Positions 1 to 64,000 of a stretch of 64,000 bases of DNA are shown one piece after another. The notes below the pieces were generated by a model, which was not told the origin of the DNA, did not search any database, and was given only the letters and a program-made list of their open reading frames with translations. The stretch covers positions 121-64,120 of the forward strand of contig VGVX01000006.1 in NCBI GenBank assembly GCA_016873845.1. Reading direction: 5' to 3'. Each line of letters begins with the position of its first letter. The stretch's first letter is position 1. This DNA comes from Ignavibacteria bacterium (GTDB taxonomy: Bacteria > Bacteroidota > Ignavibacteria > Ch128b). The position numbers and the translations under genes were made by a program.

Positions 1-97
1 TTATAGTAAATGATGATGAACTAAATATATCAAATAATGAACTACTTATTAGATATTATAATGCGTTCAGATATGAAGAATAAACAGAGTTGTTTGA

Positions 98-715
98 TCA
101 ATCAAAATCTGTTGACAAATCCGGGTATCGCAAGTGTTCAAAGAATCTTGAGATTTGCTTTTCGGTAATTCTACCAGTAGAAAGTTCGGGCAATTGATCT
201 TCTGCGAAGAATTCCACTTCATCTGTTTCAATTCCTCTTTTCGCATCACCTCCGATGATTTCGCAGAGGAAGAAAATTTTGTAGAGATGATAAATGAATG
301 GTGTGTGCCCTTGTTTATTCCGATCGTAAACAGCCAGGACTTTTTTTGTTTTAACTCGATAACCTGATTCTTCGAAAATCTCTCGTTCAACATTTTCGCT
401 TGGAGTTGAGCCGACATCTGCCCACCCGCCGGGTACGGTCCATTTCCCATCGGCTTTTTCTTTCACTAACAGAATTTCGTCCCCTTTGAAGACGATTCCG
501 CGGACATCGACTTTGGGCGTAGAATGTCCCATTTCACTTGCAAAGAACTTATTGATTTCGGATTTGTCCGCCCCTGATTGATACGAGATCATTTCGGATG
601 CAATTTCTTGAATCAGATTATATCGTTCGATTTCGAATTCGTTGTCTGTGTAATTCAATCCGCATTGTGCAAGCGATTGAAGTTTTTGAGACCATTCAAG
701 CCATTTAGGTGTCAT
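98..715 (-). CDS. NUDIX hydrolase (ADP-ribose pyrophosphatase-like, with N-terminal helical extension)
   Basis: 205-aa ORF. Nudix box GGWADVGSTPSENVEREIFEESGY fits Gx5Ex7REUxEExGU. Confidence 0.8.
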   Translation of the reverse strand: MTPKWLEWSQKLQSLAQCGLNYTDNEFEIERYNLIQEIASEMISYQSGADKSEINKFFASEMGHSTPKVDVRGIVFKGDEILLVKEKADGKWTVPGGWADVGSTPSENVEREIFEESGYRVKTKKVLAVYDRNKQGHTPFIYHLYKIFFLCEIIGGDAKRGIETDEVEFFAEDQLPELSTGRITEKQISRFFEHLRYPDLSTDFD

Positions 716-724
716 AACAATTAA

Positions 725-1267
725 TTATTTTTCTAAACAGAATTTTAAGTATGAAACAATTTCTTCTATATTATCACTTAAGAAGACAATTCCCTTATCC
801 CTCTTTTCTAAAATCATTCTTTGATCAATTAATTTAACCAGATCATTCCAGTAATCTTTGTAAGCGACCAGAGGTTTTTTCTTAATCATTTTTTTATTTG
901 CTAATTCCCATACAGCGGAAAATTCAAGTAATGTACCTGTTCCTCCTTTCAGAATAATATATCCATCCCCAAGCTCGATAAGTTTCGAGATTCTTTCAAA
1001 AAGATTTTTACACTTTATTTCAGTCTGAATAAATTTATTTGCCTTTAATCCAAATGAATCGATCGTCACGCCGATAGTACTGATTCCGGCTTCAGCCGCA
1101 CCTTTCGCGGAAGCTTCCATCGTACCGTAAAATCCGCCATTACAAATATCGAAACCGCTCTTCCCCAGCTTTTTACCTAGGTTGCAAGCGAATTCGTATT
1201 CATCTTTTCCGGGTTTTGGAAAGGATGAACCGAAGATTGTGATGATTTTGTTTATTGTTTTTGCCAC
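725..1267 (-). CDS. TIGR00725/LOG (SLOG) family Rossmann-fold nucleotide-binding protein
   Basis: 180-aa ORF. GGFYGTMEA and KGGTGTLLEF motifs are typical of LOG / lysine-decarboxylase-like proteins. Lies 9 nt upstream of the NUDIX gene on the same strand. Confidence 0.65.
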   Translation of the reverse strand: MAKTINKIITIFGSSFPKPGKDEYEFACNLGKKLGKSGFDICNGGFYGTMEASAKGAAEAGISTIGVTIDSFGLKANKFIQTEIKCKNLFERISKLIELGDGYIILKGGTGTLLEFSAVWELANKKMIKKKPLVAYKDYWNDLVKLIDQRMILEKRDKGIVFLSDNIEEIVSYLKFCLEK

Positions 1268-1279
1268 AGATTACAGTGA

Positions 1280-3418
1280 TTAATCGAGAAATTCCCAAGC
1301 TATTCCAAATCGGAATCCGATATCATTTATTGGATAAAACGGCTCGAGATAAAATTTTCTGTTAGTAACATTTTCAATTGATAGGTAAACTATTGCCGAT
1401 TCTTTTATTTTTCCGGATACGACTAAATCTATTTTGTAGTTTGATGGAATTTTTATATTTGAATAATTGAAGTCGAGAGAATCAACGGTTCGTATATTAG
1501 TGTAATAAATTTTTTCAGGAGAAAATCCGAGTCCATTGTATGAAGTGAAAAAGCTGGCACGGATTCCAGCGTTCAAATCTAAGCTTTCGTGAAAAAATTT
1601 ATCCTTAAGGAATAATCCGACATTTGCAGTAATGCGAGGTTGAAAAATGCTTAAAATATTTTCTTCAGTAAACTTATTCAACGAGGAATTAAACTGCAGA
1701 CTTAGTTTCCATAGATTTACTCGTCCAGAAAAACTTCCTCCCATTCTAACAGATTTTTTAGGGAAGGATTTGTCTATTCCATTTTGAAGTTCCTGACTTT
1801 GTAAATATGCAATTGAAGGATATCCACCGGCATTGTAGTTCTTTCTAACAATTTCGTTTTGATGGTAAAATACATCGAATGTTAGCGATATAATATCAGT
1901 AAAATATGCAGCGCTTGAGTAAAGACTTGTTCTTCTCCCAAGTTCATAAAGATTGTTATAAATGTCGTAAGCAATTTCGTCAGGGGACGGATTGTAATAA
2001 ACGCGTGATGCTCCAGTGTAAAAATGTAAATTATTAAATAGAGCAATAGTTAAATCACCACCAAAACTAAGGTGGGAAGCGTTAATTCGCTTCTGTTTGT
2101 AATACTTTATATAAAAAGCAGGTTTAATGAAATTTGAAAGATTAAACTCAGTAAGAAAATACGATTGAAATTCATTATATAGTTTTTTCCCAGGGATAAA
2201 TGATGATTCCAAGATTTTTCTTTCGAGGAGTACAGCGGTTTCAATTTCAGTAAAGCCGAGAGTATAATTTTGCTTAAACTTAGCGCCCCAGACTTTTGAC
2301 CAATGATCGTTGTGAATTTTCCATCCAACTGATTCCTTCTCTCCATCTCTAAATTCTCTTTGTGATTGAGCGAAATATAAATTCAATGAAGAGATGCTTC
2401 TGTTATTTTCAAAGAAATTTCCTCTAACTTCTAAATCCAAATTATGTTTTGTCCATTTGTGGTACGAATCTTCATTTACGACCGGAGCTCTCAACTCATC
2501 ATATAGCACATCTTCAATTGTTTCATTTGGACGCAGGTTTATTTTATTAGTTGAAATTCCTTCATTGAATCTCACAAGAGATTTTGAATATCGATATGCA
2601 AAATTCCAATTGATGTAATTTGAAAAGAAATGTGACAGTTTAACCTTGCCCGCCCACAAATCTCTTTCACTGTTTTTAAATCTGCCTGGCTGAGAGTGCT
2701 TTGTTAGCCCAAAATCAAAATTTAGTCTTCGGTGAAAATTCGCATTGAACATTCCGTCAATGAACAAGTTATCGTAGGGAGCTTCAATATATTTAATTCG
2801 TGAATAAGGAAGCTGCGAATACAACTCTTTTGAGTTCAAAATAATTGAAAGACTCTCGTTCGAGTTTCCCAATAGAAATGCACGCGGATTAGGGATAATT
2901 TCAATCGATTCAATTTCTTCGGAGCGAAAATCCAATAGATCATAAGTATTTGTGAAAGGATCATTGATATTTTTTTCGTCTAATAGAAGAGAGACATTTC
3001 TGAATCCGTTTCCGTGAATTATCAATTCATTGATCCCTCCAGGCGTGCCGAGATTTCTATAAAAACTGTTTGGAAGAAAACCGAGTCGAGAGTATAAGTT
3101 AATAAAATTATCCTGCAGTAAATCATTCTGTGAAATGAAGATTTCCGAAAAAGGATTTTTGACACGAGATAATTTTATCGGGATTACAGAATCAGCGGCA
3201 AGAACTTTCCGAAGCGAATCGAGAACGGCTGCAGTATCTATTGAAGTTATCGGAATCGTGATTGAGTCTGCTTTTATTTCTGTTGAGTCCGCTATGTCCA
3301 TTAGGACTATCTCCCCAACCTCGCTACTATAACTGCTCCATGAATCAGTTTGGGAAGGGAAAGTCGAATTGTAGATGAAAAAAAATGTTAAAAACAGGCT
3401 AGTTAAACGAGTAAGCAA
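1280..3418 (-). CDS. Outer-membrane beta-barrel protein, TonB-dependent-receptor-like
   Basis: 712-aa ORF with an N-terminal signal-like segment and a plug-like region (LIIHGNGFRNVSLLLDEKNINDP). Long alternating aromatic/polar beta-strand pattern; ends in an aromatic-rich terminal strand (GIAWEFLD). Confidence 0.5.
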   Translation of the reverse strand: MLTRLTSLFLTFFFIYNSTFPSQTDSWSSYSSEVGEIVLMDIADSTEIKADSITIPITSIDTAAVLDSLRKVLAADSVIPIKLSRVKNPFSEIFISQNDLLQDNFINLYSRLGFLPNSFYRNLGTPGGINELIIHGNGFRNVSLLLDEKNINDPFTNTYDLLDFRSEEIESIEIIPNPRAFLLGNSNESLSIILNSKELYSQLPYSRIKYIEAPYDNLFIDGMFNANFHRRLNFDFGLTKHSQPGRFKNSERDLWAGKVKLSHFFSNYINWNFAYRYSKSLVRFNEGISTNKINLRPNETIEDVLYDELRAPVVNEDSYHKWTKHNLDLEVRGNFFENNRSISSLNLYFAQSQREFRDGEKESVGWKIHNDHWSKVWGAKFKQNYTLGFTEIETAVLLERKILESSFIPGKKLYNEFQSYFLTEFNLSNFIKPAFYIKYYKQKRINASHLSFGGDLTIALFNNLHFYTGASRVYYNPSPDEIAYDIYNNLYELGRRTSLYSSAAYFTDIISLTFDVFYHQNEIVRKNYNAGGYPSIAYLQSQELQNGIDKSFPKKSVRMGGSFSGRVNLWKLSLQFNSSLNKFTEENILSIFQPRITANVGLFLKDKFFHESLDLNAGIRASFFTSYNGLGFSPEKIYYTNIRTVDSLDFNYSNIKIPSNYKIDLVVSGKIKESAIVYLSIENVTNRKFYLEPFYPINDIGFRFGIAWEFLD

Positions 3419-3431
3419 TTTTCAAAATTAA

Positions 3432-3848
3432 TTATGAATATTTCATTAAAAGTGCTTCAGTATCGTGTGAGACTTCAGCCATATAAAGCACTACAGAAGC
3501 TAAATCTTCGGCAGAGCAGGATTCAAGCAAAAGACTATCTACCATTATTAAAAGATCAACGCCATCCTCGTTAATTATAGCAAAAGAGCCATAATCAAGT
3601 TCAAAATTATTTTTTAGGAAAGTGTAAAGCAGGTCCAAGTTTTTCACAATCGGGCCTATTGTCACAGTACAGTCTATCTTTTCAACATCGAACGAGTCGA
3701 TGCTTTGATAAATTGAAACTTCAACCGAATTATCTTCTTCGGTTGTAACTTCAATTAGGTAAACGTCCTCCTCGACAGAGTATTTTGTATTTAAAATTTC
3801 GCAGGCTTCTTCGACCAGATTTTTTATATTTAATTGTTCGCTTTGCAT
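3432..3848 (-). CDS. Hypothetical acidic cytoplasmic protein (possibly YbjN/chaperone-like)
   Basis: 138-aa ORF, strongly acidic, no TM segment. Fold guess only. Confidence 0.3.
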   Translation of the reverse strand: MQSEQLNIKNLVEEACEILNTKYSVEEDVYLIEVTTEEDNSVEVSIYQSIDSFDVEKIDCTVTIGPIVKNLDLLYTFLKNNFELDYGSFAIINEDGVDLLIMVDSLLLESCSAEDLASVVLYMAEVSHDTEALLMKYS

Positions 3849-3951
3849 CAGCTCCTATCAATTTTGGTCTCAAAATAACCAATAATGAAGTAAAAAAAAA
3901 TTAATGAATCGAATTTATTATCGAGCTTAGTTAGTTGGATTGTAATAAAAT

Positions 3952-4269
3952 CTAATTTATCTCAATTCCCGTTCGAACGATTTCTTGAACAAAAAAATCG
4001 CTCAAGTCAAAATCCTCAGGACGAAAAGGAAAGGGGGAAATCGAAAAGTCGATCTTTGCTTTTATTTTCCGAATCTTTTGTCTGTCGTTAAATCTATTGC
4101 CTTCAAAATCTTCTGAGACTAAAGCTAAATCAATATCGCTCCATTCATTATATGAACTGTTAGCATATGATCCAAAAAGTACAGCTTTTTGAATTCTGAA
4201 GTTATTCAATTCTAGTTCATTAATAAACTTTTTAACGACATTAATTATGTTAGCTGGGACTTCAGCCAT
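3952..4269 (-). CDS. Minimal nucleotidyltransferase (MNT), antitoxin-like partner of HEPN
   Basis: 105-aa ORF. GSYANSSYNEWSDIDLAL matches the GS-x(n)-DxD pol-beta-type NTase motif. Overlaps the upstream HEPN ORF by 25 nt. Confidence 0.8.
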   Translation of the reverse strand: MAEVPANIINVVKKFINELELNNFRIQKAVLFGSYANSSYNEWSDIDLALVSEDFEGNRFNDRQKIRKIKAKIDFSISPFPFRPEDFDLSDFFVQEIVRTGIEIN

Positions 4270-4670
4270 TCAAATATTGCCTTAATATTCTCTAATTTTT
4301 GTTTTGTCTTTTCAAAGTTCAGAGATGTTTGTATTGAAAATTTATAATCTGGATACCTTGCTTCGAGTTGATAATCATTAATTTCATCCAAGAATAATTT
4401 TTGGTCCTCATTAATGGATAGATTAGTCTTTTCAATAAGCCTTAATAGATCATGAGTTCTTGGAGGATTTTGTTTATTATCTTTGACAAAATGTGCTTTT
4501 ATGATTTTTTCTAAAATTAAATGACCGACGAACATACACCAAAGATAATGCTTCCCTTGAAAAAGATTTTCTAGTACGGGAAGATCATTTTCGGCAGCTT
4601 TGATCCAATATTTTACTTGTTCATCTACTGTCATAAAACCTTTTGTCCAAAATAAACTAATTAAAATCAA
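4245..4670 (-). CDS. HEPN domain protein (toxin-like partner of MNT)
   Basis: 141-aa ORF. PRTHDLLRL and LEARYPDY motifs are typical of PF05168-type HEPN. Operonic overlap with the MNT gene. Confidence 0.7.
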   Translation of the reverse strand: MILISLFWTKGFMTVDEQVKYWIKAAENDLPVLENLFQGKHYLWCMFVGHLILEKIIKAHFVKDNKQNPPRTHDLLRLIEKTNLSINEDQKLFLDEINDYQLEARYPDYKFSIQTSLNFEKTKQKLENIKAIFEWLKSQLT

Positions 4671-4683
4671 ACTTTATTCAAAA

Positions 4684-6069
4684 TTACAGTATATACTTAC
4701 TCAAATCCCGATTCTTTACAATTGAAGTTAATTTTTCCTCTACCAATTTTTTATCAATTACGATCTTCTTCACTTTGATTTGATCTGGAACTCCGAAGAG
4801 AATATCTTCTAGCAAAGTTGTTAAAATTGTATGAAGTCTTCTTGCGCCGATATTTTCTACTTGTTCGTTCACCTCGGTTGCCACTTTAGCAATTTCATTA
4901 ATGCTCGATTCGTCAAACTCGATTTCTACCTTGTCGCTATGGAGTAATGCTGCATATTGTTTAAGCAAAGCGTTTTCAGGGAGAGTGAGAATTTTTATGA
5001 AATCTTCTTCTGTAAGACTTTGAAGTTCTACTCGGATTGGAAATCTTCCCTGTAATTCGGGAATTAAATCAGATGGTTTTGCAACATGGAAAGCGCCTGA
5101 TGCAATAAATAAGATATGATCCGATTTTACCGCGCCGTATTTTGTATTGACAGTTGAACCTTCAACAATTGGAAGCAAATCTCTCTGAACGCCCTCACGT
5201 GAAACATCTGGACCTTGCTTTGAGCTTTGTCCTGCAATTTTATCAATTTCATCAATAAAAATTATTCCAGAGTTTTCAGCTTTAAAAATTGCCTCTTTGA
5301 TTATCGCATCCATGTCGATCAATTTTTGTGATTCTTCATGAGCTACTACTTTTCTTGCTTCTTTGATAGGCATTTTTCTTTTTTTCTTCTTCTTAGGAAG
5401 AACATTGCTGAAGAGCTCTTGGACGTTTATTCCTAAATCATCAGGGCCGAACGGACCAAACACTTGCATCATCGCTGAGGATTCAGCAGTAACATCAAAT
5501 TCAACCATCTTTTCATCAAGTTCACCGCTTTTTAGTTTTAACCGGAATTTTTCTCGCGTGCTTTCATTTGTTTCTGATGGATGTTCACCATTTTCTGCAT
5601 TTTCAGTTTTAACCGATTTTTTAATCGGCGGAATTAGCATATCGAGAATTTTTTCTTCCGCAAGGTTTATTGCTTTGTCTTGAACTAATTCCATTTTTTC
5701 AGATTTAACCATATTAACAGAAATGTCTGTGATTTCACGAATCATTGATTCAACATCTCTGCCAACATAACCGACTTCAGTATACTTTGAAGCTTCAACT
5801 TTTAGAAAGGGTGCGTTTGCAAGTTTTGCCAATCTTCTTGCGATTTCGGTTTTTCCAACTCCAGTCGGACCAATAAGGATAATATTGTTTGGTAGAATCT
5901 CTTCTCGCAGTCCGTGCTGAACTTGTTGACGCCTCCATCTGTTTCTCAACGCAATTGCAACCGCTCGTTTTGCGGCATCTTGCCCAATTATATATTTATT
6001 CAATTCCTGTACAATTTGCGATGGCGTTAAACTTTTAATTTGAAATCCGTTTTCGTTTTTCTTAGGCAT
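4684..6069 (-). CDS. hslU: ATP-dependent protease ATPase subunit HslU
   Basis: 461-aa ORF. Walker A GPTGVGKTEIARRLA and Walker B IIFIDEIDKI. Directly downstream of hslV. Confidence 0.95.
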   Translation of the reverse strand: MPKKNENGFQIKSLTPSQIVQELNKYIIGQDAAKRAVAIALRNRWRRQQVQHGLREEILPNNIILIGPTGVGKTEIARRLAKLANAPFLKVEASKYTEVGYVGRDVESMIREITDISVNMVKSEKMELVQDKAINLAEEKILDMLIPPIKKSVKTENAENGEHPSETNESTREKFRLKLKSGELDEKMVEFDVTAESSAMMQVFGPFGPDDLGINVQELFSNVLPKKKKKRKMPIKEARKVVAHEESQKLIDMDAIIKEAIFKAENSGIIFIDEIDKIAGQSSKQGPDVSREGVQRDLLPIVEGSTVNTKYGAVKSDHILFIASGAFHVAKPSDLIPELQGRFPIRVELQSLTEEDFIKILTLPENALLKQYAALLHSDKVEIEFDESSINEIAKVATEVNEQVENIGARRLHTILTTLLEDILFGVPDQIKVKKIVIDKKLVEEKLTSIVKNRDLSKYIL

Positions 6070-6077
6070 ATTATCGT

Positions 6078-6614
6078 TTATAACTCCTCAATTACAATAT
6101 TACTGTTTGTGTAGATACAAATTTCTGAAGCAGTTTTAAGAGCTTCTTCTACAATTTCTTTTGCGGAAAGCTTACTGTGTTTTGTTAGCATCTTTGCCGC
6201 GGCAAGAGCATAGCTTCCTCCAGAACCGATTGCAACAATGTTATCGTCCGGTTCAATTACATCACCAGTTCCGGAAATGATTAATGCTTTGTCTTTTGAT
6301 ACAACTGCAAGTAACGCTTCAAGGCGTCTTAAATATTTATCAGTACGCCATTCCTTTGCGAGTTCGACGGCGGCACGATTTAAGTTGCCGCGATATTGTT
6401 CCAGTTTATCCTCAAATCTTTCAAGTAAAGTAAATGCGTCAGCAGAAGCACCAGCAAATCCGGCAACAACATTTCCGTTTGAAAGTGTTCGAATTTTTTT
6501 TGCATTGTGTTTCATTACGGTTTGACCGAGAGTGACTTGTCCGTCTCCACCAAGCGCAGCTTTCCCTTTGTGAATTAATCCTACAATTGTGGTTGCTCGA
6601 ATTTTTTCTGTCAT
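6078..6614 (-). CDS. hslV: ATP-dependent protease subunit HslV
   Basis: 178-aa ORF with an N-terminal TTIVG catalytic-Thr region and a proteasome beta-like sequence. Confidence 0.95.
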
Positions 6615-6621
6615 AAAAAAC

Positions 6622-9102
6622 CTATGGAATTTTCTTTTGTAATTTTAACCATTCATCGTACCAGCTTGTATATCGGTTAATGAGAGGCACGGCAGAAATT
6701 CTTCCCCCGAATCCCATGAACCGATAAGAAAAAATATTTAACGAACTAACTTTCACTTTGTTCAACAATTCGTAATTTATTTTTTTAACATATTTTTGAG
6801 CCAGCTCCGCAACATGCTTGTCTTTAAATTTGTTGAATTTCTTTTCAAATAAGTCAGAGCGATATTTTTCTTTCACGTTTTCAAAATCGGTTATTTCATT
6901 CGGTGATTCTGTTCTTTTATCCAACAATTTTATTATCGAATAACCATCCGCAGATTCGACGGGAGCAAATATTTCACCGACTTCTAAATTAGCAGCATTC
7001 TTTCTTATCTCTCCATACATAGTACTTGGAAAAAATCCAAGCTCACCATTTTTTTCGGCAGCCCACTTCCTTTTGGAATATTTTCTCGCAAGTTCGCCGA
7101 AGTCGTCCCCTTTTTCTAATTGTTGCAGTAAAAATTCGATCTGATCTAAACTATCTACAAGAACTTCTTGAACATTTACTAAAACAATATTTTTAATTAC
7201 AGAAGATCGTGATTTTAAATATTCTTCGATTTCATGATCGAGAACTTTATTTTGTTCGCGCCACGCACGATTTATCCAAACGCTGTAATAAAAATTTTTC
7301 CACATCTCTAAGTCAGATTTTACCTCCGGCTGATGTTGAAGACCTTGTCTATACCCTTCGGCAGCAAGAAATTCATCCTCCATATAACTTTTTATCGACT
7401 GGCTGATTTTTCTAGCAATAAATTCGCGTGATGAATCTTCAACTGCGAAGGTCTTGAATAAAATTGCACGTAAAAATTCTCCGATCGAGATTTTTCGATT
7501 ATCAATTTTTATTAATGTAGTTTTTATCTGTTCACCGAGTTGATTCTCAATTTGTTCCACATCGTTTGGATCGAGCATCGATTTATTTTTTACGAGCTTT
7601 TCTTTAATTGTAAATTTTGACTGCAAGATTTGGATTAAAGGATCGGCAAGAGTCCAAAACGCTGTTCCGTCCGCTTCTCCCCTTTTCGACGAAAAAAAAG
7701 TTATAAAATACTCGCTATATCTTTTGCTTTCTAATCGCTCGTTAAGAATTTTTTGCGCTTTTCTATGAGCATCATTCGATTCCGTTGAGCCCATTACGAT
7801 TCCAAAATGTGCGCTATCGACTTTGAAAATATAATAACCATGATCAGCTTGGACTGGAGCGGTAAATGTTTTTGGTTCGGTTCTGTAAATAATATTTTCA
7901 ACTTCTTCTGGAAGAGTTCCGTAAGTGACTTCAAACGGAGATTTTTGATTTTCAAATTCTGGACGTTCTGAAAGAATGGAATCGAAATCTTCTCCGCCGA
8001 TCAGTTTCTTGTAAATGTCGTAGACGTGTGCAGAGTCATTTGCAAATATATAATGGCAGTATATTTTTACTAAACTTTTCGCAAATGCATTATCAGATTC
8101 TTCTTTAGAAATAACAACTTTATCTCTTATTTCGCGTTTATAAAGAGCATCACGAACAAACATTTTCTCAAGCTGCAAATATGCACTCGAAAGTGCAATT
8201 GATGTGTCAATAGTAATGCTTTCCGCTTCAATTGCCATTAATTTTTCTGCAATTAGTGTATTGAGAAATTCGGTTTTAATTTCCTCATCTATTTCTCTAA
8301 CATTTCGCCGCGGCCAAGGGGTCAATTCAAATCGTTTTTGAAATTCATTTACAGTAATAACTTTCATCCCAAAATCAACTAAGACTGAATCATGTTGTTG
8401 CTTTGCATTGGCACTTTCGAGATTAAAAATAGAGATTAAAACTGTAAGAGTTAAAAATGTCTTAGTTGCGGTTGAAAACAACTTTTTTATATGTTTGATC
8501 GGAAATATTCTTGAGACGTTTTTCATGTATTCTGGATATTCATCAGGAAAATATTTTAATAATCTTTTTTCTTCGAAATACGAGCCGATCCAAAAGTAGA
8601 CCGAAGCTGAAATCAAAAATACAAAATAAAACAGCGACATATAAGGACGAAAAGCTAAAAATAAAATCGCGAATAGATATAATGGATGTCTAGAAAATCT
8701 GTTTGGTCCGGTCATATTCAAAGTTGGATTTTCATCGTATAGAGTGACCGGATTGCCTTTATAAAATCTTTTTAATTGATTAACACCAAGGAACTCCATC
8801 GTATCGAAATATTTGAAAGTCCAAAGGAATCCAATTAGAGATAAAATTTGAAAAATTACTATAATAATATCCCATGGAGGAGTAAGGTCGTAAATATATA
8901 CTTCAGGCTTTGGAGAGAATTCCCAAAAAATTATAAGTGTAAGAATACTGATTAGATTATACCCCAATCGATAAAATGCAATTTTTTCTCCGAAACGACT
9001 TTTAAAATAATCTTTAATCTTTAGCGAGGCAGTAATAGAGTGAATGGAGGCGAAAATCGTAAAAAGAAAAAGAATAATTAATACATCGATGGCATGGGTC
9101 AT
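6622..9102 (-). CDS. In-frame fusion: ICMT/PEMT-like membrane methyltransferase domain plus SurA/PpiD-like parvulin peptidyl-prolyl isomerase
   Basis: 826-aa ORF. Residues 1-200 are multi-TM and end with RHPLYLF...[25 protein letters not shown], a typical ICMT/PEMT C-terminus. An internal Met at 8526 is followed by a signal-peptide-like segment and a long SurA/PpiC-like region (GELGFF...[18 protein letters not shown]). Confidence 0.6.
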
Positions 9103-10544
9103 AATTCCCTTCGAAGTTTTGCTACAGGAAGTCCAAGCTGCTCACGGTATTTTGCAACAGTTCTTCGTGCAATTTTTATCCCCTCTTTATTCAGAATTTC
9201 ACCCAGCTCTTCATCGGTAAAAGGTTTCTCTTTATCCTCCGAAGAAATGATTTCTTCGATTCGAATTTTAACATTCTTATTTGAGATTTCTTCGCCGGAA
9301 TCGGTTTCAAGTCCCTCACTGAAAAAATATTTCAATTCATGAATTCCAACAGAAGATTGAACGTATTTCCCATTCACGACTCTGCTGATTGTTGAAATAT
9401 CGAGTTGCAGCGGCTCGGCAACGTCTTTATAGATCATCGGTTTCAAGTGCTTTTCTCCAAGTTCGAAGAAGTCGTGTTGTTTTTCAACGATCATATTCAT
9501 AATTCGAAGCATCGTAATCTTTCTTTGGTTGATAGATTCGATGAACCACTTTGCCGAGTCGAGTTTTTCACGTAAAAATTTTTTTACATCTTTTTCAGAT
9601 TTATTTTTTGCCCTCTTCCCTCTTTGCGATAAATATGCTTCGTATGAATTATTAATCCGCAATTGAGGTAGATTCCTTTCATTTAAAAATACAACGAATC
9701 TTCCCTCAACTTTTTCGACAATTAAGTCTGGAGTAATTTGATTTAAGCTTGCAAGAAGAGAATCCCCTTCCCCAGGTTTTGGATTTAAATGCTGAATAAT
9801 GTTTAATGCATCTTTTAATTCCTCGCGCGTAATCTTGAATTTTTCCTGAAGCGCTTCATAACGCTTTTGAGTAAAATCTTCGTAAGCGTCTTTCAATATT
9901 TTGATTACGAGATTTTTCAGATCGTCATGAAGCTCCTTTTCCTCCATTTGTATCAATAAACACTCTTGTAAAGTGCGAGAACCAATTCCTATCGGATCGA
10001 AATGTTGAATTTGACGGAGGATCCGTTCAGCCGTTTCGTGAGAAATTTTGATATGATCGAAAAGCTCCAAGTCTTTTACGATATCATGCAAATCGGAGGT
10101 TAAATATCCATCTTCATCAATGTATCCGATAATCTCCTCTCCCAGTCTGTACTGATCTTCATCAAGATTTAGTAATCGCAATTGAGAAATCAGATGCTCT
10201 TTTAATGAGGGTCTATCAGGTGCTGGGATATCGGCTTGTTCTTCGGTATCTGTTTGGGAGGTTGATTTATAGCCATCGAGATTGTCATTTAAAAAATCTT
10301 CAAATGTATATTCGTCATTAGAATCGAATTCGAAACTTTCTTCTCCTGAATCAGACTCCTCTTCTCTTGTTTGATCAAGTGAAATTTCCTCAATAGGAAT
10401 TTCCTCAAGAAGTGGATTAATATCGAGTTCGTTTTTAATCCGTAATTCCAGTGAAAGATTGTTCAGCTGCAATAATTTTTGGTACTGTATCTGCTGGGGC
10501 AGCATTTTGAGCTGCTGAGCTAATTTTTGACTAAGATTTAACAT
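9099..10544 (-). CDS. rpoN: RNA polymerase sigma-54 factor
   Basis: 481-aa ORF. Gln/Leu-rich N-terminus (LKMLPQQIQYQKLLQL) and a C-terminal RpoN box ARRTVAKYR. Confidence 0.9.
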   Translation of the reverse strand: MLNLSQKLAQQLKMLPQQIQYQKLLQLNNLSLELRIKNELDINPLLEEIPIEEISLDQTREEESDSGEESFEFDSNDEYTFEDFLNDNLDGYKSTSQTDTEEQADIPAPDRPSLKEHLISQLRLLNLDEDQYRLGEEIIGYIDEDGYLTSDLHDIVKDLELFDHIKISHETAERILRQIQHFDPIGIGSRTLQECLLIQMEEKELHDDLKNLVIKILKDAYEDFTQKRYEALQEKFKITREELKDALNIIQHLNPKPGEGDSLLASLNQITPDLIVEKVEGRFVVFLNERNLPQLRINNSYEAYLSQRGKRAKNKSEKDVKKFLREKLDSAKWFIESINQRKITMLRIMNMIVEKQHDFFELGEKHLKPMIYKDVAEPLQLDISTISRVVNGKYVQSSVGIHELKYFFSEGLETDSGEEISNKNVKIRIEEIISSEDKEKPFTDEELGEILNKEGIKIARRTVAKYREQLGLPVAKLRREL

Positions 10545-11131
10545 TTTGACTGTTCGTGATCGTTAACAAGTTTTCGCAATTTATCATACCACTTTGTGCC
10601 GTAAAGCCGCACAAGAGAATCTTTACAAAATTCATAAACAAAAGTTTTTGAATCAAGCCCTTTCGTCATTGCCACGTCGCATATTTTTAGGAACTCAGCT
10701 CGTAGCACATCATGACCGAAATAGTTTTTTCGAATCGGGAATAAGTGACATGAAATCGGTTTTCTAAAATCTATCTCACTTTTAAAGAATGATTTTTCAA
10801 CAGCACATTTTGCGACATCATTTTCCCAATAAACGAAGATACATTCTCTCTCTTCAACTGTACGAGTGTGATAGCCGCCCTTGTGTTTCTCTATAGGCCC
10901 AAATTTCTTCAGCGCGGCTTGACTCTTTGTTGGAAGATAATGTTTAATTTCCTCAGCAACTTTTGCGAGAATATTTGCTTCTTCGATTGTTAAAGGAGCG
11001 CCATACGCATCTTCAAGCGTGCAGCAAGCACCCTTACATTTTTCTAGATCGCAAAAAAAATACTCGTCAGTAACAGAATTACCAATAGTTACGTCGTCTA
11101 TTTGAATGAAGTAAGTATTCTCATATTTCAT
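10538..11131 (-). CDS. DUF3109 family Cys-rich protein
   Basis: 197-aa ORF with a CDLEKCKGACC motif, as I recall for DUF3109. Overlaps the rpoN start. Confidence 0.55.
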   Translation of the reverse strand: MKYENTYFIQIDDVTIGNSVTDEYFFCDLEKCKGACCTLEDAYGAPLTIEEANILAKVAEEIKHYLPTKSQAALKKFGPIEKHKGGYHTRTVEERECIFVYWENDVAKCAVEKSFFKSEIDFRKPISCHLFPIRKNYFGHDVLRAEFLKICDVAMTKGLDSKTFVYEFCKDSLVRLYGTKWYDKLRKLVNDHEQSKC

Positions 11132-11246
11132 TAATTAAAGATAAGGTACAAATTCAGGAAATCAAAAATAAATCGGTCAGCGTAATCATCAGATATAATT
11201 TAATCAAAAACTAATGTAAGGAGAGTATCAAATTCAGGATATATAT

Positions 11247-12629
11247 ATGAGTTTAATTTTCTTAAATTTGAATCAATTTATGAATAAGAACGAAAACACA
11301 ATTTGTGCTGTAATCACTCCAGCTGGCATTGGAGCAGTTTCAGTAATTAGATTGAGCGGCCCCAATGCAATTGAGATAGGGAAGAAAGTTTTTAGCGGAA
11401 GAGTTGATCTGCAAGAGGTTAATAGTCATACAATCCATTATGGAAAATTAGAATCTAACATTGATAATGTGCTCGTTTCAATCTTCAGAGCGCCTCATTC
11501 ATATACGGGCGAAGATTCAGTTGAAATCTCCTACCACGGAAGTGGTTTGATCGGTAAAAAGATTTTGGAGCTGCTTATTCTTCATGGTGCAAGACTTGCC
11601 GAACCCGGAGAATTTTCAAAAAGAGCGTTTATGAATGGAAAAATTGATTTACTGCAAGCTGAAGCCGTCGCAGAAATTATCCAATCGCGTTCGGACACGG
11701 CACTGATTCGTTCGAAAAATCAATTGGACGGTTTTTTGTCGAACAAAATCCATCTAATAAAGAATTATTTAGTTGAGGCAATAGGTTTAATTGAACTCGA
11801 ACTTGATTTTGCGGATGAGGATTTAGAGTTCTTGGACAAGTCCGAACTTGTTCAAAAGATTGAGACAATAATTGGACATATCGAGGACTTAATTGCAACC
11901 TATAAAACCGGAAGATATATCTTTGATGGTGTAAATACAGTAATTGCTGGCAGGCCAAATGTCGGTAAATCAAGTATTTTAAACAGAATTTTGAGCGATG
12001 AGAGAGCAATCGTTAGCGAAACCCCAGGCACTACAAGAGATTTAATAAAAGAAGAAATTGTTATTAATGGCACATTGTTTAGAATTTATGACACGGCCGG
12101 GCTGAGAAGTCCAGGCGATGTTATTGAAGAAGAAGGAATAAAAAGAGCAAGAAGAATTATAAGTCAGGCAGATTTAATTTTTTTTGTAACCGATAGTGAA
12201 TTTCCAAACGATGAATTAGAAAATTATTACCAAGCATTGCAATCGAATCAAGAGATCATTCGAATCGTAAACAAGTGCGATTTGAATCCTGATGTTAAAA
12301 TCGCAGATCATAATAAAACTATTCTAATATCTGCCAAAACCGGAGAGAGATTTAATGAATTGTTTAAAGTATTTAATGAATTCATCGAAACAAATAAAAT
12401 TTATTCAGAAGACTCCTCAATGGTTTCCAATATTAGGCAAAATAATTCCCTTAGTTTAGCAGTTGATGCTCTGAAAAAATCACTAGAAAGTATGAGATCT
12501 AATCAATCAGGTGAATTTGTAGCAATCGATCTTCGAAAAGCAATAAACTATATTAAAGAACTAACAGGGGAAATAACTTCAGAGGATATTTTGAATTCAA
12601 TTTTTTCAAAATTCTGTATAGGAAAATAA
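11247..12629 (+). CDS. mnmE: tRNA modification GTPase MnmE (true start possibly at 11280)
   Basis: 460-aa ORF. G1 motif GRPNVGKSS, DTAG, NKCD and the C-terminal CIGK. Confidence 0.9.
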   Translation: MSLIFLNLNQFMNKNENTICAVITPAGIGAVSVIRLSGPNAIEIGKKVFSGRVDLQEVNSHTIHYGKLESNIDNVLVSIFRAPHSYTGEDSVEISYHGSGLIGKKILELLILHGARLAEPGEFSKRAFMNGKIDLLQAEAVAEIIQSRSDTALIRSKNQLDGFLSNKIHLIKNYLVEAIGLIELELDFADEDLEFLDKSELVQKIETIIGHIEDLIATYKTGRYIFDGVNTVIAGRPNVGKSSILNRILSDERAIVSETPGTTRDLIKEEIVINGTLFRIYDTAGLRSPGDVIEEEGIKRARRIISQADLIFFVTDSEFPNDELENYYQALQSNQEIIRIVNKCDLNPDVKIADHNKTILISAKTGERFNELFKVFNEFIETNKIYSEDSSMVSNIRQNNSLSLAVDALKKSLESMRSNQSGEFVAIDLRKAINYIKELTGEITSEDILNSIFSKFCIGK

Positions 12630-12657
12630 ACGTTTCATGTGAAACATCGAGTATTTT

Positions 12658-14514
12658 GTGAAGGATAGGTATGACATAATTGTAATCGGTGGTGGACATG
12701 CGGGGATCGAAGCTGCAGCCGCTGCATCACAAATGGGCTGTTCGGTTGCACTAATTACTATGGATAAAAACGCAATTGGACGGATGTCATGTAATCCAGC
12801 CATTGGCGGTACGGCAAAGGGACATTTAGTAAAAGAGATTGATACCTTGGGGGGCTTAATGGGAAGACTCGCCGATCGAACCGCAATCCAATTTAGAATG
12901 CTAAATAAATCAAAAGGCCCTGCAGTTTGGTCCCCGCGATGTCAGTCAGACCGAGAATTATACTCGATTGAAGCATTGCGAGTGCTTAAGAAAATCGAAG
13001 CCCTCGATATAATCGAGGGGACTATTGAATCAATATTAATTTCTGATGCTTCTATTCGTGGTTTGAAACTTGGAAATAAAAAAATCAATTGTGATTGTGT
13101 TGTTATTGCTGCCGGAACATTCTTAAATGCTGTTATGCACATTGGAAAAGATCAAGAAGAGGGAGGAAGAGCTGGGGAAGCTCGAGTAAAGGGATTAACT
13201 GAAATGTTAATATCACTCGGTTTTATTAGCGGAAGATTAAAAACAGGCACTCCGCCAAGACTTCATAAGAATTCAATAGATTATTCAAAGTTAGAAGAGC
13301 AATCTGGTGATACCGAACCAGAATTCTTCTCTCATGTTACTAAAGGGCTTTGTTTACCACAAATTTCGTGTTACATAACCTACACAAATGAAAAAACTCA
13401 TGAAGTTCTCCAAGAAGGTTTTGCTGATTCGCCGCTTTTTACAGGCAGAATAAAAGGAGTTGGGCCCAGATATTGCCCTTCTATTGAAGACAAAATAAAT
13501 AGATTTAGAGATAAATCCCGTCACCAACTTTTTCTTGAACCGGACGGATTGAAGTCGGATTTAATATATGTAAATGGATTTTCTTCCAGCCTCCCAGCTG
13601 ATATACAATTGCGAGCATTGAGGACTATCCCGGGATTAGAAAACTCTGAGATGATCAGAGCCGGTTATGCAGTTGAATATGATTATTTTCCACCGCATCA
13701 AATTGAGTTGACGCTAGAGACAAAACTTATTAATGGATTATTTTTTGCCGGTCAGATAAATGGGACGTCAGGATATGAAGAAGCTGCCGCTCAAGGAATT
13801 ATAGCTGGAATTAATTCTGCCCTAAAAGTTCAAAAGAGAAATCCTCTGATTCTTAAAAGATCAGAAGCTTACATCGGAGTTTTAATCGATGATCTTGTAA
13901 ATAAGGGTACTGAAGAACCGTATCGAATGTTTACTTCTCGGGCAGAATACAGATTGAATCTACGACAAGATAACGCCGATAGAAGATTGATGAAATACGG
14001 ATATGAGATGGGGTTGATCGATAAAGAGACTTATGATTCTCTTATCCAAAAAGAAAAAGAGATTGAAAAAGTTATTTCATATTCCGATACAAAATTCATT
14101 TCTCCAGAGATTGTGAATCCTTATCTAAGAGAAACAAATAACGAACCAATTGATCAACATGAATCAATATCTAAATTGGTTAAAAGATCTGGAATAGGCT
14201 TGTCTAAATTACTAGAATTTGGAGATTACAGAATGATTAAAAAGGACGATATCTATAAGTCAGCTCTCAAACAGGCGGAAATTGAGATTAAGTATGAAGG
14301 CTACATAAAACGCCAAAACGAGGAAATTGAGAAATTTCATCAGAGTGAGGAAACAATTATTCCAAAAAACTTTGATTACTCAAAAATAAAATCGCTTTCA
14401 TCAGAGAGCAGGGAAAAGCTTGAAAGAATTCGGCCAAGATCTATTGGACAAGCGAGTAGAATTTCGGGCATCAGGCATTCAGATTTGTCTATTTTATTAG
14501 TCTATCTTAAATGA
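12658..14514 (+). CDS. mnmG: tRNA uridine 5-carboxymethylaminomethyl modification enzyme MnmG
   Basis: 618-aa ORF. FAD motif [12 protein letters not shown] and GidA-like sequence throughout. Confidence 0.95.
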
Positions 14515-15191
14515 TTTTTCACGTGAAACATAAATTAATGGAGATTTTTCAAGTTTTTTTAAATAACGGTATTAAACTCTCAGAAAAAGAAGCGAATTTA
14601 TTGATGAATTATGCTGATTTGCTGAAAGTTCATAATCAGAGACTAAATCTGATTTCACGGAAAGATGTTGATGATGTACTGATCAGGCACATTTTACCAT
14701 GTTATGTTTTTTCGAACATTGTTGGGAACCATTCAAGTGTATTGGACATTGGGACAGGAGGCGGATTGCCAGGAATTCCTTATTCTATCAAATACGAAAA
14801 AAGCCAGATTCTACTGGTGGATTCCACCAAAAAAAAGATTGATGCCGTGTCCGAAATTGTCCAAACATTGAATCTCTCAAATGTTGAGACACTTTGGACA
14901 AGAGTTGAATCTAGTTCGTTCCGGCAAAGTTATAAAAAAAGCTTTGACCTAATTATTAGCCGAGCCACATCAGATCTTTTAGCACTAATAAACTACTCTA
15001 TTCCACTGTTTAAAAATTTGAACAGAGGGAAAATTTCTGCCATGAAAGGCGGCGAACTTAATAATGAAATAAGAAAAGCACAAAAAATGTATCCGAGTTT
15101 GGAATTTTCAGCAAGTCCATTAATTTATATACCAGGAAACGAAAATAACCTAAACAAAAAATATATTGTCACTGTGGAGAATTTTCGATGA
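14511..15191 (+). CDS. rsmG: 16S rRNA (guanine527-N7)-methyltransferase RsmG
   Basis: 226-aa ORF. SAM motif [16 protein letters not shown] start/stop overlap with mnmG. Confidence 0.85.
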
Positions 15192-16111
15192 AAGAGTCTA
15201 AAATAATATTTGAAGAAATAAAGAATCTTATTACCGAACAACGAAATCAAAGAAGTATGGATATTGATTCGATGGAGACAGAAGATATCCTGAAAATAAT
15301 AAATGAAGATGATAAGCTCGTAGCATATGCTGTGGAGAAAGAAATTCCTTACATTGTCGAAGCGGTGGAATTAGTAGTTGCTTCCTTCAAAAATGGGGGA
15401 CGTCTTTTATATTTCGGCGCTGGAACAAGCGGCAGAATCGGAGTTGTTGACGCAGCAGAATGTCCGCCAACTTTTGGGACTCCTCCAGCGATGGTGCAAG
15501 GATTTATTGCAGGAGGAAATGCTGCAATGTTTGTTGCTCAAGAGGGAGCTGAAGATAAAGAAGAAAATGGGGCTAAAGATGTTATCAAAGCAAAAGTAAA
15601 TTCCAATGATACAGTTTGCGGAATCGCTGCGAGTCGAAGAACTCCATACGTAATAGGTGCAGTAAAAAAAGCTCGCGAGATTGGAGCCAAAACGATCTAT
15701 GTGACTTGTAATCCAAGAAACGAGTTCAATCTCGATGTTGATGTAGCCATTTGTCCAGAAGTTGGACCTGAGGTCGTTATGGGTTCAACAAGAATGAAGA
15801 GTGGAACAGCACAGAAGTTAGTCCTAAACATGATTACTACAGCTTCAATGATAAGAATTGGTAAAGTCTATGAAAATATGATGATCGATTTGCAAATGAC
15901 GAATCTCAAATTAGTTGAGCGGTCAAAAAGAATCGTAATGACAATCACAGGTGTGTCCTATGAAGAAGCTGAAAAGTATTTAGCAGAAGCCAAGGGGCAT
16001 GTGAAAACCGCACTGGTTATGATTCGAGCAAAAGTATCATACGCAGAAGCTCAAAAAAGATTAGAGCAATCCGATGGATTTGTTCGAAAAGCGATTGAAG
16101 GTAATTTTTGA
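15188..16111 (+). CDS. murQ: N-acetylmuramic acid 6-phosphate etherase
   Basis: 307-aa ORF. SIS domain with GAGTSGRIG and the C-terminal helical tail typical of MurQ. Confidence 0.85.
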   Translation: MKESKIIFEEIKNLITEQRNQRSMDIDSMETEDILKIINEDDKLVAYAVEKEIPYIVEAVELVVASFKNGGRLLYFGAGTSGRIGVVDAAECPPTFGTPPAMVQGFIAGGNAAMFVAQEGAEDKEENGAKDVIKAKVNSNDTVCGIAASRRTPYVIGAVKKAREIGAKTIYVTCNPRNEFNLDVDVAICPEVGPEVVMGSTRMKSGTAQKLVLNMITTASMIRIGKVYENMMIDLQMTNLKLVERSKRIVMTITGVSYEEAEKYLAEAKGHVKTALVMIRAKVSYAEAQKRLEQSDGFVRKAIEGNF

Positions 16112-16114
16112 TAA

Positions 16115-19100
16115 GTGGACTTCAAGAAAAACTTATATTCATTTTTTGGTAATTTTGAATTAATCGATTCTATTCTTAAAGCATTCGATGAACACCAGCC
16201 TCTTTATGTAAAAAATCTAATTGGCAGTCTAAAAACAATTTTAGTAATAAAACTTTTTGAAAAAGGTCAAACAGTATTTGTTCCCTTTAAAGATTTTACA
16301 ACCGGAAAACGACTTAAAGCTGAGCTAGAATTATGGGGCTATGATAAATCTTCCATACTGTTTTCTTTTGAGAACATAGACCTTCACACTCCATCTATAG
16401 AAGAAGTACTTCAGGAAATATCACAAGAAAATAAAATAGTTATAACGTCATATGAAACGCTGTTTAAGTCAATTCTGACAAAAGAAGAATTTGAGAAAAA
16501 TAACATCGCTCTAACTCCTTATATTTCAACAAGTTACGACGATTTAATAGATATATTGGAAGCACTGAATTATCAGAGACAAAATTTTGTAGAAGCTAGG
16601 GGAGAATATTCTGTTAGGGGATCGTTGATAGACATATTTTCATTCAGTCATTCGAGTCCGGTAAGAATTGAATTTGACGGAGAACAAATTCACTCAATGA
16701 GACTTTTTGATGCCGAAAGCCAACGATCATTTTCTTTTATTGAAAATTATTCGATTTATTCAACGGATAATTCAATAAGTCCATCTGGAAAGACTACACT
16801 ACTGGATTTTGCCGAAAAGAGCTTCACAATTTTGAATGAGTACGAACAAACCGAGTATGGTAACAGAAATGATTTCAAATCAACAAAGTTAATTATTGAA
16901 AAAGAGTTCTATACTGACGAAGTAATTAAATTGGAAGCAAGGCATCTTCCATCAATAAATTCGAATCTTGAAATTTTAGAGACTGAAATAAAAAAACTTG
17001 CAGAATCTGGATTTACAACTATAATATTAGCCGAGCAGCAGAGTCATGCTGAGCGACTCATAGAATTAGTTTACGAGTATTCAGAAAATTTTCAACTTCT
17101 GCTTGATGAAGGAAAAGTTAAAATAAATGTTTTGCCTCTTCGCGAAGGTTTCATTGATGAAAAATCTTGTATCGCATATTTTACTGAGCATCAAATCTTC
17201 AATAGACCATTTTATATCACGACTAAGTATACAAAAAAGCTGAAAGGTGCACCAAAACATTTTCTAAATACGATTAAAAAAGGGGATTATGTTGTTCACT
17301 CGGATTTTGGAATCGGTAAGTTTTTAGGATTGGAAAAAATTAAAGTGCAAAACCTTCCGCACGAAGTAATGAAAATTGCTTATGCTGAGAAAGATGCTGT
17401 TTATGTAAATATCAACTATCTGAGTAAAGTAAAAAAATATTCGTCTAAAGAGTCCGTTGAGCCGAACCTATCGAAACTTGGAGGAAATGAGTGGAAAACA
17501 ACAAAAAAAAGAATAAAATCGAAAATTCAAGATGCTGTTAGAGATTTAATAAAATTATATGCTCAAAGAAAATCATCACAAGGATTTAACTTTTCGGAGG
17601 ATACTGTCTGGCAGAGAGAACTAGAAGCAAGCTTCTACTACGAAGATACCCCTGATCAAATAAAAGTTACAAATGAGATCAAAAACGACATGCAATCTTC
17701 TTCGCCGATGGATCGATTAGTTTGTGGTGATGTTGGATTTGGAAAAACGGAAGTGGCAGTTCGAGCCGCCTTCAAAGCAGTGATGGACAGCAAACAAGTT
17801 GCGATTCTTGTTCCAACAACAATTCTTGCTGAACAGCACTACAACACATTTTTAGATAGAATTTCAAAATATCCGATTCAAATAAAAGCACTTTCAAGAT
17901 TTATTAAAAAATCTGAGCAGAAAGAGATTCTGGCAAAATTAGAACGGGGAGAAATTGATGTTGTAATTGGAACGCACAGACTGCTTTCTCAAGATGTAAA
18001 ATTTAAAGATCTTGGATTGCTAATAATCGATGAAGAACACCGGTTTGGAGTTGTAGCGAAAGAAAAAATCAGACAAGCGAGAGCAAACGTGGATACTATT
18101 TATTTAACAGCTACACCAATTCCGCGAACATTAAATATGGCACTTGCAGGCTCAAAGGATATATCAATTATCGCAACACCTCCTCCGAATAGGCTGCCGA
18201 TCATAACTGAAATCTCGAAGTTTGACATTCAAAAGATTCGCGAAGTAATTATGTTTGAGATTGGACGCGGCGGTCAGATATTTTTTGTTCACGACCGCGT
18301 TGCTTCAATCGATAAAATGACTTTATATCTCCAAAAAAATGTTCCACAGGCAAAATTCTGCACAGCTCATGGTCAATTAAAATCGTCCAAGCTGGAAACA
18401 GTTCTACATGATTTTTTAAGTAAAAAATTCGATGTTTTAGTCTGTACGAAAATTATTGAATCTGGATTGGACATTCCAAATGCAAATACGATTATAGTTA
18501 ATCGCGCGGATAAATTCGGCTTAGCTGAACTTTATCAACTCCGTGGAAGAGTAGGGCGAACAAATAAACAAGCTTATGCTTATTTATTTGTCCCATCTCT
18601 TATTTCAATTACAAAAGATGCTGTCCAAAGGATTCAGGCAATTGAAGAATTTAGCGAAATTGGTAGCGGATTTAACTTATCTATGAGAGACTTGGAGATT
18701 CGAGGTGCCGGAAATTTATTAGGAACAGAACAAAGCGGGTTTATTCAATCTGTCGGATTTGAAATGTACATGAATATCCTTGAGGAAGCAGTTACAGAAT
18801 TAAAGGAAAAGGAGTTTAGCGAACTGTTCAAAATTTCTGAACAAGATTTGTCCGAAAGAATTGAAACAACATTGGACGTTTATTTTGACTATAACATCCC
18901 ATCAGAATATATTGAACTTCAAGATGAACGATTATATTATTACACTAAGCTTTTTACTATAAAAGACTTATCTGAATTGGACAATATTTACTTCGAGATT
19001 CAAGATAAATATGGAGAAATTCCAGAGAACGTGCAGAATTTGATTGAGCTTGCTAAACTAAGATTTCTCGGTTCAAAGGCATGTTTTGAAAGAATTGAAA

Positions 19101-19387
19101 TTGCGCCCAAAAGTGTTTCGCTAAACTTTCCAAACAAAGAGCATTCCTGGTATTATGAAAAATATTTTACCCACATCTTAAGTTTTTTGAATCAAAATTA
19201 TTACAAAGAAGTAAAAATTGAAGAAAAATCGAAAACACTTAAGCTGCAATTTTTAATAAACTTTGAAAATTACATGGAGACAATTAGCTTCTTAAAGATC
19301 ATGTTTGATGAAATTAGACTCGTAATCGAGAAAAGAACTAATTCAGCGAGGTCACAAATGCAAGAGTCAGCTTTACAAATTAATTAG
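16115..19387 (+). CDS. mfd: Transcription-repair coupling factor
   Basis: 1090-aa ORF. Helicase motifs GDVGFGKTEVA, IIDEEHRFG and QLRGRVGR, plus a CarD-like region. Confidence 0.9.
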   Translation: MDFKKNLYSFFGNFELIDSILKAFDEHQPLYVKNLIGSLKTILVIKLFEKGQTVFVPFKDFTTGKRLKAELELWGYDKSSILFSFENIDLHTPSIEEVLQEISQENKIVITSYETLFKSILTKEEFEKNNIALTPYISTSYDDLIDILEALNYQRQNFVEARGEYSVRGSLIDIFSFSHSSPVRIEFDGEQIHSMRLFDAESQRSFSFIENYSIYSTDNSISPSGKTTLLDFAEKSFTILNEYEQTEYGNRNDFKSTKLIIEKEFYTDEVIKLEARHLPSINSNLEILETEIKKLAESGFTTIILAEQQSHAERLIELVYEYSENFQLLLDEGKVKINVLPLREGFIDEKSCIAYFTEHQIFNRPFYITTKYTKKLKGAPKHFLNTIKKGDYVVHSDFGIGKFLGLEKIKVQNLPHEVMKIAYAEKDAVYVNINYLSKVKKYSSKESVEPNLSKLGGNEWKTTKKRIKSKIQDAVRDLIKLYAQRKSSQGFNFSEDTVWQRELEASFYYEDTPDQIKVTNEIKNDMQSSSPMDRLVCGDVGFGKTEVAVRAAFKAVMDSKQVAILVPTTILAEQHYNTFLDRISKYPIQIKALSRFIKKSEQKEILAKLERGEIDVVIGTHRLLSQDVKFKDLGLLIIDEEHRFGVVAKEKIRQARANVDTIYLTATPIPRTLNMALAGSKDISIIATPPPNRLPIITEISKFDIQKIREVIMFEIGRGGQIFFVHDRVASIDKMTLYLQKNVPQAKFCTAHGQLKSSKLETVLHDFLSKKFDVLVCTKIIESGLDIPNANTIIVNRADKFGLAELYQLRGRVGRTNKQAYAYLFVPSLISITKDAVQRIQAIEEFSEIGSGFNLSMRDLEIRGAGNLLGTEQSGFIQSVGFEMYMNILEEAVTELKEKEFSELFKISEQDLSERIETTLDVYFDYNIPSEYIELQDERLYYYTKLFTIKDLSELDNIYFEIQDKYGEIPENVQNLIELAKLRFLGSKACFERIEIAPKSVSLNFPNKEHSWYYEKYFTHILSFLNQNYYKEVKIEEKSKTLKLQFLINFENYMETISFLKIMFDEIRLVIEKRTNSARSQMQESALQIN

Positions 19388-19398
19388 ATTCACTTATT

Positions 19399-21069
19399 TT
19401 GTTTGAGATACTGTTTGAGCCGAAAATGAAAATAAAACTCTTTACCAGCATACTAATTTTATTAATTCACACTTCTGCATTTGGGCAGATGTTTTATTTT
19501 ACTATCTATAATCAGAATACCAGCACAAATTTTCTAGTTGCTTCATATAAAAATCAAGCCATTACGTTTTGCTCGATTGATGATATCACTAAAGCGCTTC
19601 AACTTAGCTCCTCGATTGACCGCACCAATTTGCAACAGGTGATTAATTTAAAGGATGGGGAGTTAACACTAAGCGCATTCAATCCGTATTTAGTTTATCG
19701 CAGCAGATCCGGAATTGAACTTTCTCACCAGATCGATGTAGAATCGGATTATAGATATGGGACAATATATGTTCCTATAAATAATTTCATAGAATTTTTT
19801 AACAGGGTTAGCGAAAGGACTTTAACTGTTGACCATCGGACGAACATAATTCGTCTAGAGAGCGGGCGAATTTCCGGAATCGTCTCATCGCTCCCGACTC
19901 AGCCAGAAACAAAGTCTACCGTGGAACAACCCAATACAGTTTCTGAGATTAAACGCGAAATTGAAACGCCAGCACGCACGCCATCAAATTATGATATTTA
20001 CGATTTCACCTTAACGGAAAAATCAAATGGGTATATTTTTAGACTGAAGTCTAAAAAACCAATTAGAAGTGTTTCAAAAAATTACGCTTCAAAAACATTT
20101 TATCTAAGACTAAATAATTTGACGGTTAATCCTGAAAAATTTAACACAAAAATTAATAACGGTTTGATTGCTGAAGTTACCTCAGTTCAGCAACAAAATA
20201 AAACAGACATTAAATTGATCCTTAATTTCGATCTTCAAAGCAACGAAGTTGTCTCTGAAAAAGGAACAAACGATATTTTGATTCTGTTGCACGTTAGGCC
20301 GGATGTGGTTGAAAAAATTCGTGAAACTAGAAATCTTCGGCAAACAAATAAGAATAATATATCGTTCGATATCGTTGTAATCGATCCGGGGCATGGCGGA
20401 AAAGACGGCGGGGCAGTTGGTTATAAAGGAACTAAAGAAAAAGATATTAATCTCGCAATTGCGTTAAAACTTGGAAGTATTATTAAAAATAATAATCCAA
20501 ATATTAAACTCGTTTATACAAGAAGCGACGACAGATTCATCGAGTTGTACAGACGAGGACAAATTGCAAATGAAAACAATGGAAAATTATTTATCTCAAT
20601 TCACTGCAATTCTACTCCTGCCCGTCCTGGGAACTCTCAAGGATATGAAATTTATCTTCTTCGTCCTGGGAGATCAGAGGATGCTATAAAAATCGCCGAA
20701 AGAGAGAACAGTGTTATCAAGCTTGAGGAAGGGTATGAAGAAAGATACAAACATCTTTCAGATGAAAATTTTATTCTTACGGCAATGTATCAAACAGCAA
20801 ATGTTAAACACAGTGAAAAATTTGCGGAAATATTAGACGACAAATTCCGAAAGACGCTTCCACTGAAAAGAAATGGAGTTAAGCAGGCAGGGTTTTATGT
20901 ATTAGTTGGAGCTTCAATGCCAAGCGTTCTTATAGAAACTGCATTCCTTAACAATCCTACTGACGAAAGATTTCTAAACACTTCATCAGGACAACAGCAG
21001 TTTGCTGAATCAATATATAAAGCCATTATTGACTATAAGAACTATTATGAAGAGGTTGCTTCTAAATAA
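19399..21069 (+). CDS. N-acetylmuramoyl-L-alanine amidase (Amidase_3) with N-terminal extension; start possibly at 19426
   Basis: 556-aa ORF with a signal peptide. VVIDPGHGGKDGGA and FISIHCNS motifs of Amidase_3. Confidence 0.8.
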   Translation: MFEILFEPKMKIKLFTSILILLIHTSAFGQMFYFTIYNQNTSTNFLVASYKNQAITFCSIDDITKALQLSSSIDRTNLQQVINLKDGELTLSAFNPYLVYRSRSGIELSHQIDVESDYRYGTIYVPINNFIEFFNRVSERTLTVDHRTNIIRLESGRISGIVSSLPTQPETKSTVEQPNTVSEIKREIETPARTPSNYDIYDFTLTEKSNGYIFRLKSKKPIRSVSKNYASKTFYLRLNNLTVNPEKFNTKINNGLIAEVTSVQQQNKTDIKLILNFDLQSNEVVSEKGTNDILILLHVRPDVVEKIRETRNLRQTNKNNISFDIVVIDPGHGGKDGGAVGYKGTKEKDINLAIALKLGSIIKNNNPNIKLVYTRSDDRFIELYRRGQIANENNGKLFISIHCNSTPARPGNSQGYEIYLLRPGRSEDAIKIAERENSVIKLEEGYEERYKHLSDENFILTAMYQTANVKHSEKFAEILDDKFRKTLPLKRNGVKQAGFYVLVGASMPSVLIETAFLNNPTDERFLNTSSGQQQFAESIYKAIIDYKNYYEEVASK

Positions 21070-21142
21070 TCGGAAATTGCAAAACTTTGATTCGATGCTA
21101 ATTGAAAACCCTTCTATTAATAGTTAAATTAGCATAAATTTT

Positions 21143-21484
21143 ATGAAAAAGAGCGATGCAAAACGAGAATTAATTTCACAAGAGATATCAAATGAATTAA
21201 AATCGTTATTGAAGTCGAATCTCAAAAAAATTATTCTATATGGTTCATATGCTTATGGTACTCCTGACGATGATTCTGATATTGATATTTTGGCATTAGT
21301 GGATATTGAAGAAGATCAGTTTGCTAATTATAACAATAGAATTTCGGAAATTGCGACAACAATTTGCATTAAACATGAAATACTACCTTCAATAATCTTG
21401 GAAAATTCAAAGAAATTTGAAAAGTATCTTGAAGTTGTCCCGTTTTATCAAAACGTCTTAAAGGGAATTACTCTGTATGGATGA
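21143..21484 (+). CDS. Minimal nucleotidyltransferase (MNT)
   Basis: 113-aa ORF. GSYAYGTPDDDSDIDILAL NTase motif. 8-nt overlap with the downstream HEPN gene. Confidence 0.8.
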   Translation: MKKSDAKRELISQEISNELKSLLKSNLKKIILYGSYAYGTPDDDSDIDILALVDIEEDQFANYNNRISEIATTICIKHEILPSIILENSKKFEKYLEVVPFYQNVLKGITLYG

Positions 21485-21878
21485 AGCAATAAGAGACCTT
21501 GCAAATTATCGATTAGAAAAAGCATTTGAAGAATTAAAAAATTCTGCAATGATGATTGAATCGGGGAGTTTTTCAAAGTCGCTTAACTGTAGTTACTATG
21601 TAATTTTCCACGCAACGAGAGACCTTCTTGCTTTCGATAAATTTGATTCAAGAAAGCATTCAGGGATAATATCTTTCTTCATAAATAAGTACATAAAGTC
21701 AAAACTTATTGACGAAGAACTTGCTAAGATAATTATGGGAGCACAAAATTATAGAATTAAAAGTGATCATTTAGATTTTTTTATTGTTTCGAAAAGTGAA
21801 TCAATTGAACAATACGAAAATGCGAAACGTTTCGTAGATAGTCTTGCTGAATTAATTAATGAAAAGCTAAGAGATTAA
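21477..21878 (+). CDS. HEPN domain protein
   Basis: 133-aa ORF. RIKSDH fits the Rx4H HEPN motif. Operonic with the MNT gene. Confidence 0.75.
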
Positions 21879-21885
21879 TATCACC

Positions 21886-22905
21886 ATGCGTAAATCAGAA
21901 AATACTGCACCAATGCGAAACAAGGATGATGCTGAGTTAGAAAAAAATCTTAGGCCACTGACTTTTGATGAGTTCGTAGGACAGAAAAAAATTGTCGATA
22001 ATTTAAAAGTTTTTATTCAAGCCGCATTAATTAGAGAAGAAGCTTTAGACCATGTTTTACTAACAGGCCCTCCGGGACTTGGAAAAACAACTTTAGCTCA
22101 CATTATTGCAAATCAGCTTGGAGTGAAAATAAAAGTAACTTCCGGACCAGTATTAGAAAAACCTGGCGACCTAGCTGGAATTCTTACCAACCTCGAAGAG
22201 AAATCTGTTTTATTTATAGATGAAATCCATCGCTTAAGTCCAGTGGTTGAAGAATATCTTTACTCTGCAATGGAAGATTACAAGATCGATATAATGATTG
22301 ATTCCGGTCCAAATGCAAGAACTGTTCAAATAAAACTCCCGAAATATACTCTGATTGGAGCAACGACTCGCGCAGGACTTTTAACCTCGCCTCTTCGCGA
22401 TCGATTCGGAATAAATTCTCGATTAGATTATTATGAGTCGGAAAATCTTTTCTCCATTATAAATCGTTCAGCAGGAATTTTAAATATTGAAATTGATAAA
22501 GACGCTTCATTTGAAATTGCAAAACGATCCCGCGGTACTCCAAGAATTGCAAATCGTCTTTTGAAACGCACAAGAGACTTCGCAGATGTAGAGAGTAAAA
22601 AAGTGATCAGTATCGACATTTCTAAGAAAGCACTCTCGATGCTCGATGTAGATGAATTCGGACTTGATGAAATGGATAAAGAAATTCTTCGTACAATTAT
22701 TTTAAAATATAAAGGCGGACCAGTGGGATTGAATACAATCTCAGTCTCTGTGAATGAAGATCCAGGAACAATCGAAGAAGTTTATGAGCCCTTCTTAATT
22801 CAGCAAGGATTTATTAAACGCACGCCACGTGGGCGGGAATCAACAGACTCCGCATTAAAAATTTTGAATATCAATAAAGCGAAGCCCGAAAGCAGTCTGT
22901 TTTGA
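21886..22905 (+). CDS. ruvB: Holliday junction branch migration helicase RuvB
   Basis: 339-aa [16 protein letters not shown] and LFIDEIHRL motifs. Confidence 0.95.
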
Positions 22906-22938
22906 AACTTATAATTTGGGAAATCAATTAGGAAAAAA

Positions 22939-23757
22939 ATGAGAACAGTTCAGTGTAAAGACATTCTGATAGGGGATAACAATCCATTCGTTCTAATTGC
23001 AGGTCCTTGTGTCGTCGAATCGAGAGAAATGATTTTTTCTACCGCCAAAAAAATACGAGAAATTACTACAAGACTTGGAATTCCCTTTATCTTTAAATCC
23101 TCATATAAAAAAGCAAATCGCACTTCGGTCGATTCGTTTACTGGTATTGGCGACGATGAAGCGTTGAAAATTTTAGGTGAAGTTAAAAAGCAATTTAATC
23201 TTCCAATTCTTACAGATGTTCACACAGTTGAAGAAATATCAGCCGCTGCAGACATAGTAGATGTTCTACAAATTCCAGCATTCCTTTGCAGACAAACGGA
23301 ACTCCTAATTGCCGCAGGAAAAACAGGAAAAGTTATTAATGTAAAAAAAGGACAATTTCTTGCACCGAGTGATATGAAATTTGCAGCAAATAAAATTGAA
23401 TCAACTCAAAACGAAAAAATTCTCTTCACCGAAAGAGGAACGACGTTTGGTTATAATAACTTAGTTGTTGATATGCGCTCACTCGTAATTATGAGAGAAC
23501 TTAGTTATCCTGTAATAATGGATGCAACTCATTCGGTACAAATTCCAAGCTTGGGAGGAAAATCTGGTGGAGCTTCTCAATTTATTCCATATTTATCGCG
23601 TGCCGCAGCAGCAGTTGGAATAGATGGACTGTTCCTTGAAACGCATCCCGATCCTAAAACTGCGTTGAGCGATGCTGAATCGCAGCTTCCTCTGAAAGAA
23701 TTGGAGCAACTTTTAATTTCAGTTCAGAAAATTGATCAATTGATTAAAGAAAAATGA
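22939..23757 (+). CDS. kdsA: 3-deoxy-8-phosphooctulonate synthase
   Basis: 272-aa ORF with KdsA-like sequence (FKSSYKKANRTS, IPAFLCRQT, DATHSVQ). Confidence 0.9.
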   Translation: MRTVQCKDILIGDNNPFVLIAGPCVVESREMIFSTAKKIREITTRLGIPFIFKSSYKKANRTSVDSFTGIGDDEALKILGEVKKQFNLPILTDVHTVEEISAAADIVDVLQIPAFLCRQTELLIAAGKTGKVINVKKGQFLAPSDMKFAANKIESTQNEKILFTERGTTFGYNNLVVDMRSLVIMRELSYPVIMDATHSVQIPSLGGKSGGASQFIPYLSRAAAAVGIDGLFLETHPDPKTALSDAESQLPLKELEQLLISVQKIDQLIKEK

Positions 23758-24263
23758 AAAAAGAAGTAAAAGAGAAATTAAAAAAAATTAAAATGCTAAT
23801 TCTTGACGTCGATGGTGTGCTGACGGATGGAAGTATTGTTTATTCTTCCGGCGGAGAGGAAGTGAAAACTTTCAACGTTCACGATGGATACGGGATTGAA
23901 AAGCTCCATCACGAAGGAATTAAAGTCGGAATAATCACCGGACGAAACTCGGCAATAGTGGAAAAGCGGGCGAAGGATTTAAAAATTACTGACGTAGCTC
24001 AAGGAACTATAGATAAAATTCCACCAGCCGAGTCGTTTGCTAAGAAATATAAATTCTCATTAGACAATATTGCATTTATGGGAGATGACCTGTTTGATAT
24101 ACCGCTTCTGCAAAAAGTTGGCTTGAGCGCCGCACCTAAGAATGCAAGAAAGGAAGTGAAACGAATTGTTCATATTGTTACAAAGCACGAAGGGGGAAAG
24201 GGAGCAGTTCGGGAATTAATTGATATGATTCTGGACGCTCAGTTCACTATAAAAAAAGATTGA
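23754..24263 (+). CDS. kdsC: KDO 8-phosphate phosphatase (HAD, YrbI family)
   Basis: 169-aa ORF. HAD motif I LILDVDGVLTDG. Sits between kdsA and kdsD. Confidence 0.85.
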   Translation: MKKEVKEKLKKIKMLILDVDGVLTDGSIVYSSGGEEVKTFNVHDGYGIEKLHHEGIKVGIITGRNSAIVEKRAKDLKITDVAQGTIDKIPPAESFAKKYKFSLDNIAFMGDDLFDIPLLQKVGLSAAPKNARKEVKRIVHIVTKHEGGKGAVRELIDMILDAQFTIKKD

Positions 24264-24299
24264 ATAAATTGATTATTTAGGTTAATTAAAAAAATACGA

Positions 24300-25277
24300 A
24301 TGAATAAAAAAGAAATAATCACCAACGGAAAACATGTAATTAAAATTGAATCGGATGCAATTCATAATCTATTAAACAAAATTGATGATAGTTTTTCTAA
24401 AGCAGTTGAGTTGATCTTGAATTCAAATGGGAGAGTGATAATATCAGGCGTTGGGAAATCTGGGATCATTGCGCGTAAAATTGTTGCAACATTTAATTCC
24501 ACTGGAACATCTGCACTATTTATGCATCCGAGCGATGCTATTCATGGCGATCTTGGAATGGTACGAAAGGAAGATGTAGTTATTCTAATTTCAAAGAGCG
24601 GAAGCACTCAGGAAATTGTCCGCATACTGCCAATACTAAAAAGAATTGGCACAAAAATTATTGCAATGGTTGGCGATACTAAAGCTCTTCTTGCGAAAGA
24701 ATCCGATGTTGTACTCGATGTTTCCGTGAAAGAAGAAGCATGTCCTTTTGATCTTGCTCCGACTTCATCATCAACCGCAACGCTTGTAATGGGAGATGCT
24801 CTTGCAATTTCTCTACTTAAAGCGAATAATTTCTCAGCTGAAGAATTTGCATTTTACCATCCAGGAGGTAATTTAGGTAAGAGATTGACACTCAAAGTCG
24901 ATGAAATTATGACAAAAGGAAATGATGTTCCGATTGTAAGTGAAAATACTCCTCTCCACGCCGCAATTTTAGAGATGACAACAAAAAGACTCGGCGCAAC
25001 ATGTGTGGTTAATGCTAACGGCGTTTTAATTGGAATTATAACTGACGGAGATTTAAGACGCGCAATAGAAAAAAGAGAAAATTTATTAAATCTTAAAGCA
25101 ATAGATCTGATGGGCGACTCACCAAAAATTATTGATAAAGACGCACTGGCTTCTGTTGCTATTCAAATGATGGAGACCTACAAAATCACGCAGCTTGTAA
25201 TTGTTGATGATGTTAAAAAACCAGTTGGTATGGTACATCTTCATGATCTTGTAAACCTCGGTTTCATTCCAAGATGA
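24300..25277 (+). CDS. kdsD: Arabinose-5-phosphate isomerase (SIS plus tandem CBS)
   Basis: 325-aa ORF. SIS motif GVGKSG followed by two CBS-like repeats. Confidence 0.9.
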   Translation: MNKKEIITNGKHVIKIESDAIHNLLNKIDDSFSKAVELILNSNGRVIISGVGKSGIIARKIVATFNSTGTSALFMHPSDAIHGDLGMVRKEDVVILISKSGSTQEIVRILPILKRIGTKIIAMVGDTKALLAKESDVVLDVSVKEEACPFDLAPTSSSTATLVMGDALAISLLKANNFSAEEFAFYHPGGNLGKRLTLKVDEIMTKGNDVPIVSENTPLHAAILEMTTKRLGATCVVNANGVLIGIITDGDLRRAIEKRENLLNLKAIDLMGDSPKIIDKDALASVAIQMMETYKITQLVIVDDVKKPVGMVHLHDLVNLGFIPR

Positions 25278-25304
25278 AGTTGAACGCAATATTCCTTTTT
25301 AATA

Positions 25305-25436
25305 AGAGACTGAAGTTACGCAGAATGGATTTTTTGTCATGTTGAGCGAAGCGAAACATCTAAAAAACTCTAAAAACTGCAACATTAGATTCTTCACTTC
25401 GTTCAGAATGACTGTTTTGCGTAACTTCAGTAAGAG
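25305..25436. repeat. Nested palindromic intergenic element (about 130 nt)
   Basis: The outer 13-bp perfect stem is CTGAAGTTACGCA (25310-25322) with TGCGTAACTTCAG (25418-25430). The inner, about 26-bp imperfect stem is GTCATGTTGAGCGAAGCGAAACATCT (25337-25362) with AGATTCTTCACTTCGTTCAGAATGAC (25387-25412). Confidence 0.75.
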
Positions 25437-25986
25437 ATTAATTTTCACAATAATTTTACCGGTATTTTTCTTTTCATTTTTTCTTCTCTTTATTAATTCA
25501 TGCAGTGATGAAAAAGTCAAACCGACTTCAATCAATATTGATTTAAAAGAAATTCCGGATCAAGAAAGTTGGAATTCACGAGTCGTTTTTTCTGATTCTG
25601 GTTCAACTAGAGCAATTCTGAACGTTGGGCATGTCAGAGTGTTTCAATTTCGAAACGAAACCTTACTAGATAAAAATTTGCAAATAGATTTTTTTGACCG
25701 CGAACAAAATCATACAAGTATTTTAACTGCAGACAGCGGCAGAGTCGACGATGCTACTAACGATCTTTTTGCTTTTGGAAATGTTGTAGTACGTTCGGAC
25801 AGCGGAGTTGTACTTCAGACCGAAGAATTAATCTGGAAACAAGCAACTAAAAAAATTACAACTGAAAAATTTGTTACAATAACATCACCCACTGAGCAAA
25901 TACAAGGATATGGATTTGAATCTGATCAAAGCATGAAAAACTATGTTATCTTTCGTGTGAGTGGAAGAATAGAAACGAGAGAATGA
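25408..25986 (+). CDS. lptC: LPS export protein LptC-like (start trimmed to the internal Met; the upstream part of the ORF is palindrome-derived)
   Basis: ORF 25339-25986. An N-terminal TM anchor is followed by an OstA/LptC-like beta-jellyroll pattern. Positioned between kdsD and the lptA-like gene. Confidence 0.6.
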   Translation: MTVLRNFSKRLIFTIILPVFFFSFFLLFINSCSDEKVKPTSINIDLKEIPDQESWNSRVVFSDSGSTRAILNVGHVRVFQFRNETLLDKNLQIDFFDREQNHTSILTADSGRVDDATNDLFAFGNVVVRSDSGVVLQTEELIWKQATKKITTEKFVTITSPTEQIQGYGFESDQSMKNYVIFRVSGRIETRE

Positions 25987-26043
25987 AGGATATGAGAATG
26001 ATAAATAGAATCGTGAAAAACAGATGAACAGTTTTAATAAAAA

Positions 26044-27438
26044 ATGAAATCCGTCCACTTTCTTTTTGTTTTCATTCTCATTTTTTTTATTGAGTCAGTT
26101 TATTCCCAAGAAACTAAAGTTGTGCAATTGATCAATGCCGACAGTCTCGTTGGAAAAATTATCAACAACGAAAGTGTCAGGATTCTCAATGGAAATGTTC
26201 ATCTTATTCAAGATGATATAAACATTTTTTGTGATCGCGGTATTCAATATCTCGAAAGCAATAAAGCAGAGCTTGAAGGAAATGTAAAAATAACGCAAGG
26301 TGATGTAACCGTTACTGCACCAAAGGGATTTTATTTCGGGAATATCAAAAAAGCATCTGGAAATAAGGGAGTAGTTTTGAATGATGGAAAAGTAAATCTA
26401 AGTGCCGACAGCGGAGACTATTTCTTTGATCAGAAAATGGCAGTGTTCCGCGGAAATGTAAAGCTTCAAGACGATACTACAGCGCTGACTTCCAAACAAT
26501 TAGTCTATTTCACTGATTCAGAGAAAGCAATTGCGAAGGGCGGTGTAAATATTGTTCAGGGAAATAATTTTATATATTCAGATACGCTGATTTATTTCCG
26601 GAAAGAGAAAAACTCTTTCGCAGACGGCAATGTTCGTATCGAAAATAAAAATGATAATGTAAAAATTTACTGCAGTCATTTAGAAAATTATGAAGAAAAG
26701 AAATACTCGTTGCTTATGGGCGATCCACTGTTTACCCAGATCGATACTGCGGATGATGGAAAGATCGATACGCTTCTCATTTCATCTCGCAGAATGGAAT
26801 CGTTTCGTGGAGAAAGTGAGTGCTACACTGCAATCGATTCGGTGAATATCTGGCGTGGAGGATTTGCATCTCGAAATAACATTACTCAATATTTCAAGAA
26901 AGAGGGAAAAATTGTAACCGTCAAATCGAACGAAGTTCAGCCGATTTTTTGGTACAACGAAAATCAATCGTACGGAGATTCGGTTGAAATATTCACGAAA
27001 GAAAATAAAATTCATCAAGTTTATATTCATGGTGCCTCATTTCTGATTACGCAAGACACGCTGAATCCAAAGCGATTCAATCAGATGAATGGTTCATTCA
27101 TTAAGATGGATTTCGACAGCAGTAAACTCAAATCTGTTTTCGTTAAAGGAAATGCACTCAGCATTTATTATCTTTACGACGAGAATGAGCCGAACGGACT
27201 CAACAAAGCAAGCGGCGACAGCACATTGATTTTTTTATCTGATAATAAAGTTGAAGAAATTAAACTTTATGGTAGTCCCGAAGGGGAATATTACCCAGAA
27301 GAAAAAATATTGAACAAAGAAAAAGAATTTCAACTCGCAGGATTTTTTTGGCTTGACGACAGACCGACTAAGGAAATGATTTTGCGTGAGCGAAAACTGA
27401 TTAACATTAAGGCTAAGACTAAGGCTGAGGCTAAGTGA
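26044..27438 (+). CDS. LptA/OstA-N domain repeat protein (periplasmic LPS transport)
   Basis: 464-aa ORF with a signal peptide and repeated OstA-like segments (GNVHLIQDD, GNVKITQGD, GNVKLQDD, GNVRIENK). The last 10 codons (IKAKTKAEAK) are encoded by the inverted-repeat arm. Confidence 0.6.
   Translation: MKSVHFLFVFILIFFIESVYSQETKVVQLINADSLVGKIINNESVRILNGNVHLIQDDINIFCDRGIQYLESNKAELEGNVKITQGDVTVTAPKGFYFGNIKKASGNKGVVLNDGKVNLSADSGDYFFDQKMAVFRGNVKLQDDTTALTSKQLVYFTDSEKAIAKGGVNIVQGNNFIYSDTLIYFRKEKNSFADGNVRIENKNDNVKIYCSHLENYEEKKYSLLMGDPLFTQIDTADDGKIDTLLISSRRMESFRGESECYTAIDSVNIWRGGFASRNNITQYFKKEGKIVTVKSNEVQPIFWYNENQSYGDSVEIFTKENKIHQVYIHGASFLITQDTLNPKRFNQMNGSFIKMDFDSSKLKSVFVKGNALSIYYLYDENEPNGLNKASGDSTLIFLSDNKVEEIKLYGSPEGEYYPEEKILNKEKEFQLAGFFWLDDRPTKEMILRERKLINIKAKTKAEAK
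27407..27436. repeat. Left arm of the 30-nt inverted repeat flanking the four-helix-bundle gene
   Basis: TTAAGGCTAAGACTAAGGCTGAGGCTAAGT matches the reverse complement of 27833-27862 at 27/30 positions. Confidence 0.85.
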
Positions 27439-27444
27439 TTAAGA

Positions 27445-27813
27445 ATGGAAAATGATGATTTTAGGAAAATGCATGTTTGGCAGTCAGCTTTTGATTTAAT
27501 AATTGAAATTTATAGGATTACGAAAGATTTTCCGTCTGATGAGAAATTTGGGATTGTTTCGGATATGCGGAGAGCAGCGAATTCAATTGCCCATAATATT
27601 GCCGAAGGTTACGGACGATATGAACCGAAAGATAAAAATAGATTTTATAAAATTTCCCGAGGAAGTTGCTACGAACTTATAAGTCAAGCTTTGGTATCAA
27701 AAGAATTAGATTATATATCAGATAAAAAAGTGTGTGAAAGTTTAATTAAAATGTCGAAAGAAATTATTAAAGAACTTAATTCAATCATGAAAACACTTGA
27801 TTCTAATATTTAA
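27445..27813 (+). CDS. Four-helix-bundle protein (23S rRNA intervening-sequence protein / Avd family, TIGR02436-like)
   Basis: 122-aa ORF. VWQSAFDL...RRAANSIAHNIAEGYGR...RGSCYEL pattern is characteristic of the family. Confidence 0.85.
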   Translation: MENDDFRKMHVWQSAFDLIIEIYRITKDFPSDEKFGIVSDMRRAANSIAHNIAEGYGRYEPKDKNRFYKISRGSCYELISQALVSKELDYISDKKVCESLIKMSKEIIKELNSIMKTLDSNI

Positions 27814-27832
27814 TTGTCAATTCAAAACAAAT

Positions 27833-27879
27833 ACTTAGTCTTAGCCTTAGTCTCAGCCTTAATCTAAGTCTAAGCCTTA
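27833..27879. repeat. Right arm of the inverted repeat (30 nt plus a 17-nt extension of the same CTTAG/CCTTA-type units)
   Basis: ACTTAGTCTTAGCCTTAGTCTCAGCCTTAA followed by TCTAAGTCTAAGCCTTA. Confidence 0.85.
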
Positions 27880-27891
27880 AAAAAATTACTT

Positions 27892-28632
27892 ATGCATAAA
27901 GATATACTTCGCGGAGAAAACTTAATAAAACGCTACAGAAAAAGAACTGTTGTTCAAAACGCTTCTTTGGATGTAACTCAGGGTGAAATCGTTGGCTTGC
28001 TTGGACCGAATGGTGCAGGAAAAACTACAACATTTTATATGGTTGTTGGAATGATCAAGCCAAACGGCGGAAAAGTTTTCTTTAACGATCTTGAAATCAC
28101 CCAGCTTCCAATGTACAAACGTGCCCGCCTTGGAATCGGATATTTGCCCCAAGAAGCTTCTGTTTTTAGAAGGCTTTCGGTTGAAGATAATATAATGGCA
28201 GTGCTTGAGTTCATGAAATTAAGTTCCGCCGAGAGAAAAGAACGAAGAGATAGATTAATAGAGGATCTTGGACTTACGCATATCCGTAAGACGAAAGGTT
28301 TTCAACTATCCGGCGGAGAGAGAAGAAGAACTGAAATTGCACGTGCACTTGCAACCGAGCCGAAATTTATTTTGCTTGATGAACCTTTCGCCGGCATTGA
28401 TCCAATCGCAGTCGAAGATATTATGCAGCTTGTAGCAAATCTAAAAAACCGCGGAATCGGAGTGTTAATCACCGACCACAACGTTCACGAAACGCTATCA
28501 ATCGTCGATCGTGCATACATTCTTATTGAAGGGGAAATTTTCAGAAGCGGGAGTTCGGATTTTCTTGCTAACGATGAACTCGTTCGAAAACTTTATTTGG
28601 GCGAAAAGTTTAAGCTGGATAGGTATGAATAG
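27892..28632 (+). CDS. lptB: LPS export ABC transporter ATP-binding protein
   Basis: 246-aa ORF. Walker [10 protein letters not shown], signature LSGGERRR and Walker B ILLDEP. Confidence 0.95.
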
Positions 28633-28647
28633 ATTTAATTCAATTAA

Positions 28648-29463
28648 CTAATAACTTTCCTTCTCGTTCGGAAATGCGCCTGATTTTGTGTCTTCAACAT
28701 ATTTTGCGAAAGCATCGCAGATTGTTTGAGAAAGATTTAAATATCGTCTTACAAAACGGGGGTTAAATTCTTCGAGAAGTCCAAGCATATCGTACACAAC
28801 AAGAATTTGCCCATCCACATATCTGCCAGCACCGATTCCAATTGTCGGTACGTTTACTGATTGAGTAATTTTTTTTGCAAGCAGAGCTGGGATTTTTTCA
28901 ATAACAATTGCGAAAGCGCCGGCGTCTTCAAGTATTTTTGCGTCTTTCACTAATTGTGCGGCTTCTTCTGTGTCTCTTCCTCTTGGCTGATAACCACCGA
29001 AACGATGGATAGATTGCGGGGTTAATCCGATGTGAGCCAATACTGGAATTCCGTTTGCGGTTAGTTTTGCAACCGTCTCTGCGATAATTGCCCCACCTTC
29101 AAGCTTAACGGCACCGGCGTCGGTTTCTTTCATTATTCTCCCGGCATTTCTGAAAGCTTCATCTGGATTGGTTTGATAGCTCATGAACGGCATATCGACA
29201 ACTATCATTGCACGTTTTACACCATGCTGCACTGCTTTTGTGTGATAGATCATATCGTCGAGAGTTACAGGAAGAGTTGTTTCGTGTCCTTGAAAAACAT
29301 TTCCAACCGAATCACCCACTAAGATCATATCAATTCCTGCTCTATCGCAGAGGCGGGCGATTAAAAAATCGTAAGCTGTCAAAGCCGCGACTTTTTCTTT
29401 TGCCTTTTTCAATTCAATGATACGTCGGGTTGTTACTCTGCGAATTTCACTTGTGCTGCTCAT
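28648..29463 (-). CDS. panB: 3-methyl-2-oxobutanoate hydroxymethyltransferase (start trimmed to the Met at 29463, ATGA overlap with the upstream stop)
   Basis: PanB-like sequence (LTAYD, ILVGDS, VVDMPF, VKLEGG, GHIGLTPQ). Confidence 0.9.
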   Translation of the reverse strand: MSSTSEIRRVTTRRIIELKKAKEKVAALTAYDFLIARLCDRAGIDMILVGDSVGNVFQGHETTLPVTLDDMIYHTKAVQHGVKRAMIVVDMPFMSYQTNPDEAFRNAGRIMKETDAGAVKLEGGAIIAETVAKLTANGIPVLAHIGLTPQSIHRFGGYQPRGRDTEEAAQLVKDAKILEDAGAFAIVIEKIPALLAKKITQSVNVPTIGIGAGRYVDGQILVVYDMLGLLEEFNPRFVRRYLNLSQTICDAFAKYVEDTKSGAFPNEKESY

Positions 29464-30212
29464 ACTTCTATCATTTCTATTTCGTTTGAATATGCGATGC
29501 TGAACTTCTTTTGAAACCCAAATTTTATGCATGAAGCCAGCCTTGAATAATCGACATCATTTTCAGTAATTTCTCCAATGCTGATTGTCTTTGAATCGAG
29601 ATCATTCTTTAATTCACTCAAGTTTGATTCTGAAAGAATTAAATAGTCTACAAGTTTTTTGTGGTAATCACCGCAAAGGATCGAACCGTGCTGAAGAATT
29701 GTATTTCCAAATACTCTCCGAGCGCTCCCAACAAGTTTTTTATCTTCAAGTTTTATTTCATACTTAGCAGAACTTGAAAAACAAGGGATTGAACTATGAG
29801 ATTTATAGAAAGAAGTAAAATCAATTTGATTTTTCTCCAGTTCGACACTCTCGAGTTTTTTGTCATACAATCTTAATCCGAATATTAGAGCTTCACTAAT
29901 CTCATTGTAAATTTGGGCAGAGTTTTTCTCGTTTATTCTCATCGTTACTGAATAGGTCAATTCTTCAGCATGCAAAATTGCTCTGCCTCCGGTTGGACGC
30001 TTAACTATCCCGATATCATCCGAATTGCATCTCTCTAAATTCAATACATTTTCTTTTTGATTGTATCCGAGTGAGATAGTGAAGGGCTTCCATCTATAAA
30101 GTCGAAGTGTTGGAACGCCAGTTGTACTTACAGCTTGGCAAAGTTCAACGTCTCTATTCATGTTGAATTTGCCGTCGTTCTCAAAAGTGTTCTCAAAATT
30201 CCAGATTTTCAC
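29460..30212 (-). CDS. Lipoate-protein ligase / octanoyltransferase family protein (BPL_LplA_LipB)
   Basis: 250-aa ORF. KRPTGGRAILH and KKLVGSARR motifs resemble the LplA/LipM catalytic core. Confidence 0.65.
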   Translation of the reverse strand: MKIWNFENTFENDGKFNMNRDVELCQAVSTTGVPTLRLYRWKPFTISLGYNQKENVLNLERCNSDDIGIVKRPTGGRAILHAEELTYSVTMRINEKNSAQIYNEISEALIFGLRLYDKKLESVELEKNQIDFTSFYKSHSSIPCFSSSAKYEIKLEDKKLVGSARRVFGNTILQHGSILCGDYHKKLVDYLILSESNLSELKNDLDSKTISIGEITENDVDYSRLASCIKFGFQKKFSIAYSNEIEMIEV

Positions 30213-30982
30213 TTTGTAACACCGCGCCTGCTGTTCTTGATGAAATTAAGCAGGTGTTCAACTTCTTTTGTTAAACTAACATCAGCATTTATTTTATTCA
30301 CGGCTTGTGTTGTGTTGTATGCCGGATTGTGAATAAAACCAAAGGCTTTTTTTAATTCGGCGATTGATTCTTCGGAAAATCCTCTTCTTCGTAATCCAAT
30401 TTTGTTCAATCCTTCATATGAAAGGGGATTTCCTGAATAAAGAGCGAAGGGCAGAACATCTTTAACAATTTTTGAGCATGCACCAATCATGCTGTGCTTG
30501 CCGATACGAGTAAATTGATGAATACCGACTAAGCCGCCAATTATCACAAACTCTTCTGCATGAACATGACCAGCTAATTGTGTTCCGTTAGCGATTATGC
30601 AATTGTCTTCTACAATACAATCGTGAGCAACGTGTGCGTAAGCCATCAAGAGGCATCCGCCTCCAATTATCGTTTTCTTTGTTGCACTTGTTGCGCGGCT
30701 TATAGTAACACATTCACGAATTGTATTATTATCGCCGATAAATACTTCTGTGAACTCGTCTTTAAATTTTAAATCTTGAGGAACAGCGGCAATTACACTA
30801 CCTGGAAAAATTTTGTTGTTATTACCAATACGAGCATGTTTGTAAATAGTAATGTGGCTTAAGAGTATTGTGCCAGTTCCAATTTTTACATCTTCATCGA
30901 TAACACAAAATGGACCGATTTCAACGTCGTCCGCAATCTCAGCTTTTGTACTTACAATGGAAGTTGGATGGATCTTTGACAT
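30209..30982 (-). CDS. lpxA: Acyl-ACP--UDP-N-acetylglucosamine O-acyltransferase
   Basis: 257-aa ORF with hexapeptide repeats and an LpxA C-terminal helical domain. Confidence 0.9.
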   Translation of the reverse strand: MSKIHPTSIVSTKAEIADDVEIGPFCVIDEDVKIGTGTILLSHITIYKHARIGNNNKIFPGSVIAAVPQDLKFKDEFTEVFIGDNNTIRECVTISRATSATKKTIIGGGCLLMAYAHVAHDCIVEDNCIIANGTQLAGHVHAEEFVIIGGLVGIHQFTRIGKHSMIGACSKIVKDVLPFALYSGNPLSYEGLNKIGLRRRGFSEESIAELKKAFGFIHNPAYNTTQAVNKINADVSLTKEVEHLLNFIKNSRRGVTK

Positions 30983-30987
30983 AAATT

Positions 30988-32394
30988 TTATTTTTTCTGT
31001 TCTTTGGGAACTACCGCTGCCATGAAGTCCGCTTCGGCAACGACATTACCATCAACTAAAGCCCTTCCTTTCATCATGAATGTTTTGCTTCGTTGATTAA
31101 CCAAGTCGACTTCAAGAATTAATTGATCACCGGGAACAACGGGCTTTCTAAACTTTGCATTGTTAATTGCCATAAAGTAAACGAGGTTATTCTCAAAATC
31201 ATCTATAGAATTAAGAAGAAGAATTCCACCAGATTGTGCGAGCGCTTCAAGGATTAAAATTCCAGGCATTACCATTTGGCCTGGAAAATGTCCCGTAAAA
31301 AACTGTTCATTGATTGTAACCGATTTTACACCAACAACTCTTTCACCCATTTTCAATTCAACAATTTTATCAACCATAACAAAAGGATATCGATGGGGAA
31401 GAATTCGCAGAATAGCATTCGCATCAAAGATAACCCCTTCTTTCTTAACGAATTGGTATTTCTTCTCGAGTTTTTTCTGCTGATAAAGTTTTCTTATCTG
31501 ACGGGCGAATTCTACGTTTGCTTTGTGCCCTGGTCTAGCGGCTAATATCTGAGCTTTTAATGGAGCGCCGATTAAAGCTAAATCGCCAATTAAATCCAGT
31601 ACTTTATGACGAGCAGGTTCGTTTTTGAATCTAAGTTTTTCGTTGTTAAGAATTCCATTATCGCCGAGGATAACATTCTTGCTTAACTTTAAGTTTTGCA
31701 GCAAGCTATCAAGCTCTTTCTGTTCCATTTCTTTGTCAACGATTACAATTGCGTTGTCGATATCTCCCCCTTGAATCAAATTTTGATTAACAAGCTGCTC
31801 GACTTCACTTAGAAAGCAAAATGTTCTCGATGCTGAATATTCTTCAATGAATTCTTTTTCTAGACTGAATAAGCTTGAATGCTGGCTGCCAAGTGCCGGA
31901 TTGTGATAATCAATCATCACCGAAACTCGAAAGTCGTCCAATGGAAGTGCAACAATATCAACACCTCTTTGCTCGTCTTGATACATAACGGTTTGATCAA
32001 TTACTAAATAATCTTTTGGAGAATTTTGTTTCTCGATGCCGGCTTCAAGCAGGGAATCGACATACATTCGCGAGCTGCCATCTCCTATAGGCGGCTCGAT
32101 GCCGTCTAATTCGATTCTGATATTGTCAATCTTCAATCCATAAACCGCAGAGAGAACGTGTTCAACAGTATGGACTTTTGCTTCGCCGATCGCAAGTGTC
32201 GTACCTCTTGAAATATCAACCACATTATCAACGATTGCAGGAATTTCGGGGGAGCCGCCCAGATCAACTCGAATAAATCGAATTCCATAATTTTCAGGCG
32301 CGGGGTTGAATGTCATTGTGCATTCGGTTCCAGTATGAATTCCTACACCTGATAACGACACCGATTTTTTAATTGTACATTGCTGTTCTACCAT
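30988..32394 (-). CDS. lpxC-fabZ: Bifunctional UDP-3-O-acyl-GlcNAc deacetylase / 3-hydroxyacyl-ACP dehydratase
   Basis: 468-aa ORF. The N-terminal half is LpxC-like (GVGIHTG, HTVEH). The C-terminal part is a FabZ hotdog (LPHRYPFVMVD, FFTGHFP). Confidence 0.9.
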   Translation of the reverse strand: MVEQQCTIKKSVSLSGVGIHTGTECTMTFNPAPENYGIRFIRVDLGGSPEIPAIVDNVVDISRGTTLAIGEAKVHTVEHVLSAVYGLKIDNIRIELDGIEPPIGDGSSRMYVDSLLEAGIEKQNSPKDYLVIDQTVMYQDEQRGVDIVALPLDDFRVSVMIDYHNPALGSQHSSLFSLEKEFIEEYSASRTFCFLSEVEQLVNQNLIQGGDIDNAIVIVDKEMEQKELDSLLQNLKLSKNVILGDNGILNNEKLRFKNEPARHKVLDLIGDLALIGAPLKAQILAARPGHKANVEFARQIRKLYQQKKLEKKYQFVKKEGVIFDANAILRILPHRYPFVMVDKIVELKMGERVVGVKSVTINEQFFTGHFPGQMVMPGILILEALAQSGGILLLNSIDDFENNLVYFMAINNAKFRKPVVPGDQLILEVDLVNQRSKTFMMKGRALVDGNVVAEADFMAAVVPKEQKK

Positions 32395-32407
32395 CGATCA
32401 CCTTTCT

Positions 32408-33463
32408 TTATTTACCCGTCTGCTCATCTAATTTCTTTGTAAGCTCATCAACTTTTTTTTGAAGTTCCATGACTTGAATTCTTAATGCAGGAAGGTTTTT
32501 GATTATCGCATTGAGTTTCATTGATTCGCGAGCTTCTATTGCTGGAGAGCCAAAATATGCTTTTCCTTTTTTTAGATCGTTCGCAATTCCCGATTGTGCC
32601 ATTGCTATTACATCATCTTCAATGTTAAGATGATCTGCGAAGCCGACTTGCCCACCGGCAATTAATCTATTGCCGACTTTCGTGCTGCCTGCAAAACCCG
32701 TTTGCCCCGAGACAGCACAGTCTTCTCCAAGAACTACGTTATGCCCGACCTGAACAAGATTATCTAATTTAGTTCCCCGCTTGATTCTTGTTTCACCGAC
32801 AGTTGCTCGATCGATTGCTGTATTTGATCCTATCTCGACGTCATCTTCTAAGACAACTATTCCGATCTGCGGAATTTTTCTATAACTTTTATCTGGATTC
32901 TTATAATAACCGAATCCATCGCCGCCGATGACAACGCCCGGATGGAGAATATTTCGTTTCCCAATTTTACATCTCTCCCGTATCGTGACGTTTGGATAGA
33001 TAATTGAATCATCTCCAACTTCCGCATTGTCTAGAATCGTTACATTCGAAAAGATAGTAACATCATTTCCGATTTTACAATGCTTGCCTATAAATACATT
33101 ACTGCCGCAACGGAAATTTTTACCGCAGGAAAAATTCACAGGTTGATTTTTTTGCAAATCAAAAAGAGGAGGCAGCTCGACTTGTGGGACAAAATATTTT
33201 TCAATTATTTTAATAAAGGCAAGATAAGGATCGCCTACCTTGATGAGAGTTAAATTCGGAAACGATTTTGTGAAATCTTTTTTCACCAATAAAGTGAAAG
33301 AAGAATTTTCATTTAGATATTTTTCAAACTTATCCTGATACAGGAAAGAAAGATCATCGGATTTGGCTTCTTCAATTTTGGCGACATTAGAAATAAGTTT
33401 ATCTTCAATTCCGACAATCTTGCCTTCAACAAAAGCAGCTATTTCTTTAACCGTTAAGTGCAT
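32408..33463 (-). CDS. lpxD: UDP-3-O-acylglucosamine N-acyltransferase
   Basis: 351-aa ORF with left-handed beta-helix hexapeptide repeats and a C-terminal coiled coil. Confidence 0.9.
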   Translation of the reverse strand: MHLTVKEIAAFVEGKIVGIEDKLISNVAKIEEAKSDDLSFLYQDKFEKYLNENSSFTLLVKKDFTKSFPNLTLIKVGDPYLAFIKIIEKYFVPQVELPPLFDLQKNQPVNFSCGKNFRCGSNVFIGKHCKIGNDVTIFSNVTILDNAEVGDDSIIYPNVTIRERCKIGKRNILHPGVVIGGDGFGYYKNPDKSYRKIPQIGIVVLEDDVEIGSNTAIDRATVGETRIKRGTKLDNLVQVGHNVVLGEDCAVSGQTGFAGSTKVGNRLIAGGQVGFADHLNIEDDVIAMAQSGIANDLKKGKAYFGSPAIEARESMKLNAIIKNLPALRIQVMELQKKVDELTKKLDEQTGK

Positions 33464-33469
33464 TAAAAA

Positions 33470-33976
33470 TTATTTGATCACCTCTAATACTAAATTGGTT
33501 AAATCGTGTTTCTCATTTGTATAAAGAAGAAGGATCTCGCCGCTTTTATCGAAAATAAAATCATATTCTTCTTCCTCAGCAACAATTTTAATAGCATTAA
33601 AGATTTTATTCTGTATCGGTTTCATGAATTCTTCTTGTTTTTGAAAGAGTTCCCCATTCTGACCAAATTTCTGTTCCCGGAACTGCGAAATTTTGTTTTC
33701 AAGCTCTATCAATTCTTTTTCTTTGTCGGATCTCGTTTGATCACTCATGATGAGTTTATTTCTCTCGTATTCAACGTACTTTTTCTTCCAATCGTCCTCG
33801 ATCTTTTTGAGCTCAGCCTGCCAATCGCGGACGAGATTATCAAGTTTTTGCTGTGCATCTTGAGCTTCGGGAAGTTCTTTCATTATCGCTTCGGAATTAA
33901 CGAATCCGACCTTAGTTTGGCCAAATCCAATAGAGCCGAAACAAATTAATGCTGCAATTACGATTATTTTTTTCAT
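33470..33976 (-). CDS. skp: OmpH/Skp family periplasmic chaperone
   Basis: 168-aa ORF with a signal peptide and coiled-coil Lys/Glu/Gln-rich sequence, next to bamA. Confidence 0.8.
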   Translation of the reverse strand: MKKIIVIAALICFGSIGFGQTKVGFVNSEAIMKELPEAQDAQQKLDNLVRDWQAELKKIEDDWKKKYVEYERNKLIMSDQTRSDKEKELIELENKISQFREQKFGQNGELFQKQEEFMKPIQNKIFNAIKIVAEEEEYDFIFDKSGEILLLYTNEKHDLTNLVLEVIK

Positions 33977-33994
33977 AGCTGCCTCGTTTGAGTT

Positions 33995-34501
33995 TTATCC
34001 TCTTTTTAGTCTGTCTAAAACTTTAAATGTAATATCAAAACTTGGATCAGAGAAAAGCACAACCACGTCGCCGGCTTTATCCAAAACCAAAGTAATTTTT
34101 TCTTCCTTTGCGACTTTCTCAATCATGTTGATAATTTTCTTTTTAATTGGTGCAAGAAGTTCTTCTTGTTTTGTTACGATATCACGTTTTTGACGATAAT
34201 CACGAATATCCTGTTCCATTTTGATGAGATCTTGCTGAGCTTTTAGCTTGTTGTCTTCTGTCATCATAGATTCTTGTTTGCGGTAGCTTTCAAGACGCAT
34301 CTGAAAGTCTGTAGTTAAGCTATCGAGAACTGCCTGCCATCCCTTAATAATTTCATTTAATTTGTCTTGTGCAGTTTTATAATCAGGAAGCTGTGCAAGG
34401 ATAACTTCAGAATCAACTATACCAACTTTAACCTGCACTTGAGCAAAAACATTTGCTGAGAAAAATAAAATTAGAACATAGAATACATTTTTGATTTTCA
34501 C
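33995..34501 (-). CDS. skp: OmpH/Skp family periplasmic chaperone (second paralog)
   Basis: 168-aa ORF with the same architecture as its neighbour. Confidence 0.8.
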   Translation of the reverse strand: MKIKNVFYVLILFFSANVFAQVQVKVGIVDSEVILAQLPDYKTAQDKLNEIIKGWQAVLDSLTTDFQMRLESYRKQESMMTEDNKLKAQQDLIKMEQDIRDYRQKRDIVTKQEELLAPIKKKIINMIEKVAKEEKITLVLDKAGDVVVLFSDPSFDITFKVLDRLKRG

Positions 34502-34622
34502 GTTTACCTCATAGTAAATTTATTTTATACTGGCCGCACTTTTACATACATGAATAAAAACTAACCAACAATAATAAAAAATAGAAATTAGTTCAGCACT
34601 AAAATTGTGCGACGTTATTTAT

Positions 34623-37124
34623 TTAAAATCCTCTTCCAAATTGGAAATGGAATATCCAAGCTGGATCTTGTCCTGAGACAGCTTTTCTATCAAAACCATA
34701 GCCAAGGTCAAATCCAATTAAACCGATTGGATTAATTAAAATTCTTGCACCAACGCCAACTGCACGTCTCAAATCAAACAGACTGACATCTTTCATATTA
34801 CGCCAAACATTTCCTGCTTCTGCAAAAGCGAGAAGATATAAGGGCATTGGATTTAGAGTTACAGCAAACCTTAATTCCAGAGTGTTCCTTGCAGAAATTT
34901 TTCCGCCGATAATTTGTCCTTTGGAATTTTTTGGTCCGATTGATCGGTCGTCATAGCCGCGCAATGGTTCAGTTGCAATAACCAAACCATTACCACCCAT
35001 GAAGTAATATTCAAACGGCTGAATAGGTGTTCCATCGATGATTTCGTAAATCATTCCAAATGATGATGCGAAGTGTAAAGTCAATTTATTTGAATTAAAC
35101 AATCTTCTGTACCATTCAAGATCTAAGTCGACTTTAAGATAATCGACATCGCCTGGTAAAAACGGACCGCCTGAAAGATCAGCATTTAAGGTTACATTGC
35201 TTCCCATTGATGGAAATATTGGATTGTCCAGATCACGGCGGGAAATAGTTGCGCCGAGAGTAAATTGTTTTGTTTTCCCTTCTCTATAAAATCCGCCGCC
35301 GCTTCGCACGTCATTCATTTGATAACGCAAACTTCCTTGTACTTGAAAATAATCATCTGGCCAAGTAAGCCGCCTGCCGAGGCGCATACTTCCACCGAAT
35401 TGACGCAGATCGTAAATATAAATCTGTCTCGTGTCGAAAACATCAAAGCCGACTAATGTTGGAGTATCCATGAACCACGGCTCTGTAAAACCAGTGGAGA
35501 AAGTTCTATAGAAATTTCCCAAACCAAACTGCCAATTAAAATTGAGAACTTGCCCGCCGCCAATCGTAAACGGATTTGTGATTGAAAAATTCGTTAATGT
35601 AATTCCAACTGCTCCGCTGAAACCAAAACTGCCGCTATAGCCGACAGATGCATTCAAATAATCGCTCGATTTTTCTTCGACCTTATACGTTATGTCCACA
35701 GTGCTGTCTGAAGAAGGGAAGTAATCAACCCCCTCTTGATATAACTTTTCGACGTTGAAATACTGAAGATTTGCGAGCTGCTGTAAGCTTCTTATCAATA
35801 AAGCTCTGTTAAAGAAATCGCCAGGTCTAGTGAAAAGTTCTCTTCGGACAACTTTATCCATCGTTTTGTCATTACCTTTGATATCAACATAACCGATCTT
35901 GAATTGATTTTTTTCTGAAAGCTTTATAACAAGGTCGATTGAATCTTCGCCGACTTTTACCTCATCGGTTCTTAAGCTGAAGCCAAGATATCCGTTATCA
36001 AAATAGAGTGAAGAAACATCGGATTGAGTCTCATTCTGACGCAAGTTTCTTTCAAATTTTTCGTAATCAAACACATCGCCGGTTTGAAAATCAAGTCGAC
36101 GATTCAAAACTTCGCTGTTATAAATTGTATTTCCAACCCATGTAACATTTCTGATTTTATACAGCGGGCCTTCGTGCAGATAGATATCGATTGTCATATC
36201 TTTCTTTTTTTCGTCGAGAGAAATTGAATCTCTTAGGACAACCGCATCTCTGAATCCCTTTTTCTTATAAAACTTTACAAGAAGCTCTTTATCCTTGTCG
36301 AATTTTTGCCGATTGAAGTTTGCGCTCGACCAGAACTTCCACCATTTTTTCTCTGAAGTTTCGTCAAGTTCACTTTTCAGGTCGCCGTCATCAAAATATT
36401 CATTTCCAAAGAAACGAATTTTACGAACGACAACTTCGGGTCCCTCTTCAATTTCAACTTTTAGAAGAACTCGATTATGAATTCTTCTAAGCGATTCCGC
36501 TTGAAGCTTATCGTCGAGTTTGATTTCAGTTGTGTGCTCTTCGCTTAAATCATCGGGATTATACCAGTTTACATAAACAATATTTCCTGAAGTATCCGCA
36601 GATTTAAATTTCAGGATCTTCGGAATAACAACTGCGTTGAGATAGCCCTCGTCTTCATAAGTCTTGAGAATAGTCCGCTTTATTTTACTGATTTCCTGCG
36701 GTTTAACTATCTGTCCCCTTACTAAGCTGATTTTCTTATTCAGGTCACTTTCGTTTATATCATCATTCCCAGTTATGACGTAGGTTTCTATTCGCGGGAA
36801 CTCTTCAACTTTTATCAATATAAAAATGCCTGAGCCAACTTGTCTCTCTTTAACGATTTCAACATGGCCAAAAATATTTAGTCCCATTATCCGTTTTATC
36901 GCATTAATTGTTGCATCACCAGGAATATCTATTTCGTCATCAACTCTTAAACCGCTTGCGGCAATGATGACAGATTTATCCGCAGTGACATTACCGCTTA
37001 CATCAACGCCCAATATTCTATAAGATGTTTTAGCTACCTGTGCATAGGATGAACATGCAGAAATTAAAATTAAGAATAATAATGTAATTCTATGCAACTG
37101 CTTGAGATTTCTTTTTTTGATCAC
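34623..37124 (-). CDS. bamA: Outer membrane protein assembly factor BamA
   Basis: 833-aa ORF with a signal peptide, POTRA-like repeats and a C-terminal Omp85 barrel ending ...FHFQFGRGF. Confidence 0.9.
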   Translation of the reverse strand: MIKKRNLKQLHRITLLFLILISACSSYAQVAKTSYRILGVDVSGNVTADKSVIIAASGLRVDDEIDIPGDATINAIKRIMGLNIFGHVEIVKERQVGSGIFILIKVEEFPRIETYVITGNDDINESDLNKKISLVRGQIVKPQEISKIKRTILKTYEDEGYLNAVVIPKILKFKSADTSGNIVYVNWYNPDDLSEEHTTEIKLDDKLQAESLRRIHNRVLLKVEIEEGPEVVVRKIRFFGNEYFDDGDLKSELDETSEKKWWKFWSSANFNRQKFDKDKELLVKFYKKKGFRDAVVLRDSISLDEKKKDMTIDIYLHEGPLYKIRNVTWVGNTIYNSEVLNRRLDFQTGDVFDYEKFERNLRQNETQSDVSSLYFDNGYLGFSLRTDEVKVGEDSIDLVIKLSEKNQFKIGYVDIKGNDKTMDKVVRRELFTRPGDFFNRALLIRSLQQLANLQYFNVEKLYQEGVDYFPSSDSTVDITYKVEEKSSDYLNASVGYSGSFGFSGAVGITLTNFSITNPFTIGGGQVLNFNWQFGLGNFYRTFSTGFTEPWFMDTPTLVGFDVFDTRQIYIYDLRQFGGSMRLGRRLTWPDDYFQVQGSLRYQMNDVRSGGGFYREGKTKQFTLGATISRRDLDNPIFPSMGSNVTLNADLSGGPFLPGDVDYLKVDLDLEWYRRLFNSNKLTLHFASSFGMIYEIIDGTPIQPFEYYFMGGNGLVIATEPLRGYDDRSIGPKNSKGQIIGGKISARNTLELRFAVTLNPMPLYLLAFAEAGNVWRNMKDVSLFDLRRAVGVGARILINPIGLIGFDLGYGFDRKAVSGQDPAWIFHFQFGRGF

Positions 37125-37944
37125 GCTTTATTGTTCCGTTAGTTTTTATCTGTTCGCTGACTAAGCCGAATCGTCTCTCTCTGTTTTGATAATTATCAAT
37201 TGCCTGGTAAAGATGTTTTCTTCTAAATTCGGGCCAAAAAACATCTGCAATAAAAATTTCTGAGTAAGCAATTTCCCACAGAAGAAAATTACTGATTCTC
37301 ATTTCACCGCTTGTTCTGATAAGTAAATCTGGATCGGGAATATCTGCCGTGGTTAATTGACTGCTAAATAAATGTTCGTCAATTCCTTCAGGAGATAATT
37401 TTTTTTCTGAAATAAGTGTGGCAATATTTTTAACAGCTCGTAAAATATCCCATCTTCCGCTGTAGCTTAATGCAAGATTCAAGGTCATGCGAGTATTATT
37501 TATCGTTTTTTTGCTTGCTTCCAAAAGCTCTTTGCCAATTTCAGGAGGTAAAGTGTCAAAATCGCCTATCATTTGGAGTTTGATATTATTTTTATGAAGT
37601 TCGTCAGTTTCATCACGTAGACTTTTCAATAACAGCCGCATTAGGGTTGATACTTCCTCTTTTGGACGCTTCCAATTTTCAGTAGAGAAAGCAAAAAGGG
37701 TTAAATGCTCAACGCCAAGTTGTGCAGAAGCTTCAACGATATCTCTTACTGATGCAACTCCACGACGATGTCCCTCAACACGAGGAAGATTTCGGGATTT
37801 TGCCCATCTTCCATTTCCGTCCATAATAATTGCTATATGTTTGGGAATATTCCCGCGCGCTTTAATCTCTTCTTGACGAAGAGAATCCTCTCTTTTTGGC
37901 TTAGGGAAGTCGTTAGTTTTAGCTCTTATCGAAGCTTTAAGCAA
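37090..37944 (-). CDS. uppS: Isoprenyl transferase (undecaprenyl diphosphate synthase)
   Basis: 284-aa ORF. HIAIIMDGNGRWA and LLIRTSGEMRISNFLLWE motifs. Confidence 0.9.
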   Translation of the reverse strand: MLKASIRAKTNDFPKPKREDSLRQEEIKARGNIPKHIAIIMDGNGRWAKSRNLPRVEGHRRGVASVRDIVEASAQLGVEHLTLFAFSTENWKRPKEEVSTLMRLLLKSLRDETDELHKNNIKLQMIGDFDTLPPEIGKELLEASKKTINNTRMTLNLALSYSGRWDILRAVKNIATLISEKKLSPEGIDEHLFSSQLTTADIPDPDLLIRTSGEMRISNFLLWEIAYSEIFIADVFWPEFRRKHLYQAIDNYQNRERRFGLVSEQIKTNGTIKRDQKKKSQAVA

Positions 37945-38131
37945 TTTTTTCCTTGAAATTTGTTAAAAAAGCAAGTCAATTTAATCCATTAGTGTAAAAA
38001 AAACAAGCAGAGCAATTTCCGTAAAATCTTGAATTTTAAACACTTATTGTAGTTCATTTCTACCAAAAAAGTTTCAAATTATTTTGTCCAAATAATAATT
38101 ATATTCGCTTCAGGAGGAACACAAAAAGAAA

Positions 38132-38656
38132 ATGAGCAAAAAGGGCGTAACATTTCTTGCCGACGCATTAATCCTAGTAATCTGTCTTGTAGGCTTCTAT
38201 CATGTTTGGCAGAAAGCTGGGCGGCCAATGGTTTTTTATCCGAATAGTTTGATCATAGAGAAAGTTTATTCAGCACGATTCGATGTAGACGTTTTTAATG
38301 GAGAAAAAGTTTTATCGGTTAATGAATATAAAATAGATACGCAGGAAGACCTCGAATTTATTTTAGATGGACTGAACATAGGCGATAAAGTTGATCTTGA
38401 AATTGTTAAGAACGGTGATATAAGGTTTACCGAGTTAACTTTAATTCCGTTTTATAATCTGAGATATTTAATTCCACAAATTCTACTTGGATTATTTTTC
38501 TTTGTGATCGCAGATTTTGTTTTTGCCAAGCGGTCATTTCAGATTGAAGCAATTGTTTTCCACTGGATTATGATGTCGTGCACTGTTATGATATTTACAA
38601 CTTGGGGCAATTATTCGAGCGAGTCAAATGCTAAAAGAGTTCATAAAGTTATATAA
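38132..38656 (+). CDS. Hypothetical membrane protein with a PDZ-like segment; possibly the N-terminal remnant of a sensor protein
   Basis: 174-aa ORF. One TM, a PDZ-like stretch (VLSVNEYKIDTQEDLEFILDGLNIGDKVDLEIVKNG), then 2-3 TM segments and an abrupt end. Confidence 0.35.
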   Translation: MSKKGVTFLADALILVICLVGFYHVWQKAGRPMVFYPNSLIIEKVYSARFDVDVFNGEKVLSVNEYKIDTQEDLEFILDGLNIGDKVDLEIVKNGDIRFTELTLIPFYNLRYLIPQILLGLFFFVIADFVFAKRSFQIEAIVFHWIMMSCTVMIFTTWGNYSSESNAKRVHKVI

Positions 38657-38690
38657 ACATAGTATTTTAAGATAAGCAAATTCATATTAA

Positions 38691-39560
38691 GTGAAAGGAA
38701 TTATTCAAATGAAGTCGAATTTTGTCTCAATAGCACTTATTGTAGTTTCTACAGTAATGGTTGTCGCTGCATCAGCTCATACAGATACTACCACAATTAC
38801 CCGCTTCACACTCACAAACGGAGCTGAAATTGAAGGTACGATTCTATCAGAAGATTCCGACCAAATAATTGTGCTATCAACTGCCGGAGTTGAGATGAAG
38901 ATAAATAAAAATCTTATCGCCGAAAGAAAAACAATTCAAGCAATGCTTTATAAGGGAGAATATATAAGAAGCGATCCGAACAAAACACGCTTGTTCTTTG
39001 CTCCGACGGCAAGAACCCTCCGGCAAGGTAAGGGATATTTTTCTGTATATGAAATATTCCTTCCATTTATCGCATATGGAGTAACTGATTATATTACGCT
39101 CAGCGGGGGAATGACTTTATTACCCGGCATTCCAATTGAGTATCAGTTAAAATATTTTGCGCCAAAATTAAGAATCATTAATGAGGATAAATTTTCATTA
39201 AGTTCAGGGCTGCTTTGGATGGCGCTTAAAGATGTTTCGGCATCGATTGTATATGGTGTCGGTACGTACGGCGATTATCCATTCTCTTTTTCGGCCGGGC
39301 TTGGATTTGGATATGCTGAGGGCAATTTCACTGAAAAACCATTTGCAATGATCGGACTTGAATATCAATTATCGAATAATGTAAAACTCTTAAGCGAAAA
39401 TTGGGTGTTTCCAGAAGTAGATGGAGCTGTTATCTCTTTCGGCATTCGATTCTTTGGAGAAAATCTTGCAGCGGATTTTGGTTTCTTTACCCAATCAGAA
39501 ATTATTGGAGAAGGATCGTTCCCATTTCTGCCGTGGATAGGATTTGCGTATAATTTTTAA
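38691..39560 (+). CDS. Hypothetical outer-membrane beta-barrel-like protein
   Basis: 289-aa ORF with a signal peptide, Gly/aromatic beta-strand pattern and a C-terminal ...GFAYNF. Confidence 0.4.
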   Translation: MKGIIQMKSNFVSIALIVVSTVMVVAASAHTDTTTITRFTLTNGAEIEGTILSEDSDQIIVLSTAGVEMKINKNLIAERKTIQAMLYKGEYIRSDPNKTRLFFAPTARTLRQGKGYFSVYEIFLPFIAYGVTDYITLSGGMTLLPGIPIEYQLKYFAPKLRIINEDKFSLSSGLLWMALKDVSASIVYGVGTYGDYPFSFSAGLGFGYAEGNFTEKPFAMIGLEYQLSNNVKLLSENWVFPEVDGAVISFGIRFFGENLAADFGFFTQSEIIGEGSFPFLPWIGFAYNF

Positions 39561-39713
39561 TTTTATTGAATCTATTAACGAGTTAAAATTACTTAATGGA
39601 GAATTCGTAGTGAAAAAAAGAAATCCTTTTATTCTAATCGTATTCATATCAATAAATGTTTTATTTGGACAAGGTAGTAACTAAAATTCCTCACTATTAT
39701 CGTCTGGTCGGGA

Positions 39714-39968
39714 TTGGATTACAATGGCACTTTTTCGTACGGAGAATATGAAACAGACGAAAGAAGAGAGCGTAGATTTCATACTCTGCTTGAACAAATT
39801 AAAATGCTTGATCCCGATGTGATCTTTACTCAAGAAACAAATCCTGTAGGGAAATTCTCATCACGTCTTGCCGAAGAATTAAAAAGGCATTCGAAAAAAC
39901 TCTCAAAGTCCGGAAACTTAGCCCTGAAGCAAAAGAGTTTGCAGACATGTATTTCTTCGAAACGTTAG
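39714..39968 (+). pseudogene. Fragment of an endonuclease/exonuclease/phosphatase (EEP) family gene
   Basis: 84-aa ORF starting at TTG. LDPDVIFTQET resembles the EEP N-terminal motif. It is preceded by a detached signal-peptide-like mini-ORF (about 39611-39685, VKKRNPFILIVFISINVLFGQGSN) and breaks off after about 55 residues of plausible sequence. Confidence 0.4.
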
Positions 39969-40345
39969 TTCGCATTCATCGTGCGGGTGAAGGTGCTCCT
40001 TACACCGGATTAAAACCGGCAGGATTAACTCCTGAGCCGGGAATCGCTGAAGCGGATTTGTCAGTCGAAAAAGGTTCAATAGCAGAATTAATCAATAAGA
40101 TCAATTCACTCTCGAAAGAAGAACTAATGAAGAGATTCAAACATGTCCTCCATACAAAAAAATATTCCGAAGGATCCTTCGGAAAAGAGAGTGATATTGA
40201 AGCTGGAAGAGAATTCGTTAAACACTACGTAACTTTCATTCATTATGTCGAAGGGATTTTTACTTCTATAATCAAATCACCTGAAGAACATTCACAAGAA
40301 AGTGAAAGTCATGAACATCATAAAAATATTTTTGAAAGGAACTAA
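39947..40345 (+). CDS. Hypothetical protein (possibly a C-terminal fragment; the frame is open upstream to 39812 without a start)
   Basis: 132-aa ORF with no recognisable motif. Overlaps the EEP fragment in another frame. Confidence 0.3.
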   Translation: MYFFETLVRIHRAGEGAPYTGLKPAGLTPEPGIAEADLSVEKGSIAELINKINSLSKEELMKRFKHVLHTKKYSEGSFGKESDIEAGREFVKHYVTFIHYVEGIFTSIIKSPEEHSQESESHEHHKNIFERN

Positions 40346-40347
40346 AA

Positions 40348-40803
40348 ATGAAATTCGAAATTCCTCAACCGATGAAAATCGAACACGATGAACTTCATGA
40401 GATGCTTGTTGCCGCAACGAAGGTCGGCGGTGAAATCGGTGAAGCCGCAAAATATGTAGCGAAGATACTTCATCCTCACTTTGTTAATGAAGAAGCGTAT
40501 GCACTTCCTCCACTCGGTCTTCTGCAAGATTTAGCAAGCGGAAAAATCACGTCGGAGATGAAGGAAGTTCTTGAGATGACGGAAAAATTAAAATCTGAGC
40601 TTCCAACAATGCTTGAGGAGCATAAAACAATCGTAGCCGCACTCGACAAACTAATCGAGGTTGCAAAGAAAGAGAATAAAATGGAGTGCGCTAACTTTGC
40701 CGAGAAACTGAAGCTTCACGCAAAAACTGAAGAAGAGCTGTTTTATCCAACATCAATTCTTATAGGTGAATACGTTAAGTTGAAGCTTTCTCAAAAAGTG
40801 TAA
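40348..40803 (+). CDS. Hemerythrin-like (HHE cation-binding) domain protein
   Basis: 151-aa ORF. Helical, with H/E-spaced residues (EHDELHE, HPHFVNEE, EEHKTIV, HAKTEEELFYP). Confidence 0.55.
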   Translation: MKFEIPQPMKIEHDELHEMLVAATKVGGEIGEAAKYVAKILHPHFVNEEAYALPPLGLLQDLASGKITSEMKEVLEMTEKLKSELPTMLEEHKTIVAALDKLIEVAKKENKMECANFAEKLKLHAKTEEELFYPTSILIGEYVKLKLSQKV

Positions 40804-40958
40804 AACGTTAGGATCGCCAGCACTTTACTTAGCCCTAAAATTGGTGTTCTGTTATTTCATTAAAGCAGATGAAAATTACAAGTTTTATTCTTAAGCTTGT
40901 GGCAAGAAGTAACATGTCATTGTAGAATTTAATAGAAATTAATTTTGGGAGGCGTTGC

Positions 40959-42506
40959 ATGAGAATTAGATCACTTTTTCTTGTTGCGTTATTACTGCCG
41001 ACAGCGATTTTTTTGTTCAGCTGTCAGAGTTACAATCTAACTAGAGAAGTTAGTGAAGTTAAAAAATCGGCGAGCATAGATCATCAATCCGAATTTATCA
41101 AAATCCATAAGGCAGATGGCGGAGTTTATGTTCTCCAAAAATGGATTGTAGACGAACAAAATAAAACAATAACCGGAACCGGGATTTTGTATGATCACAA
41201 CCGAGAAATACAGGACGAAGGATATTTACAAATCCCTTATAATGAAATTTTATTAATAGAGACGAATGTTCTTGATCCTTCGCTTATGACGGAGGCATTC
41301 GGAGGATTAACACTTGTTTCTGGGGCGCTTACAGTTTATTGCTTAACAAATCCGAAAGCATGTTTTGGGTCTTGTCCTACCATTTATGCTTGGGATGGAA
41401 AAGATATGTCCTTGCAAGCTGAAGGATTCTCATCGAGCATTGCGAGAGTATTAGAGGAAGAAGATATCGATGCTCTCCATTCTTTAAAACCTCAGAATCG
41501 AAATTTAGAGATAAAAGTTACAAATGAAGCTCTCGAAACACATTCGATAAAATACTTAAACATCTTAGCAGCAAGAAGGCATCACGACAGCGAAGTTTTT
41601 CATACTCACTCAAATGAATTTTATGAAGTGGCGAATCTTCAGCCGCCAAAAATTTGTGATTCAGATAATGGTGATTGCTTGGAAAGGATTAAAAGTTTTA
41701 ATGATTTAGAATATTATTCTGAAACCGATTCATCCGATCTTGCTGTTAAAGAAACGCTTGAATTAACATTTGATCAAATTCCAGATGGCAAGCTCGGATT
41801 GGTTTTAGGATACAGGCAAACTTTATTAACGACTTATTTGATCTATCAAAGTCTTGCTTATATGGGCTCGAAATACGGAGATTGGCTCGCGAAACTTGAA
41901 ACTAACAATTCTAATATTAAAGATTTTACCTCGAAGTCATATTCACTTTTGGGTGATTTGGAAATATATATTCTTGACGAAAACCAAAAATGGAAAAAAT
42001 GCGGATCGATAAGTGAAAACGGTCCGATTGCAAGAAATCTTGAATTAGCTTCACTAATTGATTCTTATTCACTCCCATTGAAAATTCAAATTAGAATGAC
42101 ACGCGGAATGTGGCGGATCGATTACGCAGCAATTGGACAAGTCATTAACAAAGTTGAACCACAGCGAATTTTCCCGATCGAAGTTTCAAAAGATGAAGTA
42201 TGTGATGAGAGTGCATTGCAGCGGCTTCACGACTCTTCGAAATATTTAGTGACATTTCCTGGCGATTCATATTCTTTATTTTTTCAACTTCCTGAAGATT
42301 ATTCTAACTACGAATATTTTGTTGAATCGAAAGGTTATTATTACGAATGGATGAGAGATGCCTGGCTGAAGGAAGAAAGTCAAGAAAATTTGTTTGCGTT
42401 CTTTTTTGATTCACGAAATCATTTTAAAAAGCTCGCACCGGAATATAAAAAGATAGAACCAACAATGGATAAAATCTTTTGGGAGAGTAAATATGAAAAC
42501 AAGTAA
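40959..42506 (+). CDS. Hypothetical lipoprotein
   Basis: 515-aa ORF with a lipobox LFSC at the end of a signal peptide. No family recognised. Confidence 0.5.
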   Translation: MRIRSLFLVALLLPTAIFLFSCQSYNLTREVSEVKKSASIDHQSEFIKIHKADGGVYVLQKWIVDEQNKTITGTGILYDHNREIQDEGYLQIPYNEILLIETNVLDPSLMTEAFGGLTLVSGALTVYCLTNPKACFGSCPTIYAWDGKDMSLQAEGFSSSIARVLEEEDIDALHSLKPQNRNLEIKVTNEALETHSIKYLNILAARRHHDSEVFHTHSNEFYEVANLQPPKICDSDNGDCLERIKSFNDLEYYSETDSSDLAVKETLELTFDQIPDGKLGLVLGYRQTLLTTYLIYQSLAYMGSKYGDWLAKLETNNSNIKDFTSKSYSLLGDLEIYILDENQKWKKCGSISENGPIARNLELASLIDSYSLPLKIQIRMTRGMWRIDYAAIGQVINKVEPQRIFPIEVSKDEVCDESALQRLHDSSKYLVTFPGDSYSLFFQLPEDYSNYEYFVESKGYYYEWMRDAWLKEESQENLFAFFFDSRNHFKKLAPEYKKIEPTMDKIFWESKYENK

Positions 42507-43044
42507 AATTATTCTCGTATTTATTTTAATGTTCGTTATATCTAATTGTATGTCAGTTAAAGCTCCGGATAATTGGCTTCCAGAACCTGAAAATATTTCT
42601 GAAGACGTTTACGGTGCGTGGATTACTCTAAGACTTGATGATACAGATGACTATTACTTTTTAGGCGGTGAGTTCATCGGATATGAACAAAAGACTGTTT
42701 TGCTATTGAATGAAAATGGGCTTTCGAAAATTGCAATTGAAGATATTAAAGAAGCGATCATTGACCTATATAAAAGAGAAACAAGCTCATTGACTTGGTG
42801 GACTCTCGGTGGTTGTGTAGCTTCGGTTACGCATGGATGGTTCCTAATTATTTCTATGCCGGTTTGGCTTGTAAGTGGAATTATTAACTCTGCAATCGCT
42901 TCTCACAGCGGAAGATTTGCTGAAGAAAACCCTGATGATGATTGGTTTGAAGCGGTTAAAAGGTATTCAAGGTTTCCTGGAGGAATTCCCAAAAACATCG
43001 ATTTACACGCACTTAAGCCTAAGCAAATTAATAAAACTGATTAA
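42493..43044 (+). CDS. Hypothetical lipoprotein with C-terminal hydrophobic segments
   Basis: 183-aa ORF with a lipobox VISNC. Overlaps the upstream ORF by 14 nt (operonic). Confidence 0.45.
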   Translation: MKTSKIILVFILMFVISNCMSVKAPDNWLPEPENISEDVYGAWITLRLDDTDDYYFLGGEFIGYEQKTVLLLNENGLSKIAIEDIKEAIIDLYKRETSSLTWWTLGGCVASVTHGWFLIISMPVWLVSGIINSAIASHSGRFAEENPDDDWFEAVKRYSRFPGGIPKNIDLHALKPKQINKTD

Positions 43045-43174
43045 TCTTTCATCGCGAAAATTAATTTAAAAATGAGAATTTTACTATTCGCCCTCCAATT
43101 CATGCATTAATTAACAAGAGTATTTTGTCTGATTATAATATTTATTATATTTGTCCAAACAATATGAGGAAGTC

Positions 43175-44821
43175 ATGAACAAAAAAATAAAATCGTTTTA
43201 TTCAATTCTTTTGCTCTTTTTGTTTGTGGCTGGATTCACTTTCATCGGAATGGATTCAGCAGAGCAAACGAACTCTTCAACCGAATTTGTAAATCTTGCA
43301 AGTGATCAAAAGATTGACAAAGAAACATGTTTCACCTGTCACTCGGAAGTTGAAGAGCTTCATACAAACGGAAAGCACGCAAAGCTAAGCTGTTCAACAT
43401 GCCATTCAGATGTTTCAAAACATCTTGACGATCCAAGTAATAAGCCCGTTACGAATCTTGAGCTTTCAACTTGCGGAAAGTGTCACAAAGATCAATTTGA
43501 ATCATTCTTCCATGTCAATCTTGAATCAAAAGCGAGAGTTGAAAAGTCAACAACTACTAGCCGATCTCCAACCTTCGATAAACTCATGATGCCGCATGGA
43601 TTTACAAAAGAACACGCCGAACCGCGCAGTCATGCATTCATGATGGTTGATCATTACATAGTCGACCGTGCCTACGGCGGAAGGTTTCAATTAAAAGATT
43701 GGCAGTACATAACTAAAACAGGTAAAGTTTGGGATTTAATTGTTGATAAAGAACCAACTACAAGCGAACAAAAAGTTTTTCTTCCGCAAACTGCAACCGC
43801 AGCAAATCCAACCTGCTTAAGCTGTAAAACAACCGATCACATTCTCAAATGGAAGTATAAAGGCGAGCCATCACCTGATGCGAAGTGGTCGAGAACATCT
43901 AAAGTAGTTGAGTTTGCACGCGACTTGCAAAATCCTGTAGGGTGCATTCACTGTCACGATCCGCATGGAACGAATCCACGTGTCGTTCGTGATGCTCTCA
44001 TTGAAGCTGTTGTTGACAGAGGTGAAGGGACCTACCCTTATGATAAAGAGAAGAGCAAACAGATTACAATGAAAAAAATTATGTTCAGAGATTTTCGTGC
44101 TATTGGAATACTTAACAAAGCAGACTCAAATTTAATGTGTGCACAGTGCCATGTTGAGTATAATTGCAATCCTGGGCACAACCCGGTTACTGGCGAAGCT
44201 ATTTCAAAAGCCGATCCCAGGACAAATATTTTCCAATGGGTTAACGTATTGGACTATAACAAAAAAATGGAAGTGTTTGCTTTTAAAGATTTCAAGCATG
44301 CTGTTACCGGCGCCTCTCTTTCGAAACTTCAGCATCCCGAAACCGAAACATTTTGGATGAGCAAGCACGAACGGGCTGGAGTTGAATGCAAACATTGTCA
44401 TATGCCTCAAGTTAAGAAAGGAAATAAGTCTTACACTTGGCATGGACAAAAAAGCGCAAGATACATGACAAAAGAAACTTGTATAAGCTGCCACAAGACT
44501 TGGACAGAAAAAGAAGCTGAATATCAAATCGATGCAATTCAAAACTATATCCGCGGGAAAATGAAAAAAGCTGAATTCTGGCTTGCACAATATATCGATA
44601 CGTATACACGTGCAAAAGATCTCGGTGTTAACGAAGAAGTCTTAAAAGAATCACGCAAGTTTCATGATGATGCACACACACTTTGGGAGTGGTGGACAGC
44701 GGAAAATTCAGATGGATTCCACAATCCTGACTTAGCAAGAGAGTCACTAACTCAATCGATAACTCATTCTCAAGATGGAGTAAAATTCCTTGAGAAAGCA
44801 ATTACCGAATTGAAAAAGTAA
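43175..44821 (+). CDS. Octaheme cytochrome c nitrite reductase-like protein (TvNiR/ONR-type; start trimmed to the ATG after a GAGGA RBS)
   Basis: Eight heme motifs occur in order: CFTCH, CSTCH, CGKCH, CLSCK, CIHCH, CAQCH, CKHCH, CISCH. The fourth is CxxCK, the lysine-ligated catalytic heme hallmark of NrfA-type enzymes. There is an N-terminal membrane anchor or signal. Confidence 0.75.
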   Translation: MNKKIKSFYSILLLFLFVAGFTFIGMDSAEQTNSSTEFVNLASDQKIDKETCFTCHSEVEELHTNGKHAKLSCSTCHSDVSKHLDDPSNKPVTNLELSTCGKCHKDQFESFFHVNLESKARVEKSTTTSRSPTFDKLMMPHGFTKEHAEPRSHAFMMVDHYIVDRAYGGRFQLKDWQYITKTGKVWDLIVDKEPTTSEQKVFLPQTATAANPTCLSCKTTDHILKWKYKGEPSPDAKWSRTSKVVEFARDLQNPVGCIHCHDPHGTNPRVVRDALIEAVVDRGEGTYPYDKEKSKQITMKKIMFRDFRAIGILNKADSNLMCAQCHVEYNCNPGHNPVTGEAISKADPRTNIFQWVNVLDYNKKMEVFAFKDFKHAVTGASLSKLQHPETETFWMSKHERAGVECKHCHMPQVKKGNKSYTWHGQKSARYMTKETCISCHKTWTEKEAEYQIDAIQNYIRGKMKKAEFWLAQYIDTYTRAKDLGVNEEVLKESRKFHDDAHTLWEWWTAENSDGFHNPDLARESLTQSITHSQDGVKFLEKAITELKK

Positions 44822-44832
44822 ATATTTTTTTG

Positions 44833-44862
44833 GAGATTCCATCATATAAATGGTGGAATCTC
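44833..44862 (+). terminator. Hairpin downstream of the cytochrome gene
   Basis: GAGATTCCATCA / TGGTGGAATCTC forms a 12-bp stem (one G-U) with a 6-nt loop. No clear 3' U-tract. Confidence 0.4.
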
Positions 44863-44923
44863 TGGTAAATACCATAAATAGGTTTGGGCAATATTTTACA
44901 TTAATATTTACTAAATTTGAGAT

Positions 44924-45904
44924 GTGAAAGTCTCAGTCGATACAAAATTTAGTACGGTAATCGAAAAAAATACTTTCTATTTCTACAACGTAAAGTTTCA
45001 AGAGAAGTATGAAAGCCATATTAACTCTTTAACAGAATCACTTCTATTTCTTAGGAATGAAATTGAAACGAAGGGTTTAAGAAAAGAGTTATTTGATTCT
45101 CTTCTATTAAATCGCGAGAATGGTTTGCGAGCATTATTAGCACTAACAGGCTTTTCAAATGAAAATCTAAAACGTCTCATTACTGTCATTAGGGTTACTC
45201 ATGATAAAATTTTATCTAATCTAATGAACAAGGATAAATGGTGCTCAAATGAAGAAGAAGTAGAAATATCAGAGTGGGGTGATGCAAAAATCTTGAATCT
45301 CATTAATGAAAATGAACATTTTCGAAAAGGACTGGTTAATTTATTCTTTGAAGGATCGACGGTGCCATTCTTAATTAATACATTGCCATTATTCGAACTG
45401 AAGAAATTAAGTATTTCAAAATTAAAGTTCGAAGTTCCTGCAATTATTGACACGTTAGTTAGATACAAAGAGAAAGGTTCATATTCAGGTAAGAGTGGTA
45501 ACAATCCTGAATTCTTGATTCAGCAATTGATAGAAGACTCACAAGTCCCCTTTGAAAAAGGTGATCTTGCAGAACTTCTTAGAAAAGAAAAAGTGGTAAA
45601 AAGAACGATGGATTTTATACTACCGAATAAGACAAAACCAAAGCTAATAATTGAATGTTCGTTTTTGGTGACTACTTCCTCTGGACAGGGCGATAAATCA
45701 AAAACTGAAACTAACATCAATAAACTAATTAAAAAGTATTATCCAAAAGCAAAGTTCATTGGATTTGTTGATGGGATTGGGTGGTATGTTCGAAAAGGGG
45801 ATTTGATGAGAATGGTTTCCGCATATGATGATGTTTTCACTTTTCATAAGTCAGAGCTAAAAAGATTTGACTACTACCTTAGGAAAGAATTCAAAAGGAT
45901 ATGA
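44924..45904 (+). CDS. Putative type II restriction endonuclease
   Basis: 326-aa ORF (GTG start) with a 4-nt ATGA overlap onto the methyltransferase. The C-terminal MDFILP...KLIIECSF...DGIGWY looks like a PD-(D/E)xK-type core. It loosely reminds me of DpnII-family enzymes (unverified). Confidence 0.5.
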   Translation: MKVSVDTKFSTVIEKNTFYFYNVKFQEKYESHINSLTESLLFLRNEIETKGLRKELFDSLLLNRENGLRALLALTGFSNENLKRLITVIRVTHDKILSNLMNKDKWCSNEEEVEISEWGDAKILNLINENEHFRKGLVNLFFEGSTVPFLINTLPLFELKKLSISKLKFEVPAIIDTLVRYKEKGSYSGKSGNNPEFLIQQLIEDSQVPFEKGDLAELLRKEKVVKRTMDFILPNKTKPKLIIECSFLVTTSSGQGDKSKTETNINKLIKKYYPKAKFIGFVDGIGWYVRKGDLMRMVSAYDDVFTFHKSELKRFDYYLRKEFKRI

Positions 45905-46884
45905 TAGAACAATTTGTTGATAGAATTATTCAGGGCGATTGCTTGGAATTAATTAAAGAGATTCCAGATAATACTTTCGATTTGACTTTTGCTGATCCGC
46001 CTTTTAACCTGAAGAAAGATTATAACAACTACAAGGACAGCTTGAAGTTTCACGAATATCTCGAGTGGTGTGAAAGATGGATCGGCGAGATGGTCAGAGT
46101 TACCAAGCCGACAGGTTCAATTATGCTTCATAACATTCCTAAATGGCTTACTTACTTTGCGACATTTCTTAATAAGAAAGCTGACTTCAAACACTGGGTT
46201 TCTTGGGACGCTCCGACTGCACCTATGGGTAAAACATTACAACCAAATCATTATGGTATTCTCTTTTATGCAAAGAACTCGTCTCTTTTAAAGTTTTATG
46301 AAATAAGATGCCCGCATAAAAGAGATAGAAAAACAAATTATTTATCAAAAGATTATGGCGGGAAAAAATCGGGTTTGCACCCATTCGGACCTTTAGTATC
46401 AGATGTATGGGTTGATATTCATAGAATAAAACATAATAAATATAGAGACGAACATCCGTGTCAACTACCAGTGCATTTACTTGAGAGGATTCTATTGATG
46501 ACAACAGATGAATCCGATCTTGTACTTGATCCTTTTAGCGGAACTGGGACTACAGCGATTGCAGCAAAACGACTTGGAAGAAAGTTTATTGGTTTCGAGA
46601 TAGACGAATATTACGTTGAGATTACTCAGAAGAAACTAAAGCAAGAAGAAGCTAATTCAAAACTTGGTAATAGATGGGTTAGTTTTTACCTTGATGAAGT
46701 AATTACTCTGCGAAATATAGATTGGGATTACTTAAAAGAGTATTTTTTAATACCATCAAAACCTGAAGAGATTGATCATACTCCAATTCAACTGAAATCA
46801 AAAATTAAGATGCCCCCACCACTTAAAGTACAAAAAGAGAAAACATTACAGCAGGAATCATTAAGGTTTGTTAAAGCCGTTTAG
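45901..46884 (+). CDS. DNA methyltransferase, N4/N6 type (beta-class permutation)
   Basis: 327-aa ORF. Catalytic motif IV FADPPFN lies near the N-terminus. SAM motif I LDPFSGTGTT lies near the C-terminus. Confidence 0.85.
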   Translation: MIEQFVDRIIQGDCLELIKEIPDNTFDLTFADPPFNLKKDYNNYKDSLKFHEYLEWCERWIGEMVRVTKPTGSIMLHNIPKWLTYFATFLNKKADFKHWVSWDAPTAPMGKTLQPNHYGILFYAKNSSLLKFYEIRCPHKRDRKTNYLSKDYGGKKSGLHPFGPLVSDVWVDIHRIKHNKYRDEHPCQLPVHLLERILLMTTDESDLVLDPFSGTGTTAIAAKRLGRKFIGFEIDEYYVEITQKKLKQEEANSKLGNRWVSFYLDEVITLRNIDWDYLKEYFLIPSKPEEIDHTPIQLKSKIKMPPPLKVQKEKTLQQESLRFVKAV

Positions 46885-46988
46885 AATCGGCAAAAGAATC
46901 TGGTTTAATTAATTCATCCTTTTTTTTCACAATAAGCTTGCTTTTCCTCGCTTTTATTTCGACATTTTATTAAAAGAGTCTAATAAAA

Positions 46989-47894
46989 TTGAAGACTGCA
47001 TTTATTTTTGACATAAGAAAATATTCAATTCATGACGGACCGGGAATTCGTACAACTGTTTTTTTCAAAGGATGTCCGCTTATATGTGCATGGTGTCATA
47101 ATCCGGAAGGGCAGTCACCGGTTTTTGAAGTAATGTATCGTGAAGGAAGATGCATACGCTGCGGTGCATGTGTAGAAGAATGCACACAAGACGCAGTTAG
47201 AATGAACGACAATCTTGTAGTTACAAATCCGAAAGAATGCATTGTTTGTGGAACTTGTACAGAGTTTTGTTTTTCAGATGCACGAGAGATAATTGGAAAA
47301 GAAGTTACAGTCGAAGAAGTGATGACTGAAATAGAAAAAGATATTCCGTTTTATGAAGAATCAAATGGCGGCGTAACATTTTCTGGAGGCGAACCGCTGC
47401 TTCAAAAAGATTTTTTAGTTGAGATTGCGCGAGCATGCAAAGAAAGAGAAATACATACAGCACTTGATACCTGTGGATTCGCTAAATGGGAAGCTCTGGA
47501 GGAAGTAAGCAAATATATCGATCTTTTTCTTTACGATGTAAAAATTATAGACGATAAAAAGCATAAACATTTTACTGGAGTTTCAAATAAATTAATTCTC
47601 AGCAATCTCAAAAAATTATTAAATCTTGAGAAAAAAGTAACAATCCGAATTCCTCTTATTCCTTTTTTCAATGATGATGAAAAAAGTATTCGGGAAATGA
47701 TCGATTTTATGTTGAAACTCCCAAATTCAAACGGAATTGATATACTCCCCTATCATAGAATAGCGGCGGAGAAATACAAGAGCCTGAATATAAATAATGA
47801 TTTGCGAAATGTGAAAGAGCACTTAAAAGATAAAATAATCAGTGTTGAAAAAATCTTTTACGAACATGGATTAAACGTAAAGGTTGGAGGATAG
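46989..47894 (+). CDS. Glycyl-radical enzyme activating protein (radical SAM with a ferredoxin-like insert)
   Basis: 301-aa ORF. CPLICAWCHN (CxxxCxxC) plus CIRCGACVEEC and CIVCGTCTEFC auxiliary cluster motifs. Confidence 0.9.
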   Translation: MKTAFIFDIRKYSIHDGPGIRTTVFFKGCPLICAWCHNPEGQSPVFEVMYREGRCIRCGACVEECTQDAVRMNDNLVVTNPKECIVCGTCTEFCFSDAREIIGKEVTVEEVMTEIEKDIPFYEESNGGVTFSGGEPLLQKDFLVEIARACKEREIHTALDTCGFAKWEALEEVSKYIDLFLYDVKIIDDKKHKHFTGVSNKLILSNLKKLLNLEKKVTIRIPLIPFFNDDEKSIREMIDFMLKLPNSNGIDILPYHRIAAEKYKSLNINNDLRNVKEHLKDKIISVEKIFYEHGLNVKVGG

Positions 47895-47895
47895 A

Positions 47896-50259
47896 ATGAT
47901 CAGCGAAAGAGTTAGAAAACTTCGTAAGCAAAGTCTTGATGCAAAACCATTCATTTCAACTAATAGAGCAGAACTGGTTACAGAAGTCTATAAAAGTAAT
48001 TTCGAAAAAATGTCTGAACCAATTAAGCGCGCACTTGTATTCAAACATTTAATGGAGAACAAACCAATTTATATTGGTGATGGAGAATTGATTGTTGGAG
48101 AAAAAGGTCCGGTTCCAAAAGCAACTCCGACTTATCCTGAACTTTGCTGCCATTCACTTCATGATTTAAAAATATTAAACAATCGAAAAAAAATTCCGTT
48201 TGCAGTTTCCGAGGATTCAAGGAAAATTTATGAAGAAAAAATAATTCCCTTTTGGCACGACAAATCCATGCGGGATTTTATTTTTAGTGAAATGACACTC
48301 GAATGGAAAGACTCTTACGAAGCCGGAATATTTACTGAATTTATGGAACAGCGAGCTCCGGGGCATACGGTACTTGACGATAAAATCTATAAAAAAGGAT
48401 TTTTAGATTTCAAGAATGATATACAAAAAAGTTTAGAAAAGCTGGACTACTCCAACGATCCTAAATCGCACAACAAAGAGCAAGAACTGAAAGCGATGTC
48501 GATTTGCTCCAATGCGCTCATTACATTTGCATTGCGTCATTCTGAAGAGGCTTTGAGTTTATCCAAAAAAGAAATTGATCCAGCAAGAAAATCGGAACTA
48601 GAAAAAATTGCTAAAGTCTGTAAGCGCGTTCCAGCCAATTCGCCTCAAAACTTTTGGGAAGCAATTCAATATTATTGGTTCGTACACCTTGGAGTTACTA
48701 CAGAACTTAATACATGGGATGCATTCTGTCCCGGTCACATCGATCATCACCTTTATCCTTTCTATAAAAAAGAAATTGAAGAAGGAAGTTTGACAAAAGA
48801 AAAAGCGGAAGAACTTTTACAATGTTTTTGGATTAAGTTTAATAATCAACCCGCACCTCCAAAAGTTGGAGTTACGGCGGAAGAAAGCGGCACATACACA
48901 GACTTTGCTCAAATAAATCTTGGGGGTCATTTAGAAGATGGCTCCGATGGAGTGAATGAGCTTACTTACTTATTGCTCGATGTGATTGAAAAAATGAGAT
49001 TGATTCAGCCAAGCTCTTCAATTCAAGTAAGTAAGAAAAATCCAAATGAATTTGTAAAGCATGCAGCGGAAATCATAAAAACCGGATTTGGTCAGCCGTC
49101 AGTGTTTAATTCAGATTTAATTATAGAAGAATTAGTTCGGCAGGGTAAAACTTTAATCGATGCACGCTGCGGAGGTTCAAGCGGCTGTGTTGAAGTTGGA
49201 GCTTTTGGAAAAGAAAATTACAATCTCACCGGATATTTTAATTTACCCAAAGTTCTTGAAATTACATTGAATGATGGAATTGATCCGCGAACAGGAAAAC
49301 AAGTCGGAATAAAAACTGGAGAAGCAGAATCATTCAATTCATTTGATGAGCTTTACTATGCCTTTGATAGGCAATTAAATCATTTCATAAACGTTAAGAT
49401 CAAGGGAAATTCCGTAATCGAACAGCTCTATGCCGAAAAGATGCCAGCTCCGTTCCTTTCACTTCTGATTGACGATTGCATTGCTAACGGAAAAGATTAT
49501 CACAGCGGAGGAGCGCGTTATAATACATCCTATATTCAAGGAGTTGGACTTGGGACAATCACCGATTCATTAAGCGCGATAAAATATCATGTCTTTGAAA
49601 ACAATAATTTACAGATGAAACAAATAATGCAAATTCTGAAAGAGAATTTTGAGGGGAATGAACGGACCAGACAATTACTATTGAATAAAACTCCTCGTTA
49701 TGGAAATGATAATGATTTTGCAGATGATATAATGAAACAAGTATTCGAATCTTATTTCAATGCAATCGACGGAAGAAAAAATTTTAGAGGTGGAACGTAT
49801 CACATCAATCTTTTACCAACTACTGTCCATGTCTATTTTGGTTCGGTGATTGGAGCAACACCGGATGGACGATTCGCATTCCAGCCACTTTCAGAAGGTG
49901 TTTCACCGGCACAAGGTGCAGATAGACACGGGCCAACTGCTGTATTAAAATCTGTTTCAAAGATGGATCATTGTAGAACCGGCGGGACTTTGCTTAATCA
50001 AAAATTAACTCCGCAATTACTCGAGAAAGAAAACGGAATTAACAAATTCGTTGCGTTAATCAGAACATATTTTAAATTAGGCGGGCATCACATTCAATTC
50101 AATGTTGTTGATAAAGAGACACTTCTCGAAGCAAAAGCTCATCCCGAATTGTATCGCAATCTGATTGTGCGAGTTGCTGGCTACAGCGATTATTTCTGTG
50201 ATCTAAGCGAAGCATTGCAAGATGAAATAATTACTCGTACTGAGCATCAGGATTATTAA
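47896..50259 (+). CDS. Glycyl radical enzyme, PFL2/glycerol-dehydratase (eliminase-type) family
   Basis: ATG after a GGAGGA RBS. Cys-loop GCVE (SSGCVEVG) and the C-terminal glycyl radical motif RVAGYS. Confidence 0.9.
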   Translation: MISERVRKLRKQSLDAKPFISTNRAELVTEVYKSNFEKMSEPIKRALVFKHLMENKPIYIGDGELIVGEKGPVPKATPTYPELCCHSLHDLKILNNRKKIPFAVSEDSRKIYEEKIIPFWHDKSMRDFIFSEMTLEWKDSYEAGIFTEFMEQRAPGHTVLDDKIYKKGFLDFKNDIQKSLEKLDYSNDPKSHNKEQELKAMSICSNALITFALRHSEEALSLSKKEIDPARKSELEKIAKVCKRVPANSPQNFWEAIQYYWFVHLGVTTELNTWDAFCPGHIDHHLYPFYKKEIEEGSLTKEKAEELLQCFWIKFNNQPAPPKVGVTAEESGTYTDFAQINLGGHLEDGSDGVNELTYLLLDVIEKMRLIQPSSSIQVSKKNPNEFVKHAAEIIKTGFGQPSVFNSDLIIEELVRQGKTLIDARCGGSSGCVEVGAFGKENYNLTGYFNLPKVLEITLNDGIDPRTGKQVGIKTGEAESFNSFDELYYAFDRQLNHFINVKIKGNSVIEQLYAEKMPAPFLSLLIDDCIANGKDYHSGGARYNTSYIQGVGLGTITDSLSAIKYHVFENNNLQMKQIMQILKENFEGNERTRQLLLNKTPRYGNDNDFADDIMKQVFESYFNAIDGRKNFRGGTYHINLLPTTVHVYFGSVIGATPDGRFAFQPLSEGVSPAQGADRHGPTAVLKSVSKMDHCRTGGTLLNQKLTPQLLEKENGINKFVALIRTYFKLGGHHIQFNVVDKETLLEAKAHPELYRNLIVRVAGYSDYFCDLSEALQDEIITRTEHQDY

Positions 50260-50332
50260 ATATTCTTACGAAATTTTCTGAATATTCAATTTAGATTCAA
50301 CCCTCTTCCATTTTGCCATCTACCATTTACCA

Positions 50333-51733
50333 TTACTCAATCCCTTCTTCACTCAGCAAAAATGTTAGAATTGCCATTGCGGCAGAGCCGAGCTCTAATT
50401 CTCTCGGATGAACTGTGTCGAATGTGTCGTTCGCCGAGTGGTGCACGTCCATGTAACGTTGATCATCAGGAACATAACCGATTTTTGCTTTAATATTTTT
50501 TATAAAAGAAATATCTACTCCGCTTCCACCCTTTCTTACCCATTCAATGCGAGCTTTTTGCAGATATGGAAGCCAGCTTTCTATTTTCTGAATTACGGCA
50601 GAATCTGCATCCACATAAAAACCTCTTGGCGTAAATGCACCTCGGTCTGATTCAATAGCTGCATAGTGAATTTCTTTTGATGTATCTGCATAATTAGCAT
50701 ATCCAATTGCACCGCGGACGCCATTCTCTTCATTAATAAAAAACACACATCGAACTGTGCGTTTTGGCTTGATATTTAACCGATTGAAGAGATCCAAAAC
50801 TTCCATCGATTGGATACATCCTGCACCATCATCATGTGCTCCGCATCCTTTATCCCAAGAATCAAAATGACCGCCGACGACTATTACTTCATTTGGTTTT
50901 TCGGTTCCGATTAATTCACCTATAACATTGTAAGATTGCACGTCGGGAAAAGTTTTACACGAAAGCCGCACATTGATTTTTAAAGAAGGTTCCTTTCTAA
51001 TGGCTTCGTATAAAAAATCCGCATCCTGATAACCAATTGCAGCAGAAGGAATTTTGGGAAGCGAGTCCACATAATACATTACACCAACATGAGGAACTTT
51101 GTCGTGTTTAGTTGTTACAGAGCGGACAAGAACTGCTGCGGCGCCATACTTCGCGGCTTCAATTGCACCTTGTGTTCTCTGATTTACTGCATTCCCGTAC
51201 CCGGAGAAAGTGTTTGTCTCACCGAGATCTAAGGCGCGGTTAAAGAAAACAATCTTACCTTTGATTGAGTTGCCGATTGAATTTAATTCGTCAAAGTTGT
51301 TAACCGAGACAACTTCCGCTGTGATTCCGTCTCTATCTGTACCGACGCTTCCTCCGAAAGCTGCGATTTCCAATGCTCGTCCGTTTAATGTTTTTGAGTT
51401 AACGATTCGGGCAGATTCAAAATCTCCTCTAATCCACTTCGGAACCATTGCAGGTTGAAGCCAGACTTTATCGAAACCCAGATATTCCATTTTTTTCTTT
51501 GCCCAATGAATTGCTTTTATGGATTGATCCGAGCCGCTTAGGCGCGGTCCAATTTCGCACAGCTCCCCAAGCATTTGATATCCGATTTGGTCGACTAAAG
51601 CTCTCCTTACAATTTTTTCTGAAGTTTCCAGATACAGAGAGTTCAAGTTTTGTGAGAATGCGGAGTTAATCATCACAAAACCAAAAGCGATAAAGGCAAT
51701 TAAATTAATAGGCAAGTAATCTTTAACTTTCAA
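50333..51733 (-). CDS. M28 family metallopeptidase with PA-like insert
   Basis: 466-aa ORF with a signal peptide. GGHFDSWD, HDDGAG and NEENG zinc-ligand motifs. Confidence 0.8.
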   Translation of the reverse strand: MKVKDYLPINLIAFIAFGFVMINSAFSQNLNSLYLETSEKIVRRALVDQIGYQMLGELCEIGPRLSGSDQSIKAIHWAKKKMEYLGFDKVWLQPAMVPKWIRGDFESARIVNSKTLNGRALEIAAFGGSVGTDRDGITAEVVSVNNFDELNSIGNSIKGKIVFFNRALDLGETNTFSGYGNAVNQRTQGAIEAAKYGAAAVLVRSVTTKHDKVPHVGVMYYVDSLPKIPSAAIGYQDADFLYEAIRKEPSLKINVRLSCKTFPDVQSYNVIGELIGTEKPNEVIVVGGHFDSWDKGCGAHDDGAGCIQSMEVLDLFNRLNIKPKRTVRCVFFINEENGVRGAIGYANYADTSKEIHYAAIESDRGAFTPRGFYVDADSAVIQKIESWLPYLQKARIEWVRKGGSGVDISFIKNIKAKIGYVPDDQRYMDVHHSANDTFDTVHPRELELGSAAMAILTFLLSEEGIE

Positions 51734-51777
51734 AATCCCTCCAGAGTTTAAAAGATTATTTAATGAAGATTAGTTTA

Positions 51778-52194
51778 TTAAAAAAGAAGTTCGTCGTTTT
51801 CCGATTCCGTATTTTTTAATGGTGCGGATGCTCTATAGTATGGTTTGATTTCCGTTCCGATATATTTGATTGCAGCCATTATTACACCAAGATCGTCTAA
51901 ATAACCAACCAACGGCACGAAGTCCGGAATTGTGTCAATGGGGGATATGAAATAAACGAGAGCCGCAACGATAATGAGTTTCCTGTACCAATTTACCGAA
52001 TCATCCTTCATGTATCTATATAGAGCTACTACATCTTCCGCGAAGGAAATTCGTTTTTTAGTTTTTTCGACTTTATCCGAAAACTTTTCTTCTATATACT
52101 CAACGTTCTTCTCGAAATTCTTTTCATCTTCTTCCGTTATTAACAGTTCTTTCGGCAAAGAGTTCATTATTCCTCCTTTGATTGAATAAATCAA
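51778..52194 (-). CDS. DUF1232 (YkvA-like) membrane protein
   Basis: 138-aa ORF. SPIDTIPDFVPLVGYLDD motif typical of DUF1232. Confidence 0.6.
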   Translation of the reverse strand: MIYSIKGGIMNSLPKELLITEEDEKNFEKNVEYIEEKFSDKVEKTKKRISFAEDVVALYRYMKDDSVNWYRKLIIVAALVYFISPIDTIPDFVPLVGYLDDLGVIMAAIKYIGTEIKPYYRASAPLKNTESENDELLF

Positions 52195-52195
52195 A

Positions 52196-52238
52196 TGTCA
52201 AAAATCAAAAGTCAAAACTACAAGTCAAAATTCAAAAT
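52196..52238. repeat. Low-coordinate arm of the AAGTCAAA-rich inverted repeat
   Basis: TGTCAAAAATCAAAAGTCAAAACTACAAGTCAAAATTCAAAATG. Partially complementary to 52673-52701. Confidence 0.7.
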
Positions 52239-52627
52239 GTAATATTTGTTAGTATTAGGCTTATCATTTTTTCCTTTTAAAGTTAATAAACTTGCGGCAA
52301 TAATTTTTAATATTTCTTCGGCTTCTTTTAACAAAGGTTCAATCATTATCTTTTCGATATTTAATCCATCTCTTAAAATACAAAGCCAGTATTTCGTCTC
52401 GTTAGCGGATTTGAGGGCGATTTCATAATATTTAATGAAATCCTTTCGAGAGCTGGCGGATTTAGCCTCGACGATATTCGCACCAATAGATGTTGACGAA
52501 CGAATAACTGGTCAATGATTGAATTATGAATTCTTTTAACTTCAATTTTATCCAGCGTTTTAATCACACTAATTGAAAAATTATAACATCTTGTCTTTAA
52601 ATTATCTTTATAACTCTTATCTGGCAT
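52218..52627 (-). pseudogene. Four-helix-bundle (23S rRNA IVS / Avd family) gene disrupted by a 1-nt frameshift
   Basis: The ORF 52373-52627 matches the family only for about 40 residues (to ...IIDQL). A different frame then reads STSIGANIVEAKSASSRKDFIKYYEIALKSANETKYWLCILRD..., the canonical continuation, down to a stop at 52218-52220. Confidence 0.65.
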
Positions 52628-52672
52628 ACTTATTCACGAACATATACCAAATAATTAAACTTTATAATTTTA

Positions 52673-52701
52673 CCTTTGACTTTTGAACTTTGACTTTTCA
52701 C
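52673..52701. repeat. High-coordinate arm of the AAGTCAAA-rich inverted repeat
   Basis: CCTTTGACTTTTGAACTTTGACTTTTCAC. Two blocks of about 9-10 nt are complementary to the other arm. Confidence 0.7.
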
Positions 52702-54729
52702 TTATTTATTTAACCACTTATCAAACCAATTGAAGATTTCCGTCATCCAAAGCTTGAAGTTTTGCGGCTTCGCGACGAAGTGAGTTTCGTCCGGGAAGTA
52801 AACAAACTTTGACGGGACTCCAAGTCTCTGCAGCGAGGTGAATAATTCAAAAGCCTGTGATTCGGGAACTCGAAAATCGTAAGCACCGTGTGTTACAAGT
52901 ATTGGTGTTGTAATTTTGTCAACAAACTGATGCGGCGAATACTTTTGATAATGTTTTCGGTTTTTCCACGGTGTTCCTTTGAATTCCCATTCGGGGAACC
53001 AAAGTTCTTCTGTTGATCCGTACATGCTTTCAAGATTGAAAACACCTGCATGCGAAACGATTGCTTTGAATCGATTTGTTTTTGTTGCCATCCAGTTCAT
53101 CATGTATCCACCATACGACGCACCGGACGCAACCGTTTTCTTTGCATCGATGAAGGAGAAGTTTTTTACAGCGTAATCGTATGCGTTCATCAGATCAGTG
53201 TAGACTTTTCCTCCCCAATCGCCGCTGATCTCATCTGTAAATTTTTGCCCGTAGCCGGTGCTGCCGCGAGGATTTGTCATCACAACAACATAACCGGGTG
53301 AAGCGTAAAGTTGCGGATTCCATCTATAGTGCCATAAATCTTCCCAAGCTCCCTGTGGTCCGCCATGAACTAAAAATACCATCGGATATTTTTTATTAGG
53401 ATCAAAGAATGGCGGTTTAACCATTAAGCTGTGTATTTGAGTATTGTTCGCACCTTTGCTCCAAAATTCTTCAAGCGGTATCATTTCAAGCTGTGAGAGA
53501 ATTTCATCGTTAATTCTCGTAAGCTGAGTTGTCTTCCTGGTTTGTAAGTCAAATTTCCAAATATCATTTGGCCTCTGAACAGAGTTTTGGTTAAATACTA
53601 AAAATTTACCGTCGCTTGAAATGTTGATATCGGTACTCCAATGCTTATCATAAATGATCTCGTAAATTTTTGATCTAATATTGATTTTATAAATAGCTTT
53701 TCGTCCGATGTTATCAGCGGTAAAAATTATCTCTTCGCCGTTTGGATGCCAAACGACTTCATCAACGCTTCGATCAAGTAATTCGGTTAAGTTGATAATT
53801 TTTCCGGCTTCTCTACTGTAAAGCATGAGAGTTTGTTTATCTGCTTCAAACCCAGCTCGTGCCATTTGACGGTAAGCAATATATTTTCCATCTGGCGAAT
53901 AGACTGGTTGATTGTCATTTCCTTTGTTGCTTGTTAACTGCCTTTTTGCCTTGCCGTCAAAATAAGTTAACCATAAGTCGTTATTTGTGCTTGTTGCAAG
54001 CACGTGTTCAGTATTAGTAACAAAACAAATTTCCTTCCCATTTGGAGAGAATGCGTAATCGGTTTTACCACCAAGTGCAATTGGTGGGCAGTCATTTTTA
54101 CTGCCGAGAGTTAGATCGATATATTTTAAGGAATCCAATTCCAATAAAAATAAGTGACTTCGTTTTTCGTCGCGCCAGGAGTTCCAATGCCGAAACATTA
54201 AATCATTAATAACTCGTGCTTTTACTTTACTCTCAGCCTTGCCCTCATCCTTAGTCTTATTGCATTCATCTGTTTCACAATCGGGATAAACTTCTGAAAT
54301 AAATAAAATTTGTTTTCCATCTTTCGAAATCACAGGCGAGGCGGCACCTGTTGATAAAAATGTTAATTGTTTTAACTCGCTTGTGTTATCTACTGGAAAG
54401 GAATAAATCTGAGAACTTCCATCTTTGGATGAAACAAATGCTAATGTCTTGGAGTCAGGAAACCAAGCAGGCGAGTTTTCTGAACCTTTCCAATCGGTTA
54501 GCTGTAGCAGTTCACCGTTTTGAATCTTTAACAGCCAAAGATCGCTGTTGCCTTTATTTTCTTCCATGCTGTAAGAAGTGATAACAAAAGCCGCGTACTC
54601 GTCGTTTGGCGAAAGAACTGTCTGCGAAACTCTTCCCATTTTCCACAAGTCATCAATAGTCATTGCTCGTTTGGATTGAGCTGATAGAATTGAAGGTATA
54701 ACTAGAATTAAAACAATTATTTTTTTCAT
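52702..54729 (-). CDS. S9 family serine peptidase (prolyl oligopeptidase / acylaminoacyl peptidase type) with N-terminal beta-propeller
   Basis: 675-aa ORF with a signal peptide and TolB-like propeller repeats. Nucleophile motif GASYGGYM and a C-terminal D/H region. Confidence 0.85.
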   Translation of the reverse strand: MKKIIVLILVIPSILSAQSKRAMTIDDLWKMGRVSQTVLSPNDEYAAFVITSYSMEENKGNSDLWLLKIQNGELLQLTDWKGSENSPAWFPDSKTLAFVSSKDGSSQIYSFPVDNTSELKQLTFLSTGAASPVISKDGKQILFISEVYPDCETDECNKTKDEGKAESKVKARVINDLMFRHWNSWRDEKRSHLFLLELDSLKYIDLTLGSKNDCPPIALGGKTDYAFSPNGKEICFVTNTEHVLATSTNNDLWLTYFDGKAKRQLTSNKGNDNQPVYSPDGKYIAYRQMARAGFEADKQTLMLYSREAGKIINLTELLDRSVDEVVWHPNGEEIIFTADNIGRKAIYKINIRSKIYEIIYDKHWSTDINISSDGKFLVFNQNSVQRPNDIWKFDLQTRKTTQLTRINDEILSQLEMIPLEEFWSKGANNTQIHSLMVKPPFFDPNKKYPMVFLVHGGPQGAWEDLWHYRWNPQLYASPGYVVVMTNPRGSTGYGQKFTDEISGDWGGKVYTDLMNAYDYAVKNFSFIDAKKTVASGASYGGYMMNWMATKTNRFKAIVSHAGVFNLESMYGSTEELWFPEWEFKGTPWKNRKHYQKYSPHQFVDKITTPILVTHGAYDFRVPESQAFELFTSLQRLGVPSKFVYFPDETHFVAKPQNFKLWMTEIFNWFDKWLNK

Positions 54730-54909
54730 AATAAGCTCAAAGATTTTTTATTAATTTTTTTTCAAATTAAAGCTAACCCCTATTAGATGCAATTGTTTTG
54801 AAAATGTAATGTCTAAATTCCTGATATTGTATAAATTAATAAATAACGATAAATCTATCTCTGTTTCCTACAGGTTCTATTGCAGAATTATATTTTATCA
54901 CTTTGGAAA

Positions 54910-56685
54910 TTACTTTCGATACGGTTCGAGCGTGTCCAAGATTAATTCGTCGATCTTAAAACCATTCTCAATTGCTTTGTCGCAATGATAAATTGATAGT
55001 TCGTAATTTTTTTGAGAGTAGTGATAAATCATGAGATTATAATGTGCCTCTGCAAAACGTGGATTTATCTCAAGAGCTTTTTCAAAATGATATTTCGCCG
55101 ACGTTAATTGATCGTTTCTCGCATATAATGTGCCGAGATTGTTATAAGCTTCAAAATAGTCGGGTTTTATTTTTATTGCTTCTAAGAATTCTTTTTCTGC
55201 ATCTTTAACTTTATTTAATTCAGAATAAACAATTCCTAGATTATTGCGAGGTTCAGAATAAATAGGATTTATTTTTATCGCTCGTTTGAAATAATCTTCC
55301 GCTTTATCGAGCACTCCCATTTTTTTATAATTGAGTCCAAGATTATTAATTGTCTCAGATGATTTTGGCTCGAGTTCAACGGCTTTTAAATATTCGATTT
55401 CTGCTGCTTGATACATTCCTAATCTATGGAAAGCGTTTCCTAATCCTTTTCTGACAAAAAAAGAATTTGGTGAGTCCTTAGCAGCCGAGCTCCATAATAA
55501 CTCGCTGCTTGAAAATACTCTACTATGCTTAAAAGTGATTATAATAAAAATTACAATGACGACAGAAAAAATAAACTCTCTTAGATTCGATTTTAAATTC
55601 AGCAAGATTTTTGATTCACTAACGGCTATAATAATTCCAAAGATTGGTACGTATGTTCGATGCTCTAAGTAGTTTGAGAAACCCGTCACATTAACGAACG
55701 TGGGCAGAAGAAAAATTATGTACCAAAGTAAACCGAAAAGTACATTCCTCAAATCTCTAATTCCGTTAATCAAAAAGATTGCAAGCATTAAAACAATTCC
55801 TGGAATTACATAGAATATATTAATTGACTCGGGAATAGGAATAACCGAAAGATTAATAGGGGAAAAAACTTTTCCGAGATATGATAGAAATCCGATTGAG
55901 TTGGTAAAAAAATTTCTATCCGGTCTTGAAATAATATCTGAATCTGCGGCAATAGCATTCATACGCATCACATACCAAATCAAAATGAGAACTCCCCAAC
56001 AAAAGTACATTAGAAAATTATTTTTATTGAAAGCGTTGCTTCGTTCAACTATAACAAGGTAAAAAACCAGCATCACAGGAAAGATTAAGGCGGTTTCCTT
56101 CGTAAGTAATGCAAGGAAGAAAAAGAAAAGGTGAAAGAAATAGAATAGTAATCGCTTAATGGATATCGGCACTTCCGAATTTCGTAATCTTAAAATGAAA
56201 TAAAAACTCGACATAATAAAAATAAAAAGTAAAGAATCGTTTCTGCCCGGTATCCAAGCGACTGCTTGAGTCAATATAGGATGAACCGCGAAAACCATTG
56301 AAGAGATGAAAGCCGCAGTGCGCGAAAGTTTCAACTGAATTAACAAAATAAATAAGAGCAGAACAGCAATTACATGAAACAAAACATTACTCAAATGATA
56401 TTGAAAAGGATTTAATTTTCCGATAAATGCATCGACCATAAAAGTCAGCGTTAGAATTGGTCTGAAAAATACACCATGGGAGCTCATAAAAACTTCCTGA
56501 CGAAATGCCTGCGGAATATTTTGCGGATTGCTTATGAAATAATATTTCTTAACTATTAAATCGTAATCATCGAATGATGAAAAGTCGAAGAATAAAGTTT
56601 GTCCATACAAGCCGAAGATTAATGCTGATAGAAAAACGTACGGAAAAAATTTAAGCTTAATTATTTTTCGAAAAAAATCGTTCAC
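54910..56685 (-). CDS. Polytopic membrane glycosyltransferase-like (GT-C/PMT-TMTC-like) protein with C-terminal TPR repeats
   Basis: 591-aa ORF with about 10 TM segments followed by 5-6 TPR units (AEIEYLKAVELEP, AEDYFKRAIKINP, AEKEFLEAIKIKP, AKYHFEKALEINP). Confidence 0.6.
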   Translation of the reverse strand: MNDFFRKIIKLKFFPYVFLSALIFGLYGQTLFFDFSSFDDYDLIVKKYYFISNPQNIPQAFRQEVFMSSHGVFFRPILTLTFMVDAFIGKLNPFQYHLSNVLFHVIAVLLLFILLIQLKLSRTAAFISSMVFAVHPILTQAVAWIPGRNDSLLFIFIMSSFYFILRLRNSEVPISIKRLLFYFFHLFFFFLALLTKETALIFPVMLVFYLVIVERSNAFNKNNFLMYFCWGVLILIWYVMRMNAIAADSDIISRPDRNFFTNSIGFLSYLGKVFSPINLSVIPIPESINIFYVIPGIVLMLAIFLINGIRDLRNVLFGLLWYIIFLLPTFVNVTGFSNYLEHRTYVPIFGIIIAVSESKILLNLKSNLREFIFSVVIVIFIIITFKHSRVFSSSELLWSSAAKDSPNSFFVRKGLGNAFHRLGMYQAAEIEYLKAVELEPKSSETINNLGLNYKKMGVLDKAEDYFKRAIKINPIYSEPRNNLGIVYSELNKVKDAEKEFLEAIKIKPDYFEAYNNLGTLYARNDQLTSAKYHFEKALEINPRFAEAHYNLMIYHYSQKNYELSIYHCDKAIENGFKIDELILDTLEPYRK

Positions 56686-56693
56686 TTAAATCA

Positions 56694-57434
56694 CTAAAGA
56701 AATTTTTTGATTTGCCTTATGAAGTTTCTTATGAGATAACTAAGTGCTTCGAATAAAGTACCGATTCCATATTTAACGCTTTCAAAAAAATCAATACTCG
56801 ATGAGTTTTTGAAATAGCGGACAGGCACAGGTATCTCTCCAATTCTAAAATTATTTTCAACAATCTGAAATAAAACTTGTGAATCGAAGACAAATCCATT
56901 GGAGTTTTTATTAAAGTTAATAGTTTCTAGCACTTCACGTTTGTAAGCACGCATACCTGTATGCCATTCGGAGAGGTTTTGTCCAGAGACTAAATTTTCA
57001 ATAAAAGTTAAAATTCTATTTCCGATGTATTTGTATAAAGGCATTCCACCTTCGAGTGCTTCGCGCCGGGTTCTAATTCTCGAACCTAGCATTACATCGA
57101 AATAACCGTCGCGGATAAATTCGATAAAGTATTTTACAAGTTTTGGATCGTATTGATAATCGGGATGAAGCATGATTATAATATCGGCACCATGTTCCAA
57201 TGCAAGTCGATAACAAGTTTTCTGCGTTCCGCCGTAGCCGATATTTTTTTCATGCGAGTGAACTATCAAACCCAAACGATTGGCTACTTCAACGGTCCTA
57301 TCACTGCTTCCATCGTCAACGAGAATCATTTCATCGATATATTCTCGCGGAATATCGTTTACTGTCTGTTCAAGGGTTTTTTCGGCAAAGTATGCGGGAA
57401 AAATAATAATTGCTTTCGGTTGTCGAGTTGTCAT
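56694..57434 (-). CDS. Family 2 glycosyltransferase (polyprenol-phosphate sugar synthase-like)
   Basis: 246-aa ORF. IIFPAY..., VDDGSSDRT and HPDYQYDP motifs. Confidence 0.85.
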   Translation of the reverse strand: MTTRQPKAIIIFPAYFAEKTLEQTVNDIPREYIDEMILVDDGSSDRTVEVANRLGLIVHSHEKNIGYGGTQKTCYRLALEHGADIIIMLHPDYQYDPKLVKYFIEFIRDGYFDVMLGSRIRTRREALEGGMPLYKYIGNRILTFIENLVSGQNLSEWHTGMRAYKREVLETINFNKNSNGFVFDSQVLFQIVENNFRIGEIPVPVRYFKNSSSIDFFESVKYGIGTLFEALSYLIRNFIRQIKKFL

Positions 57435-57531
57435 CTTTGAATGAATTTATTCATTTCAAACTACCATGTTTTTAATTTTCGTGTAATTTGTAATAATTTG
57501 TGTCTAAAAAACCACATACTAATTACGCGAA

Positions 57532-57825
57532 TTATTTATAAACAAACTTCTGTATCAACAAAACTACCGCCATGCAAAAAATAACGGCATTTGTAACCAT
57601 TATTGCCCAATCGTTGCGATAAGTTCCGTAAATAAACCACAGCACCGTAGCAACGATAATCATAAATACAAAAATCCATGAGATGTCTTTTACACTTTTT
57701 GTCTTGAATCCCTTAATAACTTGGGGCATGAGATTCAAACAGCTTAAAGTAACGGCAAAGCCGCCGATGAGTTCGTAGATGTTCATGATAATTCTGCTAT
57801 TTTTTTTAGTTATTAAATTGAGCAA
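57532..57825 (-). CDS. SemiSWEET / PQ-loop small transporter (start possibly at 57786)
   Basis: 97-aa ORF with three TM helices and a PQ motif (LMPQVIKGFKTKS). Confidence 0.7.
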   Translation of the reverse strand: MLNLITKKNSRIIMNIYELIGGFAVTLSCLNLMPQVIKGFKTKSVKDISWIFVFMIIVATVLWFIYGTYRNDWAIMVTNAVIFCMAVVLLIQKFVYK

Positions 57826-58482
57826 AGTTACAAAAAATTTGAGTCTCGTTTTTATTTTAATGATTGTTTACGTTTTGCAGGAAATTTGGAGTAATAAGAT
57901 GCACCGCGTCTTTAGAAAAAATTCACAAAGTTGTTATTAGAAATTTTTGCAATGGCTTTACTATGGGCATTATAGAAAGTTTTACACTGAAACACATACG
58001 TAACTTGAGTGATGAGAGTGCATTGCAAACTCGCGACCCACTAATTAAGAGTCTTACTCCAAATTTCTGTAACTCATTTAATTATAATAAGTTAAAACTC
58101 TCTGCCATAGTATTTGCCATAGTGGTTTATCCAAAAATATTTTTTACTTAGCAATTTTTCTCTTTGTAGTCCTAGCATTAAATATTGTAAAAATTATCAA
58201 TATCTTTTTTCGAATATCTTCCTGTAATATTAATCTTAGAAAAAGATACTTGCTAGTCCATTTCCTATAGTACTAACTATATTCTTTAGAGATGTAAGTC
58301 GAATGAATGAAACCGAAAAAAAATAGAAAACCAAATCACTACTAAGGACATCATTCATAATTTGATAAAAACAATTAAATAAAAAAGTGAAAGGACCTTA
58401 ACACCTATTTATCAATATATTTTCCTTATAACATTTTAGGTTTCTATGAGACTATTAATTTTTATATTTTTACGAAGTATCA

Positions 58483-60588
58483 ATGATAATCTTCGAAATT
58501 GAAAAGTCCAGACAAGAATTAATTAGAAAGCTGCAATTAGCCAGCTTCCCAAGACAAGTACTTTTTATTCTAAAAGATTTTTTTGATCAATTAATGCATT
58601 CTGATTATTCGTTAAATGAATCTTATTTTCTTGAATTTATTGAAAAATATCTTGAATGCTTAAAGAACTATGAGCCGTTTTATATTCATCCAAAGTACAC
58701 CAAGGAAATATTATTACAAGCTAATACACTTAAGAATATTTCAGTCCTTTCAAATTTTAAAGTTGAGTTAATTCAATCATCAATAAATTTAGAACGAAAG
58801 CTTTCAAAACTAAAAGACATTTTAGAAAGCAAAATACAAGAGACTGAACGTGCAGTACTTTTTCCAGTCCTTGAAACTCATGATGGACAAATAAAAACAG
58901 TTTCCCTTGGACTTTTGGAAAGTCTAACAATTAAAATTCAGGCAGCTAAAAGGGAAAATAAATTCATAGTAGTTCCAAGCGCAATGGAAATTGAAGAAAG
59001 GATTTCCAATCAAATAAATATCTCATGGAACTTAGCTCTAAAATTCATAAAAAAATATTTGAGAAAAGTAAATCCCTATCATGAAGTAATCATACAGTTC
59101 GATAAACGTTTTGGATTTTACATTGGAGAATCTCTTGGAATAGCATTAACAATAGGTTTTATAGAACAACTACTTTACTTCTACAATTCTACTTCCATCA
59201 TAAATATAAGAGATAACATCTCAGTTACCGGCGGAATCGATAAGGATGGAAAAGTTAAGAAAATCTCCACTGAAATAATAAAACAGAAGGTCGAAACGGT
59301 ATTCTTTTCTCCAACTCAGATATTTGTTGTGCCGATAGAGGGGGAACTTGAGGCTAAGGTTAAGGTTGAGGAATTCAATAAAGAATATCCTAACAAAAAA
59401 TTAGAAATTATCGGCGTTGAAAACTTAAACGATATTTTTAACAGAAGAAATTTAATTGATATTAGAAAACAAAATCCAATTGTACGAACAACAAAAGGCA
59501 TCCGAAAACATTGGCTCGGAAGTATTGCGTTGTCACTTCTACTTTTATTGGTTGGATTTCTTTTGTTTTATAATCTTGATGATAATCCAACTTTTGTCTA
59601 CAGAGATGAAAGAAATGTTTACGTCAAAAATAAGTTTGGTAAAATATTATGGACAAAAATCTCAGGAACAACAAATCCAATAACCAAACCAATTCAACAA
59701 AATACCGTTAATCTTATAATTGATATTGAGAATGATGGCGTTAATGAAGTATTAATTACGGCAGAGAGACTATCAGAAAGAGAAAATATCATGGAACATG
59801 GAATACTCAAATGTTATAACTTTGATGGTTCAATAAAATGGATTTATACTTTTAATGATTCAGTTAAAACAAAACGCGAAATTTTTACTGAGGATTGGAA
59901 TAGTCCCATAATGCTTAGTATTGTAAACATAAATGGGAAAAAAACACTTATTTGTTCAATAGCAAATTATCCGTCTTTTGCAGATGCGATTTTTAAAATT
60001 GACTTACTAACTGTTAAGAGAACACCCGGAACTCTTTGGCATCCTGGACATATTGGCGCGGGTTTTGTAAAAGATTTAAATAATGATGGTAAACAAGTGC
60101 TTATTGCTGTAGGATGTAACAATAGTTTCAATCATGTCGGATCGATTTTTGTTCTACCAGTTGACAGCATCAATGGTTATTCTCCGTCAACTGATGAATA
60201 TAGATTTTATGAATTTCCTAAAGCCAATTTTCAAGCTTACATATCTATCCCACAAACAGATTATTGTAAATACTTAGGAGTACGAAATAGTTGGATTATT
60301 GGTAGGTCATTCGCCGACAGAAAAGATATTAATAAAATATTTTTCGGAAGCGGTGAGTACACAATTGAAGATATGAATAAAATCGGTATTCAATATTATC
60401 TTGATTACAACCTAAAAGATTTTGACATTACTCCAACTTCATCCTTCGCTTGGGATAGAGATAAATTAGTAATAGAGAAAAAACTTTCTCCACCACTCAC
60501 CGACACAGAGGAATTTCGTGAACTAATAAAAAGTCAAATTAAATACTGGAACGGAAAAGATTTTGTAAAAAGGGAAGACTTGAAGTAA
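58483..60588 (+). CDS. Membrane protein with a cytoplasmic Lon-like (S16) protease domain, one TM helix and an extracytoplasmic FG-GAP/beta-propeller-like domain
   Basis: 701-aa ORF. GESLGIALTIGF (Ser217) and VTGGIDKDGKVKKISTEIIKQK parallel the Lon catalytic Ser and Lys motifs (PSAG...TGEI..G.V..IGG.KEK). No Walker motifs. The TM helix is WLGSIALSLLLLLVGFLLFYNL (about aa 344-365). C-terminal DIENDGVNEVLI and DLNNDGKQVLIAV are FG-GAP-like loops. Confidence 0.6.
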   Translation: MIIFEIEKSRQELIRKLQLASFPRQVLFILKDFFDQLMHSDYSLNESYFLEFIEKYLECLKNYEPFYIHPKYTKEILLQANTLKNISVLSNFKVELIQSSINLERKLSKLKDILESKIQETERAVLFPVLETHDGQIKTVSLGLLESLTIKIQAAKRENKFIVVPSAMEIEERISNQINISWNLALKFIKKYLRKVNPYHEVIIQFDKRFGFYIGESLGIALTIGFIEQLLYFYNSTSIINIRDNISVTGGIDKDGKVKKISTEIIKQKVETVFFSPTQIFVVPIEGELEAKVKVEEFNKEYPNKKLEIIGVENLNDIFNRRNLIDIRKQNPIVRTTKGIRKHWLGSIALSLLLLLVGFLLFYNLDDNPTFVYRDERNVYVKNKFGKILWTKISGTTNPITKPIQQNTVNLIIDIENDGVNEVLITAERLSERENIMEHGILKCYNFDGSIKWIYTFNDSVKTKREIFTEDWNSPIMLSIVNINGKKTLICSIANYPSFADAIFKIDLLTVKRTPGTLWHPGHIGAGFVKDLNNDGKQVLIAVGCNNSFNHVGSIFVLPVDSINGYSPSTDEYRFYEFPKANFQAYISIPQTDYCKYLGVRNSWIIGRSFADRKDINKIFFGSGEYTIEDMNKIGIQYYLDYNLKDFDITPTSSFAWDRDKLVIEKKLSPPLTDTEEFRELIKSQIKYWNGKDFVKREDLK

Positions 60589-60598
60589 ATACTTTATT

Positions 60599-60696
60599 GG
60601 TTCTCTCGATACAATAAAACTGATGCTTTATTTACTCGAGAACCTTCGCTCGTCGCGGTGTTCGAGTAACGAGCGAAGCGAGTGTATCGAGAACAC
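60599..60696 (+). repeat. Structured repeat E1 (short 3' module)
   Basis: GGTTCTCTCGATAC-H1-TACTCGAGAACC-TTCGCTCGTCGC-GGTGTTCGAGTA-ACGAGCGAAGCGAGT-GTATCGAGAACAC. Starts 10 nt after the stop of the 701-aa gene. Confidence 0.9.
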
Positions 60697-60728
60697 GAAT
60701 TGAATTGTTTTGAGATTAACTTTCTCTT

Positions 60729-60849
60729 GGTTCTCTCGATACAATAAAGCTGACGCTTTATTTACTCGAGAACCATCTCTAGTTGCGGTGTTCGATTAGT
60801 TCCAATCTTGCCTAACTTGAGACAAGTTATCGGAACGTATCGAGAACAG
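60729..60849 (+). repeat. Structured repeat E2 (long 3' module)
   Basis: Same four boxes, with a 38-nt hairpin module GTTCCAATCTTGCCTAACTTGAGACAAGTTATCGGAAC. Lies 32 nt after E1. Confidence 0.9.
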
Positions 60850-60889
60850 TTGTGTGGTTATCAAATTATCTTAAATTTTCCAGACTTAA

Positions 60890-61153
60890 TTACTTTTCCA
60901 TCCAGCTTGGCAAAGGCTCTCCGGTTGCAGAACAATAAATCGTTTCGGGAGAAATATCAATATCATCCGGCCAAGTCAGCACGCCATTATTGATGTAAAG
61001 CTTTTCAAAAAAAGAATAATCAAGTAACTTTTCAAAAATTGTATTCTGTAAAATGTATTTCTTTAAATCCACGACACCCGTTTTGCCATTTTTGAAAACA
61101 AGTTCAACAACGTAGTTTCCAAGCAATCTAAAATTTGTTATTTCGTAATACAT
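60890..61153 (-). CDS. DUF2442 domain protein (orphan, no DUF4160 partner)
   Basis: 87-aa ORF. ...GVLTWPDDIDISPETIY is the characteristic DUF2442 C-terminal motif. Confidence 0.8.
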   Translation of the reverse strand: MYYEITNFRLLGNYVVELVFKNGKTGVVDLKKYILQNTIFEKLLDYSFFEKLYINNGVLTWPDDIDISPETIYCSATGEPLPSWMEK

Positions 61154-61254
61154 TTTTATTTCAAGGGTTTAAGTTGCAAAGGAAGTGAATGAATTGAGAT
61201 TGCTGAGGGAAGAAATAAGATTTAGAGCGAATCACAAAAGATTATAAATTAATT

Positions 61255-61539
61255 CTAATAAACTTCATCGTGTGTACCAATTGTTATTAATATTATTTTC
61301 CCGTCTTTAGATTCCTGTAATCCATCAAAATAAAAAACTATTCTGCAATCATAACCACAACTGCATGCAAGGGACCCGAATAATTCACCAGATAACTTAT
61401 GTGTCTGAAGTTTGGGGTCATAAATATTCGCTTCTAATAATCTTATGCTTTCATCAATTTTAATTTTAAGAAATGGAAATCTTTTAACAAATTTCTTATA
61501 AGCTTTTTTAAAAGAGGGAGTTAGTATTATTTTATTCAT
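61255..61539 (-). CDS. RelE/YafQ-family type II toxin (mRNA interferase)
   Basis: 94-aa ORF. HKLSGELFGSLACSCGYDCRIVF...ILITIGTHDEVY pattern is typical of the RelE/StbE/YafQ family. 4-nt overlap with the upstream small ORF. Confidence 0.85.
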   Translation of the reverse strand: MNKIILTPSFKKAYKKFVKRFPFLKIKIDESIRLLEANIYDPKLQTHKLSGELFGSLACSCGYDCRIVFYFDGLQESKDGKIILITIGTHDEVY

Positions 61540-61775
61540 TCTTTAACATCTAATAATGAATTGTGGAGTTCGTTAATGGAGTCGTTTGCATTCATCTCTT
61601 TTAATTTTCCAGAATGATACAGTGCTTTTGCTTCACTGACTTCTGCCACAATTTCTTCTCTTCTTTCGGCAATAATCCTTTTGTTGAGTATTTCAATTAA
61701 AGTCTTTCTTTCTTCAAATGATAGACTCATAATTGTATCTAAAGTTTGATCTAAAGTATTCATTTTTATTCTCAA
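61536..61775 (-). CDS. Putative antitoxin of the RelE-family toxin
   Basis: 79-aa helical ORF immediately upstream of, and overlapping, the toxin gene. Assigned by position. Confidence 0.6.
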   Translation of the reverse strand: MRIKMNTLDQTLDTIMSLSFEERKTLIEILNKRIIAERREEIVAEVSEAKALYHSGKLKEMNANDSINELHNSLLDVKE

Positions 61776-61833
61776 AGTTTTGTCTTTTTAAAAATATAAA
61801 AGAATTTATAAAACGAAAAGGTAATTAGCTACT

Positions 61834-61954
61834 GGTTCTCTCGATACAATAAAGCTGACGCTTTATTTACTCGAGAACCATCTCTAGTTGCGGTGTTCGA
61901 GTAGTTCCGATCTTGCCTAACTTGAGACAAGTTATCGGAACGTATCGAGAACAC
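61834..61954 (+). repeat. Structured repeat E3 (long 3' module)
   Basis: Differs from E2 at only three positions. Confidence 0.9.
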
Positions 61955-61989
61955 AAAGATTGATATATTTAATTTGAGATTTTTCTTTT

Positions 61990-62077
61990 GGTTCTCTCGA
62001 TACAATAAAGCTGACGCTTTATTTACTCGAGAACCATCTCTAGTTGCGGTGTTCGAGTAACGAACAAAGCGAGAACA
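61990..62077 (+). repeat. Structured repeat E4 (5' part as E2/E3; short 3' module variant lacking the last box)
   Basis: ...GGTGTTCGAGTAACGAACAAAGCGAGAACA. Lacks TGTATCGAG relative to E1/E5. Lies 35 nt after E3. Confidence 0.85.
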
Positions 62078-62196
62078 TTAGGAATCAAATATTGTAAAAC
62101 CTCAACAAAGCAGCTTTAAACATATTCGCCTTGAATAATAATCAAACATGATTTGATTTTTGATTTACTTGTAATTATTTTAAAATAAAAAACTAT

Positions 62197-62460
62197 ATGC
62201 CAGAAATTTGCCGATTTTATGGAATAATCATTAAAATGTATTTTAATGATCATCAGCCACCACATTTTCATGCTGAATATGGAAAACATAAAATTGAAGT
62301 AACAATTGAAACACTTGAAGTTAGAAATTTTGGAAAATTTCCTAAAAGAGCCCTTTCCATGGTGCTTTAATGGGCAAATACACACAGAACAGAGTTGCTA
62401 AAAGATTGGAATCTAGCCAGAATTGGTAAAGAATTAATCAAAATTAAACCATTAGATTAA
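62197..62460 (+). pseudogene. DUF4160 domain gene interrupted by an in-frame TAA (62368-62370)
   Basis: MPEICRFYGIIIKMYFNDHQPPHFHAEYG... is a canonical DUF4160 N-terminus. After the TAA the same frame continues WANTHRTELLKDWNLARIGKELIKIKPLD, the expected C-terminus. It ends 1 nt before the DUF2442 start. Confidence 0.75.
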
Positions 62461-62461
62461 T

Positions 62462-62704
62462 ATGATTAAAGTAAAAAACGTGACGCCTCTTTCGGAGAAA
62501 AAAATTTATATATTATTTTCAGATGGCACAGAAAAGATAATTGATATAAAACCATTTATTAAAAGAAATAACATTTCATCAAAACTTATGAATGATAATT
62601 ATTTTAGAAAGGTGTTTGTTGAAGATGGTGGTGGAATCGCATGGCCAAATGGTTTTGATTTTTGTCCAGTTTATTTATACGAGAATGAATTCAACTTAAA
62701 ATGA
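62462..62704 (+). CDS. DUF2442 domain protein
   Basis: 80-aa ORF. ...GGGIAWPNGFDFCPVYLY motif. Paired with the DUF4160 gene. Confidence 0.8.
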   Translation: MIKVKNVTPLSEKKIYILFSDGTEKIIDIKPFIKRNNISSKLMNDNYFRKVFVEDGGGIAWPNGFDFCPVYLYENEFNLK

Positions 62705-62731
62705 ATTGATATTTTGAGATTATCTTTGCCT

Positions 62732-62820
62732 TGTTCTCTCGATACAAAAATCTAAAGATTTTTTACTCGAGAACCGCTGCGGTGTTCGAGTAACGAGCGA
62801 AGCGAGTGTATCGAGAACAC
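62732..62820 (+). repeat. Structured repeat E5 (variant H1 hairpin, 5-nt loop, short 3' module)
   Basis: TGTTCTCTCGATAC-AAAAATCTAAAGATTTTT-TACTCGAGAACC-GCTGC-GGTGTTCGAGTA-ACGAGCGAAGCGAGT-GTATCGAGAACAC. Confidence 0.9.
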
Positions 62821-62830
62821 AAGGCTGAAA

Positions 62831-62856
62831 TAAAAAAGCCGCCAATTAGGCGGCTT
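62831..62856 (-). terminator. Rho-independent terminator of the 62968-63894 gene
   Basis: On the minus strand, AAGCCGCC-TAATT-GGCGGCTT is followed by TTTTTTATTT. Confidence 0.75.
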
Positions 62857-62967
62857 ACTAACTAAACATTAGGTTTACTCATTATATAGGGATTGCGCTT
62901 CTGTGGAAGAAAGGACTTGATTGTAAATACGCACCATCGTCTAAAGAATCGTAATTTGTTTAATTTT

Positions 62968-63894
62968 TTAATTTCCTGTGATTAGTATATCATCATAATA
63001 AATTGTACCATTGCCACCATTTGCAGAGTATAAACGAATTCCGTCATTTGGTAATGTCGCCCCCGAACTACCCACACAAGCACTTTTCTCCAGCGAACCA
63101 TTTAGATAATAGGAAACCAAGTTTGTTGATTTATTTATTCTCATCTCAACACTATACCAGACACCTTTTGTTATGGTAGATCCTACAAACCCTGAAGTTC
63201 CATCTATCCAACCAAGTTTTCCCCTACTCGGATCATACCCACCACCATACTCTTTGCCATTAACTCTGAAATAAAAAATTGGTCTGAAATGAGTATTAGG
63301 GTCTCCCTTGAATTTAAAAGAAACAACAATATTGTCTTTTAAATTTAGGTTAGAGATGTAATAATCATAACAACCATCCCAACTTGTTAAACATCCAATT
63401 TTGAAAGAATTCGGAGCTGAATAAGATTGGCTTGTAGTTACTGCAGAGGATCCACCTCCTGAGTAAAATTCAGCCCACCCAGATGGAAGTTTATTAACAG
63501 TACATGTATCAAAATTTTCATTATAAAAGATTGTAGTGGATGAAGATGAAGGATTCAGTTGGACATTTGCATTTGTTGTTTTTCCAGAAACTACAGAGAT
63601 ATTTACAGAGTTTGTAGCAAAACCAGATTTAATAACTGTTAGGCTATAAATACCAGTCGGTACATCATTAATAATAAAATCGCCATTTGAATTAGTACTG
63701 ACTACACTTGTTGGAGGAGTGGTTTGGACAGAAGCCCCAATTACTGGAGCCGAATCAGTAGAATTTGTGACCTTTCCCTGAATACTTCCATTTTGCGGTT
63801 GTGAAGGATTTTCATCTTTAGAACAACCAAATGTTAATAATGTTGCAAAAATATTAATTAGAAGAATAAAATTTTTCATTAATACCTCAACCAA
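62968..63894 (-). CDS. Secreted lipoprotein with a carboxypeptidase-regulatory-like (CarboxypepD_reg) domain and a LamG/jelly-roll-like C-terminal domain
   Basis: 308-aa ORF with a lipobox LTFGC. GSIQGKVTN...GASV...TNSNGDFIINDVPTGIYSLTVIKSGF is a typical CarboxypepD_reg pattern. Confidence 0.55.
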   Translation of the reverse strand: MVEVLMKNFILLINIFATLLTFGCSKDENPSQPQNGSIQGKVTNSTDSAPVIGASVQTTPPTSVVSTNSNGDFIINDVPTGIYSLTVIKSGFATNSVNISVVSGKTTNANVQLNPSSSSTTIFYNENFDTCTVNKLPSGWAEFYSGGGSSAVTTSQSYSAPNSFKIGCLTSWDGCYDYYISNLNLKDNIVVSFKFKGDPNTHFRPIFYFRVNGKEYGGGYDPSRGKLGWIDGTSGFVGSTITKGVWYSVEMRINKSTNLVSYYLNGSLEKSACVGSSGATLPNDGIRLYSANGGNGTIYYDDILITGN

Positions 63895-64000
63895 AAAATT
63901 ATGGAATAAAAAATAAGCTGTTTTTTATCTGTCAACTAGTATTTTTTATTTCCAATCATATGCAATCTCGTCTTGATTTGCTGTATTTGTTAAATTCACC

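Follow-up and report, generated by a model that had tools for sequence, protein, structure and literature searches.

GTAG REPs, which lie between co-directional or convergent genes, have been described as heterodimers, as tail-to-tail dimers whose spacers have complementary ends and as tandem clusters, and a 2013 survey did not report them from Bacteroidetes or Chlorobi (PMC3733652). We compared published GTAG REPs and REPINs (Nunvar et al., 2010, PMC2817692; Bertels and Rainey, 2011, PMC3116915; Di Nocera et al., 2013, PMC3733652) with five elements, E1 to E5, found in a 64,000-nt stretch of Ignavibacteria DNA. This stretch, hereafter the window, is nearly a whole contig, the longest contig with the toxin gene measuring 64,484 bases. 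The elements are repeats with a predicted fold and a modular build; relatives are dispersed elsewhere, strains vary in their copy number and modules, and cassette behavior is absent. They probably belong to a family of dispersed non-coding repeats, palindromic and of the REP/REPIN/BIME type, and are best read as GTAG-type REP dimers in a new, modular variant (REPIN/BIME-like). Among the three candidate roles put forward in an earlier note on this DNA, the evidence favors the last, a BIME-like element.

The five copies and their parts are listed in Table 1. A covariance model (R1), built from 15 family members and run on the whole window with filters off, recovered all five on the forward strand at 60.6-91.3 bits (E 1e-12 to 1e-19) and the opposite strand of the same five loci at 26-52 bits. 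The next best match in the window reached only 13.8 bits (E 0.4), which upholds the earlier note's statement that the other ~58 kb hold no copy. Chance origin of the five copies is excluded. Alignment, exact box matches and a repeat-family search agree on five same-strand copies at the positions first proposed. The first description holds as well for the sequences of the boxes, for a loop of either 5 or 12 nt and for a module of either 15 or 38 nt. Their shared orientation, offered at the time as evidence, carries little weight because the element is pseudo-palindromic and the tandem copies are duplicates of each other. The tandem pairs do lie 32-35 nt apart; what had been overlooked is that their spacers S1 and S2, together with the 33 nt upstream of E5, are mutually homologous (79% mean column identity, with a common TTTGAGATT core), so the duplicated unit is "spacer + element." Individual copies show particulars of their own: the A.C mismatch of the E1 H1 stem on the forward strand is a G.T on the reverse strand, the deletion in E4 removed TGTATCGAG between two CGAG repeats, and the outer stem of E5 is lengthened by CCTTG/CAAGG (62729-62824). 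A promoter/terminator scan was uninformative, with 14 promoter-like sites against 10 expected.

Table 1. Positions of the five elements, their homologous spacers and the parts of the best-preserved copy, with covariance-model scores.
Feature	Position	Strand	Description	Score (bits)
E1	60599-60696	+	full element: box1, H1 (A.C mismatch), box2, 12-nt loop, box3, 15-nt GCGAAGC module, box4	88.0
S1	60697-60728	+	E1-E2 spacer; homologous to S2 and S3
E2	60729-60849	+	full-length, 38-nt H3 hairpin; box3 mutated (TTCGATT), H3 weakened	82.6
E3	61834-61954	+	best-preserved copy	91.3
E3 box1	61834-61847
E3 H1	61848-61867
E3 box2	61868-61879
E3 loop L2	61880-61891
E3 box3	61892-61903
E3 H3	61904-61941
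E3 box4	61942-61954
S2	61955-61989	+	E3-E4 spacer
E4	61990-62077	+	3'-degenerate, box4 lost by 9-nt deletion	60.6
S3	62699-62731	+	5' extension of E5; homologous to S1/S2; overlaps DUF2442 gene stop codon
E5	62732-62820	+	short form: alternative H1 hairpin, 5-nt loop, 15-nt module	83.0

Each element contains four boxes of ~12 nt that alternate in orientation. Its basic unit consists of a replaceable hairpin between two conserved flanks, CTCGA-GTA(G)-hairpin-GTATCGAG on one strand, and one element is two such units inverted tail-to-tail around a short spacer whose ends are complementary. Whether single-stranded (either strand) or extruded as a cruciform, the element is predicted to form a four-way junction, in which the conserved stems box1:box4 and box2:box3 would abut the junction and the two variable hairpins would point outward. 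The invariant junction core spans 16 bp, CTCGATAC/TACTCGAG paired with CTCGAGTA/GTATCGAG, and has one replaceable hairpin per strand at its center. The plan is pseudo-palindromic: the reverse complement also fits the four-box pattern, and the covariance model at a lower score. Predicted single-strand folds of the window copies are far more stable than those of shuffled sequences (z -3.9 to -7.3), with the cloverleaf minimum-free-energy fold of E3 at -29.2 kcal/mol (z -7.3). E1, E3 and E5 are predicted to fold into four-way junctions on both strands and E2 and E4 into the two-hairpin alternative; RNAalifold chose the cloverleaf. When 32-nt flanks were included, minimum-free-energy folds gave the four-way junction in 11 of 11 copies, eight of which gained 7-20 extra pairs between flanks of unrelated sequence. 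Rfam returned no match at the gathering threshold in the whole window, only noise at E<=10 in 60500-62900, and nothing but a tRNA across 16 related loci. The suggestion of a genuine structured repeat without an Rfam counterpart was borne out. Literature searches by sequence gave primer matches only, and no description of the element family was found in the literature on Ignavibacteria repeats.

The hairpins are freely replaceable while the junction core is invariant, an unusual design. Stems are unrelated in sequence among 41 distinct H1 segments, and ~30 of the 38 distinct non-coding ones are clear hairpins, again with unrelated sequences. Paired cells make up 91% across 39 aligned matches versus 35-50% in slid controls, and most of the covariation falls in H1, where each pair shows 14-18 double changes. 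The idea that H1 keeps its pairing while changing its sequence is therefore sound as to pairing; as to the change, module replacement rather than point covariation is indicated, because in strain variants of the locus E1 carries an E5-type hairpin. At two orthologous loci (L007 and L035), H3 has been replaced and a 37-nt palindrome inserted inside box3. On the 5' side of the hairpin stands GTAG in 52 of 85 units (61%) and GTAN in 66 (78%), and the last G of GTAG is the first stem base, predicted to be paired. Window copies mostly have GTAA (the H1 units and H3 of E1 and E5), with GTAG only in H3 of E2 and E3.

A search with an nhmmer profile of the five copies found only 8 matches, because the hairpins differ between members, and was replaced by box patterns and the covariance model. 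Scanning one genome per species (185,579 species) for the exact core, TCTCTCGATAC-hairpin-TACTCGAGAAC, revealed 40 loci in ~10 genomes. Twenty-five of these lie on ~15 contigs of H5_UNCL2, a MAG of 4.98 Mb and 65% G+C without phylum assignment, in which the 192 kb sampled around matches hold 32 box clusters (7 without an exact seed), with arrays of up to 2 kb. By rough extrapolation from these clusters around matches, some genomes may hold tens to possibly a few hundred copies. One Ignavibacteriae MAG has five loci on five contigs, and MAGs of Melioribacteraceae and Ignavibacteriales contain further loci. The genes on either side of a copy are in most cases co-directional or convergent. Eighty-six flanking ORFs elsewhere match 114 Pfam families, including glutamate synthase, AspRS, AcrB, BacA, MiaA and OTCase; among these 86, neither a transposase nor an integrase recurs beside the copies, and clustering the ORFs of all loci revealed no gene family travelling with the element. 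The core is thus dispersed through ordinary intergenic regions of other genomes, and the proposal that the element is locus-specific rather than genome-wide does not hold. Such scatter had been named in the earlier note as an observation that would count against its proposal; it is found at the level of the family, while the window's own genome, from a metagenome collection evidently incomplete in contigs, yielded only this locus, so that dispersal here refers to other genomes.

Several other matches were set aside. Plasmid, phage and viral collections gave no match save one marine phage-like contig, in which the pattern falls inside an ORF and has no hairpin, and the marine matches L049, L050, L054, L055, L059 and L071 were judged chance or coding. 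Homologs of the Lon-like protein, tried as orthologous loci, were at most 46% identical, with no synteny and no element downstream.

Variation within the locus itself is informative. Eight strain contigs (L001-L006, L056 and the window) all carry the same genes. One of them, L002, has an additional 156-nt E3+S2 unit, and the strain variants also include the swapped H1 in E1 (E5-type hairpin instead) and a three-element array. What varies between strains is thus the number of elements and their hairpin modules, whereas gene content stays constant.

Likeness to GTAG REPs and REPINs extends over several traits: short extragenic palindromes, most units having GTAG or GTAN beside the hairpin; inverted tail-to-tail dimers, heterodimers and tandem clusters in which flanking DNA is included; positions between genes that are co-directional or convergent; and patchy occurrence, with few or none in relatives. 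Dispersed intergenic copies, inverted dimers and clusters are seen in H5_UNCL2 (32 clusters/192 kb) and in the Ignavibacteriae MAG (5 contigs), whereas a family-specific conserved stem, also a REP trait, is missing from the 41 H1 segments. In classical REP families, moreover, the hairpin is conserved and the flanks are variable, while here the flanks (CTCGA...TATCGAG) are conserved and the hairpin varies; box1 and box4 form a second inverted repeat on the outside, which closes the dimer as a four-way junction; and the G of the tag, unpaired in classical REPs, is predicted to be paired. REPs do not typically have a core that is identical between genomes differing widely in G+C and phylum, and this identity hints at stronger functional constraint. 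Enterobacterial BIMEs resemble the elements in being mosaics of one short motif in alternating orientation, with few interchangeable linker modules and arrays of variable length, but the motif here is not itself a palindromic unit and the linkers are hairpins. MITEs (e.g., Correia/NEMIS), and similarly the small dispersed hairpin repeats of cyanobacteria, recall the elements in size (90-190 nt), in terminal inverted repeats of 13 to ~30 nt, in long and short forms differing by an internal module, and in nested insertions of small palindromes. They differ in that no consistent target-site duplication was seen by eye in the flanks here and no IS was found whose ends would mark it as the parent.

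An integron- or CALIN-like cassette layout had been suggested for this locus. As with attC/CALIN, we find same-orientation imperfect palindromes of 60-140 nt near small, often TA, genes, and function has been proposed to depend on a folded single strand. Elements adjoin TA or other selfish small genes in the window and at L044 (BrnT/CopG), L051 (DUF3368) and L012 (GIY-YIG), and strain variation is concentrated at elements. Judging from the box sequences, box1:box4 stacked on box2:box3 would give GGTTCTCTCGA-TACTAC-TCGAGAACC, inverted arms with a 6-nt asymmetric center like tyrosine-recombinase core sites, and L030 holds a hairpin-less variant, TCTCTCGATAAACTCGAGAAC. It is nevertheless very unlikely that the elements serve a non-canonical cassette system (integron-, pdif- or res-like) as recombination sites, folded or cruciform, for moving small TA modules, and this explanation is already largely refuted. 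No attC-type R''/R' pair (RYYYAAC...GTTRRRY, 35-135 nt spacing) occurs on either strand of 60500-62900, where 0.4 would be expected per 2.4 kb from the 11 pairs in the whole window. On either strand the element termini, GGTTCTC...GAGAACAC, have GTT on the 5' side and AAC on the 3' side, a polarity opposite to that of attC, so the misfit with attC that the earlier note had itself remarked on is real. No recombinase was found in Pfam matches of the 12 kb upstream or among 20 mid-sized window ORFs. Where attC sites share structure without sequence conservation, the boxes are identical across copies and genomes; where each cassette has one site, two tandem pairs here have no intervening gene; and where an integrase accompanies strain-variable cassettes, the genes are constant in all eight strain contigs. 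Elsewhere, the boxes are missing from the closest YafQ-type TA pairs (67-71% identity, L064-L070), the TA pair of L044 has an element on one side only, and genes bracketed by elements in H5_UNCL2 include those for PfkB, AcrB, AspRS and OTCase, in keeping with dispersal between housekeeping genes. Antitoxin repeats of type III TA systems were rejected as well, the family being mostly away from toxin genes.

The elements could also constitute a structured non-coding RNA family, either a cis-acting 3'/5' UTR element or a small RNA, whose four-way junction would be a protein-binding or catalytic core; we consider this unlikely. It would accommodate the invariant junction-proximal sequence beside peripheral helices that vary but are always paired, the tolerance of G.U at one P3 position (GU 16, GC 12), and the co-orientation of all window copies with the forward-strand genes before and after them. 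However, Rfam is empty even at the permissive threshold, and neither strand folds better than its complement; asymmetries in wobbles and mismatches offset each other, with P1 favoring one strand, P3 the opposite one and H1 of E1 the reverse strand. Orientation to flanking genes elsewhere is inconsistent (~6-8 antisense versus 2-3 sense in co-directional contexts), multiplied box2/box3 arrays and 2-kb tandem blocks are unlike an RNA gene, hairpin loops show no GNRA or UUCG enrichment, and the GCGAAGC of the 15-nt module, a DNA-type mini-hairpin, also speaks against RNA. A similarly low probability attaches to immobile host-function sites, at which the boxes would bind a conserved nucleoid, topology or termination factor and be kept by selection rather than transposition. 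IHF and gyrase bind BIMEs, and a host factor would suit four copies of one half-site in alternating orientation, the location between co-directional and convergent genes, and a core that is identical at 33% and 65% G+C amid sequence that has otherwise drifted toward the local composition. Against it stand the patchy distribution (exact core in ~10 of 185,579 species), hugely different copy numbers between genomes, tandem amplification and nested insertions that look selfish, and the lack of a known candidate factor. Unlikely too, finally, is the idea that an undescribed structure-specific enzyme (recombinase, transposase or nuclease) might recognize a Holliday-junction-like fold and act on the junction core, which would make the element a new class of mobile or recombinogenic DNA, or else that it represents a new pseudo-symmetric RNA class.

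For the favored REP/REPIN/BIME-like family, a plausible course of events can be sketched. The invariant junction-proximal sequence would be the probable recognition site of a trans-acting protein that may spread or maintain the elements, with the hairpins as modules that could be freely exchanged or inserted. A RAYT/HUH-type single-strand-specific transposase would be the likeliest candidate, given that the tag known from GTAG REPs is present in most units; mobility, the identity of this protein and possible effects on transcripts are what we infer from these patterns. No RAYT or other enzyme gene flanked by the element was found: tblastn with RAYT against 587 kb of fetched DNA gave two RAYT genes (L062 and L043), both flanked by other small REPs. 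Nor was an empty site or target duplication found. The window cluster probably arose by local tandem duplication of the "spacer + element" unit through unequal recombination, with gene conversion between copies, and its position among small toxin-antitoxin genes may reflect the short, permissive intergenic spaces of such regions.

Common as they are, REP-like repeats have been poorly charted beyond the Proteobacteria. They interrupt metagenome assemblies, are a source of strain-level structural variation, as seen at the window locus, and invite confusion with cassette arrays or novel RNA genes. With this family, the range of GTAG-like palindromic repeats comes to include Ignavibacteria and a bacterium whose phylum is unassigned. 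The family has an unusual design of fixed flanks, swappable hairpins and a four-way junction, whose core conservation across very different genomes points to a specific putative protein partner.

We confirmed five forward-strand copies of the element between 60.6 and 62.8 kb of the window. Each consists of box1 (GGTTCTCTCGATAC), a hairpin H1, box2 (TACTCGAGAACC), a loop of 5 or 12 nt, box3 (GGTGTTCGAGTA), either a 15-nt module or a 38-nt hairpin (H3), and finally box4 (GTATCGAGAACAC), which E4 lacks owing to a 9-nt deletion. A covariance model of the family, built on 15 members, was applied to the entire window without filters. It gave these copies 60.6–91.3 bits and the opposite strand of the same loci 26–52 bits; the best score elsewhere was 13.8 bits, bearing out the earlier note's remark that the window holds no other copy. 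Fold energies were 3.9–7.3 sd better than those of shuffles. The spacers within both tandem pairs (32–35 nt) share homology with each other and with the 33 nt upstream of E5.

Coordinates of the element copies and of associated features (L handles denote other fetched contigs or loci)
Sequence	Positions	Strand	Feature
Window	44924-46884	+	Restriction-modification gene pair
Window	58483-60588	+	Lon_C-like gene
Window	60599-60696	+	E1
Window	60669-60683		15-nt module of E1
Window	60729-60849	+	E2
Window	61834-61954	+	E3
Window	61990-62077	+	E4
Window	62197-62460	+	DUF4160 gene
Window	62732-62820	+	E5
Window	62793-62807		15-nt module of E5
L018 (JABTUV010000014.1)	600-2600		Non-coding block of elements
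L035	4030-4070		Second palindrome family
L043	4430-4475		Second palindrome family
L044	1540-1660		Small palindrome
L043	3990-4900		RAYT gene
L062	2240-3900		RAYT gene
L064	6613-8751		Lon_C-like relative
L068	2604-4397		Lon_C-like relative

The window comes from an FCB-group, Ignavibacteria-like organism of Lake Tanganyika metagenomes and is ordinary chromosome, with genes for RuvB, LpxA/C/D, UppS, sigma-54, MnmE, GidB and one restriction-modification pair. This pair, in which a gene for an N6/N4 DNA methyltransferase comes after that for a DpnII/BanI-like endonuclease, is a type II system inside the core chromosome. The element occupies three sites: 3' of a 701-aa Lon_C-like gene; between a DUF2442/YafQ-RelE toxin/antitoxin block (− strand) and a DUF4160/DUF2442 block (+ strand); and past the latter block, immediately ahead of a canonical bidirectional terminator. 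In the DUF4160 gene a lone in-frame TAA stands at codon 58, and all strain contigs give the same 57-aa call; translation past this codon would produce 87 aa ending in a normal DUF4160 C-terminus. The gene is a pseudogene, or else the stop is a recoding site. The Lon_C-like gene lies within a few kb of the YafQ/RelE-type toxin–antitoxin (TA) pair; its product matches Lon_C weakly and has a membrane segment. In two distant relatives a similar protein (36–40% identical; 600–720 aa across the three cases) is also encoded near such a pair, in differing relative orientation. This may reflect a functional linkage, in which the protein might for example be a protease that targets the antitoxin, or part of a defence module.

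Seven other contigs of this locus keep all genes and differ in their elements. Strain contig L002 has one additional E3-plus-spacer unit of 156 nt, E1 carries the E5-type H1 hairpin in L002, L003, L005 and L006, and L056 holds an array of three elements, the first an E5/E1 chimera. The locus therefore changes through unequal crossing-over and through gene conversion among its copies, and the apparent H1 covariation within the window is a module swap.

RNAalifold chose a four-way junction (box1:box4, H1, box2:box3), and this cloverleaf was the minimum-free-energy fold in 11 of 11 copies with 32-nt flanks. In eight of these the outer stem extends a further 7–20 pairs into sequence-unrelated flanks. 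H1 occurs in 41 distinct versions, about 30 of the 38 non-coding ones being clear hairpins; in most Ignavibacteria copies H3 is a strong hairpin and the 15-nt module is not. Among 39 model-aligned matches, 91.4% of cells were paired versus 35–50% with slid partners, and double changes lay mainly in H1, but this alignment was fitted to the model and includes both strands, which biases the numbers towards structure. The core pairs, being invariant, are neutral on pairing. Since each box is a version of a single half-site, the alternative with box1:box2 and box3:box4 stems suits the core almost equally well; only the extensions favour the cloverleaf. Every full element, read as its reverse complement, again fits the four-box plan. 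The element is thus pseudo-palindromic, and its 'orientation' depends on a few asymmetric bases.

To survey other genomes, we searched 185,579 species, each represented by one genome, with TCTCTCGATAC-N10-35-TACTCGAGAAC and found 40 loci in about 10 genomes. Twenty-five lie on about 15 contigs of a single MAG, H5_UNCL2 (4.98 Mb, 65% G+C, 0% contamination, no phylum assigned by GTDB-Tk; PMC7648391 supplement). One Ignavibacteriae MAG contributed five contigs, and further loci came from Melioribacteraceae, Ignavibacteriales and 'Bacteroidetes' MAGs and from lone contigs in Leptospira and Schleiferiaceae bins, both possible binning errors. A diverged version also turned up incidentally in another Ignavibacteriae genome (L062). 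The order of all four boxes is constant across AT-rich and GC-rich genomes, while hairpins, loops and flanks follow local base composition. In H5_UNCL2, box2 and box3 units are multiplied, arrays of whole elements reach 2 kb, and 192 kb sampled held 32 clusters. One 2-kb non-coding block there (L018) consists solely of tandem expanded versions (box1-H1, three box2 units, four to five box3 units, H3-box4); this series occurs about five times, joined by a 40-nt linker. The pattern also occurs in five marine contigs, in L071 (the L055 contig in a viral collection) and in the viral contig L072; the marine/TARA and IMG/VR matches (L049, L050, L054, L055, L059, L071) are on phage-like contigs. In the five marine contigs the match falls within a conserved 137–147-aa ORF and the inter-box segment forms no hairpin, so these are probably chance or coding matches.

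The surroundings of these loci bear on the earlier proposal that the element is locus-specific and a candidate recombination site of a cassette system. Ten proteins flanking Ignavibacteria loci include BacA, LPG synthase, a ZIP transporter, SNase and T9SS-tail proteins, and genes between two elements in H5_UNCL2 encode PfkB, AcrB, AspRS, OTCase and MiaA. The 86 flanking ORFs across all loci matched 114 Pfam families, of which only generic ones recur, and no paralogous gene accompanies the element across loci; gene context is mostly co-directional or convergent. A few copies adjoin small selfish genes (BrnT/CopG, DUF3368, GIY-YIG), and at L044 a TA pair is flanked by the element on one side only. 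The nearest toxin-gene homologues (67–71% identity), each with a small upstream ORF in the antitoxin position, have no boxes nearby. At the level of the family this is the outcome that the earlier note had named as refuting its proposal: the family is not locus-specific, and the link between cassette and element falls away. No recombinase was found in the 12 kb upstream or in 20 further ORFs of the window (the longest contig bearing the toxin gene measures 64,484 bases, leaving no further flank to inspect), and the strain contigs keep all genes; the cassette reading is largely refuted. An RNA family, another of the roles suggested, finds no positive support: there is no Rfam match and no strand or orientation bias, and the element forms arrays. 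Strand signals cancel, one strand having G.T in stem P3 and C.A in stem P1 and the other the converse, and H1 of E1 is better on the − strand. In E1 and E5 the 15-nt module is ACGAGCGAAGCGAGT, which includes GCGAAGC. As DNA, this heptamer folds into a mini-hairpin of unusual stability, which hints slightly that the relevant fold is the DNA one. A host-factor binding site under selection is a less likely alternative, suggested by a core identical across phyla. What stands of the earlier interpretation is an unclassified, BIME-like structured repeat.

On the appropriate strand, the repeat unit reads CTCGA-GTA(G)-hairpin-GTATCGAG, with GTAG in 52 of 85 units and GTAN in 66. GTAG-tagged REPs and REPINs form tail-to-tail unit pairs with a complementary-ended spacer, heterodimers and tandem clusters including flanking DNA, lie downstream of genes and vary greatly in copy number among genomes (PMC3733652; PMC3116915; PMC2817692). 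The element likewise has tail-to-tail dimers, heterodimers, tandem clusters, gene-downstream sites and uneven copy number. It differs in that its flanks are conserved and its stems variable (usually the reverse in REPs), an outer inverted repeat makes the dimer a four-way junction, the G of its tag is paired, and no RAYT was found with the element as flank. The two RAYT genes (Y1 transposases) encountered by chance, both in Ignavibacteria-type MAGs, are flanked by other small REPs, GAACTACGGAGTAGTTC-type and others in L062 and ATCCCGAAGGGAT-type hairpins in L043. A 2013 survey did not report GTAG REPs from Bacteroidetes or Chlorobi. We therefore file the element as a new variant that works like a REP/REPIN/BIME, without taking its membership of the RAYT-mobilised class as proven.

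Its modules are themselves exchangeable. Between the orthologous loci L007 and L035, H3 is replaced and a 37-nt palindrome is inserted within box3. Palindromes of this CCTGCCCGCC type and of a CCGTCAGCTGACGG type are also found independently elsewhere in these genomes, including one that lies, apparently in frame, within a RAYT gene; the hairpins are thus members of separate small-palindrome families nesting in each other. A second family, GCCTGCCCGCC...GGCGGGCAGGC, lies inside box3 of one element, with another copy inside the RAYT gene, and a third, CCGTCAGCTGACGG, is found repeatedly in both hairpins and flanks. These families suggest that mini-palindromes nest in Ignavibacteria genomes.

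We envisage that the element folds as a single strand, or extrudes as a cruciform, and that a trans-acting protein would recognise the invariant junction-proximal stems and the GTA(G) beside the hairpins. The same putative protein would copy or maintain the element, small palindromes would insert at the tips of hairpins or junctions, and local homologous recombination between copies would generate tandem pairs and swapped modules. Effects on transcript ends are possible. The element is a new, modestly interesting REP-like family, whose odd property is an invariant core common to very different genomes.
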